From Limnochordia bacterium (lineage in GTDB: Bacteria; Bacillota; Limnochordia; DTU080): DNA of 64,000 nt. Shown piece after piece: positions 1-64,000 of the stretch (its first letter is position 1; every line of letters begins with the position of its first letter). The DNA lies in the NCBI GenBank assembly GCA_050951545.1, contig JBMNJG010000006.1, positions 128,001-192,000 on the forward strand. The letters are read 5' to 3'. The position numbers were made by a program, and so were the translations under genes. A model generated the notes under the pieces. It saw only the letters and a list, made by a program, of their open reading frames with translations, made no database searches and was not told the origin of the DNA.

Positions 1-1
1 G

Positions 2-565
2 CTACAGCGCATACAGATCGGAGCCTTCCGAGACGCTGTCACCTACCTCGTTGAGGGACCCAGCGGCATCGTGATGGCCCGAGGCGAACTGACGAGAGGC
101 GACAACGAAACCCAGCAGATCAGCATAGCCGTTCCAGCGGGAGTCTACAGCGTACGCATTGAGGCCGGCTCAGGAGCTGTTTCGCTGGCGTCCAGCAATC
201 GACATGTGGTGACCGAAGCAAGCCAGAAGAGCCCGATGAACATTATCGGGCGAGTGCGACCGCTCACTTTCTACGTGCCAGAACAGACAACCAGCTTTAA
301 CCTGCACCTGAAGGCTTCGGCGCGGGAGACAGTACGGCTAGTCATGCATGATCCGCAAGGCGACACAGTCATTGACGATGTGTTCGACCGTGAAGTCACT
401 GTCAACTTCGATGCCTCTGGCCGAGCTGGTATCTGGAACCTGCAGCTACTACGCGCTCCCGTGGGGATCTTTGAGGATGTCGAGCAGATCTATCTCGAGG
501 GCGTGCCACCTTATTTTAGCGAAGCTGCAGAGCGGCTGCTCGTGCCTTCTGAGAACCCACATTAA
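2..565 (+). CDS. 3' part of a hypothetical protein (beta-rich, possibly secreted), truncated by window start
   Basis: The frame of track ORF 71..565 stays open back to position 2; followed by a hairpin. Confidence 0.7.
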   Translation, partial: LQRIQIGAFRDAVTYLVEGPSGIVMARGELTRGDNETQQISIAVPAGVYSVRIEAGSGAVSLASSNRHVVTEASQKSPMNIIGRVRPLTFYVPEQTTSFNLHLKASARETVRLVMHDPQGDTVIDDVFDREVTVNFDASGRAGIWNLQLLRAPVGIFEDVEQIYLEGVPPYFSEAAERLLVPSENPH

Positions 566-570
566 CGCGA

Positions 571-609
571 AGTCAGCAGTGGCGGGCTCTCCCCCGCCAC
601 TGCTTGACT
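571..609. terminator. Hairpin between convergent genes, probably a bidirectional terminator
   Basis: gcagtggcggg-ctctcc-cccgccactgc inverted repeat. Confidence 0.65.
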
Positions 610-620
610 CTCAGTCTTGC

Positions 621-1925
621 CTATCTCTCACCCATTAGCTGCTTTCCCAAAGCGATGCCCGCCTCGATGATGGCTTCGCCTGTGCCCGGACAGAGGCGAG
701 TCGAGCGAGGCTCGTATCCGCCCTCCTCATAGGCCTTCGCAGTAGGCACGTAACCTAGATAACCGTTTGACAGGTTGGCCACCATGCCAAAGGTGTTGGG
801 GAAAGCCTCTTTGAAGTCGATGCCCAGCTGGGTAAACATCTCTCCAGGGCCGCTCGTGATAAGCGCTGGACCAATACGCAAACAGATGACCTCTTGCATG
901 AAGCTATCGGGTTGGCTGCCATGGTACTCTGCCCACTCCGGATTGACTTCGGCAACTCGCCTCTCCATGCGACCCACCTTGGGATCATTAAGGGCTTGAT
1001 GACTCTTCTCAAGGAACTCTGCAAGAGGCATGCGCTCAAGAGCTACTTCCGTGGAGGCTGCCCCCACCTGGTCGCAAGCCTCGGGGCTCAGGCTCACGGC
1101 CACACGCACCGTCTCACCAGCCAACCCCAGACCAATCTCTTCCGTGTAGCCTGGCCAACGGCGAGGACGTCCAGGATCACTGACGTTAAACTGGTTAATG
1201 TCTCCGCTAGCACCGTTCACCACGACCACACCAAACGGCCGGGCGCTGCCCTTGGGCTGCATCGCACAGCGAATCTTCTCGGCAGCCACGCCTACCCAAT
1301 CAGCTGAGAAAAGCTTGCCTCCCACGGTATCGCAGTGGCAACCGAAATGCGCGAGCACGCCAACAGGAACACCGTCAGGCCCATCAAAACGGAGCACGGT
1401 GACATCCGTATCCACCGGGCCTGCTGGCTTCACGATATCCGGGTTGCCAGTGCCGGGGTTCGTGTGAGCGTACCCATTCTTCATGAAGAAGCGCCGGTTG
1501 AAAGAGACCCCGGGCAGGGAGCCTCTACCCACACCCAGTGTTACCTCTACCCGGTCGCGAAAGGCGATCTCGATAGCACCAGCGGTCAGACGCGCCCAGG
1601 TTTTCATGTACTCCTCATCCCTACGAAATCCTGGCCGTCTGTGGACTACTGGTCCTGTATGGGTATGACTGGCCGCGATGAGAACATGCGACTCCGGAAT
1701 GCCTACCCGTGCTTGCACCTGCTGCTTCACAGCCTGGATGTCTTCCGGCAACATGGCAATGAGATCGGTAACTGCAACGGCGACATGCGTGTCACCTTGG
1801 GATACCACCAGTGCTCTCGAGTGCAAATCGTCTTTGATTCCCTCAGCTAACCGCTCTGCGAAGTACCCCGCCATGCCCGTCCCCATGGGAGGCGTGATGA
1901 CCACTTCGCCAAAACCAGCCTGCAT
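621..1925 (-). CDS. Neutral/alkaline ceramidase-like amidohydrolase
   Basis: AGFGEVVITPPMG..MAGY start, ASHTHTGP, FGCHCD, NGASGDIN and GYVPT..AYEEGGYE motifs. Confidence 0.75.
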   Translation of the reverse strand: MQAGFGEVVITPPMGTGMAGYFAERLAEGIKDDLHSRALVVSQGDTHVAVAVTDLIAMLPEDIQAVKQQVQARVGIPESHVLIAASHTHTGPVVHRRPGFRRDEEYMKTWARLTAGAIEIAFRDRVEVTLGVGRGSLPGVSFNRRFFMKNGYAHTNPGTGNPDIVKPAGPVDTDVTVLRFDGPDGVPVGVLAHFGCHCDTVGGKLFSADWVGVAAEKIRCAMQPKGSARPFGVVVVNGASGDINQFNVSDPGRPRRWPGYTEEIGLGLAGETVRVAVSLSPEACDQVGAASTEVALERMPLAEFLEKSHQALNDPKVGRMERRVAEVNPEWAEYHGSQPDSFMQEVICLRIGPALITSGPGEMFTQLGIDFKEAFPNTFGMVANLSNGYLGYVPTAKAYEEGGYEPRSTRLCPGTGEAIIEAGIALGKQLMGER

Positions 1926-2129
1926 TTTCACCCACCTGCCTTCAGTAATTCGTGTACGACGACCTGGCAAACAAGCCGCCACCTCAGCTTACCACACTTT
2001 GCCATGTGGCTCTGTGAGGGAGCTCTATGCTGGACAGCAATGCTATCTCGCTGCAAAGGGGCCCAGACTTCGTGACTTGACATCCTACATATATCTGAAC
2101 TATGGTCAAATTGATGAACTCAAAGGGGG

Positions 2130-3416
2130 TTGTATCACATGAGATCAAGGCGTTGCGGTATTCTGCACCTGATCTTGGCATTGGCAGCATTTGTGGTCGT
2201 AGCAGCACAGCCCGTGTACGGAAGGCAGACGCTGCAGATCATGGTGCACGAAGGCGGAGACTACCTTGAGCGGACGAAGCAGTTCTTTGCAGCATTTGAA
2301 GGCAGAAACCCCGACATTGAAGTGGAGATCGTGCCCGGCGCTGGAGGGAACTCACCAGAGGAGAAGCTATCCGTCATGGTGGCCGCGGGGATCCCGCCCG
2401 ACTTGGTGCGCACTTGGAACGCAAAGAAGCTAGGGGCTTCAGGTCTGCTGCAGGATCTCACATCGCGGTTTCAGAAACTGCCCGCAGCGGTGCGCAACGA
2501 CTTCTGGCCCGTTCTCCTGGACGATCTCAGCTATGAAGGTCGACTATACGCTCTGCCTCTGGGAACTGTGTGCAGCATGTACTACTACAATAAGCAGCTA
2601 TTTGATGAGAAGGGCGTGCCAGCCCCTAACCCCAACTGGAGCTGGGAGCGAGAGGGAATCAGCGAGCTCAAGAAGCTGAGTGTCGACCTTAACGGCGACG
2701 GCGTCCCCGACCAATGGGGTCTGGGCGCCGTGGATGGCGGTGCAGGCAATGAACTCTATCCCTTCATCTACTCCGCGGGTGGCGGCCCGCTTTTCAATGA
2801 AGACGGACGCAAGTTCCTGGGTAACAACCCCGCCACTCGTGATGCCTTGCAGTTCCTTCAGGATCTGGCCCAGGTCCATCGCGTCATGAATCCGATCGTT
2901 GGCGGTTGGGGCGAGTTTGCCCAACAGCGTGCAGCCTCGCTGCTGTGGGGGAGTTTCATGGCGGGCTATTTCCCTGCCTATGAGAATTTGGACTGGGATT
3001 TCGCCCTACGGCCAACCTTCCATGGTAACCGAGCGAGCAACGTCTGGGCAGAGACTCCCTACGGCATTTCTTCTGGTGCCAAGAGGGCTGACCTGGCCTG
3101 GCGGGCCTTGGAGTATATCGCCAGCGTTGAAGGTCAGCAGCTATCGATCAAGCTCGGGTGGGCCATCCCGCCAGCACGCAGGAGCGTAACAGTAGGCGCC
3201 TTCTTGCAGCACTTCAGTGACAAGGAAGTTCAGGTTGTCGCAGAGATGCTCTCCCTGCCGCTGAATCAGCCTCTGCCGCGCCAAGCTCCCTCAGGCTGGC
3301 AAACCAGCATTTGGTGGCCATCCGTTGTCGTACCCGTCTACCGCGGTGAAAAGGCACCCGGTCAAGCAATAGACGAAGTGGCACCCAGAATCGCCGCCTT
3401 GGCAGAGAGTCAGTAG
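2130..3416 (+). CDS. Sugar ABC-type extracellular solute-binding protein
   Basis: Signal peptide, AAGIPPDL, YEGRLYALP, YYNKQLF and DLNGDGVPDQWG motifs. Confidence 0.88.
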   Translation: MYHMRSRRCGILHLILALAAFVVVAAQPVYGRQTLQIMVHEGGDYLERTKQFFAAFEGRNPDIEVEIVPGAGGNSPEEKLSVMVAAGIPPDLVRTWNAKKLGASGLLQDLTSRFQKLPAAVRNDFWPVLLDDLSYEGRLYALPLGTVCSMYYYNKQLFDEKGVPAPNPNWSWEREGISELKKLSVDLNGDGVPDQWGLGAVDGGAGNELYPFIYSAGGGPLFNEDGRKFLGNNPATRDALQFLQDLAQVHRVMNPIVGGWGEFAQQRAASLLWGSFMAGYFPAYENLDWDFALRPTFHGNRASNVWAETPYGISSGAKRADLAWRALEYIASVEGQQLSIKLGWAIPPARRSVTVGAFLQHFSDKEVQVVAEMLSLPLNQPLPRQAPSGWQTSIWWPSVVVPVYRGEKAPGQAIDEVAPRIAALAESQ

Positions 3417-3424
3417 CTCTGACA

Positions 3425-3454
3425 GGAGTTGGGTGCCTTCTGGTACCCAACTCC
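3425..3454. terminator. Hairpin between convergent SBP genes
   Basis: ggagttgggtgcc-ttct-ggtacccaactcc. Confidence 0.6.
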
Positions 3455-3545
3455 CTCTGCAATCCCGTCAGACGACAGTCCACCACGAACTCTCGAGGGA
3501 TCTGTCAGCTATGTACTGACTCCCATCATACGTTGATCCGAGCAC

Positions 3546-4862
3546 TCACTTGCTATACCAATACTCATCGAGAAGGGGCTGAATAAGCCGTCGCGCCTCC
3601 TCCATGGCGACCACAGAGCCCTTCCTACCGTAAACAACGTCCGTAAGCGCCGAAGCATGTATGTCCATGAGCTGCCGAGAGATGGGCAGCATCTGCACAG
3701 AGGCGGCCATAGACATGGCATTGGCTAGGGCCAGAATGTCCTTGTTGATCTTTCTATACTCTGGATTGCTATTGAATGCCACAAGAGGGGCTAATCGGCC
3801 CTGTCGCAGAAGAAAGTCACCAATGGTGTCCCGGCGAGTGCCGAGCCATCTTAGTAGCAACCACGCTTCATCAGCGTGAGACCCCTTGGGGATCACATAG
3901 TGCCAAGTGCCAATATGGGCCCCCGCGTAGGGAACACTGGCATTCAGGCGCGGCCGAGGTCCTACGGCGAAGTTGAAACCCTCTTGGCTCGCGATGTACG
4001 ACCACTCCCAGGCACCTGTTTGGTACATCGCCGCCTTGCCGTTGAGGAAATTGGCGCGACCTGCACGCACATCACCTGGGCTGCGGTGCCACGACAAGTT
4101 GATCTGAGAAAGCTTCTCCACCACCTCCAGCGCAGCACCCTGGTGGAAAGCTGGCGCCCGTAGGTCTTTGGTGAGGAACTCTCCGTTAGCAGCGTAGAGC
4201 CAGGCAACGTTGTTGTAGTCGCCCGTTGTTGCCAAGCACCCTGGTGACACGACGATAGATCCGTCCGCGTCATAGCGAACCAGTTTCAGCCCCGCCTCAT
4301 GCAATTGATCCAGTGTCTCCGGAGGTTTCGCAGCATTAAGCCCTGCAGCATTGAACAGGTCGACGTTGCGGTAGAAAATGGTGTTGGCATCGCCGCCCGC
4401 TCGTACAGGCAGACCGTACTGCTGACCGTTCCATCTTCCGGATGCGAGCTCAGATTCATACCAAAGACTGGGCTCGAGCTTATCACGAGTTAGATACTGA
4501 TCAATCGGTAGGAGCATACCTTTGTCAGCGAAACCGACGAGATCAAAGGTCTGAAACATGATAAGATTGGGGGCCACTCCACCAGCATAGGCCACGACAA
4601 ACTTCTGAATAAGGTCGTTCGCCCCGCAGCCCATTGTCCGTACAGCCACTGAGACATGCGGATATGCTTTTTCGAACTCCTCGATGTAGCCCTTGATCCA
4701 ATCGGTGCGGTGCCCTCCCCAACACTCCCAGAACTCGAGTTCTACCGGTGCCGCAGTTCCTCCGAGTGTATAGGCATACAAGGCTGTAGCGATCACCAGA
4801 AGGCAGATCAAGTGAAGCTTCGAAGAGCGTGTGACGATGCGTTCCCGTCCAGAACATGCCAT
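3546..4862 (-). CDS. Sugar ABC-type extracellular solute-binding protein
   Basis: Signal peptide, AGGVAPNL, WNGQQYGLP, FYRNVDLF, FLNGKAAMY. Confidence 0.88.
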   Translation of the reverse strand: MACSGRERIVTRSSKLHLICLLVIATALYAYTLGGTAAPVELEFWECWGGHRTDWIKGYIEEFEKAYPHVSVAVRTMGCGANDLIQKFVVAYAGGVAPNLIMFQTFDLVGFADKGMLLPIDQYLTRDKLEPSLWYESELASGRWNGQQYGLPVRAGGDANTIFYRNVDLFNAAGLNAAKPPETLDQLHEAGLKLVRYDADGSIVVSPGCLATTGDYNNVAWLYAANGEFLTKDLRAPAFHQGAALEVVEKLSQINLSWHRSPGDVRAGRANFLNGKAAMYQTGAWEWSYIASQEGFNFAVGPRPRLNASVPYAGAHIGTWHYVIPKGSHADEAWLLLRWLGTRRDTIGDFLLRQGRLAPLVAFNSNPEYRKINKDILALANAMSMAASVQMLPISRQLMDIHASALTDVVYGRKGSVVAMEEARRLIQPLLDEYWYSK

Positions 4863-4892
4863 CTGTCTTCCTCCTTGTACCGATGCTCGTCT

Positions 4893-6308
4893 CTAGTTTA
4901 CTTCTAGGAATGTGCAGTTCTGCTCAGCCAATGCTTGGTGCAGAATCGGTACCGGCAGATCGCGAGCTGCCAGTTCCCTCTTCACGCACAGCGCGGCCGC
5001 TGTTCCCGCGGCCTGTCCAAACTGCATGCAGTTCACCATCACGCGTGTGGCTCCATGGGAGGCATGCGTAGTGGAGATGCAGCGCCCAGCCACCAACAGG
5101 TTGCTACGGTTCTTCGGCACCAGGCAACGGTAGGGCACCTGATAGCACACCGTGTCACGGGGCTGTCCGTCGCTGGTCCAATGGCCGCGCCGCCAAGAAC
5201 CATCCTCCAGCGCCTCGCGCATACTGCCGTCGATCTCCTTGAAGAGAATGCCCCGCCGGAGAGGATGATGGATGTCAATTGGATACGTCCCTTGAGCGAT
5301 CACGTCAGGGAAGCGAACTCCCTCAAGGACCTCTTCCTCTTGTAGCACGTGCTCACCGACAATGCGTCGTGTCTCACGGATGCCAATCTGCGAAGCGATG
5401 TCGACGACATACGCGTCTTCGAAGCCGGGGACGTGTGTCCGCAGCTGTGTCAGGACCCACTGCAGCTGGCGCCGCCCCTCCATTTCGGCTCGGGTAAGAC
5501 TCCAACCATCCGAACCGTCGACTTCCGTGACACGTACACCAGCCAGCATCAGCTCGTCTTCTCGGAACAGATTCGGAGCGCTCCATAGGAAGTTGGGGTA
5601 CTCCTGGTCGTTGTAATCCATACGTTTGTTGAGAGCCTTGGCCACCAGGCCCTTCTGGAACCCCTCACGCTGGGCGCGCTCTACATCGATCCCACCTACC
5701 CGGAAGCACAGCGAAGGGGGCTGCATGAGTCCTTGCGCATCACCCTTTTTGCACGGCACACCTGCGCGAGCGGCGACATCTGCATCACCAGTAGCGTCAA
5801 TGATGAAGCGAGCACGGATCGCTTGGCGACCAGACTTGTTCTGGATGATCACCGTGTCAATGCGGCCATCGTCTAGCAGAACGTCGCTCGCCCACGTGTG
5901 CACAAGAGGTGTCACCTTGGCATCAAGAATCAACTCATCAAAGGCAAGCTTGGCCTGCTCTGTATCGATGGTGAAGTAACCCCGTCCATCGGGCCGGGAA
6001 TTGCGCACAGCCTCGCGACGAGCAAGCCGCTCAACGAGCTCTTCGGGCAGGCCCCGAATCACCTGCGTCTCATAATCCATGCCATAGAGCTTATGCCAGA
6101 TGACAACCAGACCCGCTGTGGCCATGCCACCAAAGAAACCATGCCGCTCAACGAGCATGACGTCGGCACCGAGCCTTGCTGCTGCAACAGCGGCACATAC
6201 ACCCGCAGGACCACCCCCACACACCAACACATCGACCTCATGAACGACTGGTATTCGTTCCGCTGGCACAACCACAGATAAACCCGCTGAATTCACTGTC
6301 ATTCCCAC
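4893..6308 (-). CDS. FAD-dependent oxidoreductase (FAD_oxidored family)
   Basis: DVLVCGGGPAG, IDATGDAD, GIRETRRIVG, YQVPYRCLVP, LVAGRCIS, GQAAGTAA. Confidence 0.9.
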   Translation of the reverse strand: MGMTVNSAGLSVVVPAERIPVVHEVDVLVCGGGPAGVCAAVAAARLGADVMLVERHGFFGGMATAGLVVIWHKLYGMDYETQVIRGLPEELVERLARREAVRNSRPDGRGYFTIDTEQAKLAFDELILDAKVTPLVHTWASDVLLDDGRIDTVIIQNKSGRQAIRARFIIDATGDADVAARAGVPCKKGDAQGLMQPPSLCFRVGGIDVERAQREGFQKGLVAKALNKRMDYNDQEYPNFLWSAPNLFREDELMLAGVRVTEVDGSDGWSLTRAEMEGRRQLQWVLTQLRTHVPGFEDAYVVDIASQIGIRETRRIVGEHVLQEEEVLEGVRFPDVIAQGTYPIDIHHPLRRGILFKEIDGSMREALEDGSWRRGHWTSDGQPRDTVCYQVPYRCLVPKNRSNLLVAGRCISTTHASHGATRVMVNCMQFGQAAGTAAALCVKRELAARDLPVPILHQALAEQNCTFLEVN

Positions 6309-6531
6309 TCTCCATCCCAGATTCGGTCGCCTATGCTATGCTCTGACACTGTGGTCAGCACGCTACCATCGCTGATACCGTACACAATCAACGAACTATC
6401 GGAACCGGGCAGACGAATGCTGGCTATCTCATTTGCACAGCCAGCATTGCGTAGACTTGAGGTGTTGTTGATCGGCAGCACGGCCTCCTAGCAGCAGCCT
6501 TCACTGACATGGTGCCTTTGAGTGGAATGCC

Positions 6532-7827
6532 CTACGTGGGCGATTCTTGGACAAGGGCCACTGCTTCATCAGCGACAGCGGCACCTACATTGGCAGAGTA
6601 GTGTGGACGCCCCGTGAGTCCCGGTACAGTTATGGCTGCATATCCCCTTCGCTCATAGTCACTGGGGTCAGGGATATAGCCCCAGAAATCGTTGCTGTAG
6701 CCCACCACCCATAGGTTGTCTCCCAGCGTCCGCTGGCGAATCTCCTGCGCCACCGCGGAAAACATCTCAGCACCATGGAACAGAATGCGCAATGGCCCAA
6801 GCTGGATACACTGGATCTCGCTAGACCACCCTGCGGGAACTGGCTTCCCATAGTAATCCTGCCTCCATTGGGCAAGGACCTCCGACCAGAAGCGCTTGGC
6901 TCCCTGCGTCGCCACTGTTGGGTTCCTATGGAAAGCCTCCTCAGACTTCTGCAGAGTGTCTTTCATCTGACTCTCTGTCATCACACTCACATCCACGGGT
7001 AGCGAGATCAGACGAGACGAAGAGGCCACACTGGGAGCGTCCAGGACTTGGCGCTTGGCCCATAGCTGCATGACGCCACCCGCTACGGCACTGCCCACAG
7101 CTGCGGCCCGATCTTCATGTGGCATGGGCTGTGGAAGGGGTGCTGGGTTTAGGTCGCCGCAAGCCCCCTGCAGATAAAGCACTGGCACATCTGGCCATTG
7201 CCTCTTCAGGCAGTCTCTCATCTCTCCAACCCAATCAGCGGAAGCATGCGTGTGTTCGCCCCTGAAAACCACAGCATGACAGGAGAACCTCGTGAGGATG
7301 CCTGCCAGGGCGCCTGAAGACTCGTGGACGAACAGGCACTGCTGGACATCGTCAATGGGGCCGCCCGAACGCGCTCGATTGAAGGCGACTCCAGGTAGTG
7401 TCCCGCTTGCTGCAGAAAGCACTGCTGGGCGTAGCCTCTGCCATGCTAGTAGCCCAACCTGCACCAAGCGGCGTTCAAAGAACGATACGTATTCCGGAGA
7501 CACCTCACCGCAACCGCGTAGGAAGAAGGTCGCTGGTCCACAATGGGTGTGGGTGGCGCACAAGGCTATAGCGCTTGTCGGTAGCCCCGTCGCGTGGCTC
7601 AGCTCAGTGCGCACCCTATTGGCGGAGTCGCGGTCATAGCCGCATACATCTGCACTGATAATCAACGCTCCGCACTGTCCTACACGAAAGGCGGCGGCTT
7701 GAGCGAGTAGGAACGAGTGTACATTGTCAGTTTTTCGTCCTAGGTAAAACCCGTACCCTGATAGCTCAACTCCCATCCAAGGAGTGATGTCAATGTGGGC
7801 GAACCCGGCTTGCCATTCGGACGACAC
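6532..7827 (-). CDS. Neutral/alkaline ceramidase-like amidohydrolase (second paralog)
   Basis: AGFAHIDITP..LSGY, ATHTHCGP, FSCH, LQGACGDLNP, GYSNDFWGYIP. Confidence 0.75.
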   Translation of the reverse strand: MSSEWQAGFAHIDITPWMGVELSGYGFYLGRKTDNVHSFLLAQAAAFRVGQCGALIISADVCGYDRDSANRVRTELSHATGLPTSAIALCATHTHCGPATFFLRGCGEVSPEYVSFFERRLVQVGLLAWQRLRPAVLSAASGTLPGVAFNRARSGGPIDDVQQCLFVHESSGALAGILTRFSCHAVVFRGEHTHASADWVGEMRDCLKRQWPDVPVLYLQGACGDLNPAPLPQPMPHEDRAAAVGSAVAGGVMQLWAKRQVLDAPSVASSSRLISLPVDVSVMTESQMKDTLQKSEEAFHRNPTVATQGAKRFWSEVLAQWRQDYYGKPVPAGWSSEIQCIQLGPLRILFHGAEMFSAVAQEIRQRTLGDNLWVVGYSNDFWGYIPDPSDYERRGYAAITVPGLTGRPHYSANVGAAVADEAVALVQESPT

Positions 7828-7845
7828 GAGCAGCTTCCCCCTCTT

Positions 7846-9171
7846 CTATCTCGTCAGTTCCACATCGATAGCGTGCTCAGCACGCATGAGAGCCTCTGGG
7901 ATGGCTATCGTGCCATCGAGTCCCTGCATAAGCTGCGTACCAGCGGGCGTTTGGAAATCACTGAAGCGTTTGTGCTTGATACCCAGCAGCAGTAGAGGTG
8001 AGTAGACACGACTCATCATTTCCTTCGTGAAAGGCGATCGCTGGAGGTCAGGGTCCGCAAAAAGCGAGTGCCGAATTGGCAGCATGCCACGCACCATGAG
8101 ATACTGCTTGAGGTTTCTGGGCTGCACAAAGGATTCAATAACCCTCCACGCCTCATCCGGGTGCTTGCTGGAGGAGACGATCATGAGGTTGGCAGCCATG
8201 AAGTTCAGGTTGTCCCTACCCTGAACAGGACCCGGGTACCTGAAAAAACCGAGCGTATCGCTCTCTGCCACTTCGGGCCGGGCCTTGATCAGATCCTGCC
8301 AGTTAGCTCCGCTCCACGCGTAGAACATGCCACCCTTCCCGTCGACCAAAGCTACGTCACTAGCTGCCTGCCCTTGCTGCATGTCTCCCATCTGCCAAAG
8401 CTCATGGAGGTAGTCCATAGCACGAATACCCTCTGCGTGATTCAACCTGGCCTTGGTATCCATCTCGGCGAGAAGAGTCGTGTCGAGCTGTCGCAGCAGG
8501 GTTTCCAGCATGGCCAGCATCCACTGGCTAGACCGCCAGGTCCGCCAACCCCAGCGCTCTACAGTCCCATCACTACCCAAGCGAGTAAGGCGACGAGCAG
8601 CCCCCAGCATTTCGTTCCAGTCCTTGGGCGGCTCCATCATCCCGGCTTCGGCAAAGACGATGCGATTCCACAGCACGCCCCACGGCCAGACCATGAACGG
8701 CATGGCCTGCAACTCACCTTCGTAGGTCATGGCGTCGATCACGTCAGGCAGGAAGTCATTGCGATTTGGCATTCTATTGAAGAAACGGTTTAGGGGCAGA
8801 GTGAGTCCGATCTCCGCCCAGTTGCCTATACGGGTGTCAACGACATAGGAGACGTCAGGGCCCACACCCGCTGCCACGGTGACCATCAGCTTCTCGTTCG
8901 GATTGGGTGTCTGTGTTTCGACGGTGAGTTGGATGTCGGGGTTCTCTTTTTCAAACTGCACCGCCCACTCCTTGACCCACGCTTCGGCAGGGCCTTGCCA
9001 ATGCATCCACCACGTGATCGGCGTTTTTGCCAGCGACGATGAACCAAGCACAGCCAGGCAACAGACGCAGACGAGCATTGATCTCAACGGCCACCTCACG
9101 ACACTACCCCCTATCGCCATTTGACCATTCGGAACACGAACCTTCGCTCTATCACTCGACCAAGACCCCAC
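7846..9171 (-). CDS. Sugar ABC-type extracellular solute-binding protein (start uncertain)
   Basis: FEKENPDI, AAGVGPDV, YEGELQAMP, SSKHPDEAW. Confidence 0.85.
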   Translation of the reverse strand: MGSWSSDRAKVRVPNGQMAIGGSVVRWPLRSMLVCVCCLAVLGSSSLAKTPITWWMHWQGPAEAWVKEWAVQFEKENPDIQLTVETQTPNPNEKLMVTVAAGVGPDVSYVVDTRIGNWAEIGLTLPLNRFFNRMPNRNDFLPDVIDAMTYEGELQAMPFMVWPWGVLWNRIVFAEAGMMEPPKDWNEMLGAARRLTRLGSDGTVERWGWRTWRSSQWMLAMLETLLRQLDTTLLAEMDTKARLNHAEGIRAMDYLHELWQMGDMQQGQAASDVALVDGKGGMFYAWSGANWQDLIKARPEVAESDTLGFFRYPGPVQGRDNLNFMAANLMIVSSSKHPDEAWRVIESFVQPRNLKQYLMVRGMLPIRHSLFADPDLQRSPFTKEMMSRVYSPLLLLGIKHKRFSDFQTPAGTQLMQGLDGTIAIPEALMRAEHAIDVELTR

Positions 9172-9375
9172 CCACGGTACTCAACAACTGTCTCTAGGAG
9201 TGATTGCACTGCTAACAATCACACGTCTTTCTTCTTTTCTGAAGCTGAAGGTCCTTCCTCGCCGCGCAGGAACCTCTCATACAAGATGCGCAGGAGTCAG
9301 CACGGGCGACGCCAAATGCACATGAGAAGTGCTCATGCCGATGACGTAACCGCAAAGCACCGAGGAGGTCGTGCC

Positions 9376-10464
9376 ATGCCATCCTACGACAACGGTCTGC
9401 ACGAGAGGCCAGAAGTGATCGAGCGAGTGATGAATGACAAGCAGCGGCTAGTCAAAACGGAAACGGAGGATTTCCTCAGATCGCTGGCCGCACAGTGGAT
9501 CGACTCTGGGCAGAGGTTGTGGAACCGTGACTACAGCTCACCGGAGAGATACCTCACGTCCGTAGAACCAAACCGAGACCGCTGGCTGGCAGCAGTCGGA
9601 GATCCCTCAAGTCTTGAGTTACCAGCACCCCAGGGCGAAGTCACCTGGGAGCCATTCATTGAGGACGACGAGGTGATCGCCCAATGGCTGATTCTGCCAG
9701 TCGCTGGTAGCTTGCGGGCACATGGTGTACTGGCCCTCCCCAAGGGTGCTTCAGGCAAAGTGCCTTTGGTTATAGCTCAACATGGCATCGGGAGCTCGCC
9801 CGAAACAGTGATGGGGCTTACAGGTAGCAATGGGGCCTACCATTCGTACGGCCGCCAACTACTGAGGCATGGTTTCGCTGTTTTGGCCCCCAGGAATGTC
9901 TGTGGCGCACCGCCGCGCAATCGTCTGGAACGTCTCTGCAAGATGCTCGGCATCACCTTGTGGGGGCTCGAGATATTCAAGATCCGTCGCCTGCTCGACA
10001 CAGTCTTGGCGATGCCCGAAATCGATGCGAACCGTGTCGGCATGTGGGGCATAAGTCTCGGTGGTGCCTACACGATGTTCACTGTGCCGCTTGAACCACG
10101 TATCGGGGCGGCAATCTGTTGCGCTTGGTTTAACGATCGCTACAGGAAAATGGTAGTCGACGATCCGCGTTACAGCTGCTTTCTATCGGTCGATACGGAG
10201 TACGTATTCATCCCGCGCTGGCTAGCCGAATTCCATGATGAGAATCTGGCCTCCCTGGTATGCCCAAGGCCCTTGCAGGTACAGGCCGGCAAGGCCGATA
10301 GCATTGCCTGGTGGCCATATGCGATTGAGACTTTTAACCGGGCACGTGAGCACTATAGCCGACTAGGCATACCCGAGGCCATCGAACTGGATCTGCATGA
10401 AGGCGGACACGAAACCCGGGTGGATACGGGAATAGCCTTTCTTGAGCGTTGGCTGAAGAGCTAG
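9376..10464 (+). CDS. Alpha/beta hydrolase (dienelactone hydrolase / acetylesterase-like)
   Basis: GGAGG RBS before ATG 9376; PLVIAQHG, nucleophile motif GISLGG, C-terminal GGH. Confidence 0.8.
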   Translation: MPSYDNGLHERPEVIERVMNDKQRLVKTETEDFLRSLAAQWIDSGQRLWNRDYSSPERYLTSVEPNRDRWLAAVGDPSSLELPAPQGEVTWEPFIEDDEVIAQWLILPVAGSLRAHGVLALPKGASGKVPLVIAQHGIGSSPETVMGLTGSNGAYHSYGRQLLRHGFAVLAPRNVCGAPPRNRLERLCKMLGITLWGLEIFKIRRLLDTVLAMPEIDANRVGMWGISLGGAYTMFTVPLEPRIGAAICCAWFNDRYRKMVVDDPRYSCFLSVDTEYVFIPRWLAEFHDENLASLVCPRPLQVQAGKADSIAWWPYAIETFNRAREHYSRLGIPEAIELDLHEGGHETRVDTGIAFLERWLKS

Positions 10465-10508
10465 AAGAAGCCTAAATCAGCGATTTCCGTGCGGTAACCG
10501 CATCAGGT

Positions 10509-11381
10509 CTAGCAGTTGCGCAGTCGCCGCCACGCTGCAGCTAGCCTCTCCACGATCTCATGGTTCTGCACAAGAAGCTCCTGCTGGTCTAGATTCTTCG
10601 AAGCGCGGGGACCGTAGACCTCCATCGTGTAATAGCCTGAGTAGCCGCACGCAGATAGCGAGCCCATGATCTGATCCCAGTTTAGTGCACCATCTCCGGG
10701 TACCGCATGCAGGTGCTTCTGGCCTTCATCATCTGCGAGATGCACGGCCCATAGCTGCGAGCCGGCCTGTTCGATTTGCGCAGCCGCGTCGAGGCCGTTG
10801 TAGCTCGCATGCACAGTATCCACACACAGTCCCAGATGATCGCATTGCAGGCGCTCGATCACCTGCTGCAGCTCGCTGATGTTACCACCCGCACGCAAGT
10901 CACGTGTCGGCTGGTTCTCTAGAGCCAAGCGCACGTCCAGCGCTGTAGCCAGATCCCCTAGTTCCGCTAGGCTTCTGGTGCTTTGTCGGTTTCTTCTTTC
11001 CCAGTCAGCCACATCGACAGCCACTGCGTAGCTATTCGGGTGTATCACCAGCAGACTCACGTCTTGCTCGGCGCAGCTTTCCAGATAAGACGCCAGAAGG
11101 CTACACACATCACGCCGCGTACGCTCATCTGGATGACTGATATCCAGACCGATAAACGGAAGATGCACAGAAGTGACTTTGATCTGCTCGCTGGCGGCCG
11201 CTTGCACCGCTGTGGCAACGCTAGCAGGTTCTGAAAGATGCTGGTAGCCTAACTCCACACACGTAAAGCCACCACTGCGAATCACGCCTAGGGCTTCCTT
11301 CAATGGCAACGCACGAGCAATGGCGGTCGACACAGCCGCCGCTTGCACTTCTCGACACGCTGAGACAGATATGCTTCTCAC
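10509..11381 (-). CDS. Sugar phosphate isomerase/epimerase (xylose isomerase-like TIM barrel)
   Basis: LALEN, CVDTVH, VHLADD, H..PGDG.LNW, GY..YYTME. Confidence 0.85.
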   Translation of the reverse strand: MRSISVSACREVQAAAVSTAIARALPLKEALGVIRSGGFTCVELGYQHLSEPASVATAVQAAASEQIKVTSVHLPFIGLDISHPDERTRRDVCSLLASYLESCAEQDVSLLVIHPNSYAVAVDVADWERRNRQSTRSLAELGDLATALDVRLALENQPTRDLRAGGNISELQQVIERLQCDHLGLCVDTVHASYNGLDAAAQIEQAGSQLWAVHLADDEGQKHLHAVPGDGALNWDQIMGSLSACGYSGYYTMEVYGPRASKNLDQQELLVQNHEIVERLAAAWRRLRNC

Positions 11382-11400
11382 CCCGTTCCAGTACTACGAG

Positions 11401-12657
11401 TCAGTGCCATGGAAAAGCTTGTCGCCTGTACACCTGCTTCCCCCAGTCCAGGTCTTGGCGCATAAGGAAGGCCCCTCCTCCACGCCAGTGGCCGCCCGCG
11501 AGCAGATGGTCAATCAGCGCCCGGCGCAGCGTGGTGTCCCGCGGCGCACGAGTGAGATCATCGGGAACGTAGCCGAAAACCCGTCGTAGTGCCTCCTGGC
11601 CCCCCGATCTGATGGGCAACAGGTAGAACTCGGAAAGGAAGCGGACTAAGTTCGCATTGGGAGGGAGTAGTGTCTCTAGTTGCAGGTCCAGAAGCCATGA
11701 ACCAGCAGCGTAGGCACGGAAATCGAACTCCGGAAAGTGCCGAGGAAAAAAGACCAGCGAGTGCTGAAATGACTCACCACATTGGTCGAAATCAAGTCTG
11801 CTACCCGCAGGGATGTGAAGCTGTAGCACCGCGTCCCCCGGTGCCAACACTTGTTCCCATTCCTTCCAGGGCAGCCAAACCTCGTCACATAGAGCACGAC
11901 CCACTGGAAGTATGGGATTGCCTCGCACCCCGTCTTCCTTGAGCTCCAGTGAGGATTCCCAAACACCGATGGTCTCTGTCACCCCACCAGCACCGTTTCT
12001 CTGGCCATCCCTGCGATAGCTCAGCCCGCCCTCAGATAGGGCCACCACTGTTCCCTGCTGGCGATGCCGGAAGGCACGCACGTGGCCGTGATAGGAGCCT
12101 AGTTGAAACTGCAGCCGTCCCAGTTGGAAGATCTCGCACCGCAGATGGTTGGTCAGCCAGTTAAGGTTGCCTAGTGCGAGACCCCATGTGCCGTGCCTCT
12201 CATGATGCACCACTGCCCAGCGCCCTACATCGGCCAAGGTATCGCTGACCACGTTGCCTGGAATCGAGTGCCGCGTGTAAAGATCCCGAACGTGGGGGAT
12301 CCCAGCAAGCACCGTGAGCAGGTAGAATTCCTCCGACTCCCCAGGCAGAACATGGGCCACAGAGGGCCAATCAGCGATAGCTGAGCGCGGGTAGGCGGTA
12401 CTGCATAGGCAGTGTTGGAAATGCCATGCGAGAGCGCTGAGCGCTGGGCTCGCCGCCACGTACTGGGCAGTAGCCACCACTGCCTCGACAGCCATCGGAG
12501 GCATGTCCGCTTGACGACATGCATCTGCCAGGTAGGCTGGCCGCAGAAAGAAGAGGTCACCCGCGGGCAGTGATGCCTGCGAGCCCTCCCACTCTCGAGA
12601 CAAGATATCTTGGCTCTGATCCAGCTGCAGAGATGCAACTACGTCAACCAACTGCAC
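11401..12657 (-). CDS. GNAT-like acyltransferase-domain protein
   Basis: FQLGRLQF, LHIPAG, SWLLD..L, N.VRF motifs; GGAGGT RBS before GTG 12657. Confidence 0.7.
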   Translation of the reverse strand: MQLVDVVASLQLDQSQDILSREWEGSQASLPAGDLFFLRPAYLADACRQADMPPMAVEAVVATAQYVAASPALSALAWHFQHCLCSTAYPRSAIADWPSVAHVLPGESEEFYLLTVLAGIPHVRDLYTRHSIPGNVVSDTLADVGRWAVVHHERHGTWGLALGNLNWLTNHLRCEIFQLGRLQFQLGSYHGHVRAFRHRQQGTVVALSEGGLSYRRDGQRNGAGGVTETIGVWESSLELKEDGVRGNPILPVGRALCDEVWLPWKEWEQVLAPGDAVLQLHIPAGSRLDFDQCGESFQHSLVFFPRHFPEFDFRAYAAGSWLLDLQLETLLPPNANLVRFLSEFYLLPIRSGGQEALRRVFGYVPDDLTRAPRDTTLRRALIDHLLAGGHWRGGGAFLMRQDLDWGKQVYRRQAFPWH

Positions 12658-12851
12658 ATTCTCTACCTCCCAGCATAGAGCTGCTTGACGCGGTACGATG
12701 CGGCAAGGCTTGTAACCTAGCTGCATCGCGCCCGCCAATCACGTACAGTGGTTCTCGGTCTTGGCACAGATACCTGCGACAAAGACGGCTCCTAGAGCCT
12801 GCTCTAACGCAGTGCGCACCGCTGGTGAGTTGAACGTTGCCTGGACAGGCT

Positions 12852-12950
12852 GCATCGGTCGCTTTCTACCAAATCACGGGATGTAACCGGCCTGTGCACC
12901 GACCCGCCACGGTGATCCCGCGCCAACGAGTGCCTTGTCTACACAGATGC
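12852..12950 (-). repeat. Left diverged inverted repeat of the HTH-nuclease element
   Basis: Its reverse complement (gcatctgtgtagaca...gtgcacaggccggttacatcccgtgatttggtagaaagcgaccgatgc) aligns with 14849-14959 (gcatctgggtaggaca...gtgcacacaccggttacatcacccaattcggcaagagacggccgatgc). Confidence 0.65.
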
Positions 12951-13045
12951 CGTGCGCACCTTGCCGTGGTGCTAGCTTCAGTGAAGCAGATAGGGCTGCG
13001 CTAGCTCACAGTGGGCTCATGCCGATTCTCGTCATGAGTCAAGTG

Positions 13046-13372
13046 GGGGTCGGTTACATCGCCCAAATCGGCAAGAAGGGGGCGATGCTCACTGGTTTCA
13101 CTTCCGTCAGTCCCGCACCCGGCTGGTGAGTCGGGGCCCGGGGTCGGTTACATCGCCCAAATCGGCAAGAAGGGGGCGATGCTCACTGGTTTCACTTCCG
13201 TCAGTCCCGCACCCGGCTGGTGAGTCGGGGCCCGGGGTCGGTTACATCGCCCAAATCGGCAAGAAAGGGGCGATGCTCACTGGTTTCACTTCCGTCAGTC
13301 CCGGACCCGGCTGGTGAGTCGGGGCCCGGGGTCGGTTACATCACCCAAATCGGCAAGAAGGGGGCGATGCTC
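13046..13372 (+). repeat. Tandem repeat, 94-bp unit, about 3.5 copies
   Basis: ggggtcggttacatcgcccaaatcggcaagaagggggcgatgctc... units start at 13046, 13140, 13234 and 13328 and are near-identical. Confidence 0.95.
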
Positions 13373-13658
13373 CAGTTTCATCTTCGATCACAGGAGGCCG
13401 ACCAGGCGACGAGGCAAGTTCTGGGCAAGGCAAGATGGCTATTGAGCGGAACATTGTGATTTCGAGGCGGTTACAGCCGGAAGCGGGGCGCCCGTTGGCG
13501 CACCACGGGTCTGCTATTGTCACGACTTGTGCCGAGGGCACCTGGCGAGGGCATAGGGGCACCCGCTCTAGCGAGCGGCAGCGAGAGGTTGCTGAGACCC
13601 CCATTGGTGAAGGGGGACAGATGATTCGAGGCTATGGCGCACTCTTGACTGTCGTTGG

Positions 13659-14688
13659 CTATTCGTTGGCGGCGTCACTGGTGGGCGCCCAGCCACCCTT
13701 AGCCGTCTCGCGGTAGAATCGACTCCTCAGATCGAGGTACCTGAGGAGTTTCTTGTTAAGGTCGCTTCGCAACGGCAGCAGTTGGCCAGCCTTGAACTTC
13801 ATGGTGAGCCAGGACAGGTCCTTGGCATGGATCACAACCAACGTGACGTTGTTCTTCTCACACAATTCACGCTTGGTCTTGTCACGTTCCATCTGCTTAG
13901 CCACCACGTCAGCCGAGAACCGTTTGGTAGGGGTGTAGTGTTGTGGCCCGTTAAACTCAAAAGCCACCGCCTCGAGGTCATAGTGGCGGTCGAGCTCCAG
14001 TAACATGCCAGTAGCCGGGTTGACGAGAAAACGGGGAGACGCGTTGTCCTTATGGTCATCGGAGTCGAAAATAGCCGATAGGTATTCCTGCATCAAGGCC
14101 TGTCCGAAGAACTCAGCCTCGTCGAGTCGCTGCTGCGCCGCTAGCAGTTCATCCATGTACTTGCGGGCGACCGGGTTACAGAGGCTGAAGTAAATGGGAG
14201 CCTGCTTGTGCTCTTGCTGCATCTCCAGCCAGCCCAGCTTCGCCAGTTGTCGAGCGGCCCGCTTGACCGTCTTGGCGTCTAGACTCATCATCCGGGACAC
14301 AGATGCATATGTGAACACGCCCTGCAGATTACGGTAATCCGAGCGTGGCCTGCAGTGCACCATAGACCACCTTGGCCTGAGCACTGACCTCCGTGGCGAT
14401 GATCAGCTCAGTAGGCATGACCACCCTTGGCCCCGACAGCTCTCTTGCTGGGGCCTGGTTGACGCCTGTGGGCAGATTGTACCAGCCCTCAGTGGTTAGC
14501 TTTGCCGTAGCCTTGCGGACGGTGGGTCGGGACAAACCGGTACGAGCAGCCAAGCGAGTGGGCGACAGACGAGCTCGCTGCCCCAATTCAGCGTCGAGTG
14601 TGAGGGCCAGCCAGACTACCTTATCCGTCGCTCTTAACTGGCTAGTGAGCAGCAACGAGATCGGCACGCGAACCTCTTCGATATCCAA
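13659..14688 (-). pseudogene. Tandem HTH + Vsr/DUF559-like PD-(D/E)XK endonuclease gene (~342 aa) split by a +1 frameshift near 14341
   Basis: GGAGGTG RBS + TTG 14688; HTH SPTRLAARTGLSRPTVRKA; after the frame change a second HTH (TYASVSRMMSLDAKTVKRA), then LELDRHY..AFEFNGPQHY..QMERDKTKRELCEKNNVTLVVI. Confidence 0.7.
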
Positions 14689-14730
14689 GGGTGCCACCTC
14701 CAGCCAGAATGTCTGTTCGATGCACACCCT

Positions 14731-14756
14731 TTCGACGTACGTCAGTAAGGTTCCTT
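14731..14756 (-). promoter_or_regulatory. Putative sigma-H-type promoter of the nuclease gene
   Basis: Minus strand AAGGA-N18-GAA (gaaggaaccttactgacgtacgtcgaaa), resembling the Bacillus SigH consensus AGGA-N17/18-GAAT. Confidence 0.35.
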
Positions 14757-14848
14757 CATCAAAAGGTCGATTCAGACAAAACCAGAGGCGGCGTGCACCC
14801 AGCTCTTGAAAGCGAGGCGCGATGGCACGTTTTCCGGTCGTGATGGGC

Positions 14849-14959
14849 GCATCTGGGTAGGACAGTGCTAGCCCGCCGCGGTGACCAGTGCCGTCCTGCC
14901 AAAGCAGACCCGTGCACACACCGGTTACATCACCCAATTCGGCAAGAGACGGCCGATGC
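14849..14959 (+). repeat. Right diverged inverted repeat; its last ~40 bp match the 94-bp tandem unit in direct orientation
   Basis: cggttacatcacccaattcggcaagagacggccgatgctc vs tandem unit cggttacatcacccaaatcggcaagaagggggcgatgctc. Confidence 0.7.
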
Positions 14960-14969
14960 TCGCCCGACC

Positions 14970-16067
14970 CTACGGACGGCTCCCCGCCCCGAACACTTGC
15001 AGATGCCGGGGCCGCACAAAGACCGCCTCGCCTATCTTGAGCCCTAGACGGCGATAGTGTTCCTTGGTCAGCCGGGCCTCCAACACCTCGCCTGTCGTCT
15101 GGCGGCGCAAATCGACGTGCACCACCGGACCCACGCATTGCACGTGTTGCACCACAACCTCCAAGGCATCCCCTGCTGCCTCTCGCCGGAGCTCCATATC
15201 GTGAGGGCGCACATAGCCGACTGCCTTTCTCTCTAGGGCGACCTCTCTGAGACTGTCACCGAACTCCCCCTGCTGTCCGTTGAACGCTCCTACATCACCC
15301 GCGTCCCAGCAGAAACATCCCTTGTCGACGCGACCGTGAAACAGGTTTACACTGCCCAGAAAGCGGCATACAAAGGGATTCGCCGGATGCTCATACACCT
15401 GTTCGGGCGAGCCAATCTGCTCAATGCGGCCTTCATTCATAATCACCACGCGATCTGCCACCTCAAGAGCTTCCTCCTGGTCATGTGTAACAAACAGGCT
15501 GGTGATCTGGATCTCATCATGTAGGCGACGTAGCCAACGTCGCAACTCCTGACGCACAGTGGCATCCAACGCCCCAAAGGGCTCATCTAATAAGAGCACC
15601 CGGGGTTCGATCGCTAAGGCTCGGGCCAGGGCGACTCGCTGGCGCTGTCCGCCGGAAAGCTGCCACGGGTAACGTTTTGCCATTCCCTCCAGCTGTACCA
15701 ACTGCAGGAGGCTGTTTACCCGTTGGTTTATCTCGTCCTGCGAGGGTCGGTGTGGGCGTGGTCTCACCCGCAGTCCAAAGGCCACATTCTCAAAGACGCT
15801 CATGTGGCGAAAGAGCGCGTAGTGCTGAAAGACGAAGCCCACGCGGCGCTCGCGAGCACTGCGCAGAGTGGCGTCTCGTCCGTCAAACAGAAGAGAGCCA
15901 GAGTCTGGGCTCTCCAGGCCAGCGATAATGCGCAACAACGTGGTCTTTCCCGAGCCCGAGGGACCTAGCAAAGCTACTAGCTCCCCTAAGGGTACCCGCA
16001 TACTTACGTCGTCCAAGGCGGCAAAGCAGCCAAAGCGCTTCGAAATACTGCATACCTCGATGCTCAC
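14970..16067 (-). CDS. cysA: Sulfate ABC transporter ATP-binding protein
   Basis: [38 protein letters not shown]-like C-terminus; operon context. Confidence 0.95.
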
Positions 16068-16099
16068 CGAACAGGCCCCCCACAGTCATATAGATGGCT

Positions 16100-16930
16100 C
16101 TAGCGGTACGAGCGCCTCTCCACAAAGCGTTTGACGGCTAAGGTGACCAAGGCCAGCAGCATAAGCAGTGAAGCCACTGCAAAGGCCGCCGCGAAGCTGT
16201 ATTCGTTGTAGAGAATCTCCACGTGTAGTGGAAGTGTATTGGTCACCCCTCGAATGTGGCCCGAGACCACGGATACGGCACCAAACTCACCCATCGCCCG
16301 AGCATTGCACAAGATAGCCCCGTAGAGCAGTCCCCACTTGACATTGGGCAAGCTCACCCGCCAGAAGGTCCGCCAACCGCTAGCCCCAAGAGCCAGTGCT
16401 GCCTCCTCTTCTTCCACCCCTTGCGCCTGCATGAGCGGAATCAGCTCCCGGGCCACAAAAGGTAGCGTGACGAAGAGAGTAGTCAGCACAATACCAGGCG
16501 TGGCGAAGATGACACGCAGGCTCAGCGCGTCAAGGCAAGGTCCAAGAAGACCTCGGTTGCCCATCAGCAGCACAAACGCCAGGCCTGCAATGACTGGTGA
16601 AACAGCGAAGGGCAGATCTATCAGCGTAATTAGCACACGTTTGCCAGGAAAATCGAATTTGCCAATAGCCCAGGCCGCAGCGAGACCAAAAGCCGTGTTC
16701 AACGGGACCACGATAACCGCCACGATCAACGTAAGACGGACAGCGGCCAGGGTGTCTGAATCAGCGATGGCCGCCACATACACCCGCCAGCCAGCTGAGA
16801 ACGCTTGTGAAAAGACGATGACCAGTGGAATGACGAGAAAGAGGCTCAAGAAGATGACAGCGACCGCAACCAGTGCCCAGCGCACTGCAGGGGGCTCCAA
16901 GGCCCCACTACCAGCCCGTCTTGCCTGCAT
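16100..16930 (-). CDS. cysW: Sulfate ABC transporter permease CysW
   Basis: DLPFAVSPVIAGL, NARAMGEFGAVSVVSGHIRG.TNTLPLHVEILYNEY. Confidence 0.95.
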   Translation of the reverse strand: MQARRAGSGALEPPAVRWALVAVAVIFLSLFLVIPLVIVFSQAFSAGWRVYVAAIADSDTLAAVRLTLIVAVIVVPLNTAFGLAAAWAIGKFDFPGKRVLITLIDLPFAVSPVIAGLAFVLLMGNRGLLGPCLDALSLRVIFATPGIVLTTLFVTLPFVARELIPLMQAQGVEEEEAALALGASGWRTFWRVSLPNVKWGLLYGAILCNARAMGEFGAVSVVSGHIRGVTNTLPLHVEILYNEYSFAAAFAVASLLMLLALVTLAVKRFVERRSYR

Positions 16931-16942
16931 GGCCCACCATCC

Positions 16943-17785
16943 TCACGACGATCGAGTGCCACAGCGGCGCATACTCCACCACTGCAACGTATTGATGGCC
17001 AGGAGTAGCACAAACGAGATCAGGAGCATAACCACCCCAATAGCAGTCGCGCCAGCGTAGTCAAACTGCTCCATCTTGGTCATGATCAGCAGGGGAACGA
17101 TCTCGGTTCGCATCGGCATGTTGCCCGAGATGAAGACCACCGTGCCGTACTCACCTAGTGCCCTGGCCAGCGACAATGCAAAGCCCGTGAGCACTGCGGG
17201 CACTACCGTCGGCAGAATGACCCGCCAGAACACCTGCCAGCGACTTGCCCCAAGCGTAGTGGCTGCTTCTTCCGTATCGGAGTCTAGGTCCTGCAACACA
17301 GGCTGCACAGTGCGCACAACAAAGGGCAACCCAATGAACGTCAGTGCGATAACCACACCCAAAGGGGTGTATACTGCCTGCACTCCCAGGGGGCGGACAA
17401 GCCGTCCAAGGGGACCTGAGGGGGTCCAAGCCGTGGTCAAGGCCACGCCACCAACGGCTGTCGGCAAGGCGAAGGGCAGATCCACAAGACTGTCCATCAC
17501 GCTCTTTCCTGCAAAATCGTAACGCACGAGAACCCAAGCCACCAACAGCCCAAACAGGGCATTCAGGCAGGCACTGGCACCAGCAGCGACCAGACTGAGC
17601 CGATAGGCGGTCACCACGCGAGGGGCACTCACCGCAGCCCAGAAAGCCGTCCAACCCATACCTGCAGCCCTGATGAAGACGACTACGATCGGAATCAGCA
17701 CCAGTAGGCTGACATAGAGCATGGTCAGACCTAATGTCAGACCAAATCCCGGCAGCGATCTGCGTTCACGAGCCACAGTCCACAT
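16943..17785 (-). CDS. cysT: Sulfate ABC transporter permease CysT
   Basis: LPGFGLTLG, DLPFALPTAV, ARALGEYG..VFISGNMPMRTEI. Confidence 0.95.
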   Translation of the reverse strand: MWTVARERRSLPGFGLTLGLTMLYVSLLVLIPIVVVFIRAAGMGWTAFWAAVSAPRVVTAYRLSLVAAGASACLNALFGLLVAWVLVRYDFAGKSVMDSLVDLPFALPTAVGGVALTTAWTPSGPLGRLVRPLGVQAVYTPLGVVIALTFIGLPFVVRTVQPVLQDLDSDTEEAATTLGASRWQVFWRVILPTVVPAVLTGFALSLARALGEYGTVVFISGNMPMRTEIVPLLIMTKMEQFDYAGATAIGVVMLLISFVLLLAINTLQWWSMRRCGTRSS

Positions 17786-17816
17786 CACTCCCTGTGGGTC
17801 TTTCCATGCCTCGCCA

Positions 17817-18830
17817 CTACTGCTGGTACATACGGTCGAACATACCACCGTCTGCAAAGTGCGTGGCCTGAGCCTTGCCCCAACCGCCGAACATCTCATC
17901 GACTGTGAACAGATCGATGGCAGGAAACTGCTGGGCATACTTGGCCTGGACCTTGGTCTGCTGGGGTCGGTAATAATGCTTGGCGGCCATCTCTTGCCCA
18001 GCGGGAGAGTACAAGTACTCCAAGTAAGCCTGAGCCACATCGCCTGTGCCATGCTTATCGACGACTGCATCGACTACAGCGACAGGCGGCTCAGCCAAGA
18101 TGCTTACCGATGGCATCACAATCTCATAGCCACCACGGCCAATGTCGCGCACAATCAGCTGCGCCTCGTTTTCCCACGCCACCAACACATCGCCCACACC
18201 ACGCTGCACAAAGGTCGTCGTCGAGCCTCGAGCACCGGAATCAAGCACAGGCACATTCCTAAAGAGCTTGGTCACAAACTCCCGGGCCTTCTCCGTGCTG
18301 CCATAGCGCCTGACAGCGTACCCCCAGGCGGCGAGGTAGTTCCAGCGCGCCCCGCCGGATGTCTTGGGGTTGGGGGTGATCACCTCCACGTCGGGGCGCG
18401 CCAGGTCATCCCAGTCGCGAATCCCCCGGGGGTTAGCCTTGCGCACCACGAAGACGATGGTCGAGGTGTAGGGGCAGCTATTGCTGGGTAGCCGAGACTG
18501 CCAGTTAGCTGGGATCAGCTTAGCCTGCGTGTGGAGAGCATCGATGTCATACGCCAAGGCTAGGGTAACCACATCAGCCTCTAGACCATCGATTACCGAG
18601 CGTGCCTGCTTGCCAGAGCCACCGTGAGACTGCCGCACCTGCAGCAGCTGCCCAGTCTCTTGCCGCCAGTGACGCACAAAGGCCGCATTAAGCTCCTGGT
18701 AGAACTCCCGAGTCGGGTCGTATGAGACGTTAAGTAACGTCACAGGTTGCTTCTTTGCCGTTCTCATCGACGACAACAGCAGCACTGGCACTGCGAGCAC
18801 GAGCACTATCCACGCCTTCCAGTGGCGCAT
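17817..18830 (-). CDS. sbp: Sulfate-binding protein
   Basis: [55 protein letters not shown]. Confidence 0.95.
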
Positions 18831-19017
18831 GATCCATCACTCTCCGGAACTAGGAGTCAACCCCTAGATATGCGCCTCAATGACTTTTGCTCATAGGAGT
18901 GAATTCCCGTACGCCGCTCGTGCTCGTGTCAGAGCTACGAAACCCCAGCGTACGGCCATGCAGCAGGACATCACCCCCGACTACTCGAACAGCTTGAGCC
19001 AAGGAGAGATGTCCCTA

Positions 19018-19857
19018 ATGAGTGTCCAAGTCACGTTTCTCGGCACAGCATCCGGTCTGCCTGCCGCAGACAGGTTTGGTCAGACCATCGTCGTCAGCAC
19101 CTCTAAGGCAGACGATAGCTCACCCACACATTTGCTCCTGGACACAGGTGACGGAGCGAGCTCGCTGTTGATGCGCCATGGTCTGAAGCATGGCCATATT
19201 GAGGCCGTCTTCATATCTCACATGCATGCAGACCACCATGGCGGACTGGCGCAAGTGATCAAGACCTGTATGCACACTCACCGCTCGCACCCTCTGACCA
19301 TCGTGGCCCCTGGCGAAGGCATTGCTCCCTTACAGGCCTATCTCGCAGCCAGCTATCTAGTGGCACCCTTTCTGGGCTATGATATTCGCTGGATTTCCAT
19401 AGACGAGTACGTAGGCCTGCCCTGCACCTTGACTGCCGAAGCGCAACTGACAGCCTACGCAAATGATCACATGCGTGGGTACCGTAGACGCCTGAGCCAG
19501 ATCTCTGGGTCATCAGCCTATACCTTCGAGAGCTACAGTGCGGCCCTTGTCGTGGGATCCTCCCGTCTCGTGTATTCGGGTAACCTGGCTGGGGCTCGGG
19601 GCCACGATGAACTGGCCCCTTTTATAGAGCCCTGCGACCTGTTCATCACGGAGCTCGCACATACCGATCCCGGCGAGCTAGGGAGATTTCTGGCACATCG
19701 GGCGATTCAGCATACAGCTGTAGCCCACTTCCATCCCAAGTGGAATGGCGTGAGCGACGAGGAAATCCTCGATCGGATACAACAAGGAGCCGGTGCTACA
19801 GATATCACTGGGAAATTGACCCTGGCCCACGACGGTACGACGATAGGTAGACTGTAA
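19018..19857 (+). CDS. MBL-fold metallo-hydrolase, RNase Z-like family
   Basis: VTFLGTASG.P, LLDTGDG, SHMHADHHGGL, AHFHP; AAGGAG RBS. Confidence 0.85.
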   Translation: MSVQVTFLGTASGLPAADRFGQTIVVSTSKADDSSPTHLLLDTGDGASSLLMRHGLKHGHIEAVFISHMHADHHGGLAQVIKTCMHTHRSHPLTIVAPGEGIAPLQAYLAASYLVAPFLGYDIRWISIDEYVGLPCTLTAEAQLTAYANDHMRGYRRRLSQISGSSAYTFESYSAALVVGSSRLVYSGNLAGARGHDELAPFIEPCDLFITELAHTDPGELGRFLAHRAIQHTAVAHFHPKWNGVSDEEILDRIQQGAGATDITGKLTLAHDGTTIGRL

Positions 19858-19873
19858 CCCACCGGGGCCCCGC

Positions 19874-20104
19874 TCACTTGGCGCTGCCCAGAAGGCCAAG
19901 TAGAGCCTCATTAGCCATCTCGAGTCCTCTCATGGGGTTGGGGATGGTAACGCCCATCACTTGCAGTACGCTGAGTACAAAAGCCAACAGCATGAGGGTC
20001 GCGAAGACTGCGAACTCACCGTAGAGCCTATCGCGCAGCAGTGATGGCACCTCATGCCAAGCGATGAGGACGAAGACAACAACCAAACCCAGCAACAGCA
20101 GCAT
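19874..20104 (-). CDS. Small membrane protein at the end of the gerK operon
   Basis: Two hydrophobic segments and an IPNP motif; typical position after gerKC. Confidence 0.65.
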   Translation of the reverse strand: MLLLLGLVVVFVLIAWHEVPSLLRDRLYGEFAVFATLMLLAFVLSVLQVMGVTIPNPMRGLEMANEALLGLLGSAK

Positions 20105-20117
20105 GATACGACATCCC

Positions 20118-21338
20118 CTAACCTGTAGTTACCCTATCGCTACGGGTAACCAATCCCGTTCGGCGCAGCTTGGCTCGGACATCGACCTCGATATCCATAT
20201 CCGGGAAAAGCAGCTCCTGCCAGCCGTCCTTCACCTTCTCCCAGAGTTTGGGGTTAGAGCGGTAGAGTGATGCGCCAAACCCTAGGTAGTCGGTCTGGAG
20301 CTCTTGTGCTTTGACTACTGCGGCTCGGATCTCCTCTCGGATGGCCTCCGCCATCCGACTTTCCATCGACACCCATAGGTCCGCGCGCTCCGGCTCAATG
20401 AGGCCAGTGGTATCCCCCAGATTGCCTTCGACTTCGATCCGTATTCTGGCGATGAACCGCCCCTCTGTTGGTTCCACCTGACTCTGACAGCGCCCGCGAA
20501 TGATCTCTATTCCAATACTGCTACCTCGAGTAAGCGGATTCTCAATGACAATGAGTCCACTTTTCACTTTGGAACGGACCCAGTTCAGACCCCGCGTCTC
20601 CGATTTATCTAGCCACCCTACGAGGCGATCGCCTTTGAACGCGGCGGCCCCTGTGAACCGTGCAGAAGAGCCGACCTTTTCACGCAGCACCTCGCCCCGG
20701 ATGTCAGCCTCCTGTGGTCGGGGCACGATCTCTACCCGTGAGGCCACAGCGTTGCTGCCAACTGTTTCCAAGAGTTGCACAAACTCGTTAAGCCGGATGG
20801 TCACCACGGTTGAGAGCGTGATGGAAGCATTGTCAAGAACGCCTCGCCCGCCTTCAGAGGGCTGGCGCTCCAACTCAAACTGTGTCTGTAGCATTTCCGA
20901 GGCCGCTGCTCCCTTGGCCACGGCCACTTGCACCGTGCGCCTGGCCTCCCCATCCCTTGACCACAGATCGAGAGCCGACAGGATCCCCTCTCGAGCGAAA
21001 TCCTCTCCGAACAGGAGCCAGCGGTTGTGAGCGAAAAACAGGCGCCTCGGTGATTGGCTATTACCGTTACGTATAGCGTCAAACACAGTCTCTCCCGTGC
21101 TACTCAGGATCCATATGGGAGACTCCTGGGGCGTACCTTTTTCCCCACCGCCGATGGCAAAGGGTTTGGCGACTAGCATGGTGAGCTGAATCTTACCTTC
21201 CTCTTGTGCCTTGTCAATGCCCACCGCCATTACAAAACCCAGAGTCTCGATCTCTCGCCCATTCCAACAACCCGAGACCGACCAGGCGAGGGACAGCCAC
21301 AGCAAAATGAGTGGTAGCCGCCTGCGCAAAAAGCCCAC
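20118..21338 (-). CDS. gerKC: Ger(x)C family spore germination lipoprotein
   Basis: Lipobox SGCWNGREIE, VMAVGID, GAAAFKGDRLVGWL, DYLGFG. Confidence 0.92.
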   Translation of the reverse strand: MGFLRRRLPLILLWLSLAWSVSGCWNGREIETLGFVMAVGIDKAQEEGKIQLTMLVAKPFAIGGGEKGTPQESPIWILSSTGETVFDAIRNGNSQSPRRLFFAHNRWLLFGEDFAREGILSALDLWSRDGEARRTVQVAVAKGAAASEMLQTQFELERQPSEGGRGVLDNASITLSTVVTIRLNEFVQLLETVGSNAVASRVEIVPRPQEADIRGEVLREKVGSSARFTGAAAFKGDRLVGWLDKSETRGLNWVRSKVKSGLIVIENPLTRGSSIGIEIIRGRCQSQVEPTEGRFIARIRIEVEGNLGDTTGLIEPERADLWVSMESRMAEAIREEIRAAVVKAQELQTDYLGFGASLYRSNPKLWEKVKDGWQELLFPDMDIEVDVRAKLRRTGLVTRSDRVTTG

Positions 21339-21347
21339 TATGGGATC

Positions 21348-22484
21348 CTACCTCCCATTCGCCTCAGCCCGATGGCCCCTGAGGAGCCGGGCTAGGCTTA
21401 GTATCGTCATGTAGCTTACGAGAGCCACGATGATGCACACACCACTCCCCCTCGGGTCCACCATCATCTCAACATCGGTGATGTTCTTGAAGAGCGACAA
21501 ACCTAAGCTGACTGTGAGTACACCGAGTGGGTAGACCAAGGGCTGATAGCGCTGTAGGCCAAAGACCTGCGCCAATCCGGCGGCGCTGGCCCATATGAAG
21601 CAAGCGATCTTGATACCAGCGCTGACAGTCCAGACCCCCATAGGAATGACCTCAACTCTCTCGAGGAAGCCGCCTACTGAGATCATCCGTCCAAGACTGA
21701 AGGCTGGGAGCGTAAGGGACGGCGCCAACACTCCGAAAACAGCCACCAAGACGGCAGCGAAGCCTACCCCCACGAGGCCAGCGGCGCCTACAGCATAGAG
21801 GCTGAAGCGTCTGGCATCAGAAGGACAAGTGAGGAAAGGCATGATCATCCCCACGACAATGGTCTCCAGGAAAATGATCCATGAGGTGCCCGCCTCCCCA
21901 ACCGCTGCCCCCAGGCCGCCTGGGAGCACAGGTCTCAGGTTTTCGACCTTCATAGCGTTGGCCGGAAGAACAAGCACCAGGAGGGCAAAGAAGAGCACCA
22001 TCCAAAACACGCTCTCTGCCATACGCCCTACCACCTCCAAGCCACCGTGGGCAGCGTTGGCCCCGAGGAAAACCATGACAGCCATGACTATCACGATAGG
22101 AGTCTCAGGCATGATAGCCACAGCGTAAGCCTCACCTATGGCCCTAGCAGTCGTGGCCGCCTTGCCAAGAAAGAAGAGGATGAGTCCCAGACCGAGAAGC
22201 TTGCCCACGACCTTTCCGAAGAGGATCTCGCTGTATTCCACAATGGTTTTGCCGGGAAAGGACAGTCCAAGCCACACGATCCATAGAGCCACAGGTATCG
22301 TAGCCAGCACCGAGAGTAGCACGGCAATCCAGCCATCTTGCGGGATGGGGATACCTGTGATGGCCGGAAAGGTGACGGTGATCGGGACCATGCGGGCCAG
22401 AAAGAGCATCGCCATCAGCTGATGACCCTGAATGAGGCCCTGCTCCACCTCATGAATAGGCGTTGGCTCGGCGCCCTTGCTCAT
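21348..22484 (-). CDS. gerKB: GerAB-family spore germination permease
   Basis: QDGWIA, MPETP, GLEVVGR, GFLERVE; polytopic. Confidence 0.9.
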   Translation of the reverse strand: MSKGAEPTPIHEVEQGLIQGHQLMAMLFLARMVPITVTFPAITGIPIPQDGWIAVLLSVLATIPVALWIVWLGLSFPGKTIVEYSEILFGKVVGKLLGLGLILFFLGKAATTARAIGEAYAVAIMPETPIVIVMAVMVFLGANAAHGGLEVVGRMAESVFWMVLFFALLVLVLPANAMKVENLRPVLPGGLGAAVGEAGTSWIIFLETIVVGMIMPFLTCPSDARRFSLYAVGAAGLVGVGFAAVLVAVFGVLAPSLTLPAFSLGRMISVGGFLERVEVIPMGVWTVSAGIKIACFIWASAAGLAQVFGLQRYQPLVYPLGVLTVSLGLSLFKNITDVEMMVDPRGSGVCIIVALVSYMTILSLARLLRGHRAEANGR

Positions 22485-24160
22485 CGCGGATCCTCCTGCC
22501 TTCTGGATGTAGGCGGTTCTGGCCGTAGATCTCTTCCCTGTCTACGGGTACCACTCTTCTGCCCCACTAGTCTGGGTCGCCTATCCATTCGCCACCAGGG
22601 CACACGGATGAGCGCATCTTTAAGATCAGTGACCATGACTGGCCCCAGTGGTTCGGCGTAGGGTACACCGAGCGAACGAAGAGAGATCAGGTGAACTTGA
22701 AGAGCGAACAGGCCAGCAATCACCCCAAAGAGGCCCAGAGCACCAGCGAGCACAAGGAAGCCGAACCGTAGTAGTCGAGGTGCCGTACCAAAGCTGAAAA
22801 CTGGCACGGAAAACGAGGCAATCCCCGTAGCAGCGACTACCACCACCATGATCGGTGAGACCAGGCCAGCCCGGATGGCAGCATCGCCCAAGACCAAGGC
22901 TCCGATGATGCTGATTGCTGGCCCGACGATACGCGGCAAGCGCACTCCGGCTTCCCGCATCAGCTCAAAGAGCACCTCTATCACGAGTGCCTCAATCACT
23001 GTCGGAAACGGGACACCTTCGCGCTGCGAGGCGATGTTAAGTATGAGTGAGGTCGGTAACATCTCCTGATGAAAAGTGACAATCGCTACGTATACGGGGG
23101 TTAGCACAAGCGATGCAACAAAAGCCGCGAAACGCAGAGCCCGTAGGGCGCTGGCAAGGAGAAAACCGCTGAAGTAATCCTCTGGAGTCCCCAGGAACAT
23201 GGTTAGTGTAGCGGGAGCCACCAACTGAAAGGATGACCCATCCGTCATGACCACTATCCGGCCCTCAAGCAAAGCACCACTAACGCGGTCCGGCCGCTCA
23301 GTCGGCATCCACGTTGGGAAAGGCGAGTAGGGAGCGTCACGGATGAACTCCTCGAGCTGACCACTGGCCTGGATAGCGTCGACGTTAATCCGCTGTAGCC
23401 TATCACGGACCTCCTGGACGACTCGCTCATCAGCCAATCCGGCCACGTACACCAAGGCTACCGCGGTCTGACTGACGCGCCCCAATCGGTGTTCCTCGAT
23501 CCGCAAGCGAGAACTGCCGATCCGCCTACGCACCAAGGCAGTGTTGGTACGCAGGCTCTCGACAAACCCTTCCTTGATTCCTCGAATGGTGGGCTCGTTG
23601 ACAGGTTCCTCAACGGTCCTTTCTTTCCAGCCACTTGTGCCCAAGATCAGAGCGCTAGAAACACCCTGTATCATGAGAGCCGAGTCACCAGCACCAAGAG
23701 CTACCAAAACCCGTACCCAAGTGTGCGCTTCCTCCGATACGTCTGCGACTGCCAACAGACGCTCCTTCAGGTATTGATAGGCTTCCTGGCCGCTGCTCCA
23801 CGACGCCTCAGTCTGAGTGATAGGTAGGAGCACCGACTTTGTCAGATACTGCTTATCGGTAAGGCCGTCAATCGAGACCAAGAGAGCATGCGTATCGCCA
23901 TCTCTGCCAATCCGCAAGTGCCGGACTCGCAGATCCTCGCTGTGACCAAACTCCGCCTGGACGCGGGCTGCATTAACATCTAACTGCGGTGAGAGGCGCT
24001 CGCCCTGCTTATCGCAGCTCTGCCTGTCTTCGTTCTGTTTGTCCTTTCTGTGCCTGGCCTCGTCCTGGCTGCGCTGCCTTGTCTCAGGCGCGCCCTGCGA
24101 GCCAGTGGCGCCCCTCTTGCGGCGCCGAAGTAGCTTCCGCAGCTTTCTCAACATCGACAC
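22481..24160 (-). CDS. gerKA: GerA-family spore germination protein
   Basis: EPTIRGIKEGFVE, TERPDRV, LLEGRI..DGS, REGVPFP, REAGVRLP. Confidence 0.93.
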   Translation of the reverse strand: MSMLRKLRKLLRRRKRGATGSQGAPETRQRSQDEARHRKDKQNEDRQSCDKQGERLSPQLDVNAARVQAEFGHSEDLRVRHLRIGRDGDTHALLVSIDGLTDKQYLTKSVLLPITQTEASWSSGQEAYQYLKERLLAVADVSEEAHTWVRVLVALGAGDSALMIQGVSSALILGTSGWKERTVEEPVNEPTIRGIKEGFVESLRTNTALVRRRIGSSRLRIEEHRLGRVSQTAVALVYVAGLADERVVQEVRDRLQRINVDAIQASGQLEEFIRDAPYSPFPTWMPTERPDRVSGALLEGRIVVMTDGSSFQLVAPATLTMFLGTPEDYFSGFLLASALRALRFAAFVASLVLTPVYVAIVTFHQEMLPTSLILNIASQREGVPFPTVIEALVIEVLFELMREAGVRLPRIVGPAISIIGALVLGDAAIRAGLVSPIMVVVVAATGIASFSVPVFSFGTAPRLLRFGFLVLAGALGLFGVIAGLFALQVHLISLRSLGVPYAEPLGPVMVTDLKDALIRVPWWRMDRRPRLVGQKSGTRRQGRDLRPEPPTSRRQEDPR

Positions 24161-24253
24161 CTGACACCCCCGACCAATCGGGAAGCCGAAAGACTTCCTG
24201 CAGGAACAGATTTAGGCTCTCCAGCTCGGTGTCGAGTTATGCTGTACACGCGA

Positions 24254-24279
24254 CAATGACCGCCTCTCGGCGGTCATTG
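24254..24279 (-). terminator. Hairpin downstream of SBP gene
   Basis: caatgaccgcc-tctc-ggcggtcattg. Confidence 0.6.
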
Positions 24280-24303
24280 CGGTCATAAACTCTCTGCCAC
24301 TGC

Positions 24304-25587
24304 CTACGGCTCAGCAGCTATCAAGCGCTCGGCCATGGGCCGAATCTGCTCGATGGCAGCACTCGCTGGCATAGCACCGCTTCCTATTCGCGTCAGTGCA
24401 GGTCCTATGGTATTCACCATGATTTCATCCCATTGCAGTAGATGAGGCAGGGGCCTTCCGTGCTCAGATGCGTACAAGAGCGTGATATCACGCAGACTGG
24501 CGGGCTGGGTCCCTATGGGCTGGAAGATATTCCAGAGCCTTCGCTCACGCGTCTGCGGTGGAAAACGCTTATTGCTGACATAGATCCCATGCCCGGGACT
24601 TTCCGGCCCTAGCAGAAACTGTAGAAAAGCCCATGCCTCCTCCAGCTTGTCCGTTGTCGAGCTGATGGACATCGCGTTTGCCTTCCAGATGCCCTTCTGA
24701 CCGCCGGGACCGCCCGGGGGCAGGGTTACATCCCACTCAAACGGGCGCTCCAGTTTGGTGACCGAGGGAAAGCCTGCAGGGTACATCACGGTGAGCGAGC
24801 GCGTCTGCCGCTCAAAGTCACCGCCCACAACGCCATGAACCAGGTTCAGATCAGCTAGCCACTGCAACGCTTCTATGGTGGCTGGCTCGGCAAGACGGAA
24901 CTGCTTGCTAGTTTCGTCCATCACATCACCGCCCGCCCCCCAAACCCACGGCCACACGCTGCCCCACGACAGGTAACCACCAGTACCCCAGCGAATCGTA
25001 CGTTCCCCGTCGCTCTTAGTGAGCTTGCGCATGTACTCTAAGAAAGTATCGCGGCTCCAATGCTGGTCGGGCCTCGTCAGCCCCGCTTCGGCCACATGAT
25101 CAGCGTTATATACATAGTATTGCGGTGCCGAGCAATAAGGCAAGCCGTAGGTCTTCCCCCGATACTGCACGTCTAGCAAAGCCACGGGGAAATACTCTCG
25201 CATGTCGATGCTACGAGTCTGAGCTATCAAATCGTCAAGAGGCCGAATCATGTTGTTGGTCACGAACTCTGCGGTATAGTAGCCATCGACGACATAGACA
25301 TCAGGGGCCAATCCCCCCGCCGTCAGGACCTTCATCTTGGGATGGTGCTCCCCGTAAGTGGATCCAATGTACTCAATCTTGATATCAGGGTTCATCTTCT
25401 CAAAGGTGGCTATCAGTTCCTGATCTATGGGCGCAGGTCCCCAGGTCGCCCACTGCAACGTCACGGTCTTGGCTGAGCTACCGAGCACAACCACACACAA
25501 CAGCGAAACCACGGCAACGTACTGCAAACGACGGCATAGCAAACTCAACAATTCCCCAGTCTCCCTTCGCTTTTCTTGGTCTGTCAA
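24304..25587 (-). CDS. Sugar ABC-type extracellular solute-binding protein
   Basis: FEKMNPDIKIE, GGLAPDV, YRGKTYGLP, EEAWAFLQFL. Confidence 0.88.
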   Translation of the reverse strand: MTDQEKRRETGELLSLLCRRLQYVAVVSLLCVVVLGSSAKTVTLQWATWGPAPIDQELIATFEKMNPDIKIEYIGSTYGEHHPKMKVLTAGGLAPDVYVVDGYYTAEFVTNNMIRPLDDLIAQTRSIDMREYFPVALLDVQYRGKTYGLPYCSAPQYYVYNADHVAEAGLTRPDQHWSRDTFLEYMRKLTKSDGERTIRWGTGGYLSWGSVWPWVWGAGGDVMDETSKQFRLAEPATIEALQWLADLNLVHGVVGGDFERQTRSLTVMYPAGFPSVTKLERPFEWDVTLPPGGPGGQKGIWKANAMSISSTTDKLEEAWAFLQFLLGPESPGHGIYVSNKRFPPQTRERRLWNIFQPIGTQPASLRDITLLYASEHGRPLPHLLQWDEIMVNTIGPALTRIGSGAMPASAAIEQIRPMAERLIAAEP

Positions 25588-25832
25588 CCCTTTCGTCGCA
25601 TCGCCAGTTGCCTACAGTTGGGTACCAACTCCGTAACTTCGAGACGATTGCCATCCGGACACGTAACCCAATAAGACCTCCGTCTCCGCCCGTACGAGGC
25701 TCACCGGTGATCTTCTGCCCTCCAAGAAGCGTGACCTATATGAAATTCCTCATCAAAACAAAGAAACCTTTGAAGGACAACAGATCAGGGGCCAGAGTCG
25801 AAAAGGGAGGCACTTGGGGATCCAGTTGCTCC

Positions 25833-28800
25833 ATCCCGATTCTAGGTGTGTGGGGGAGCCTATGCACTGAGCTGGAACAATGGTCCGGTGTCGGGTCAAT
25901 CCCCGCGTGTGCGGGGGAGCCCGCAGACGCCAAGATTCGGCTCGGCAGTTATGGGGTCAATCCCCGCGTGTGCGGGGGAGCCCGAAATGGCAATGCAGCT
26001 GCAGAAGCAGGACGAGGTCAATCCCCGCGTGTGCGGGGGAGCCGAGTGAGACAAGAACAAAAGGAGGCGCCACAACGGTCAATCCCCGCGTGTGCGGGGG
26101 AGCCCTCCAGGCACAGAGTATGGATCATCACACCCGCGGTCAATCCCCGCGTGTGCGGGGGAGCCGTAGGGTTCGGGGGCGTGGGGAGGTATGGGACGGG
26201 TCAATCCCCGCGTGTGCGGGGGAGCCACCGAGTTCAGGACTGAACAGGAAACAGACAGAGGTCAATCCCCGCGTGTGCGGGGGAGCCCGCTGGTGATCAG
26301 GATGGGTTTGCCGATCACGCGGTCAATCCCCGCGTGTGCGGGGGAGCCGCACCCACCAACAGAGTCGAAGCCGTCCCATAGGGTCAATCCCCGCGTGTGC
26401 GGGGGAGCCACGTCACCGGTATAGGCGTCTATTACTCGCATCGGTCAATCCCCGCGTGTGCGGGGGAGCCATCCAGCGAGACGCAAAGAAGTATGGCCCG
26501 AGGGGTCAATCCCCGCGTGTGCGGGGGAGCCTACTTTGAGCCAACCCCAGTCATTCTAGATATGGGTCAATCCCCGCGTGTGCGGGGGAGCCTTCTCCCA
26601 GACGATAGCGTGCTTGCTTCGCCAGGGTCAATCCCCGCGTGTGCGGGGGAGCCGAGATCGACAAGCAGTACGCCATCCTGCAAGAGGGTCAATCCCCGCG
26701 TGTGCGGGGGAGCCTCGGCGACTACGACCCGGAAGTAGGAGCCTGGAGGTCAATCCCCGCGTGTGCGGGGGAGCCACGGTCGAGCCGTCAATCGTCACGG
26801 CGAAATAGGGTCAATCCCCGCGTGTGCGGGGGAGCCACATGCCCTTTTGGTACCTTGCGGCCATGGTGCGGTCAATCCCCGCGTGTGCGGGGGAGCCTTC
26901 GGGTTTATTCGAAACAACTCGGTGCGTAAGGGTCAATCCCCGCGTGTGCGGGGGAGCCGTATATCACCGAGCCTACGGTTCGAGCATAAGCGGTCAATCC
27001 CCGCGTGTGCGGGGGAGCCTTGGGTATGGGCAGTTGTTTCGTGGCCTTCAAGGGTCAATCCCCGCGTGTGCGGGGGAGCCTTACGCTGGCGTTGGCCAAC
27101 AGCAGAACAGAGAGGTCAATCCCCGCGTGTGCGGGGGAGCCAGGCCTGGAACCTCCCAAGGGTAATGCGGCTGAGGTCAATCCCCGCGTGTGCGGGGGAG
27201 CCGCTCGTACTTCCGCCCCTCACAGCGGAAACACCGGTCAATCCCCGCGTGTGCGGGGGAGCCGGCTGGTATAGCGACGGGTCATACCGATCCTGGGGTC
27301 AATCCCCGCGTGTGCGGGGGAGCCCCAAGCAGGGCATCACCATACACCCCAGCGTGAGGCCAATCCCCGCGTGTGCGGGGGAGCCGGTCCTCACACTAAC
27401 GCCGACCAGCATAACGGAGGTCAATCCCCGCGTGTGCGGGGGAGCCGTAACGATCGACGGCTCGACCGTGCGTCTCACAGGTCAATCCCCGCGTGTGCGG
27501 GGGAGCCATCTAAGGGATTTGGGGTGCGCGCTCGCTCACGGGTCAATCCCCGCGTGTGCGGGGGAGCCGGCCTTTTAGCTGGTGTTTTGTTCCCGCATAT
27601 GGGTCAATCCCCGCGTGTGCGGGGGGAGCCGCTAGCAGGCACGGCGCGTTCATTGTCCGGACGACGTAGGCGGTCAATCCCCGCGTGTGCGGGGGAGCCA
27701 GCCCCTTGGCGCGCAGATAGGCAAACAACTCCGGTCAATCCCCGCGTGTGCGGGGGAGCCGTGGAGTGATGGCAAGGCACGAGACAAGTAGCGGGTCAAT
27801 CCCCGCGTGTGCGGGGGAGCCTGCCGCGAGTACGAGGCCGACGACTGTGAGGCAGGTCAATCCCCGCGTGTGCGGGGGAGCCCGGGAAGCGATACTCGGA
27901 AATAGCGGTCCCACCGGTCAATCCCCGCGTGTGCGGGGGAGCCCACACCCAGTACGTAGGCCCGCACAAAGTACAGGGTCAATCCCCGCGTGTGCGGGGG
28001 AGCCCACGCTTTACGATCGACACGGAGACAGACAGATGGTCAATCCCCGCGTGTGCGGGGGAGCCTATAGTCGGTGCCCTGGTCGGTAGCACCTGTGAGG
28101 TCAATCCCCGCGTGTGCGGGGGAGCCTGTGATGGAAGCTGATAGAGTGCAAGTGCCCAGGGTCAATCCCCGCGTGTGCGGGGGAGCCATGCTTCGTTCTG
28201 CGAGTGCTTCGCCTATCACAGGTCAATCCCCGCGTGTGCGGGGGAGCCCCCCAGATCACGCGCTCTGCAGGTACAGCAGCCGGTCAATCCCCGCGTGTGC
28301 GGGGGAGCCGCAGGACAAGCCTAGCCAAGGGGATCGGCATCGGGTCAATCCCCGCGTGTGCGGGGGAGCCATACTCCAAATGCCCCACCAGCGTGTCGAA
28401 GGCGGTCAATCCCCGCGTGTGCGGGGGAGCCCCATACCACGCGAGCCCCATCCAACCCAACGCGGGTCAATCCCCGCGTGTGCGGGGGAGCCTACAGAAC
28501 GAAGAGATAGAGTGCTGGCGCAACGGGTCAATCCCCGCGTGTGCGGGGGAGCCCAACGCGGGTGAGCTCATCAGCCCGAGCTGTGAGGTCAATCCCCGCG
28601 TGTGCGGGGGAGCCGCTTCCATCCACGTTGTACCAGCACCTGTTTGAGGTCAATCCCCGCGTGTGCGGGGGAGCCAAAAAAATCTGTCTCTCATCGCACT
28701 GGAAATATGGTCAATCCCCGCGTGTGCGGGGGAGCCCCTTCTGACCAAGCGCAGAACCTTGTATGCGCAGGTCAATCCCCGCGTGTGCGGGGGAGCCCGG

Positions 28801-31109
28801 CTACAACGTGACGTCGATGCCTACGCTTGGGGTCAATCCCCGCGTGTGCGGGGGAGCCTCCAGGTCACCGGCGGTGATGGCGAGGGGCCCAGGTCAATCC
28901 CCGCGTGTGCGGGGGAGCCTCCGCCATGCTCACCCCTCCAAATCGGGTATGAGGTCAATCCCCGCGTGTGCGGGGGAGCCACACGCATCATCTGGCTACG
29001 GCGGGTCTGCCGGGGTCAATCCCCGCGTGTGCGGGGGAGCCTTGTTTGAACTGAGCAGTTAGGTCTTTTATCTCGGTCAATCCCCGCGTGTGCGGGGGAG
29101 CCACATCTCCGGGACTGTTACGGGCGGTTGATATGGGTCAATCCCCGCGTGTGCGGGGGAGCCCCTACGGGAGGGGGCGGACGACGATGCTGAGCCGGTC
29201 AATCCCCGCGTGTGCGGGGGAGCCATGGTGAGCTTCACGGGCGAACTGTGGGCAGGAGGTCAATCCCCGCGTGTGCGGGGGAGCCCAGCGGGGACGGCAA
29301 CGCGTTCAGCATACGAGGGGTCAATCCCCGCGTGTGCGGGGGAGCCATGCCCAGTCGTCAACCAGCAGTTTTGCGGTGAGGTCAATCCCCGCGTGTGCGG
29401 GGGAGCCACCGCGTGGTGCCCCGGCGCATCCCCCATGTAGGGTCAATCCCCGCGTGTGCGGGGGAGCCCTACCCGATCCCGGAGCTGTGGGGCCTAGTGG
29501 GGGTCAATCCCCGCGTGTGCGGGGGAGCCGTTGATTTCCTGCGAGGCAACCTTGCCCATGGAGGTCAATCCCCGCGTGTGCGGGGGAGCCAGCTTCAATA
29601 CGAGCCATGCTCTGGGTGCGGGCGGTCAATCCCCGCGTGTGCGGGGGAGCCGCACCGTGACGCTATCCGAGAGCTTGGGACGCGGGTCAATCCCCGCGTG
29701 TGCGGGGGAGCCTACGCCTGCCCGCGCTCGATGATCCTCCGTAGGGGTCAATCCCCGCGTGTGCGGGGGAGCCATATACTTTTCACGCCAGGTGACAACG
29801 AACACCGGTCAATCCCCGCGTGTGCGGGGGAGCCACAACCGATCACGGTTACCTCGCGCATCCTGTTGGTCAATCCCCGCGTGTGCGGGGGAGCCCCGCC
29901 CAAGAACTTGCGAAGCACCTACATCAGCGGTCAATCCCCGCGTGTGCGGGGGAGCCGGGAACGCAAACGGCGTCTTACGCTGAAACTCCGGTCAATCCCC
30001 GCGTGTGCGGGGGAGCCGCCCCCTTTTAGTCTCGCCATAGCCTCGCGCAGGGTCAATCCCCGCGTGTGCGGGGGAGCCAAGAATCCATGAGAAAAGAAGC
30101 GCGGGAGCGAAGGTCAATCCCCGCGTGTGCGGGGGAGCCAACTAGCGGCATACTACGAGGAAGCGGACCAGGGGTCAATCCCCGCGTGTGCGGGGGAGCC
30201 GGAGATCATCCCGTACGCATGGCCTGGGGGATAGGTCAATCCCCGCGTGTGCGGGGGAGCCAGTACGCCTCTTCGAGTTCCAGTTTCGGCATCGGGTCAA
30301 TCCCCGCGTGTGCGGGGGAGCCGATCACCCCGATACACGGCACTATCCGTGATAGGGTCAATCCCCGCGTGTGCGGGGGAGCCTGGGGATAGGTCTGGAT
30401 CATGTGGGCCGGCACAGGTCAATCCCCGCGTGTGCGGGGGAGCCGATTGTCGGAACGAAAGATGTCGTGCTGAGCAGGGTCAATCCCCGCGTGTGCGGGG
30501 GAGCCCAAAATTAGTAGTATTCGCTGTACACAAGGAAGGGTCAATCCCCGCGTGTGCGGGGGAGCCTTCCGGTCCAGGCCCGACAGCCGCCGTGCAGGAG
30601 GTCAATCCCCGCGTGTGCGGGGGAGCCACGATCCCGATCGCGGGGTACTCCGTCAGCATGGGTCAATCCCCGCGTGTGCGGGGGAGCCTTCCAGGCATCC
30701 TCACGATGCCACCTCCTTGCGGGTCAATCCCCGCGTGTGCGGGGGAGCCGCCGCAGCCGCGTTGTAGCTGCGCCCCAATAACGGTCAATCCCCGCGTGTG
30801 CGGGGGAGCCCAGAATCAGGAACAGCTGTCATGGCCACTGTCGGTCAATCCCCGCGTGTGCGGGGGAGCCTACCACCAGAGGTATACGCAGCCATGGTGA
30901 CGAAGGTCAATCCCCGCGTGTGCGGGGGAGCCGTCCTCGATTTACCATGCTCAGCGCCGATGCGGGTCAATCCCCGCGTGTGCGGGGGAGCCTATCGTGA
31001 CGCCTGCTGCCAGAGTCGTGCAGGGTCAATCCCCGCGTGTGCGGGGGAGCCGTACACGCGCATAGTGAGGCACAGCCGTGGGGTCAATCCCCGCGTGTGC
31101 GGGGGAGCC
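25833..31109 (-). CRISPR. Type I-E-like CRISPR array: 86 repeats plus 1 degenerate trailer repeat, 86 spacers (mostly 33 nt)
   Basis: 28-bp repeat GGTCAATCCCCGCGTGTGCGGGGGAGCC (minus strand GGCTCCCCCGCACACGCGGGGATTGACC), 61-bp period, starts from 25894 to 31082; CCCCGC-N4-GCGGGG hairpin; degenerate copy ends at 25860; manual count. Confidence 0.98.
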
Positions 31110-31165
31110 TCTTTACACCAGACAGTATCTCATATATAATGATGCGTTTGTGTTAGGGTTTCATG
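31110..31165 (-). promoter_or_regulatory. CRISPR leader
   Basis: AT-rich stretch (tctttacaccagacagtatctcatatataatg) at the end opposite the degenerate repeat. Confidence 0.7.
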
Positions 31166-31426
31166 CCATCACGTCAATCTTCTTCGACTGAACGAGCCCA
31201 TTTCCTTCCTCGGTGTGCCTATCGTGATCTGGTGGTAGGCTTGCCAACCCTTCAATCAGCTCTGCGGGACTGAAGAGCCTGCAACCTCGCTTCGCTGTCT
31301 GGATGACCTCTGACTGAAGCGAGGCGGAATGACACCATCCTCCCTGTCCCGCCTGTCACCTCCATCTCAGGGCAGCTCGAGCCCTGTCTGCTGCATCATC
31401 TCAATAGCCTCTTCATCTGGGTTCCT

Positions 31427-31854
31427 GTGCCACGCCAGGTAGCCAGAGCGACCACGCGCAAGACACTGGTAATCTGCTCACGTTCGCTCAGGGTGGTGGT
31501 AAGAGTGCAGCGATGCGATCTTAGCAGAGCCCTTTTTGCGGACCGGAACCGTTTTCAGGGGCTCATTTCTCCCCCTAGGAGCACACTCTGCCGCCTCGAT
31601 AGCCCTTCTGGGGCTACCAGACAACACATAACCGAACCGTGTCGATGGTCCTTTCCCACTCAGCCGATGTCCGAGCGCAAGTCCGCCCAGGTTTCGTGAG
31701 GAACCCAGCGGCTGGTAAGCGTCTGGAGTTCGGTCTCCTCTATTACCTGCACGACATTGCCATTGAGTATAATGGGTCGGAACACTACCTCGTCGCAGAG
31801 CAGCATTCAGCTGAGCAGGTCCACAAGCAGCACAGGTCCACAGGCGGCAGATGA
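31427..31854 (+). pseudogene. Decayed, truncated paralog of the HTH-endonuclease gene
   Basis: VRPGFVRNPAAGKRLEFGLLYYLHDIAIEYNGSEHYLVAEQHSAEQVHKQ aligns without gaps to ASPRFLVNPATGMLLELDRHYDLEAVAFEFNGPQHYTPTKRFSADVVAKQ; 5' boundary uncertain. Confidence 0.7.
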
Positions 31855-32036
31855 TCCCAGAGATTGCCAATGTAGGCCGAGTCTACCCCTTCCTCGAAGC
31901 CGTCAAACTGGCCCAACAGGTGTGGACTCCCCTGATGGGCCCCGCTCTCACGGGTACGATGCCTATCCAGGGCGTTTTCGCCCAGGCCGCTGGGATCCAT
32001 GGCCGCATTCTTGCCGAGATTGCGGAACCCAGGTAG
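31851..32036 (+). CDS. Small hypothetical protein (61 aa)
   Basis: ATGA overlap with the upstream stop, AGGCGG RBS-like sequence, protein-like composition. Confidence 0.45.
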   Translation: MIPEIANVGRVYPFLEAVKLAQQVWTPLMGPALTGTMPIQGVFAQAAGIHGRILAEIAEPR

Positions 32037-32148
32037 GCTCGGCGCCTCTCCCTTAGCTGGGGAGCGGTGACAACGTTCCCCAGCTTCTCGTCCAGCCTGC
32101 GCGCCATGCTATAATGGGTGTAACCTATTACCAGAGGGCAGTGAAGAA

Positions 32149-32343
32149 ATGACACCCCAGGACGTGATCTGGCGGCTTCTAGAGCGTTTGTGCGAAACAC
32201 AGCAGATGCTTGCTGACAGCGCTGAAGAACTGCATCCCGTACGTAACCAAGACCTGATCTCTACGCTCCATGAGTTGGAGCATCTAACGAACACACAGAT
32301 CAATCTGATGAATCGGATGAGGCGTCGTTATCCGCCTCAGTAG
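32149..32343 (+). CDS. Small helical hypothetical protein (64 aa)
   Basis: TGnTATAAT extended -10 at ~32107-32115, GAGGG RBS-like sequence, amphipathic sequence. Confidence 0.6.
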   Translation: MTPQDVIWRLLERLCETQQMLADSAEELHPVRNQDLISTLHELEHLTNTQINLMNRMRRRYPPQ

Positions 32344-32608
32344 AGGAAACCTTCTTTGCGCGTTTCAGGCGTCTCGCTTGGGTCTGAGAGCGGCGAGACG
32401 CTGCGACGAGCATCAACGAGACCGAGCCGACAATCATCACCCAGCCGACGACGCTCAGGATGGTCACGATGACCCGTGAGCTGGGTGTGATAGCGAGGGC
32501 TTCCCTGATAGCCGCGGCCCGTCGCGTGGCCACGACATCGGTGACCACAGCCGCCGTCACACACAAGATGCCAATGGTAAGGATAAAGCGCTTGACGACC
32601 ACGAGCAT
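32300..32608 (-). CDS. Small two-TM membrane protein
   Basis: AGGGGG RBS, two hydrophobic segments. Confidence 0.6.
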   Translation of the reverse strand: MLVVVKRFILTIGILCVTAAVVTDVVATRRAAAIREALAITPSSRVIVTILSVVGWVMIVGSVSLMLVAASRRSQTQARRLKRAKKVSSTEADNDASSDSSD

Positions 32609-32659
32609 AGGCCCCCTTTGCTCAACCTATTGCACGTGGGTGCCGCCTTTCCTGCCGCA

Positions 32660-33229
32660 TCAGACTCGTGAATGATGAGCCAGTATCGCTTTCAAGGCCT
32701 TCGTAGTCAGAGGTGCTCCTTGGCAAGCATCGTCTGCATGACCCATCTTACCTGGGTCTCCGAGACCAATCACCACCGGGACATGCACGTCGCGCAGCAC
32801 ACCAAGTGTATCGCCCTGCTGATAGCATGCCTTTTGGGGAATACCCTCTTTGTTGACTGGACCGCTCACCATATCCCCGTTGCGACTAACCGACTCCGTC
32901 ACCTCGACGCCAAGATCGCGCTGCGCATCGGAGGCCACCGCCACTACGCCCAACACCTCTATTCCTGAGTGCTCCACAAAGTGACGGAGTATGCGCTCCC
33001 CTCGCCCCTCACCCAGCTGCCCTTCATCGTCCACCATCACGACAACTGGATCGCTGGGAGCAGCCAGCACAAGTTTCACGACTTCCTCAGGCTCCAAATA
33101 GGCATCGTGGGGCCCATGACCTCCAGATAGGGAAACGCAGCGGCAGTCTACATTCCGTGCTGCTTGCTCTACGGCCGCTGCGGCCTGACGGTCCCCGTCG
33201 GTTACTACGATGACCCGTTTCCTGGGCAT
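32660..33229 (-). CDS. spoVAE: Stage V sporulation protein AE (SpoVAEa-like)
   Basis: RVIVVTDGD..A..AVE.AA, RCVSLS, DPVVVMVDD.G..GEGRGE, LGVVAVAS, GDT, IGLGDPGKM. Confidence 0.85.
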   Translation of the reverse strand: MPRKRVIVVTDGDRQAAAAVEQAARNVDCRCVSLSGGHGPHDAYLEPEEVVKLVLAAPSDPVVVMVDDEGQLGEGRGERILRHFVEHSGIEVLGVVAVASDAQRDLGVEVTESVSRNGDMVSGPVNKEGIPQKACYQQGDTLGVLRDVHVPVVIGLGDPGKMGHADDACQGAPLTTKALKAILAHHSRV

Positions 33230-33282
33230 TGCCACCACCTCAGCTGATAGCCTGCCCAGAGAGATAGGCTCTCTACTACAGC

Positions 33283-35004
33283 TTACTTCCTGTGACCGAT
33301 CGAATACAGACCTGGCAGGCTGACGGGGAGGCGGCCAGAGCCTTCAGCCTGACCAGCAATCACTTCGGCGGCAGCTTGCATGCTCTCGCCGTTGGCGCTA
33401 TAGCAGGCGACGAAGGTGCCTATGGCCGGAAAGCGCAGAAGGTCGTAAGGCTCGCGCACACTGAGCACAATCGGCTCACGACCTGCCGCCACCAACTCCT
33501 CCACAAGGGCTACTTGGTTGGCCCCAACAGTCGACCACGCCTGGTGCGTGATGAGTATGACGTTAGCGTACTCCCGGCTTCTGGCGACTATCTGAGCTCG
33601 GGCCACCTTATCCGGGTTGAGAGCGATGATCGCCTCATCCACTCCTGACACCTGAGGGCGCAAAGCCTCAGCCAATCGCCTAGCTGGCGACTGCTGATTC
33701 GCCAGTGTGGGTCCCACTACGAGGAGACGCCCCCCATTGCCGGTAAGGGGTAGCCGAGCTTGAGCATCCCGGACCACGGTGATGGCCGCCGCTGCCGCTT
33801 GCTTACTGACCAGCGCCGCCTCTTGTGTCTGTGCCCGTGTAAGGCTCTGGGGCTTGGTGGCACCAGCAATCTGCTCCTTGGCCGCCAAGATGCGGCGTAC
33901 AGAAGCATTAACCCGCTCCTCAGGGATCACACCCTCGCGCACCGCGCTTACCAGAGCCTCGACCACACGTATGGGCTGCCGCCAATCGGAGGGCCAAGCG
34001 ACGAGAACAACATCGGCACCAGCCTGAACTGACCGTACGGCGGCCTCTCCCAGCCCGAAATTCCTGGCGATGGCTCCCATCTCCATAGCATCGGTGATGA
34101 TCAGACCGTCAAACCCCAGTTCCTGGCGGAGCAGGTCCGTAAGAACTCGCTTGGATAGTGTAGCAGGCACGCCGGGCTGAGGCTCAATCGCAGGAAAGGT
34201 CACATGGGCGGTCATGATGGCTGTCACACCCGCCCCGATGGCAGCCTTAAAGGGGACAAACTCCACCTGCTCCAAGCGAGTGCGAAGGTGCGCCACCCTA
34301 GGCAGAGCAATATGTGAATCGAGCGAGGTGTCGCCGTGACCCGGGAAATGCTTTGCGGTGGATAGCACTCCGCCTTCATGCAACCCAGTGATGTAGGCAA
34401 CCCCCAGGCGAGACACGGCTTGCGGGTCCTCCCCGAAGGAGCGGATACCAATCACAGGATTGGCCGGGTTGCTATTCACGTCCACCACAGGAGCAAAGTT
34501 CATGTTGATGCCCACTGAACGCAGCTCACGCCCCATAGCGGCTGCGACGCGTTGGGTCAGCTCCGGCGAGCCCGCAGCTCCCAAGGCCATGTTGCCGGGA
34601 AAGGCGTGCCGCCCTTGCAAGCGAACCACATAGCCACCTTCTTGATCTGCGGCGATCAACAGGGGCAACTCAGCCCCCGTGGTGGTGGCCAGTCTCTGTA
34701 GGCGCCCCGTGAGCTCTGCTGTCTGCTCCAGATCACGTATGTTCCGTGAGGCTAGCATCACCCCACCGATGAAATGCTTTGCGATGAGCTCGTTGGCCTC
34801 AGCTGACAGATCGTAGCCGGGAAAACCCGCCATCACCATCTGCCCCACGCGCTCCTCCAAGCTCATCTGTGATAGACGATCAACCAGGCCCTGCTCCACA
34901 GTGGGGATGCGTCGCACTCTGAACAACCCGATGCCCAAGGCCAGTAGAATGACAATCACTAGAGCCCCTCGAAGGGTAACCCGCGCCTTACTGGTCATGC
35001 CCAT
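33283..35004 (-). CDS. nagZ: GH3 beta-N-acetylhexosaminidase
   Basis: ADQEGG.V.R, FAPVVD, RSFG, KHFPGHGDTSLDSH, ITDAMEMGA, C-terminal GH3 domain. Confidence 0.92.
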   Translation of the reverse strand: MGMTSKARVTLRGALVIVILLALGIGLFRVRRIPTVEQGLVDRLSQMSLEERVGQMVMAGFPGYDLSAEANELIAKHFIGGVMLASRNIRDLEQTAELTGRLQRLATTTGAELPLLIAADQEGGYVVRLQGRHAFPGNMALGAAGSPELTQRVAAAMGRELRSVGINMNFAPVVDVNSNPANPVIGIRSFGEDPQAVSRLGVAYITGLHEGGVLSTAKHFPGHGDTSLDSHIALPRVAHLRTRLEQVEFVPFKAAIGAGVTAIMTAHVTFPAIEPQPGVPATLSKRVLTDLLRQELGFDGLIITDAMEMGAIARNFGLGEAAVRSVQAGADVVLVAWPSDWRQPIRVVEALVSAVREGVIPEERVNASVRRILAAKEQIAGATKPQSLTRAQTQEAALVSKQAAAAAITVVRDAQARLPLTGNGGRLLVVGPTLANQQSPARRLAEALRPQVSGVDEAIIALNPDKVARAQIVARSREYANVILITHQAWSTVGANQVALVEELVAAGREPIVLSVREPYDLLRFPAIGTFVACYSANGESMQAAAEVIAGQAEGSGRLPVSLPGLYSIGHRK

Positions 35005-35119
35005 CTGCCGACCACACCTCGCCAAGCTTCCAGTGTAGACTCCCATGTGCATTTCATCCTTCGTGGAAGTGCCACAGCGCCTAGACTTCCGCACTTGGTT
35101 GGCCGCCGTCAGGCGTACT

Positions 35120-36664
35120 TCAGAAATGCATAAGGCTATCGACGGGAGCATAGTCGTCAGTCAAAAGAGGCACATCATCGGTGCGAACCGCCTCACTGAC
35201 CCGACTGGACAGCACCTGTACCATATCTGAAGGGACCTTGAGACTAGTAGCCATACTCCGGGCACGTACCATTAGGTCTGCCCATTCTGGCGCCTCTTTC
35301 TCCATCATAGCGATCACAATGATATTGCGCACCGCTGTTTCACCACGCACGGGCGCATTCCAGCCTACGGGAAAAGCGTACACGTGTGGAAAGACCTCCT
35401 GGAAGGTCTTGAACATCGATCGGAATAAACGGCTCCGAGGACCACTTACTGCCCCGATGATATTGCTCACTACGACACCGTTGGCGCTCATGTGCGCTTT
35501 CAGCTCTTCCAGGTACTCCTTGGTGGTTAAATGGAAGGGAATGGAGTCAGAAAAGTAGGCGTCGATGAACGCCAAGTCGTAGAGGCTCCTATTCTTGCGC
35601 AAGAAGGTGCGTCCGTCCTTGGCAAACAAACGGAGCTTCTCGTCGCCTTTCACACCGAAATAGCGCTCTGCTACCCGGATTACCTCCGGGTCGAGCTCAG
35701 CGACATCCATCGCCAGCTCTGGATAGTTCACCCGGAAGTTCTTGGGCACCGAACCCCCTCCGAGACCTACAAAAAGGGATGTGCGTGCGTCCGGGCGCAG
35801 TAGGGGGCCCAAATGAAAGAAGTCTGTGTACTCAAAGACCAGTTTATGCGGCTCGCGCAGATCCATGGCGCTTTGCCAGGAGGCATCGAACTTGAGGTAA
35901 CGCGTGCCTCCTTCGTCGACCACCAAGATGCGGTGATAGAGACTGTCTTTTTGGTAAACCGTCTTCGTCGCATAGATATCGGAACTAGTGGCCGAAACAT
36001 GGCCCCATCCCACACACATAGCCAGCACTACGAGAAGTGAGAGAACCCGGCTAGCGACTTTTTTTTTACGTTCCCCACGCTCGCTCTCCTTACCGGCTGC
36101 CACAAAGACACCAACTGCCAGCAGCAGCAGAACTCCCCCCAGCAGGTGAACAATCAGACGAACGCCTAACCAGGTGATCAGAAAGAAAGAGGTGAGAAGC
36201 GTGCCCACGATGCTGCCCAAGGTAGAGACGGCGTACAGACGGCCTGCTGTATTTCCTACAGTATCCAACCCCTCCACCTGCAGCTTGATAGCAAAGGGGC
36301 TGACCATACCTAAGAAAATACTGGGCACAAAAAACAGCAGTAGCGCCGACAGAAGTGGCCCCAGACGCGGGCCCAGATCGGCGTCGGCCAACAGGTTGTT
36401 AATCGGCTCCGCCCACCAAGGTAGAATGAGTACCATGAGACCCGGTATGACCAGAATGCCAGCTAGGACCTTAAGTGAGGGCCGCCTATCGGCATAGGAG
36501 CCTCCCAGAAAGTAACCTACCGACAGCGAAGCCAAAAAGACACTGATCAAACTGCCCCAGACAAAGATCGAACTACCGAAATACGGGGCCAAGATACGGC
36601 TTCCCAACATCTCCAGAGCCATTAGCACTGCTCCGGACACAAAGACGACGCCTGGCATGGCCAC
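35120..36664 (-). CDS. Fused MFS-like membrane / spermidine synthase-family methyltransferase
   Basis: VFVSGAVLMALE..SRILAPYFGSS, GRLYAVSTLGSI.G, GLGGG, ELDPEV, IPFHLTTKE, LTDDYAPV. Confidence 0.9.
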   Translation of the reverse strand: MAMPGVVFVSGAVLMALEMLGSRILAPYFGSSIFVWGSLISVFLASLSVGYFLGGSYADRRPSLKVLAGILVIPGLMVLILPWWAEPINNLLADADLGPRLGPLLSALLLFFVPSIFLGMVSPFAIKLQVEGLDTVGNTAGRLYAVSTLGSIVGTLLTSFFLITWLGVRLIVHLLGGVLLLLAVGVFVAAGKESERGERKKKVASRVLSLLVVLAMCVGWGHVSATSSDIYATKTVYQKDSLYHRILVVDEGGTRYLKFDASWQSAMDLREPHKLVFEYTDFFHLGPLLRPDARTSLFVGLGGGSVPKNFRVNYPELAMDVAELDPEVIRVAERYFGVKGDEKLRLFAKDGRTFLRKNRSLYDLAFIDAYFSDSIPFHLTTKEYLEELKAHMSANGVVVSNIIGAVSGPRSRLFRSMFKTFQEVFPHVYAFPVGWNAPVRGETAVRNIIVIAMMEKEAPEWADLMVRARSMATSLKVPSDMVQVLSSRVSEAVRTDDVPLLTDDYAPVDSLMHF

Positions 36665-36701
36665 ACCACCTACATGAATTTCATCTTAGTTTCGTCATCA
36701 G

Positions 36702-37994
36702 CTAGCGGTTCACCTTTGGAAGTAGCGGAAGCACAGACTGGTCCAATTTGGCCCGAGCCTGTTCCCACGAGTGCCGTCCATGAAGGAAATCGTAGACTGC
36801 GGTACGCAAAGGCTGGTTGGGCCCCATCAGGCGGGGCCAGTTCACATCGCGAGCCACTGGACGAGCATAGCGACACGTCTCAACAACCTGGTTCCGGGCA
36901 CTGCTTGGCCATTGCCGCAAGAAGGTACCATCAGTGAGTACGCTGGCCCGCACAGGTATCTGACCCGCTTCAGCCACCAGGGCCTGACCCTTGACGCCCA
37001 CCAGCCATTTCAGGTATTTATAGGCGCTATCCGGCCTACGCGAGGTGGCGGTGACCGCCAAACCCTGCCCTTCGAGGGAAGTGGCCCGCTTGCCTTTTGG
37101 GCTCTTGGGCCACTGCGCCAGCGCCCACTGTGCAGTGGCCCCATCCGCCTGGGTCACATACGTATCGGCAAACCAGGTGCCCGCCGCGAGCATCGCCACC
37201 CGGCCCTGAGCGAACGCTGCCGACGGATAGACTCCCTGCAGCGGATCTATACCCACGTGAGCCAACTCGTCCCAAAGCAGAGTGACGTTCTTGCGAGGTG
37301 GGTAAAAGTCTGCGTAGAACGTCAGTGCCTCACGCACCTGCGGCATGTGCCACGAAGGCTGCCCGCCAATGAAGAAGTCTGCATCATTGGCCCAGACCAG
37401 AGTCAAGAAGGTATGCGTAAACCACTCAAGCCAGCCATACCGATCACGGCGTCCGTCGCCATCCAGATCGACGGTCATCTTCTGCGCGTACTGAAGCCAG
37501 TTGCTCCAATCCCAGTCGCGTCCGGGCGCCGACAGGCCAGCAGCAGCCACAAGGCCAGGATGATACCAAAAGACAGCAACATCATTGCTCCAGGGCAGTG
37601 CGTACTGACGCCCGAAAGCCTGCCAGACCCAGAGTGAAGCTGGTAGAAAGTCAGCGAGATCGAACGACCGATCCGACTTGAGCATCGGCCCGAGGTCAAC
37701 AAGGAAATCCGTGAGCGCCTCCCAACCACTTGACGGGAGCATGATCGCGTCGGGGCCGTACCCACCCGCCATTCGAGACAGCAAACGGTCTCGCGTCCCT
37801 TGCCAACTCACCTGACTCGCTTCCACCTGCACGCCGCTCTTGGCGCCGAATTCCTGCACGAGCGGTCTGACCGCTTCCCAGAGATCGGCACTCATGCCAT
37901 GCCAGAAAACCAGCTTCTCCGCGGCCAGAACCGCAGGTGTCACCACTGCAACTAGCGTAGCCACCAAAAGCCATGTTACAGGGCCTACTCTCAA
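36702..37994 (-). CDS. Sugar ABC-type extracellular solute-binding protein
   Basis: GGYGPDA, GRQYALP, DLDGDGRRDRYG, FAQGRVAM; GGGGAG RBS before TTG 37994. Confidence 0.85.
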   Translation of the reverse strand: MRVGPVTWLLVATLVAVVTPAVLAAEKLVFWHGMSADLWEAVRPLVQEFGAKSGVQVEASQVSWQGTRDRLLSRMAGGYGPDAIMLPSSGWEALTDFLVDLGPMLKSDRSFDLADFLPASLWVWQAFGRQYALPWSNDVAVFWYHPGLVAAAGLSAPGRDWDWSNWLQYAQKMTVDLDGDGRRDRYGWLEWFTHTFLTLVWANDADFFIGGQPSWHMPQVREALTFYADFYPPRKNVTLLWDELAHVGIDPLQGVYPSAAFAQGRVAMLAAGTWFADTYVTQADGATAQWALAQWPKSPKGKRATSLEGQGLAVTATSRRPDSAYKYLKWLVGVKGQALVAEAGQIPVRASVLTDGTFLRQWPSSARNQVVETCRYARPVARDVNWPRLMGPNQPLRTAVYDFLHGRHSWEQARAKLDQSVLPLLPKVNR

Positions 37995-38002
37995 GCAAAC
38001 TA

Positions 38003-38082
38003 CTCCCCAAAATGAAGTGGCGCTGTGCCAGCATGTCAGCAACCTTGGGTTCTCGTCAGCGATGGTGTCGGCGACCTCCGAT
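38003..38082 (-). repeat. Dispersed 5'-leader repeat, copy A
   Basis: Minus: atcggaggtcgccgacaccatcgc...gctgacatgctggcacagcgccacttcattttggggag. Confidence 0.6.
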
Positions 38083-38093
38083 TGCTATGCGAG

Positions 38094-40205
38094 CTAGTAG
38101 AGCTTGTGTACCTTCACAGATCCGTAATAGTGAGCTAAGATGGCCGCCACATCATACCCCTGCTCTGCCATGCCTGCCGCACCTAGCTGATCGAGTCCGA
38201 CACCATGGCCGAAACCGCCGCCGTAAAAGACAAACTCGCGCACCCGTCCGTCAGCGTCTAGATGCGACTCCACCTTGAACAGGTTGCTCTTCAGCCCGCC
38301 TAGCGTGGAGCGGATGCCGTCGCCCTTAACAACGTGCGTGCCCCGAGACCCGACGACCTCGACCTCCAGCACCTGTCCTCCCACGGCGCGCCTGCCTGGC
38401 CGAATGGCCAGCACGGTGCCGATGGCCTGACGGGCATTGACTCGCGCCTCGATCTCAGCGGCAGGCACTGGCAACACCCAACGAAAACTGCTGCGGGTGG
38501 TGTATGAGCTATCGCTGGCGAAAACCCGCGGTGCTTTCTTGATCCAGGCCTCTAGAGCCAGAGGTCCGAGAGGAAACTCAGGCGGCGAAGGGTCTAGGGT
38601 ATCCACGATGGGCTGCAAGTAGCTGATCTTGCCACCCCAGACCTCCTCGGAGGAGGCCGTATGACCACCAGCAGTGGCGTTGTAGAAGACTTGGGCAGGG
38701 CGGTCACCATCGCGCAAGACAAGACCCAACGTCTCTAACACCGCCGCAGTGGTATTGGCGTGCTCGACACCGACGCCCCGATACTCCGAGGATGCCACCG
38801 AACCCTGAACGTCAAAACCACGTTGCCAGTAGCGCCCCAAAGAACGGTAGGTATAAGTGCGAGCGGCGATCGCCTGTGCTTTCAGAGCCTCCAGGGGCAT
38901 GCTCGTGAACATCTCGGATGGGACCACGGACAGCAGATATGACTCCATATCCACGATGTTGACGAGCGTGATCCCGCCCTCGCGCACCAGAGCCTCCATG
39001 CTGCCCCGATACTGACGATGCTCCTTGCGGGCGTAGAAGTACCCCTTGCCCATCTCCATGTCATAGACAGCTATCGTGGAGGTGGGTTTTTCTGGCACGA
39101 GTTGCCACGGCGCCTTTCCGCTGACCTCGGTCCGCCCATCTTCACTGCGCAAACTCAGTACATCGCCTTTTCTGGTCAGCAACCAGATGCCTCCCGGCTG
39201 CAGACGAGCGACCACGCGTCCCCAACGCAGTAGCTCCACTGGTCCACTCCAGGCCAGCCGAATGGTCTCAGCCTCTTCAGCAAGCCCCACTCGTATCTGA
39301 GGAGCATCGGGGCTAAACACAGGCGTGACCTGCCGCAACTGCAAGGAGGCACGATCCTTGGCCTCGAGCTCTTCCGTCTGCCTAAGAAATGCCTCATTGC
39401 TGGCAACAAAGCGAGCCATATCTTCGGCCACTTGCTTGTCATAAGTGCGTACTAAGGAAGTCTTTTGATAGGCGCTCCAGGCTTTGCGCAGGTCGCCTTG
39501 CGCCTCGTAAGCCCGAGCCAGGTACGGATGAAGACGAGTCAGGCCGCCATCTCGTCTCAGCGCTGTCTCGAACGCATCGACAGCCTCAGCAGTGCGCCCC
39601 AGCCGATCATACACTATGCCAAGCTCGTAGTAGGCGATGGCATAACCTGGATCGAGGGAAATCGCTTGCAGCAGGTGCGTAAGCGCCCTGTCAGGCGCGT
39701 ACTCGCCTAACGCTGCTCCCAGAGCAACGAGCGTCTGCGGCTGCATAGGAGCCATCGCTAACGACTGCTCAAAGGCTGCTGCGGCAGCTGGATAGCGAGC
39801 CAGCGCATAGAGAGCCCAACCCAGATCGTACCAGAGCTCGCCATCGCTCCCTGCCAGTTCCACTGCCTCCAAGTAGGTATCGACGACTAGCGACCACTGC
39901 CCCAGATCCTTGTAAACCACCGCCAGGTTGCGCAGGGCAAGCAGGCGCAATGAGGAGTCCGCTTCAGCCGCCAGCCCTGTCAGGAGCTTGGCTAGGGCCT
40001 CGAGCTCGCCGTTTTTGTACAACCCGACCACACTGTGCCATCCGCTGTCTTGTACTGGCCAGCCGTTCTGAAACGCCGCTGAGTCCAGAGGCTGTGTTTG
40101 GGGCGTGGCCGCGCTACCCCGTGGCTGCCAGATGATGAGCAATGAGATGAACAAGACCATAGCCAGAGGCTTGCCGCAGCGAAAGCGCAGTGGCAGAGAG
40201 ATCAT
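38094..40205 (-). CDS. TPR-repeat + SpoIID/LytB-domain lytic transglycosylase
   Basis: N-terminal TPRs; YRGSME, LVNIVDMESYLLSVVPSEM, EALKAQAIAARTY, GGGFGHGVGLDQ.GA. Confidence 0.9.
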   Translation of the reverse strand: MISLPLRFRCGKPLAMVLFISLLIIWQPRGSAATPQTQPLDSAAFQNGWPVQDSGWHSVVGLYKNGELEALAKLLTGLAAEADSSLRLLALRNLAVVYKDLGQWSLVVDTYLEAVELAGSDGELWYDLGWALYALARYPAAAAAFEQSLAMAPMQPQTLVALGAALGEYAPDRALTHLLQAISLDPGYAIAYYELGIVYDRLGRTAEAVDAFETALRRDGGLTRLHPYLARAYEAQGDLRKAWSAYQKTSLVRTYDKQVAEDMARFVASNEAFLRQTEELEAKDRASLQLRQVTPVFSPDAPQIRVGLAEEAETIRLAWSGPVELLRWGRVVARLQPGGIWLLTRKGDVLSLRSEDGRTEVSGKAPWQLVPEKPTSTIAVYDMEMGKGYFYARKEHRQYRGSMEALVREGGITLVNIVDMESYLLSVVPSEMFTSMPLEALKAQAIAARTYTYRSLGRYWQRGFDVQGSVASSEYRGVGVEHANTTAAVLETLGLVLRDGDRPAQVFYNATAGGHTASSEEVWGGKISYLQPIVDTLDPSPPEFPLGPLALEAWIKKAPRVFASDSSYTTRSSFRWVLPVPAAEIEARVNARQAIGTVLAIRPGRRAVGGQVLEVEVVGSRGTHVVKGDGIRSTLGGLKSNLFKVESHLDADGRVREFVFYGGGFGHGVGLDQLGAAGMAEQGYDVAAILAHYYGSVKVHKLY

Positions 40206-40216
40206 GCAAAGACTGC

Positions 40217-40287
40217 CTCCCCAGAAAATGATGCAGTGCTGTGCGGGCATGTCGACGGCCAACCACGCGTACCCCTTTGATCTTCAC
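40217..40287 (-). repeat. Dispersed 5'-leader repeat, copy B
   Basis: Minus: gtgaagatcaaagg...ggccgtcgacatgcccgcacagcactgcatcattttctggggag. Confidence 0.75.
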
Positions 40288-40301
40288 CCCCAACGGTGCT
40301 G

Positions 40302-41423
40302 CTACTTTGCAGCCAGCGCTTCACGGTTGAGCCCGCTGAGCTCAGCAACCACAAAACGCCCGTCTTGACGTACCAGCTCGCCGTCGAAGTAGATCGATCC
40401 ACCACCGTACTCAGGCCGCTGAATGCTGATCAAGTCCCAATGGATAGCGGAGCGGTTGCCATTGTCGGCCAAGGCGTAGGCGTTTCCCGGAGTGAAATGG
40501 AAACTACCATGTATCTTCTCATCGAAAAGAGTGTCTTTCATTGGTTCAGCAATGAAAGGATTAAGCCCCAAGGAGAACTCCCCGACATATCGGGCTCCGG
40601 CATCTGTGTCAAGGACCTTGTTCAGCCTTGCTGAGTCATTGGCCTCGGCAGCCACAATCCGGCCCTTCTCAAAGCGAAGACGGATGCTGCTAAACGTAAA
40701 ACCCTGGTAAACCGAGGGCACATTGTAGGTAATGGTACCTTCCACAGAATCACGTACGGGTGCCGTATAGACCTCCCCGTCCGGGATGTTGCGTTTGCCA
40801 GCGCACTTCACAGCGGCCATCCCTTTGATGGAGAAGCGCAGATCGATTCCGGGGCCCGTTATATGTACCTCGTCGGTCTGCATCAAGCGGGCGACCAAGG
40901 CATCCATAGCATCCCACATGCGACGATAGTCGAGGGTGCATACATCGAAGTAGAAGTCCTCAAACTTGCTCAGGCTCATGTTGGCCGACTGCGCCATGGA
41001 GTGGTTGGGGTAGCGCAACACGCACCAGCGCGTCTGAGGCACCCGGACCTGCACGTGCACAGGTTCCATCCACAAACGCTGGTACAACTCCATTTTCTCA
41101 GGGGATATGTCGGAAAGCTCAGCCCGATTGCGCCCGGCGCGAATACCGATGTAGGCGTCCATAGCCTCCATGCGCTGCCGCTCCCACACAGCGATGTCCG
41201 CAAGCGCCGATTCGCTGATGCCCTGCAACATCTCCCTGAGAATCTCGTGGTCTTTGATGGTAACGTAAACAAGGCCCCCGACAGCATACGCCTGCTGGAT
41301 AAGGGCCTGTACCAATGCGGTCTCCAGACCAGTGACCTCGATAAGCAGCCTCTCGCCCGGCTGAAGGGCGACCGAGTATTCGATGAGTAGTTTTGCTAGT
41401 TTGTCAAGACGCGGATCGCGCAC
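40302..41423 (-). CDS. M29 family aminopeptidase (AmpS / aminopeptidase T-like)
   Basis: DPRLDKLAKLLIEYS, NIPDGEVYTAP, GARYVGEFSLG, LFDEKI.GSFH, SAIHWD. Confidence 0.92.
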   Translation of the reverse strand: MRDPRLDKLAKLLIEYSVALQPGERLLIEVTGLETALVQALIQQAYAVGGLVYVTIKDHEILREMLQGISESALADIAVWERQRMEAMDAYIGIRAGRNRAELSDISPEKMELYQRLWMEPVHVQVRVPQTRWCVLRYPNHSMAQSANMSLSKFEDFYFDVCTLDYRRMWDAMDALVARLMQTDEVHITGPGIDLRFSIKGMAAVKCAGKRNIPDGEVYTAPVRDSVEGTITYNVPSVYQGFTFSSIRLRFEKGRIVAAEANDSARLNKVLDTDAGARYVGEFSLGLNPFIAEPMKDTLFDEKIHGSFHFTPGNAYALADNGNRSAIHWDLISIQRPEYGGGSIYFDGELVRQDGRFVVAELSGLNREALAAK

Positions 41424-41507
41424 ACTGTCTGCCCCCAGGAAGGACGGCCGCCACAGGCGACCGTCGCTATCGTTTTCCGCCTAGAGCGTGGCCGCTGCCG
41501 ACCAGCA

Positions 41508-41768
41508 TCACCTGATGCCGATGCGTGATTTTGCTTTCTCAAGTTCGGCCTTATCTTCCGGCTCTATCTTGGAGAGCACGGCATTGTAGAGCGTCTCCGC
41601 ACCCGCCTCGACATTCTCGAACGCACCGTCTTTGACACCAGCATCTACCGAATTCCTGAACGCATACTCCACGCTCTGCTTGAATTGGTAATGCGCCTGC
41701 ATGAACATATCCTCGTATTTCTTTATACCTCCGCCACCTCGACCAAACAGTCTAGACAAAAACCCCAT
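41508..41768 (-). CDS. Hypothetical protein (86 aa)
   Basis: GGAGG RBS, MGFLSRLFG start, protein-like composition. Confidence 0.75.
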   Translation of the reverse strand: MGFLSRLFGRGGGGIKKYEDMFMQAHYQFKQSVEYAFRNSVDAGVKDGAFENVEAGAETLYNAVLSKIEPEDKAELEKAKSRIGIR

Positions 41769-41779
41769 CTTCTCATCCC

Positions 41780-41835
41780 CTCCCCAGATAATCGTGTTAC
41801 GCTGTGCGGGCATGTCGGCGACCTTCGATCTTCAT
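41780..41835 (-). repeat. Dispersed 5'-leader repeat, copy C
   Basis: Minus: atgaagatcgaaggtcgccgacatgcccgcacagcgtaacacgattatctggggag. Confidence 0.8.
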
Positions 41836-42060
41836 CGCGAGGTTCGCCTGCTCTCACCCGCTGTGGCGAGCTTCCCGATGTGCCTTGCGGCGTCGGCGAC
41901 TAGCCACACCTGTACCTCCAAGCCCGGTAAGCTGTTCCTCTCCAATCCTCGCGAGACCCTTGCCACACGCCATCACAGCGCGTCTGACGGCCCTCACAAA
42001 GCGCGTTAGTGTCTTGTATTCTATGACTACGAGGCGCTTCCCTCCCCAATGACACCGAAG

Positions 42061-43533
42061 CTAATCTGCCACGACACGAATTGTCTGCAGACTTGTGTCC
42101 TCAGGGCCCTGTACTGGCAACCCAGCGTCGATATGCTGCGCAATGTAATCAAGATTCTTTTGAGTGATCCACTCACCTGGCAGCAGAATGGGAATGCCGG
42201 GAGGATAGACCATCACGAACTCAGCGGCGATGCGCCCAGCCGAATCCGCGAGAGACACGGCTTCGGAGCTGCGGTAAAATGCCTCACGGGGAGTAAGAGC
42301 AAGGGCTGGCAGATCGGGAAGACGTACATGAACCCGACGCGGCCGGCGCACCGCTACACTCTGAGCAACCTGCCGGAGAGCCTCAACGAGCGCCGCCACC
42401 GTCCGCTCACTGTCAGCAAACGTGACGATGGCGAGGATGTTGTATAGATCCGACATCTCAATCTCTATGTGGTGCCTGTCGCGCAACAACCGCTCCACTT
42501 CCAAGCCAGAAAGGCCCAGCCCCTTGACAGAGATGCAGAGCTTTGTTGGATCGCACCCATGGGAAGATGATAGCCCGCCCATATCTTCGGCCCCCAAGCA
42601 CCAAAGCCCGGGAATGGCGTTGATCTCGCAGCGCGCCCATTCGGCTAGCGCAATAACCCTCCCGAGCATCTCGTGACCGCGAGTGGCCAGCTGTTTGCGT
42701 GCCGCGTCCAGCGAAGCAAGCAGGATATAGGACGTGGAGGTAGTCGTGAGCATGCTCAGCACAGCCTGTATGCGCTGCGGGCTCACCAAGCCCTCTCGGA
42801 CGTTCAGCACCGAACTCTGGGTCAGCGAACCTCCGAGCTTATGTACGCTCGTAGCGGCTACATCAGCTCCGGCAGCCATGGCGGAAAGTGGCAGATCTGG
42901 ATGAAAGTACAGGTGGACGCCATGAGCCTCATCTACCAGTACCGGAATACCTCGTTCGTGCGCCACCTGCACGATGCCCTGCAGGTCTGAGACGACGCCG
43001 AAATAGGTCGGATTGATGACCAGCAGTGCCCGGGCATCCGGATGCTCGCCGAGTGCGCGGCGCACTGTCGCCAACGACACCCCGTGGGCTACGCCCAACT
43101 TCGTGTCGATCTCAGGCGTCATGAACACGGGAACCGCGCCGGAGAGTACAATACCCGTCAGCACAGATCTGTGCACATTACGCGGTATCAGGATTTTTTC
43201 ACCGGGTCCGACGCAGGCCACTATCATAGCCATGATGGCCCCACTTGTACCTTGCACCGTGAAAAAGGTGTGATCTGCACCGAAGGCCCGAGCCGCCAGC
43301 GTCTGTGCCTCTTTGATCATCCCTCGTGGCCGATGGAGATCGTCGACTGGCGGAACATTGATGAGATCGATAGCCAAAGCGTTAAGGCCTATGTAGTCCC
43401 GAAACTCGGGAGCCATGCCAGCTCCCTGCTTGTGTCCGGGTATGTGGAACTGAATGGGATGACCAGCGGCGTATGCTAAGAGCCCGGAAAACAACGGCAT
43501 GGCCTCCTGACCACTGCCGTGTTGCTCCTCCAT
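42061..43533 (-). CDS. speA: Arginine/lysine/ornithine decarboxylase (PLP fold I)
   Basis: FHIPGHKQG, IKEAQ.LAA.AFGAD, PRNVHRS, VDEAHG, SVHKLGGSLTQSS, YPPGIP; closest in style to Bacillus SpeA. Confidence 0.85.
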   Translation of the reverse strand: MEEQHGSGQEAMPLFSGLLAYAAGHPIQFHIPGHKQGAGMAPEFRDYIGLNALAIDLINVPPVDDLHRPRGMIKEAQTLAARAFGADHTFFTVQGTSGAIMAMIVACVGPGEKILIPRNVHRSVLTGIVLSGAVPVFMTPEIDTKLGVAHGVSLATVRRALGEHPDARALLVINPTYFGVVSDLQGIVQVAHERGIPVLVDEAHGVHLYFHPDLPLSAMAAGADVAATSVHKLGGSLTQSSVLNVREGLVSPQRIQAVLSMLTTTSTSYILLASLDAARKQLATRGHEMLGRVIALAEWARCEINAIPGLWCLGAEDMGGLSSSHGCDPTKLCISVKGLGLSGLEVERLLRDRHHIEIEMSDLYNILAIVTFADSERTVAALVEALRQVAQSVAVRRPRRVHVRLPDLPALALTPREAFYRSSEAVSLADSAGRIAAEFVMVYPPGIPILLPGEWITQKNLDYIAQHIDAGLPVQGPEDTSLQTIRVVAD

Positions 43534-43555
43534 GTGTACTGCCTCCGATAGTAGG

Positions 43556-43909
43556 TTACCTGCTAGAGGACCCTGACAAACCACCTGGGCCATATAGGCG
43601 CTCTCTGCGAGCCAGGTTTTCGTTCTCCTCGCGCGCGATGGCGCGTTTCTCCTCAACAGCTTGGCGCAGTTTGTCGTCAAAGGTGATGCCCCTGAGCTTC
43701 TCCCAAGTGCTTACCCGCTTGACCTCTGTGGACAGACGAGAACCCGGCTTGTACCAACTGCACTTCGGGTCGTCAATCGCCTCCACCCTAGCGGTCGTGG
43801 CAAAAAGCAACACGCGGATACCCCATTTTTGACCAGGGGCAATCTCGGTGTAAACAGCCATTCTGTCATGGGGTCTTTCCCACTTGCCTTCATTGAGCCA
43901 CTTGATCAA
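43556..43909 (-). CDS. Hypothetical protein
   Basis: TTG start overlapping the regulator stop (TTGA) with AGGGGTG RBS. Confidence 0.7.
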   Translation of the reverse strand: MIKWLNEGKWERPHDRMAVYTEIAPGQKWGIRVLLFATTARVEAIDDPKCSWYKPGSRLSTEVKRVSTWEKLRGITFDDKLRQAVEEKRAIAREENENLARRERLYGPGGLSGSSSR

Positions 43910-44580
43910 ACCAGGCACCCCTGATGCATTATAGCATGCCTCCATGCATAGACGGCGATCTGTGTCCGGTCACGAGCGCCAAGTTTGTGGCAGACGCTAC
44001 TCACGTGGTTCTTAACAGTCCCCTCAGTAATAAACAGCGCTTCCCCGATCTCGCGATTGGATAGTCCTTCCGCCACGAGCCTCAACACGTCCGTCTCCCG
44101 TGCCGTAAGCGAGCTGATGATAGGTGTCTCACGCTTCGTAGGCCGAGGGCCATGCTCCAATAGCTGTCGCAGATGATCCACTACACGCCTAGCCACCTGA
44201 GGGGAGAGAGAGACCCCGCCCGCCATGCCCACGCGAACAGCCCGAATAAGCTCCTCCGAAGGCGAGTCCTTAAGCAGATAACCGTCTACTCCGGCACCCA
44301 GCGCGCCCAGTATGCATTGGTCACTGTTATGGCTACTCAGAGCGATTACCGTGATGCCCGGAAACTCGCTCTTCATGGTGGTGCAGGCATCCACATGCGA
44401 TGCACACGGCTCAGGCATATCCATCACCACGACCTGCGGAGCGAGTGCGCCGCATCGCCGGAGTGCTTCCTCCGCTGTTCTGGCCATGCCCACCACTTGA
44501 AAATCCTCCTCTAGCTCGAGGATAGTTCGCAACCCCTCCAACATCAACCCTTGGCCATCTACCACCAAGATCCCAACCAA
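43906..44580 (-). CDS. NarL/LuxR-family response regulator
   Basis: Receiver (VVVMD, GYLLKD) + LTARETDVLRLVAEGLSNREI..LFITEGTVKNHVS. Confidence 0.92.
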   Translation of the reverse strand: MVGILVVDGQGLMLEGLRTILELEEDFQVVGMARTAEEALRRCGALAPQVVVMDMPEPCASHVDACTTMKSEFPGITVIALSSHNSDQCILGALGAGVDGYLLKDSPSEELIRAVRVGMAGGVSLSPQVARRVVDHLRQLLEHGPRPTKRETPIISSLTARETDVLRLVAEGLSNREIGEALFITEGTVKNHVSSVCHKLGARDRTQIAVYAWRHAIMHQGCLV

Positions 44581-44697
44581 CAGCGCCGCCCCTTCCCCTG
44601 AGTCTTCTAGGATATTTGACGCAGGTCCAAGGTTTCCTCTAACCAAAGTCATACATCCAGTCCCAGAATGCGACCAAGGGCCTAGGCGGACGCGGAA

Positions 44698-44724
44698 AAG
44701 GGCCTCGGAAGCTCCGAAGCCCTT
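44698..44724 (-). terminator. Terminator after the acyl-CoA synthetase gene
   Basis: Minus: aagggcttcgga-gct-tccgaggccctt followed by tt. Confidence 0.65.
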
Positions 44725-44746
44725 GCGAAATCCGCACCAGTAAGTG

Positions 44747-46885
44747 CTAGCTACGTACTGCTGGTACCTCCTGCGCCACCTCTGAGCTCTCGCAAAGTGT
44801 GATCTTTACATCCACGGCGGAGAGCCCCTCTTCGTAAACAAACAGCGGGTTGATATCGAATTCCTCGATCTCAGGGAAGTCGCTCACCAAGGCCGCGACC
44901 TTCGCAATTGTCGCCTCGACGGCAGCGATATCTGCTGGCGGCTCGCCTCGGTAACCCTTCAGGAGCGTGTAAGCCTTGGTCTCGCGTACCATCTCGGCTA
45001 CGTCCTCCTCGGTGAGGTTGTGAGCCAGACGGAAAGCTACGTCCTTAATCAGGTTGACGTAGATGCCACCCATACCAAACATGACCATAGGCCCAAAGGA
45101 AGCATCGCGAGCCATGCCGATGATCACCTCGCGGCCCACTGGCATCATGCGCTGGACCTCTACACCCAGGATGGTAGCCCCTTCGACAGCAGAGCACTTG
45201 GCCATCATCGTCGTAAACTCCGCAGCTACCTCATCTGCCGACTTGAGCCCCAGCTTGACGCCACCTACATCACTCTTGTGCAGGATATCAGGAGACGCGA
45301 TCTTCAGAGCGATGGGGAAGCCCAGCTCTTCTGCCACGGCGGCTGCGGCCCCGGCTGACGTAACCAAGCGCCCCGGAGCAGCGTCTATGCCATAGGCGGC
45401 CACCACTTGCGCAGCCTCGCAACCCAACAGGGCACTGCGGCCTTCGGCCCGCACCTTAGCGATGATCTCTTTTACCTGCTCTTTGTTGGCCGCATCGCGG
45501 CTGATTGGTGTGCCCAAGCCCTTCTTGCGCATCTCAGCATATCGGGCCATGCCAGAGACCGCCAGCGCAGCCCGTTCAGGAGCATCGTAGGGAGGAACAC
45601 CAGCCTCACGACTGGCCTCGAAAGCATCCTTCACGATGTCGCCACCCATCCAGCAAGTGAGGACTGGCTTTTCACCGAACTTGCGGACTGCTTCGGCCAC
45701 CGCGTTAGCTGTAGGCATGGGCTCAGTCATGGACTGGGGAGAGACAACCACGATTACACTGTCTACATTTGGATCGCGCAGCACGGGCTCCAAGGCCACC
45801 TGGTAACGATCTGCACCTGCATCGCCGACAACGTCGATGGGGTTGTTGAAGGCCGCAACGGACGGTAGTTTTCCTCGTAGTTCGCTCAAGGTGCTCTCAG
45901 CTAGCTTGGACATCTCTAGATTGCCTGCGCTTTCTATGGCATCGGTGCATAGGATGCCTGGTCCGCCAGCATTGGTGACCACCGCCACCCGATTGCCTTC
46001 TGGAATCGGTTGCAGCGAGAAAGCCGTAGCCAAATCTGTGAACTCCTGAGCGCCGCCCACCCGAATACCGCCCGACTGTTTGATAGCGATATCATAGGCC
46101 CGGTCGTTACCAGCCAGCGCACCCGTGTGTGAGGATGCGGCCTTCTGCGCAGCTTCGCCCACGCCCGACTTGAGGACCAAGACCGGCTTGGTTCGGGAAA
46201 CCTCACGCAGGGTATCCATGAAAGCGGGACCGTCGGCAACACTCTCCATGTAGCAGATAATCACTTTGGTGTTGGGGTCTTCGCCCATGGCGGCCAGGAA
46301 ATCTGCCTCGGTCAGGCCCGCACGATTGCCCATGCTCACAAACAGGCTGAAACCAACATTCGCTCCCGCACTCCAGTCGAGAACAGCGGCTCCCAAAGCC
46401 CCACTCTGCGAGATGAAGCCGATGCCGCCTGTGGCTGGGTGCGTGGAGCCAAAAGAGGCGTTCATCTTGTCATGCGTGCTGATGACCCCAAGGCAGTTGG
46501 GGCCCGTCAGCGTCATGGAGTACTTCTCACAGACGGCCTGCAGCTCTTCCTCCAGCGCTGCGCCCTCTGCTCCGACCTCTTTGAAGCCCGCAGTGATGAC
46601 TACCAGGTGCTTGGCACCCGCCTGGCCACACTCCTCGGCGGCTGAGATCACGAACTTGGTGGGGATGCAGATAACTGCGAGATCAACGGGACCGACCTCA
46701 CCGATAGTCTTGTAACACTTGACGCCAAGAATCTCTTCTTCTCTGAGGTTGATCGGGTAGATTGCCCCCGGATACCCCACGTTGAGCAGGTTCCTCAGTA
46801 CTGCATTTCCCACCTTTTGAGGGTGGGCCGAAGCGCCAACAACCGCCACTGACGCTGGATTCATAAGCGAGCTAAGTTTGGCCAA
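44747..46885 (-). CDS. acdA: ADP-forming acetate/acyl-CoA ligase, fused alpha+beta
   Basis: PASVAVVGAS, GPNCLG, SQSGALG, ASSHTGALAG, TNAGGPG, NPIDVVGDA, ATP-grasp HKSDVGGV. Confidence 0.9.
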   Translation of the reverse strand: MAKLSSLMNPASVAVVGASAHPQKVGNAVLRNLLNVGYPGAIYPINLREEEILGVKCYKTIGEVGPVDLAVICIPTKFVISAAEECGQAGAKHLVVITAGFKEVGAEGAALEEELQAVCEKYSMTLTGPNCLGVISTHDKMNASFGSTHPATGGIGFISQSGALGAAVLDWSAGANVGFSLFVSMGNRAGLTEADFLAAMGEDPNTKVIICYMESVADGPAFMDTLREVSRTKPVLVLKSGVGEAAQKAASSHTGALAGNDRAYDIAIKQSGGIRVGGAQEFTDLATAFSLQPIPEGNRVAVVTNAGGPGILCTDAIESAGNLEMSKLAESTLSELRGKLPSVAAFNNPIDVVGDAGADRYQVALEPVLRDPNVDSVIVVVSPQSMTEPMPTANAVAEAVRKFGEKPVLTCWMGGDIVKDAFEASREAGVPPYDAPERAALAVSGMARYAEMRKKGLGTPISRDAANKEQVKEIIAKVRAEGRSALLGCEAAQVVAAYGIDAAPGRLVTSAGAAAAVAEELGFPIALKIASPDILHKSDVGGVKLGLKSADEVAAEFTTMMAKCSAVEGATILGVEVQRMMPVGREVIIGMARDASFGPMVMFGMGGIYVNLIKDVAFRLAHNLTEEDVAEMVRETKAYTLLKGYRGEPPADIAAVEATIAKVAALVSDFPEIEEFDINPLFVYEEGLSAVDVKITLCESSEVAQEVPAVRS

Positions 46886-47132
46886 CTGCAGATCTCCTCT
46901 CTTAATCCTTCTACCCTGATCTTCCAACACTTCACCACGGGCAACCCCACCTACAGGGCCGGGTACCCAGGTGCTTACTTCCCCATTTCTAGATGACACG
47001 GCGCGTAAAACCCCAAGGTCAGCCTGTTAAGTACTGCCCTGCTACATGCGACTCGGGGCGGCCAACCCCATAAATACGTGCTAGAACTGGTATTTCCTGC
47101 GATGACCGGCTATTGTTCACAAAACGTTCACC

Positions 47133-47783
47133 TCAGCCAACGAGGTTCTCGCGCACCGCATGAGCCGCCGCTTCTGCCCGGTTGCTGACCTTCAGCTTCG
47201 CCAAGAGACTGCTCACATAGTTGCGGACGGTCTTCTGGCTGAGGCCCAACGCCTTGGCGATCTCCTTGTTCGTCTGCCCTTGCGCAATCAAACTCAAGAT
47301 ATCCCTCTCTCGCTGGGTCAGGACGATGTCATCGAGGTCATTGCTCCTCGCAGCCCCACCCCTGAGGCGCCGTAACACAGTATCTGTCAGGCCCGGATCC
47401 AACCACGAACCCCCTTCGGCCACCAGACGTATGCCTTGAACGAGTTCCCGGCAACCGACCCCCTTGAGCACATAGCCACTGGCCCCGGCCAATAGCGAGG
47501 AGATCAGCGCCTCCTCATCGCTGTAGGAGGTGAACACAACCACCCGTGTCCGCGGGTATCTGCTTCGCATAGCTTGACACACTCGGACGCCGCTCATGTC
47601 TGGCAGGCGCAAGTCCAGCAGCACGACATCGGGTAGCCGCGCTGCGACAGACTCCAAGGCTTCTGCACCAGTAGCGGCGGCACCTACCACCTCTAAGCCC
47701 GGTGTATTCTCCAAGACCGAGCGCAACCCTACCCGCACCACCTCATGGTCGTCCACGATCAGTAGGCGAATGGCTTTCATCAC
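47133..47783 (-). CDS. NarL/LuxR-family response regulator
   Basis: IVDDHEVVRVGL, VLLDLRLPD, LTQRERDIL..GQTNKEIA..LSQKTVRNYVS. Confidence 0.95.
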   Translation of the reverse strand: MMKAIRLLIVDDHEVVRVGLRSVLENTPGLEVVGAAATGAEALESVAARLPDVVLLDLRLPDMSGVRVCQAMRSRYPRTRVVVFTSYSDEEALISSLLAGASGYVLKGVGCRELVQGIRLVAEGGSWLDPGLTDTVLRRLRGGAARSNDLDDIVLTQRERDILSLIAQGQTNKEIAKALGLSQKTVRNYVSSLLAKLKVSNRAEAAAHAVRENLVG

Positions 47784-48511
47784 GTCCCCCCCTCCGAAGG
47801 CACCTTTAGCCGCACCACAGTACCCGCCCCGGGTGTGCTTTCAATGTGTAGCGTGGCCTGCAGTAAGCGTGCTCGCTCGCGCATGTTGCGCATTCCGTGA
47901 TGCCCCTGGCCGACTCTTGTCGGGTCGAAGCCCTGCCCATCGTCACACACAACTAGTTCGAGGCCCGTGCCCTCCCTTCGCAGCGCTACGCCGATATGTG
48001 TGGCACTGCTATGTCGGATGGCATTGGAGAGGGCTTCGCGTGCTAGTTGCAGCAGATGGTCTGCCTGCGCAGCACTCAGCGCCACCTGACCCATAGCCTC
48101 GGTCTCAAACCCCAGAGGGACACTCGTGGCCCCTTGCATCTCATCGACAAGCGTGCCCAAGAGGTCAGGCAGCGACTGAGTCACATCCTTTTCCAGATTC
48201 ATCACATAAATGCGGATGTCAGCCATCACCCGCCTGATCATCTCCAATAGGTGCCGGACCTCGTCTCGCTCTGCCTCAGACAGCCCTTCGGCAGGTCCGA
48301 TGCGACTCTCCAACCTCAAAGCAATGGCATATAGCCACTGCACGGGGCCATCGTGCAGCTCACGAGCGATGCGCCTGCGTTCGTCAGCGATTCCCGTCGC
48401 AGCCACTTGCTGCCTATATCTAACCTCCTGACAGGCTCGTCGAGCTCGTATCAAGGCCAACACCGCCACACTGACGGCAAGTGTAAGCAAGCCATACGAC
48501 AAACGGCTCAT
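47780..48511 (-). CDS. HisKA_3 (NarX/DegS-type) sensor histidine kinase with one TM segment
   Basis: ERRRIARELHDG, REALSNAIRHS, DDGQGFD, GMRNMRERA. Confidence 0.92.
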   Translation of the reverse strand: MSRLSYGLLTLAVSVAVLALIRARRACQEVRYRQQVAATGIADERRRIARELHDGPVQWLYAIALRLESRIGPAEGLSEAERDEVRHLLEMIRRVMADIRIYVMNLEKDVTQSLPDLLGTLVDEMQGATSVPLGFETEAMGQVALSAAQADHLLQLAREALSNAIRHSSATHIGVALRREGTGLELVVCDDGQGFDPTRVGQGHHGMRNMRERARLLQATLHIESTPGAGTVVRLKVPSEGGT

Positions 48512-48593
48512 TGTCTGACTCGCCTGTCCAATAGGGGCCAGCAATTCAAGGCATCTCCTAGCTTTCGCGACCGCACAAAGACTGTTCAAACGG

Positions 48594-49766
48594 TTAGTAA
48601 TAGACAAACTCCCGTACGTCGTAGCGGGTACACGCCGGACCACCCTGATCCACGGGGCGTAGCCCACTGCGTATGGTACGCTCCTGTTGCCGCATAGCTT
48701 CGTCATCAAGCGCCTGCACACCCGCCGACTGGGCCCAAAGGGCATACTCGCTATCTGGTTCCACCACGAGTTCCGACAAGTAGACAACATCCTCGGCATC
48801 CAGCGGCAGGCGAGACAGCAGTTCAGCGGTTTCCGCTGCGTGCACCCTCTCCAGACGATCGCCCCCGGCCCCAAGCAAGAAGATCAGGCCCACCCCAACT
48901 CCACCCTCCTTCAGAGACCTCACCGCCTGCTCCACCCGATCCGGACTGCTGGGCTTGCGCAGTGTTCGAAGCACCACAGGGCTTCCGGATTCAGCGCCTA
49001 CATAGACGCGCCGCAATCCCAACCGCCGCAACGCCGCAAACTCCTCAGGCGAATGGAACTTGGTGCCAAAGAGATCCATGAAGGTGAACACCCCTTCGAT
49101 ACCCCCTGGCCCCCAAGGCAACTGGGCCTGCATCAGCTCCAGAGCAGAGCTGATTTTGCCAAAGGGAAGACCTAAGGCATTGGCATCCCCCATAAAAGCA
49201 AACCGCCGGCGATTTATGGCCTCGCCAACCAGCCTCAACACAGCTTCGATGTGCTGGGCAAACTCCTCTAATGTCTTCTCGCGATAGGGACGGCCGCGAT
49301 AGAATGTGCAGAATCGACAATGGTTGTAGCGACAACCTACTGTGAGCTGTAGCAGTAGTGCTCCGTACTGGTCAGGTGGCAGAATACCAACTGGCTCATA
49401 TACAGAAGCAAAGCGATGTGCCCGCGAGTGCATGAGCCGAACTCCGCACGCTTCGATCTGCGCCAAAACAGCATCCCACGGGGGCCCTGGTGGCTTTGCG
49501 AGCATCCTGAGCAACACCGCCGCCCTATCATAGCCCTCTGCCGCTCTTTCCAGCCCCTCAGCGACGCTTAGATGTCTTTGCCTACGCTGCTGCACCCCGA
49601 ACCACTGCAAGGGCTTCCGAAGGCAGGCACCACTGAGACCCCAGCGGCTCAGCTGATTATCCCAGAGGGCACGGACAAGACACCCCGATCGGTCAAATGA
49701 GAAGGAAGACTCCACCCCGACTTCTACCGTGAACAGGTCAGGAGTGACACGAACCTGCGGCAACAC
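48594..49766 (-). CDS. Radical SAM protein
   Basis: LLQLTVGCRYNHCRFCTFY (CxxxCxxC), DANAL, YVGAESG. Confidence 0.88.
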   Translation of the reverse strand: MLPQVRVTPDLFTVEVGVESSFSFDRSGCLVRALWDNQLSRWGLSGACLRKPLQWFGVQQRRQRHLSVAEGLERAAEGYDRAAVLLRMLAKPPGPPWDAVLAQIEACGVRLMHSRAHRFASVYEPVGILPPDQYGALLLQLTVGCRYNHCRFCTFYRGRPYREKTLEEFAQHIEAVLRLVGEAINRRRFAFMGDANALGLPFGKISSALELMQAQLPWGPGGIEGVFTFMDLFGTKFHSPEEFAALRRLGLRRVYVGAESGSPVVLRTLRKPSSPDRVEQAVRSLKEGGVGVGLIFLLGAGGDRLERVHAAETAELLSRLPLDAEDVVYLSELVVEPDSEYALWAQSAGVQALDDEAMRQQERTIRSGLRPVDQGGPACTRYDVREFVYY

Positions 49767-49858
49767 GCCTCGACTACACCTGCCTCAGCTTTCATTGTCT
49801 CCCAGGCCCCGACTCACGTCCACTGATTTATGACACGAATCTCTGGACATATGTCATC

Positions 49859-50812
49859 TCAGAGACCAACTGAACGGGCCACCTCTTTGAGCTTGTCCGC
49901 CGAGCGCCGAAAGGCAGCCTCCTCATCGACGGAAAAGGGAAGCTCGAGAACGCGGTCAATCCCGGACCGATTAATGATACAAGGCACGCCTAGGCAGATG
50001 TCGCTGATGCCGTGATAGTCATCAAGCAGCGTACTGACTGAAAGCACACTGTGCTGATCCTGCAGCACCGCCTCGACAATGCGCTGCAAGCCCATCGCGA
50101 TAGCGTAGTAGGTGGAACCTTTCTTCTCGATGATCGTGTAGGCCGCGTCGCGCACGCCCTTGAAGATCCCCTCCACGGTCTCATCGGAGTATTCGCGCTC
50201 CGATGCCCAGCAAAACTCAGCAAACGGTATGGGGCCTATAGTCGCCAGACTCCAGACTGCCAACTCGCTATCACCGTGCTCACCGACAATGTAGGCGTGC
50301 ACCGAGCGGGGGTCGACATCCGCATACATCCCCAGAAGGTAGCGAAAGCGAGCAGTGTCGAGAATGGTTCCAGACCCGATAACCCGAGACGCTGGCAGAC
50401 CTGAGAACTTCAGCGTAGCGTATGTAAGAATATCGACAGGATTCGTCGCGATGAGAATGATCCCCTTGGGGTGATGCTCCATGATCCTTCCAACGATGTC
50501 ACGAAAGATGGCCATGTTTTTCCGCACAAGATCAAGCCGCGTTTCTCCCGGCTTCTGAGAGGCACCGGCGGCAATGACAATGACGTCCGCACTCGCAGTA
50601 TCGGCATAGTCTCCCGCCCAAATGCGCATGGGTTGGGCAAAGGCCAGACCGTGATTGAGATCCATGGCATCGCCCTCAGCCTTGGCTTTGTTGACATCAA
50701 TAAGCACGAGGTCTGAGACGACGCCGGACAACACAGCAGTATAGGCAAAGGTCGAACCCACAAAGCCTGTCCCAACAACTGCCACGCGAGCGCCCGGACA
50801 CCTTGGCTCCAT
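49859..50812 (-). CDS. ldh: L-lactate dehydrogenase
   Basis: VVGTGFVG, AGASQKPGETRLDL, ATNPVD, SGTILDTARFR, GEHGDSE, KGSTYY. Confidence 0.96.
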   Translation of the reverse strand: MEPRCPGARVAVVGTGFVGSTFAYTAVLSGVVSDLVLIDVNKAKAEGDAMDLNHGLAFAQPMRIWAGDYADTASADVIVIAAGASQKPGETRLDLVRKNMAIFRDIVGRIMEHHPKGIILIATNPVDILTYATLKFSGLPASRVIGSGTILDTARFRYLLGMYADVDPRSVHAYIVGEHGDSELAVWSLATIGPIPFAEFCWASEREYSDETVEGIFKGVRDAAYTIIEKKGSTYYAIAMGLQRIVEAVLQDQHSVLSVSTLLDDYHGISDICLGVPCIINRSGIDRVLELPFSVDEEAAFRRSADKLKEVARSVGL

Positions 50813-50893
50813 ATGCATACCTCTTCCCATCCCGTATTCGCGTTCCCCGCGCACGTCTGGAGATAGCTTTCCCATCTCCCCAGTAATCACCTT

Positions 50894-52609
50894 CTACAAG
50901 GGCAAGTACGCCAGGAGGCGACCTACCACTCCTCCCACGACGACAGCTACCGCTACTGCTCCGACAAGGATTGCTGCTCCAACCCGCAGCCCCATTTCCT
51001 TGAGCAGCACGAGCACAGACGCAATGCAGGGGGTAAAAAGGGTGATGGTTAGCACGGCCACGAGCGTCTGATGAGGTGTCATAGCTAACGCATACAGGCC
51101 AGCCGCTCCAAAATCACGGCGCACAAGCCCCATCACGAAGGCTCGCGCTGCCTGGGGAGGCAGACGCAACCAAGCCACAGTGAGCGGATAGAACACCCGC
51201 TCAATCCAGCGCAGAAACCCACTCTCCTGCATGAGGGAGATCCCCAAGGCACCGCATGCGAAGATCGATGTGGCCTCTGTAAGGAAGGTCATCACTCTGA
51301 TCATACTCTTCTTGCATACATTGCCCACCCGCGGCCAACGCAGGGGTGGCAGATCCAAGAGCAGGTCTGTAGAACACCCTGGAAGCAATCCGTTCAGTGC
51401 CAGTCCCAAGAGGCCGTACAACAGCAGCAACGTCAGCAGGTACAAGAGCACGTAGCGTGGCCCCAGAGGCACGATGAGAGCCGTGATCACAGCTAGCTGG
51501 GCCGAACACGGGACGACGATGCTCAGAAGGGCCGCGGCAATAATCCTCTCCCGCCGCGAACCGAGCACCCGTGTCGTGAAAAGCGCCATCGTAACACACC
51601 CAAACCCGAGTATCATGGGAATAACCGCCCGGCCGTTCAGGCCGATCCGATTGAGAAAGCGGTCCGTCAGTACCGCCACTCGGGGCAAGTAGCCCGAGTC
51701 CTCGAGAATCGCTAAGGCTAAGTAGAAACCACTTACCATAGGCAGCAGCAGGCCCAAGGCATAGGTGACAGTCATGGTCAAGATGCCGAACTCACCGACC
51801 AAGATCCTGTACGGAAAAGACGCTGGTGACAGCACCTGAGCCACGAGAGCCTTGACCATGGGTTCGTAGATGCCTCGCATCAGTGTCTTTTCGGTAAAGG
51901 TGACGATAGTCTGAGCGGCAAGCACCCCGACCAGTTGATAAACGGCCCACAAAACACCCACCAGCATGATGCCACCGACCAGCGGGTGGGTCGTCCATTC
52001 CTCCCATGATCTACCCGAAACCGGGGATTGTGATCTCACCACATCGCCTACCAGCAAGTCTGCCTGCCGTCGCCGAGCCGGGCCGAGATGCTCACGCCGT
52101 CTGTGACGCCTGGCCTCTGATATGGCTGGCAACAACCCATCCACGCCCTCGCCAGTTATCGCCACCATCGGGACGACTGGCACCCCCAAAGCCCTGGCCA
52201 ACGCCACCACATCCACCTTCAGACCCAAACGCTTCGCCTCATCCATCATGTTGAGGGCGACGACGACAGCCAAGCCAGCCTCAGTAAGCTGTAGCGTTAG
52301 GAAAAGGTCGCGCTTCAGCGTGGTGGCGTTCACGACATTGATGACCACATCACCCTGGAGGATGATGCGACGAGCGATCACCTCCTCGTCGCTGTAGCTT
52401 TCCAGACCATACACACCAGGCGTATCGACCAGCTCATAGCCCATCCAGGTGCCGCGACTCACATCGACCGTAGTACCAGGGAAGTTCGACACATGCACGT
52501 ACAAGCCCGTAAGCCTGTTGAAAAGCACTGACTTGCCGCAGTTGGGATTGCCAGCCAGCACGATGCGCCGCGGTACGTGTGTCGCATTTCCAGGTCCAAA
52601 GGCATGCAT
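50894..52609 (-). CDS. feoB: Ferrous iron transporter B
   Basis: AGNPNCGKS, NFPGTTV, DTPG.Y, NMMD, LEDSGYLPR, LGFGC, VPCSAQ. Confidence 0.93.
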   Translation of the reverse strand: MHAFGPGNATHVPRRIVLAGNPNCGKSVLFNRLTGLYVHVSNFPGTTVDVSRGTWMGYELVDTPGVYGLESYSDEEVIARRIILQGDVVINVVNATTLKRDLFLTLQLTEAGLAVVVALNMMDEAKRLGLKVDVVALARALGVPVVPMVAITGEGVDGLLPAISEARRHRRREHLGPARRRQADLLVGDVVRSQSPVSGRSWEEWTTHPLVGGIMLVGVLWAVYQLVGVLAAQTIVTFTEKTLMRGIYEPMVKALVAQVLSPASFPYRILVGEFGILTMTVTYALGLLLPMVSGFYLALAILEDSGYLPRVAVLTDRFLNRIGLNGRAVIPMILGFGCVTMALFTTRVLGSRRERIIAAALLSIVVPCSAQLAVITALIVPLGPRYVLLYLLTLLLLYGLLGLALNGLLPGCSTDLLLDLPPLRWPRVGNVCKKSMIRVMTFLTEATSIFACGALGISLMQESGFLRWIERVFYPLTVAWLRLPPQAARAFVMGLVRRDFGAAGLYALAMTPHQTLVAVLTITLFTPCIASVLVLLKEMGLRVGAAILVGAVAVAVVVGGVVGRLLAYLPL

Positions 52610-52613
52610 ACTA

Positions 52614-52871
52614 TCAACCTCCCGCTGAAGCGTAGGAGACGTCTCTCACGAGGACTTGCTCGGCAATCCTTCGGCCCACTGCCATCCTGGCTCTTCCACA
52701 GCGCACAACCACCGGGCCGCGGTACAAGTTGCGGACGCAATCGACGATGGTACCCTCCACCAAACCCATGCGCAGAAGGTGCTCAGCACACCGCTGGTCT
52801 TGAACAGCCACGATCCGGTATCGACCACCGGGCCGCGTCTGGGCCAAGAGTCTTTCCTGAGCCCGTATCAC
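52614..52871 (-). CDS. feoA: Ferrous iron transport protein A
   Basis: LLRMGLVEG, GPVVV, AVGRRIAEQV; directly upstream of feoB. Confidence 0.88.
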   Translation of the reverse strand: MIRAQERLLAQTRPGGRYRIVAVQDQRCAEHLLRMGLVEGTIVDCVRNLYRGPVVVRCGRARMAVGRRIAEQVLVRDVSYASAGG

Positions 52872-52879
52872 CCCAGCGC

Positions 52880-52936
52880 CCTCCTAGTAAACGTGTTACG
52901 CTGTGCGGACATATCGACGGACAACGACGCGCGTAT
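52880..52936 (-). repeat. Dispersed 5'-leader repeat, copy D
   Basis: Minus: tacgcgcgtcgttgtccgtcgatatgtccgcacagcgtaacacgtttactaggagg. Confidence 0.75.
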
Positions 52937-53108
52937 TCCTCTGTCAGAGCTGGTAAAGGCTTATGGTCACAAGAAAGCGGGAAATTCTCGCACGCTGAAG
53001 AATAGGTAGCAACATACAGCTCCACACATTCGGCCTTGCCCGATAGACACTCGTACGTATGCAGTCATATGGAGGAGATCACAGTGGCAGAACCATTGCG
53101 GCATTCTA

Positions 53109-54107
53109 TTGGACAAGTGCAGGGGTAGCCGTTCACGGAGCAGGGCCCAGGCCTTCGTGAGCATTGGCATACTCCTGATTCTCGCTGCGGGGATCTTTGC
53201 CGTAGAGGCCCAGGCTGAGGGTAAGCAAGTGCAGGGCAATGTGGTACGCGTCGGCTCGGACTACGTGGTTGACGCAAGCACCTCATTCAGTGGAAACATC
53301 ATCGTCTTTGGCGGCAACATCTCGATACAGGGCGCTCTGGAAGGGCGAGCTATCGCTGTGGGAGGCACGGTTCGTGTCGAAGGAAATGTCGCTGGTGACA
53401 TAGTGGCTATTGGCGGTCGCACAGTTCTCTTGCGGGGGGCCGCGATTACTGGCAGTGTAAATGCGGTGGGTGGGGGCGTAGAGCGGGCGGAGAACGTGGA
53501 ACTATGCGGCGAAGTGAACAGTATCAGCTTGGCTCAAGGCCTGCGTGTACCCCAGTTTCGTCTATTCCCCTTTCAGCCCCGATCAGTGCCCGTCTACACT
53601 CTTTACCTGCTAGGACTCTATCTTACTGTTCTAGCGGTGGGCTACCTGTTCCCTGAACACGCCCGCACTGCGGGTAGCGTACTGGCCGCCCTCCCTTGGC
53701 GTAGTCTGTGGGTTGGAGCGGTGGCCCTACTGCTGATCGTACCACTGACAGTTCTGATGGTGCTCTCGGTGATAGGCCGCCCCCTCATTCTTGTGTTGTG
53801 GCTGGGTTTTCTAGTAGCGAAACTGCTTGGCTACGTCGCTATGGTACGCGTCACGGGAGCTCTACTGGTGGAGCGTCTGGGGTATCACACTTGTACTGCG
53901 ATCCACGTAGCCTCCGGAGTCGTAGTTCTCGGGCTGTTGCGCGCCATTCCATTTGTTGGTGTCATCTCTGGAATCGTTGTCTTTCTCGGTGGCCTGGGTG
54001 CCGCGCTGATCAGCCGTCTCGGAATGGGTGGAAGCTGGTTTTCGCTTCCTCCAAAGTGTCGGGCACGCAAGAGTTCTAAGGGCAGTTCGGCAGCGAGGGA
54101 TGCCTAA
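53109..54107 (+). CDS. Bactofilin-like beta-helix domain + multi-TM membrane protein
   Basis: Repeated G(N/D)IVxxGGxVxxxG turns followed by several TM segments, AIPFVG motif. Confidence 0.75.
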   Translation: MDKCRGSRSRSRAQAFVSIGILLILAAGIFAVEAQAEGKQVQGNVVRVGSDYVVDASTSFSGNIIVFGGNISIQGALEGRAIAVGGTVRVEGNVAGDIVAIGGRTVLLRGAAITGSVNAVGGGVERAENVELCGEVNSISLAQGLRVPQFRLFPFQPRSVPVYTLYLLGLYLTVLAVGYLFPEHARTAGSVLAALPWRSLWVGAVALLLIVPLTVLMVLSVIGRPLILVLWLGFLVAKLLGYVAMVRVTGALLVERLGYHTCTAIHVASGVVVLGLLRAIPFVGVISGIVVFLGGLGAALISRLGMGGSWFSLPPKCRARKSSKGSSAARDA

Positions 54108-54175
54108 CGGCCAGCTATGTGTGGTACAATGGTGCTGTAGAGAATATTTCGCTCTATTCGACGAGGAGGCGATCT

Positions 54176-54745
54176 ATGATGAACGCGACCTCCGGTGTTC
54201 ATGCCCAGGCTGCGTCCGGAAGACCCTGCTCCCAGGCGCGCAAAGCGCCATCGTTCGCCCAAGCCCTCGTCTGTTGCCAGCGTTGCCTAAAAGGAACGCC
54301 CGAAGACTACCACGCCTGCGTATGCATCGGCAAACTGGCCTACCTGCATAAGGAGTACCACTGCGCCACACAGCACTATCTGCGTGCCGCGGCCCTCAGT
54401 CTTTTCCGTCACCTCGACCAACCCGGCTTACGTCGGCTACGCAAAAGGACTAGCATCGCCCCCCATCGCGCACGACAGGACGCCGCATCTATCCTCAAGG
54501 AGTACGAGCCAACGCTGTTGTATCATCTCGGGCACGCACGTCACGCCACGACGACACACAACGCAGAGGAGTACGATACCCATCTGATGCACTACACCAA
54601 AGGCATTCGCGGTCTGACGCCACTAGCCTACGACCCCTCACCGAACCTACTTGCACACTTCCACGAGGAGGGGCTCACCGCATTGCATCAGGGCGGTGAC
54701 TTCATACTCACTGTGGTAGAGCAGTACAGCCGATTCTGCGAGTAA
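54176..54745 (+). CDS. Hypothetical protein with a TPR-like segment
   Basis: GAGGAGG RBS; TGnTACAAT extended -10 at ~54122-54130. Confidence 0.6.
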   Translation: MMNATSGVHAQAASGRPCSQARKAPSFAQALVCCQRCLKGTPEDYHACVCIGKLAYLHKEYHCATQHYLRAAALSLFRHLDQPGLRRLRKRTSIAPHRARQDAASILKEYEPTLLYHLGHARHATTTHNAEEYDTHLMHYTKGIRGLTPLAYDPSPNLLAHFHEEGLTALHQGGDFILTVVEQYSRFCE

Positions 54746-54850
54746 GCTGCGCTTTCTTCCATTGTTTCACACACAAGATCTAGAAAGGATGCTATACTCA
54801 AAGGGATGTTGGGCAGTTCTCAGAAGAGATGTGGGCAAGGAGGAGATTCT

Positions 54851-55933
54851 GTGAAGCATTCCCGTCGCCTTGTGATGAGAGTTCTACCCTTTGCTATCGT
54901 AGCCACATTGGTTGCCAGTGGTACGCTCGCCGCTGCACCTACACTATCAGTCTCGCAGGCAGTGGAGTTAGGTTTGAGTCAGAACATTTCCCTGAAAATA
55001 GCGGAGCTGAACAACTTTACCGCTCAGATAGCCTACGAGAAGGTAGTCGCCAGCAATCCTACCCCTGTAACTCGTCGCTCTGCGGAGATCAACTGGGAAA
55101 AGGCTCAAGACGCCTTCCGAGCTGCGAAGATCGATGTCGTCATCTCTACTTTAGGGTCTTACGTCGCACTTCAGAATACTGCTTTCGACCTTCAGATCAA
55201 GGAGAAGCAAGCTGACGTCGCCCTGCGCAACTGGGAAAAGACCCAGATTCTGGTACAGAAGGGAACGGCAGGTGTCCTTGACGAACTGCAAGCACAGCTA
55301 AACTATACCTCTGCTGCCAATAACCTTGCTAAAGCCCAAGACAGCTTCGCTGAGAGCACGACGGCTTTTGCCAATATGTTGGGCGTAGACGAGCTGCCCC
55401 AACTCTCTGAGGCGAATCTGCTACTGATTCCTGAGATAGAGATAACCGCCGACGAGGCACTGCAGACAGCTCTGGCCCACAGCCTAACGATCAAAGACAA
55501 AGAAGTGGCCCTGGAACTCGCCCAGATCCAGCGGACACAAGATGAGCTGCTAGGCCTGGCCCGGGCAGATGACAGCCTCTCAAAGAACAGCCTGAAACTG
55601 GCGGAACTAAACCTGGCCAAAGCACGTGCTGACTTCACGGAAGACGTCATCTCCTCCTACAATGCTCTCGTTCAGCTCAAGAAGAGCCTGGCAATGGCCC
55701 AAAGCTCGCTGGAGATGGAGACGCGTAAGTTTGACATTGTGCGCAAGCAGTATGATGCAGGCCTGAAGACCCCCAGCGAGGTCGAGAACAGCGAGATCGC
55801 ACTTCTCTCGTCTCAGAGGGATCTTCGCAACGCCCATCGTTCCTACGTTCTGGCATGGCTGTCTTTCCAGAAGACGCTTGGCAACGACATCGACCTGAGT
55901 GGGGTTGTGAAACCCGATGCGAGCGACAACTAA
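54851..55933 (+). CDS. TolC-family outer membrane efflux protein
   Basis: Signal peptide, LSVSQAVELGLSQN, duplicated coiled-coil repeat, QYDAGLKT. Confidence 0.8.
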   Translation: MKHSRRLVMRVLPFAIVATLVASGTLAAAPTLSVSQAVELGLSQNISLKIAELNNFTAQIAYEKVVASNPTPVTRRSAEINWEKAQDAFRAAKIDVVISTLGSYVALQNTAFDLQIKEKQADVALRNWEKTQILVQKGTAGVLDELQAQLNYTSAANNLAKAQDSFAESTTAFANMLGVDELPQLSEANLLLIPEIEITADEALQTALAHSLTIKDKEVALELAQIQRTQDELLGLARADDSLSKNSLKLAELNLAKARADFTEDVISSYNALVQLKKSLAMAQSSLEMETRKFDIVRKQYDAGLKTPSEVENSEIALLSSQRDLRNAHRSYVLAWLSFQKTLGNDIDLSGVVKPDASDN

Positions 55934-57350
55934 AACCAAGATAGTCCCTGTTGTCCTGCTCAGTCTGGCCATAATGGTACTTCCTTCCATTGAGGCTGAG
56001 CAAGCCACACTTACCTGGGAGCAGGCCATCTCTCGATCGCTGATCTATCATCCGAGTGTAACCTCAGCGATCAAAGCTGAAGAGGCGGCTCAGAGGGCGC
56101 TTGAGAGGGCCTCCGCTGCCTATGCTCCGCAGCTCACCCTATCGTCGAAGCCTGCCAGCACGGGGAATCGGCAGGACAGTGCTGGGAAATATCAGCGGTA
56201 CACTGAGGGTGAGGCCCGACTGACCGCGGGCTTGGCGACATCGGTTGGGGCCTCTGGGTCGGCTGCCTTAGGCCACACCTGGTCTCAGAGGCAACACCAG
56301 GGCCGCTCCTTCCTCTCCTTGGCAGCTACCGCCAGTCTAGATCCGAGGGGGCGTCTGTACAGCAGCACACGTATGGCCTTGGAAAAGGCGCGCATCACAG
56401 CTCAGAAGGCCGCCTGGGATCGTCAGGAACAAGCACAGGCGACGGCACTGAGCGTCCTTTCGACGTTCTGGCGCCTGGAACTTGATGCCCAAAGACTAGC
56501 CATAACTCGTGAGAGCCGGGAGAGGCAGGCAGATATCTACGCCCGAGTACTCGAACGCAAGAGACTGGGTCTCGCCACCGATACCGATGTGCTGGAGGCT
56601 GAGATCGAATGGTGCCAAGCGGAAGTGGCTGAGCAGAAAGCAGAGGCGGAATACCGCACCCGCCTGCTGGCCTTTGCCCGGGATCTTGAGCTGCCGTCGG
56701 AGATCGCGCTCGCTCCCTCGGGGGGCTTTCCTGAGCATGAACTCGTAGACAACCTTGACAGGTCGGCCCTGGAACAGGCAGCGCGTGAGCAGAGCCTAGC
56801 GGTACGCAAACGCAGTCTTGACGTAGGTTACAGCACGCTCGAACTTCAGCAGGCCAAAGCGGCGCGTTGGCCAGACATCGCTGTATCGGGAAATTACAGC
56901 ATACCTGACCTATCCAAGACTGATACGACTGTCCGACCCTGGGGAGTCTTCATCAACGTGGAGCTGCCCATTCTTGACGGTGGACGCCGTCGTCTGAGCG
57001 TCGCGGACAGAGAAGCGGAACTGCAGAGTGCACAAGCAGCCATGATGCGTGACCAAGAGGGCACACTCAGTACGCTGCAGCAGAAGGTGACCAACTGGGA
57101 GATCGCCCGCCGTAACGTACAGATCGCCCGTTTGAAACTGACGCACGCCCAGCTCGAGGAGACGCTGAAGATACGGCAACACACCAGCGGCCTAGTGAGC
57201 GACTCGGCTTTGCGCGCAGCACATACAGAGACTCTTCTCGCCGCTGTGGCTCTGCAAGATGCCGTCCACGCACAAGCTCTTTCGCAACTAGAGATCAGTG
57301 CCATGGCCGGAGAGACACTCACCGTCGGAGGCAGACAGCTACTTCCGTGA
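55917..57350 (+). CDS. TolC-family outer membrane efflux protein
   Basis: LTWEQAI..HPSV, LGLATDTDVLEA, AKAARWPDIAVSG, VELPILDGG. Confidence 0.85.
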   Translation: MRATTKTKIVPVVLLSLAIMVLPSIEAEQATLTWEQAISRSLIYHPSVTSAIKAEEAAQRALERASAAYAPQLTLSSKPASTGNRQDSAGKYQRYTEGEARLTAGLATSVGASGSAALGHTWSQRQHQGRSFLSLAATASLDPRGRLYSSTRMALEKARITAQKAAWDRQEQAQATALSVLSTFWRLELDAQRLAITRESRERQADIYARVLERKRLGLATDTDVLEAEIEWCQAEVAEQKAEAEYRTRLLAFARDLELPSEIALAPSGGFPEHELVDNLDRSALEQAAREQSLAVRKRSLDVGYSTLELQQAKAARWPDIAVSGNYSIPDLSKTDTTVRPWGVFINVELPILDGGRRRLSVADREAELQSAQAAMMRDQEGTLSTLQQKVTNWEIARRNVQIARLKLTHAQLEETLKIRQHTSGLVSDSALRAAHTETLLAAVALQDAVHAQALSQLEISAMAGETLTVGGRQLLP

Positions 57351-57454
57351 GCTCTCGGCGGACAAGCCCTAAGCAACCACGAGGCGGCCGCTGCTGGCCG
57401 CCTCGATTGCAGGTGGCACTGATCCGAAACTCGATCTGAAAAAGGAGTACCGCC

Positions 57455-58471
57455 TTGGAACGCACTTCCTGGGAATCCCGCCTGAGCCATCGCCAAGTCA
57501 AGACACGATTGCAGGCCGTGCAAGAGATCGCCGGCAGCAAGGACCCTGCGCGCATGCCTCTACTGCTACGCGCCCTACAGGATCGGTCGAATTTCGTGGT
57601 AGCCGCTGCCGCCAGAGGCCTTAGTACATCGCCAAGCCAGCAAGCCATAGAGCCCTTGATGCAGCGCTTCCGATGGCTAGACGAAAAGGGCAAGACCCGG
57701 GATGCCACCTGCGCTGCCCGCATCGCGATCATTCCTGCTCTCGTCGCTTGCGAGGCCGCCGAAGCTGGCGATCTCTACCTACGAGCCATCAGAACCGTCC
57801 AAATCGAGCCCTCCGGCATGGGTGTGGAGGATGTCGCCATTCCTCTGCGAATTGAGGCGGCGACGGCGTTGGCGACTTTTCGCATTCCTGGCACGCTCCT
57901 TGCGCTGGCCATCCTGCTAGTCGATGCCTCCCCTGTAGCACGTGCAGCAGCAGCCACCGCACTGGAGTACCTCGGCGATCCCGGTGCGGTGGCTGTGTTG
58001 GGCATGCGCTTAGCCAGGCCCGGGGCCGAAGAGCCCGAAGTCCTGGTCGCTTGCATGGATGCCCTCGTCAACCTCGATGCTGACGCGGCCCTCCAGCTAG
58101 TCTCACCATTTTTGGAGAGCACCGATCCGTACCTAGTCGCTGGGGCAGCAACGGCCTTGGCGAGACTGGGGCAGTCGTATCACGAGAAAGTGCTGGTTCT
58201 GTTAGAAGAGGCCTGTGACCGGACTGCCGCACAAGCCCGAGAGGCTGTCATTCTGGCCATCGCCTCCATGCGGTCCGATGCTACGGCGGTAAGCCTTAGT
58301 CGACTGGCCAACCACCACGAAGCGGCCGTGCGCTTGGCCACTGTGATGGCTTTGGAACAGCGGGCCGACGCAGAGTCAGAACGCTTGCTTCGAGAGCTTG
58401 CAGCACGGACCACCGATCGCCAGGTATCCCGTGCTGCCAAAGAGGTACTGCAACGGCTCGCACAGTCCTAG
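57455..58471 (+). CDS. HEAT-repeat protein
   Basis: LQDRSNFVVAAAARGL, DASPVARAAAATAL, EAAVRLATVMAL; AAGGAG RBS. Confidence 0.82.
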   Translation: MERTSWESRLSHRQVKTRLQAVQEIAGSKDPARMPLLLRALQDRSNFVVAAAARGLSTSPSQQAIEPLMQRFRWLDEKGKTRDATCAARIAIIPALVACEAAEAGDLYLRAIRTVQIEPSGMGVEDVAIPLRIEAATALATFRIPGTLLALAILLVDASPVARAAAATALEYLGDPGAVAVLGMRLARPGAEEPEVLVACMDALVNLDADAALQLVSPFLESTDPYLVAGAATALARLGQSYHEKVLVLLEEACDRTAAQAREAVILAIASMRSDATAVSLSRLANHHEAAVRLATVMALEQRADAESERLLRELAARTTDRQVSRAAKEVLQRLAQS

Positions 58472-58478
58472 ACCAATC

Positions 58479-59279
58479 TCATCTACTCGCCAGCCATGTG
58501 GCACAAAGTTCTGGCCAGGCCCGCACCTGCGGATGTTCGGCGGCCAAGCCCAGACCGTGTCGGCCATCGGGGAAGATGTGCATCTCCCAAGGAACGCCGT
58601 GACGACTGAGTGCTGCGGCAAACATGAGACTGTTTTCCACGGGCACTCCTGCGTCGTTCGCCGTATGCCACAAGAAGGTGGACGGCGTGGCCTCCGTCAC
58701 CTGCTGCTCATTCGACAGATGCCTACGCATCTCCTCAGAAGGCTCCGGCCCCAACAGATTACGCATAGAGCCCAAGTGAGCATACTGATCGCCAAAGGTG
58801 ATCACCGGGTAGCATAGAATCAGAAAATCGGGTCGGCAGCTATGCCGCATAACTGGATCGGACGCAGAAAGGGAGCCTGCATCGAAATGCGTTCCAGCGG
58901 TTGCCGCCAGGTGTCCGCCTGCCGAAAAACCCAAGATCCCCACTCGCTGGGGATCGATCCCCCACTCTTTGGCCTTGTAGCGCACAAGGCGCAATGCCCT
59001 TTGGGCATCCATCAGCGGATAAGGATGACGATAGGGGGCTACACGGTAACGCAGCACCACTGCACACAGACCTATGGCGTTAAGCCAACGAGCGACGGGC
59101 TCTCCTTCATGGGCAGCCCTGTGGGCGTACCCACCCCCCGGGCACACCACCACGGCAGCCCGGGCCTGCTCACCGCCCAACAGGTACGGTGTAAGCGAAG
59201 GCTGGTCTTCTTCTCCACTGCCCAAAGCTCCCGGTACCTGCTCGTTCCATAGTGGAACATCCGACCTCATGGTCATCAT
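58479..59279 (-). CDS. Alpha/beta hydrolase (BD-FAE/esterase-like)
   Basis: VVCPGGGY, GFSAGGHLA, RPDFLILCYPVI, HGLGL. Confidence 0.9.
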   Translation of the reverse strand: MMTMRSDVPLWNEQVPGALGSGEEDQPSLTPYLLGGEQARAAVVVCPGGGYAHRAAHEGEPVARWLNAIGLCAVVLRYRVAPYRHPYPLMDAQRALRLVRYKAKEWGIDPQRVGILGFSAGGHLAATAGTHFDAGSLSASDPVMRHSCRPDFLILCYPVITFGDQYAHLGSMRNLLGPEPSEEMRRHLSNEQQVTEATPSTFLWHTANDAGVPVENSLMFAAALSRHGVPWEMHIFPDGRHGLGLAAEHPQVRAWPELCATWLASR

Positions 59280-59284
59280 TTGCA

Positions 59285-59364
59285 CTCCCCTAGAAAGTCG
59301 TGTCATGCTGTGCGGGCATGTCGGCGGCCTCCGATTCTTGCCAAGCGATGGTGTCGATCTTCAC
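59285..59364 (-). repeat. Dispersed 5'-leader repeat, copy E
   Basis: Minus: gtgaagatcgacaccatcgcttggcaagaatcggaggccgccgacatgcccgcacagcatgacacgactttctaggggag. Confidence 0.8.
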
Positions 59365-59393
59365 GTCTGGTTGGCCGCCGCGTCGCAAAAACG

Positions 59394-60782
59394 CTAGAAG
59401 ACAAGCCGCTCGTGCAACCACCCGGCCACCTCGGCGACGGGAAGACGCACCTGCTCCATGGAATCACGCTCACGAATCGTGACAGCACCATCATCCGGGG
59501 ACTCAAAATCATAGGTGATGCAGTAGGGTGTGCCAATTTCGTCCTGGCGCCGATACCGCTTGCCAATGCTGGCCGTCTCATCGTAGTCGATCATGAAATG
59601 CTTCCGTAGCGTCGCATAGACCTCGCTCGCCTGCTCGCTTAGCTTGCGCGACAGCGGTAGCACAGCGGCCTTGTAGGGAGCCAGCGCCGGATGCAGACGC
59701 AGGACGACCCGGGTATCGCCACCAGCCAGCTTCTCTTCACAATAGGCGTCGGTCAGGAAAGCGAGGAAGAGACGCTCTACGCCCACCGAAGGCTCGACGC
59801 AGAAGGGGACGTACCTCTCTTTTGTGAAGGGATCGAGATACGTAAAGTCCTCGCCAGATGCCTCAGCATGACTCCGCAGGTCATAGTCCGTGCGATCGGC
59901 GATGCCCCATAGCTCACCCCAGCCAAAGGGGAAGCGGTACTCAATGTCGCTGGTGGCCTTGCTATAATGCGACAGCTCCTCTGGAGCATGGTCGCGCAAG
60001 CGCAACCGCTCCTCGCCAAGCCCTAAGCTGTGCAACCAATCGTAGCAGAAGTTGCGCCAGTAACTGAACCACTCCAAGTCCTCTCCGGGTTTGCAGAAGA
60101 ACTCGAGTTCCATCTGCTCAAACTCGCGGGTTCGGAAGACAAAGTTGCCAGGTGTGATCTCATTGCGAAACGCCTTGCCGATCTGGGCAATGCCCAGAGG
60201 TAACTTGGTGCGGGTGGTCCGCAGCACATTACGGAAGTTGACAAAGATGCCTTGGGCCGTCTCCGGTCGCAGGTACACTACCGCTTGGGAATCCTCAGTG
60301 ACCCCCTGGAAGGTCTTAAACATCATGTTGAAGCGGCGGACGTCCGTGAAGTCACGGGCCCCGCACTGCGGGCAGCCGATCTCTTGACCACGGATGAATT
60401 CCATCAACCGCTCGTTAGACCACCCGTCGGCATTGATCTCCTGACCTTGAGCGGCTACCCAGTCATCGACAAGTTTGTCCGCTCGAAAACGCGACTTGCA
60501 GACGCGGCAGTCGGTCAGAGGATCTGTGAAGCTGGAGAGATGCCCAGAGACGTCCCACACCTGGGGGTTCATCAGTATTGCAGCATCCATTCCGACGTTG
60601 TGGGGTGATTCCTGCACGAACTTCTGCCACCAAGCTTGCTTGATGTTGTTTTTCATCTCCACGCCCAACGGCCCGTAATCCCAGGCATTAGCCAGACCTC
60701 CATAGATCTGTGAGCCGGGAAAGACAAAGCCGCGTGTCTTGCAGAGGGCCACAATCTTCTCCATCGTCGTTGTTTCTTCCAT
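59394..60782 (-). CDS. glyQS: Glycine--tRNA ligase (homodimeric type)
   Basis: [67 protein letters not shown]. Confidence 0.97.
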
Positions 60783-60843
60783 ACCGTTAAGCTCCCCTCA
60801 TCGGAACAGAGGCTGCCTGGCGCCTCACCGCACATGATAGGTT

Positions 60844-60878
60844 GAAAACCAGGAACCCGACATGGCCGGGCTCCTGGC
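60844..60878 (-). terminator. Rho-independent terminator after the Gfo gene
   Basis: Minus: gccaggagcccg-gccatgt-cgggttcctggt-tttc. Confidence 0.7.
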
Positions 60879-60949
60879 TCCAAGTTCGATATCCGTGTGT
60901 AGCCTGCTTCCCGCCTGGGCCACGTATGCGCACCGCCTGCCTGGGTGCC

Positions 60950-62002
60950 CTAATCGAGACGGATCTCTTTTCCTGCAGCTGCAGAATCGTAGATGCCCTC
61001 AAGCATCCGCGTCACGGTCAGTCCGTGTTCACCTGGGGTAAGCACAGGCTTTCCTTCGCGGATAGCATCTGTGAAGTGCTGTAGCTGAGCCTGGAAGATG
61101 GATACCTTGGATCCCTGTCGGGTAGTGTCAACCAGTTCGTTTTCTACTTCAGAGTAGAACCGCAGATTGCCATCCAACGGACACAGAGCTCCTGCTTTCT
61201 CGCCGATGACGTTGATGCGCGTCTCCGGTGGCATGTTGAGTGCCCAGCTCACTTCCAGATTTATGACCGCACCGTTATCAAAACGGATCATGCCTGTCGC
61301 CAGATCCTCTACGTTGTAGGTTCCAGACCAGTCGGGGATGCCCCAGCTGCCCAAACCACGACGTTCGGGACCAAAGGCTGTATACGTGTGTCCGCTTACT
61401 GAAATGGGCTTGGGGTTGCCAATGAGGAACCAGGCCACGTCGAGTGCGTGAACACCGATGTCGATAAGAGGACCGCCGCCCGACTCTTCTTTCCGTGTGA
61501 ACCAGCTGCCCCAACCTGGGATTCCCTTGCGGCGGATCATCATGGCCTTCGCATAGTAGATCTTGCCCAGCTCATCGCGGTCAACCATGCCGCGCAGGGT
61601 CTGCACTTCGCTGCGCATGCGGTTGACCAAGCCTACCGCCAAAATCTTGCCCGAGGCCTTGGCGGCCGCCACCATCTTCTCCCCCGCAGCGACGTTGATC
61701 GCCATGGGCTTTTCGCAAAGAACATGCTTACCTGCCTGCAAAGCATTGACCGTGATCACATGGTGTACATTGTTGGGCACGCCAACGATCACCGCATCAA
61801 GGTCAGCCTCTTCGAGCATGCGCCGATGATCCGTATAGACCTCCGGAATATTGAACTCGGCAGCGCGGCGACGAGCTCTCTCCTCGATGATGTCGCACAC
61901 GGCGACAATCTTGGCCCCCGCACCCTCTCTTGCTGCACTGAGGTGCGATCCTGAAATGCTACCTGCCCCTACCATACCTATTCGAACGAGATCATCCGCC
62001 AA
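60950..62002 (-). CDS. Gfo/Idh/MocA oxidoreductase
   Basis: IGMVGAG.I, GKHVLCEKPMA, SGGGPLIDIGVHALD, VEDLA. Confidence 0.93.
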   Translation of the reverse strand: MADDLVRIGMVGAGSISGSHLSAAREGAGAKIVAVCDIIEERARRRAAEFNIPEVYTDHRRMLEEADLDAVIVGVPNNVHHVITVNALQAGKHVLCEKPMAINVAAGEKMVAAAKASGKILAVGLVNRMRSEVQTLRGMVDRDELGKIYYAKAMMIRRKGIPGWGSWFTRKEESGGGPLIDIGVHALDVAWFLIGNPKPISVSGHTYTAFGPERRGLGSWGIPDWSGTYNVEDLATGMIRFDNGAVINLEVSWALNMPPETRINVIGEKAGALCPLDGNLRFYSEVENELVDTTRQGSKVSIFQAQLQHFTDAIREGKPVLTPGEHGLTVTRMLEGIYDSAAAGKEIRLD

Positions 62003-62309
62003 GCAAAGTCTCCTCCTTCAGGAATGTTGTACGTTGCATCATCGCCATGAGCGCCTCTTATTCCCATAGCTCGCCCATGCGCTGATTTCCTTGAGAGTGC
62101 GATCCCGTTATGCTTCGCCGTGCCGTCTATATTGCCTGCAAAATCATGCGAGAATGGCCCCTTGACGATGCGCCCCCTGTCTGACACATGAGACTACGCC
62201 GTCACAGCTCACTCTTCCTTGTTTTGGGTACACTGTCTGGAGCCGGCAGGTTTTCCAGCGGATCCTAGCCAATAGATCTGACAGACAGCATCCTGAGGTT
62301 CCGATACAG

Positions 62310-64000
62310 ATGGTGATGAAACTGACCAATAAGCAGCAAGCTCTACCGCTTGACCCAACAAGGGCTCCACAGGGAGCACCCCTACAGACGACCGAGACCC
62401 CTGTTACACAGAGGCCTTTATCGCCCGCGGCCTCAGATAGGCGCGTGGCAGATGAACGCAGCACTGGTTCATTCGTCCGTACCCTGCGCAAGCGGGTCCC
62501 CGAGGCCTCCTATCTGGTGGCGGAAAACACCGACCGTTACCGCCCCATCATGCGCCTTTTTTATGACGAGCACATGTCTCATCACTACACCCTCCAGACC
62601 AGCGATGTGTTGGAGCATGTGAGGCTCAATGTGATGAAGGAGTACACGGAATCTCAGTGCGAACAAGACCTGCGTCAGTTGTGTGACTGGGGCAACGTGG
62701 CTGCCGAGCAGGATCGATCGAGGGCTCATACCGTAGAGGAGTTTTTGCGACGCAAGCTGCTGTATAACATCACGCCCTACGGCATTGCCTTCGAGCGCCT
62801 GCTGGTTGAGCTAGAGGATGAACGAGGTACGCAGGGTTCCCTGGACATCGGCTTGCTCGAGGCTCTGCTGGAGAGTATAGAGATCCTAGAGCCGCTGGTT
62901 GATCAGTTGCTGGCAGTGCACGGTTCTGCGCACCCACTCGATGAGGCTCTGGTCCGCAAAGTACAGAGGGCCTGGAGCCAGGCCTATGACATGTTTGACC
63001 GTGTAGGCAAGCAGGCGAGTGACTACCTGAGTGCATTGGATCGCTCGCGCCAAGATGAGACCGGTGACTTGGAGGCCTTCCTGGCCTACAAGGAAGTTCT
63101 GATTCAGTACCTAAACGCATTCGCTACCAGCTTGTACGATTACGGTGACCGCGTGAGAGCATTGCTCAAGCCATGGCCCCAACAAGGCAAGCCTGCACGT
63201 CTTCTGGCAGCGCTTGTGGAGTATGACCTACGTTTTACGCCCCCACCGGATGGGCGAGTGCCAGATGCCCAGGAGTTGCGGGCTCGGCATGAGCGAACCT
63301 GGTGGAATCTTTACCATTGGTTCCAGCCCAAAGGTGGTCTCGACACCATGCGCCGGCGGACTACCGGAGCCATTGAGCGAGTGGTCCGCCAATCGCAACG
63401 GCTTATGGATCGTCGCTCGGGTATCAGCCGCAAGCGCGATTTTGAGCAACTGGCGATTCTTTTTGCCTCCTGCAAAAGCTTGGCTGACAGTCATAAGCTA
63501 GCGGGTCTTGCCCTGGGGTGCGCCACCCCTCGACACATCATGGGTAGCGCAGAGGTCTTTCTAGCCCCGGAGCGGGGCTCAGCCTGGGAGATGACGTCTC
63601 AGGACGTCTTCTTACGGCCTATCCGGCGAGGCGAACGTCGTCTCGGCCGCTCTGCACCCGTTGTGCTGTTTGACACCCGACAAGAGCATGTGTTGCGTGA
63701 AGAAATGGAACGCCGTCAGGCCGAGAGTGCTCTCTGGGACACCTTATTCGTGGAAGGACGACTTGATCTGGGTGCGGCTTATATCCCTGACCCAGCCCTG
63801 CGCGCGAGAGTGTTAGCACTACTGGCTGCATGCCTGGCTTCTCCCCTCGGAGAAACCCTAGCTCCCGATGGATCACGCATAAGCCTACAGGTGCCGCCAT
63901 CTGCGGCTCCAGGCCTCCTATCAAGCAGCGACGGTTCCCTCCATCTTCCCCGGTTTGTGCTTCTGCGCGAAAAGGACGTGCGCCAGGGGTTCGCTGGTCA
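62310..64000 (+). CDS. jetA: TIGR02677/DUF2397 family protein (Wadjet JetA-like), runs off window end; start 62310 or 62445
   Basis: Manual translation of both ends in the same frame: EASYLVAENTDRYRPIMRLFY..CEQDLRQLCDWGNVAAEQDRSRAHTVEEFLRRKLLYNITPYG ... DGSLHLPRFV; absent from the ORF track, consistent with no stop before the edge. Confidence 0.82.
   Translation, partial: MVMKLTNKQQALPLDPTRAPQGAPLQTTETPVTQRPLSPAASDRRVADERSTGSFVRTLRKRVPEASYLVAENTDRYRPIMRLFYDEHMSHHYTLQTSDVLEHVRLNVMKEYTESQCEQDLRQLCDWGNVAAEQDRSRAHTVEEFLRRKLLYNITPYGIAFERLLVELEDERGTQGSLDIGLLEALLESIEILEPLVDQLLAVHGSAHPLDEALVRKVQRAWSQAYDMFDRVGKQASDYLSALDRSRQDETGDLEAFLAYKEVLIQYLNAFATSLYDYGDRVRALLKPWPQQGKPARLLAALVEYDLRFTPPPDGRVPDAQELRARHERTWWNLYHWFQPKGGLDTMRRRTTGAIERVVRQSQRLMDRRSGISRKRDFEQLAILFASCKSLADSHKLAGLALGCATPRHIMGSAEVFLAPERGSAWEMTSQDVFLRPIRRGERRLGRSAPVVLFDTRQEHVLREEMERRQAESALWDTLFVEGRLDLGAAYIPDPALRARVLALLAACLASPLGETLAPDGSRISLQVPPSAAPGLLSSSDGSLHLPRFVLLREKDVRQGFAG

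Follow-up and report, generated by a model that had tools for sequence, protein, structure and literature searches.

A dispersed winged-helix and Vsr-type nuclease gene with its own upstream repeat module in a Limnochordia genome: possibly a one-sided mobile element

The window analysed here is a stretch of 64,000 nucleotides from a Limnochordia bacterium (contig JBMNJG010000006.1), and all coordinates refer to it. On its minus strand, at 13659..14688, lies a gene for a protein of ~342 amino acids with two winged helices followed by a Vsr-like nuclease domain. The probable start is a TTG at 14688 behind a ribosome-binding site, the stop is at 13659 and the GC3 of the gene is host-like. A single extra base near 14340-14343 breaks the reading frame into two parts. 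P0001, a natural relative with an uninterrupted gene (its cluster holds 45 near-identical variants), is 98% identical to the window protein, and a relative of 58% identity comes from a Limnochordia assembly. At the frameshift point natural relatives read through in two ways, P0001 with ATP-DY and P0002 with ATL-DY, and it is therefore possible that the frameshift is an assembly error of mixed copies. It was also observed that P0001, P0002 and P0184, with coding parts 96–98% identical, differ from the window at 14707-14740, just upstream of the LexA-like box described below; since their promoter region is unlike that of the window, other copies or alleles exist. Close members are labelled MarR/DtxR-type regulators by their sources. 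As the sequence-only reading had noticed, the locus ends 10 bp from the stop codon of cysA (14970-14972; counted from 14959). Spore-germination genes in the window, together with the relative of 58% identity, indicate a spore-forming member of the Bacillota as host. An Rfam search of the window gave no match.

The two winged-helix domains (approximately 14175..14676, minus strand) are HTH_36-like, and the nuclease domain (13767..14114, minus strand) carries the motif ELDR...EFNGPQHY, which bears out the earlier description of two HTH modules and a nuclease motif in one gene. In the structure model of P0001 (pLDDT 89.7) residues 26-198, covering both winged helices, align to the Pi initiator over 163 aa (Z 8.3, rmsd 4.0), a score tied with that of many ordinary winged-helix proteins; the Foldseek match to RepE54 has a probability of 0.98 but an E-value of 0.04, and the best PHROG matches of the winged helices are phage replication initiators. 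The nuclease domain folded alone (pLDDT 93.7) has as its top three fold matches Vsr (Z 9.0), I-Bth0305I (Z 9.0, rmsd 2.8, 93 aa) and DUF559 (Z 8.2), which agrees with the earlier assignment to the Vsr/DUF559 type, not to a DDE, HUH, serine or tyrosine recombinase; TnsA matches at Z 6.9. The putative catalytic residues are Q221, D258, E269, N271, H275 and D294 in P0001 numbering, mapped to I-Bth0305I by their order and by fold range, without a superposition of atoms. Among 181 relatives E221 is found in 169, D258 in 180, E269 in 178, H275 in 175 and D294 in 176; the window copy has Q221 where these 169 have glutamate. Conservation is higher in the nuclease (0.61) than in the winged helices (0.48). 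By its modelled fold, the protein is predicted to be a nuclease of Vsr type with conserved active-site residues. Two winged helices and the Vsr fold account for it fully, and a strand-transfer domain is absent. Foldseek finds no match at E<=1e-3 with either model, PDB sequence searches yield weak HTH matches or none, NCBIfam gives nothing above cut-off and PADLOC nothing beyond HTH.

The gene is enclosed by two diverged inverted arms, which the sequence-only reading took for the ends of an element. The right arm (14849-14959) aligns to the reverse complement of 12852-12950 with 70 identities over 111/99 nt and a score of 83, whereas the maximum of 500 shuffles is 42; the arms are ~63–70% alike, and their proximal ~70 bp are still homologous when the end motif is removed (0/500 shuffles). 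At 13046..13372 lies a recent tandem amplification, 94 bp x3.5 and 98% identical, which is oriented like the right arm. That the array is built on the ~40-bp end motif proved correct, and only this end is held in common with the right arm: the score of the rest is reached by 42 of 500 shuffles. A 25-nt pattern of the end has five matches in the 64-kb window, all at the element locus, and none in 100 shuffles. The palindromic site CATC-N23-GATG is found in the left arm (12853-12883), four times in the array (13057, 13151, 13245 and 13339), there oriented as the upstream site, and in the right arm at 14928; elsewhere in the window there are four more matches, where ~2 are expected by chance. The spacer from array to stop codon (13373..13658) is without significant match in the window or in 80 loci of the family. 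The right arm is the cognate upstream module of the gene (~14849..14961), with the palindromic site at 14928-14958 and a third half-site at 14849; the left arm (12852..12950, minus strand) is a diverged, inverted, gene-less copy of it. Left arm and array are both more plausibly copies of this module that lack the gene. A target-site duplication is absent at the locus, as reported before: the single 5-bp match overlaps the motif itself.

The paralog remnant suspected near 31.6 kb is real. It lies at 31660..31830 on the plus strand (tblastn E 9e-8, 40% identity), and only part of the nuclease domain can be recognised in it. We also observed that it lies ~550 bp past an extended CRISPR array (25894-31109; period 61 bp), and that none of the 39 ORFs scanned is a cas gene; the repeat of this array is presumably type I-E-like. 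In another genome (L060, from ~11050, at least 2.4 kb downstream of the gene) ORF N-termini resemble CRISPR type III RAMP proteins by eye.

The family is large. A profile search with a cut-off of E<=1e-30 finds 394 representatives, and with one of 1e-10 it finds 1,769, of which the weaker ones (E to 1e-10) may share one domain only. A scan of GTDB, in which 103 of 144 pattern matches proved to be relatives, yielded 80 loci in 38 assemblies; because it used two peptide patterns, the count is a lower bound. Multiple copies, for which the sequence-only reading had proposed a search, are present in 19 of the 38 assemblies, with a maximum of eight in one; the empty sites sought along with them were not found among the 80 loci, whose copies are old and without close strains. 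On a quick tree of 71 rows the genome label changes 47 times, compared with at least 56 times in 500 shuffles, which means that copies cluster by genome, and one clade of six copies from a single genome has 97% support. All 20 pairs examined have dN/dS of 0.11–0.22, indicating purifying selection, and a frameshift is present in 4 of 80 main copies. The neighbours are unrelated housekeeping genes among which only large general families recur; after 3 of 121 were dropped from the survey, none of the remaining 118 is a transposase, integrase or methylase. This agrees with the earlier remark that there is no recognisable transposase. A known IS family was considered and rejected, there being no DDE, HUH, serine, tyrosine or DEDD domain in the protein or in these 118 neighbours. 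Targeting of tRNA genes was likewise rejected (0/60 loci scanned; 20 loci unscanned). No match was found in 72,556 plasmids, and a full-length match is absent from the plasmids and phages searched.

This does not mean that all copies have moved. The loci L070/L073 and L030/L034 are syntenic, so inherited in place, and L053/L057 have a common downstream flank only. There is no within-genome pair of full copies above ~91% identity; recent movement is therefore not directly seen, and assembly collapse could hide it. In addition, at 18 loci the family is represented by a shorter or incomplete form that matches one winged helix. Such forms were noticed at L056, L059, L063-L066, L068-L073, L075, L077, L079 and L080, and most of these group, with weak support, on one side of the midpoint-rooted tree. 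Members in assemblies labelled Mycobacterium leprae, Chloroflexota, Bacteroidota and Ignavibacteriales were seen at L010, L044, L066, L069 and L075; the contig of L010 is just 2.7 kb long and mis-binning is likely, so the range outside Bacillota is unproven. At L026 a second intact member lies 5 kb downstream (13277-14218); it is the sister on the tree, and the upstream DNA of the two does not align.

What the copies have in common beside the gene lies upstream of it. Within 450 bp upstream, a spaced inverted repeat with A-tracts is present at 20 of 73 loci and at 4 of 161 other genes. It should be noted that this operator scan is strict (a 12-bp inverted pair, A-tracts and a 12-40-nt gap), with a filter chosen after inspection of the data, and that inverted pairs without the A-tract filter are uninformative (43/73 vs 79/161). 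Upstream direct repeats occur at 21 of 67 loci, compared with 0–5 per control window, the controls being mostly coding DNA. Both counts uphold the proposed linkage of gene and repeat. Loci with too little flank were left out of each window count, and L034 (99% identical to L030) was excluded from the counts of promoters and LexA boxes, operators, gene-less modules and inverted downstream copies. The arms of the spaced repeat vary from copy to copy yet remain symmetrical, with extra half-sites nearby; in the eight-copy genome the half-sites are ~137 bp apart. Across 20 loci all 64 half-site matches are upstream (40 by construction), and the gene and the 900 bp past it are free of them; a half-site at the 3' end was tried and rejected (mean best mismatch 4.5 vs 4.9). 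Between module and gene the window has a LexA-box-like candidate site (14707..14718, minus strand) and a sigmaH-like candidate promoter, AGGA-N18-GAAA (14730..14756, minus strand), named for their likeness to the LexA and sigmaH consensus sequences. The sigmaH-like promoter is found at 20 of 76 loci (10/161 controls) and the LexA-like box at 17 of 77 (5/161 controls). A GTTACATCAC-like motif was observed before the promoter at L027, L028, L037, L038, L040, L043, L045, L049 and L061; it matches the arm of the window site, though it is turned the other way with respect to the gene. Operator and protein co-diverge weakly (Mantel rho 0.16, p 0.07, n 19), and a host factor could therefore bind the sites. 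A structured RNA was rejected, with covariation terms of -0.14 and +0.82 for the module of one subfamily; the array units, as DNA, fold no better than shuffles (z about 0).

Candidate ends of the unit can be seen in close pairs, in which common DNA starts at a half-site or close to it and stops 2-13 nt beyond the stop codon or, in two pairs, at a terminator-like hairpin. For example, L060 and L063, from two genomes and at dS 0.30, have different flanks and share the DNA from the half-site to 9 nt past the stop; these ends look real because neutral flanks should still align at this distance and do not. In older pairs (dS ~0.6) the boundaries may mark limits of selection instead of element ends. 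By a test that detects the left arm of the window at z 4.2, no more than 3 of 60 relatives have an inverted downstream copy, and two of the three are gappy, chance-like matches. A 55-bp repeat on both sides of L014 was rejected as a candidate, since it lies partly inside a host gene and is not operator. The inverted-repeat-bounded layout is local to the window, and as the layout of the family it had to be given up; the family unit is one-sided and consists of the upstream module, the sigmaH/LexA-like promoter and then the gene.

Around this unit the DNA is unstable. Gene-less modules lie 0.2-3 kb from the genes at L002, L060 and L063; in flanks generally they amount to about 0.01-0.03 per kb, partly by chance. 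Just downstream of the gene at L002 (7320-7500) a double operator without a gene was noticed, which belongs to a different subfamily present in that genome. The half-site is inside the duplicated unit at only 4 of the 8 loci having both features. At L012 (~5480-6660) a 3'-truncated, 94%-identical copy is followed, via short microhomology, by a 106-bp duplicate of host DNA and then by an intact copy; the duplicate matches 1350-1455, where an epimerase-like gene 5 kb upstream ends. P0002 and P0184 (>=96% identical to P0001) have kept the 5' part and have foreign tails, and they could be assembly chimeras; the Atlas reading of the P0002 tail as an ABC-ATPase end (0.79) is a lead only. The remnant in the window is without the 5' part, a polarity opposite to that of these two. 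The array and inverted arm of the window fit this class of duplicated and gene-less modules as by-products. Diverged 84-bp tandem arrays were also observed downstream of the gene at the syntenic locus L070/L073, and short simple tandem repeats near the gene at many loci.

Observed directly, then, are the anatomy and ends of the unit, the folds, the conserved active site, purifying selection, expansion within genomes to unrelated intergenic sites, and duplicated and gene-less modules. Scattered copies without a nearby transposase suggest an undescribed kind of mobile DNA, and we hold the chances to be even that the unit, ~1.2-1.6 kb of operator/origin module, sigmaH/LexA-type promoter and wHTH-wHTH-Vsr gene, is a one-sided, self-copying selfish element. 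A fuller version of this explanation is plausible, although we would lean slightly against it: that the element is autonomous, that its sole enzyme is the PD-(D/E)XK Vsr-type nuclease, steered by the initiator-like winged helices to the upstream origin, that copying is one-sided, by host repair and under stationary-phase/SOS control, and that diverging site specificity lets many paralogs coexist in the manner of plasmid incompatibility groups. As we infer it, the winged helices would bind the repeat and the nuclease would drive spread, much as first supposed. In such a cycle the winged helices would bind copy-specific half-sites and also repress the gene; in stationary phase or upon DNA damage the nuclease would nick or cut at or near the module; host replication and repair would copy the module through the gene; and the copy would be inserted at a new place through microhomology, or through homology with a gene-less module already there, leaving no target-site duplication. 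Abortive events would account for modules in tandem or without a gene and for 3'-truncated copies, and the window would be a frameshifted copy with such by-products, the array and the inverted arm, alongside. Against self-copying count the absence of empty sites and of target-site duplications, the syntenic pairs, the weak co-divergence and the presence of the operator at only 20 of 73 loci.

The same observations can be read otherwise. The main rival is that the gene encodes a nuclease with a toxic, addiction or anti-phage role that represses itself, comparable to Rpn or to a restriction gene under a controller; the operator would serve silencing only, and the gene would spread by ordinary recombination and horizontal transfer and be kept by selection. 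Purifying selection on all pairs tested, the few frameshifted main copies (just 4/80), stress-type promoters and the synteny of some copies speak for it, as does the description, in the part of the Rpn analysis used here, of Rpn genes as likewise patchy, multicopy and without terminal repeats or target duplications (PMC10400941). We nevertheless consider it unlikely, since antitoxin, methylase and defence-island neighbours are absent, PADLOC scores for eight proteins are weak and HTH-level, and the one conserved Met examined shows no codon bias for an internal ribosome-binding site; it would also leave unexplained the modules in tandem or without a gene, the presence of at least three half-sites and the six related copies scattered over one genome. 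Domestication is very improbable. The copies would then be paralogous stationary-phase/SOS regulators or repair nucleases of the host, with operators controlling host genes, to which the sigmaH- and LexA-like promoters, host-like GC3, purifying selection and gene-less intergenic operator pairs would be suited; the neighbourhood, however, is not conserved, expansions are genome-specific, the operator differs in nearly every copy and decayed copies occur.

Two further readings keep the element mobile. One-sided homing, in which the nuclease cuts beside an empty gene-less module and repair copies the gene in, with module homology on one side, draws on the EDxHD homing-endonuclease fold, on the existence of gene-less modules and on diverged modules in tandem ahead of genes. 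It is improbable, because gene-less modules are rare in flanks and look element-derived and because a conserved host target gene is absent; homing of the classical kind, one of the mechanisms first proposed, finds neither this nor an intron or intein. Least probable, and largely refuted for the family, is the layout first proposed, a cut-and-paste or REP-type element with terminal inverted repeats. The two ~100-bp modules of the window do face inward with their sites outermost, L080 has repeats on both sides, and TnsA is a transposition nuclease of the PD-(D/E)XK fold; but 57 of 60 relatives are without an inverted downstream copy, half-sites are missing from the gene, the next 900 bp (20 loci) and the 3' end, there is neither a target-site duplication nor a strand-transfer domain, the arms are only ~63–70% alike and the units fold no better than shuffles. 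The dispersal of a selfish type that had been supposed, multicopy, non-syntenic and in genome-specific clades, is supported by the data. Neither a single-copy, syntenic gene, nor repeats distributed independently of it, nor a match to a known IS family, the outcomes named beforehand as speaking against that view, was found in general, although some pairs are syntenic.

We regard the one-sided unit as new as a type of element, with a mechanism that we infer. A search of open-licence PMC and bioRxiv literature found no description of the family, and the part of a 2023 analysis used here states that no autonomous transposase of the PD-(D/E)XK fold is known (PMC10400941). If the element moves itself, it would bring new chemistry to mobile DNA and explain an unannotated multicopy family in Limnochordia and Symbiobacteria, and small site-specific nucleases would be available from its hundreds of variants, whose sites differ. 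If instead the toxic or defence explanation is true, this would be a new family of autoregulated toxin or defence nucleases, of known kind. In either case one protein of ~340 aa with clear catalytic residues and a predicted binding site per copy makes a compact test case.

Among known systems the EDxHD homing endonucleases come closest in the nuclease. For I-Bth0305I a set of acidic and histidine residues is described in the part of the source used (PMC3239194), and the family has the C-terminal nuclease fold, a matching E/D/N/H/D set and an N-terminal DNA-binding region; ORF194 of phage 0305phi8-36, annotated 'homing nuclease', matches it in sequence (hhalign 99%). Unlike I-Bth0305I, however, it has a winged-helix pair in place of NUMOD repeats, and unlike the EDxHD enzymes it is without an intron, intein or conserved target gene and has many dispersed chromosomal copies, each with its own upstream module. 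The Rep_3 initiators (Pi, RepE) and phage O/DnaD-like proteins resemble it in tandem winged helices, although ordinary winged-helix proteins score as well as Pi, and in an upstream inverted pair with half-sites; it differs from Rep_3 in its fused nuclease, its chromosomal location and the absence of a regular iteron array, and Rep_3 is not among the Pfam matches listed. The Rpn/YhgA (Transposase_31) genes, too, encode nucleases, stand alone, are patchy and multicopy and lack terminal repeats and target duplications; they form a dispersed PD-(D/E)XK family that is argued, in the part of the analysis used here, not to transpose (PMC10400941). The present family is of the Vsr subclass, has N-terminal DNA-binding domains and has 5' ends tied to a site, and neither the 17 families of P0001 nor the 25 (of 43) listed for 32 members include Transposase_31/PDDEXK_2.

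REP/RAYT systems likewise have repeat arrays beside a stand-alone gene, but here there is no HUH domain, the repeats are local and folding is not significant, and the REP/RAYT-like reading was accordingly dropped; an RNA-guided or type III toxin-antitoxin array was rejected as well, the units being identical and without spacers, covariation support or folding (z about 0). The MIGE elements of giant viruses are dispersed units of non-coding DNA plus an ORF without a classical transposase. This layout, by which they were compared and not by sequence, is the same, although MIGE are viral: in the part of the source used, PgV has 12 copies and CeV six (PMC4669402). In behaviour the family may also resemble one-ended transposons. 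Their chemistry differs, since our family is without the HUH domain, terminal hairpin and conserved tetranucleotide, and hydrolytic nicking would have to take their place. IS91/ISCR elements and Helitrons have a fixed origin end, make no target duplication and leave 3'-truncated copies. The unit described here may share these three features, and by this analogy the element may work like a one-ended replicative transposon.
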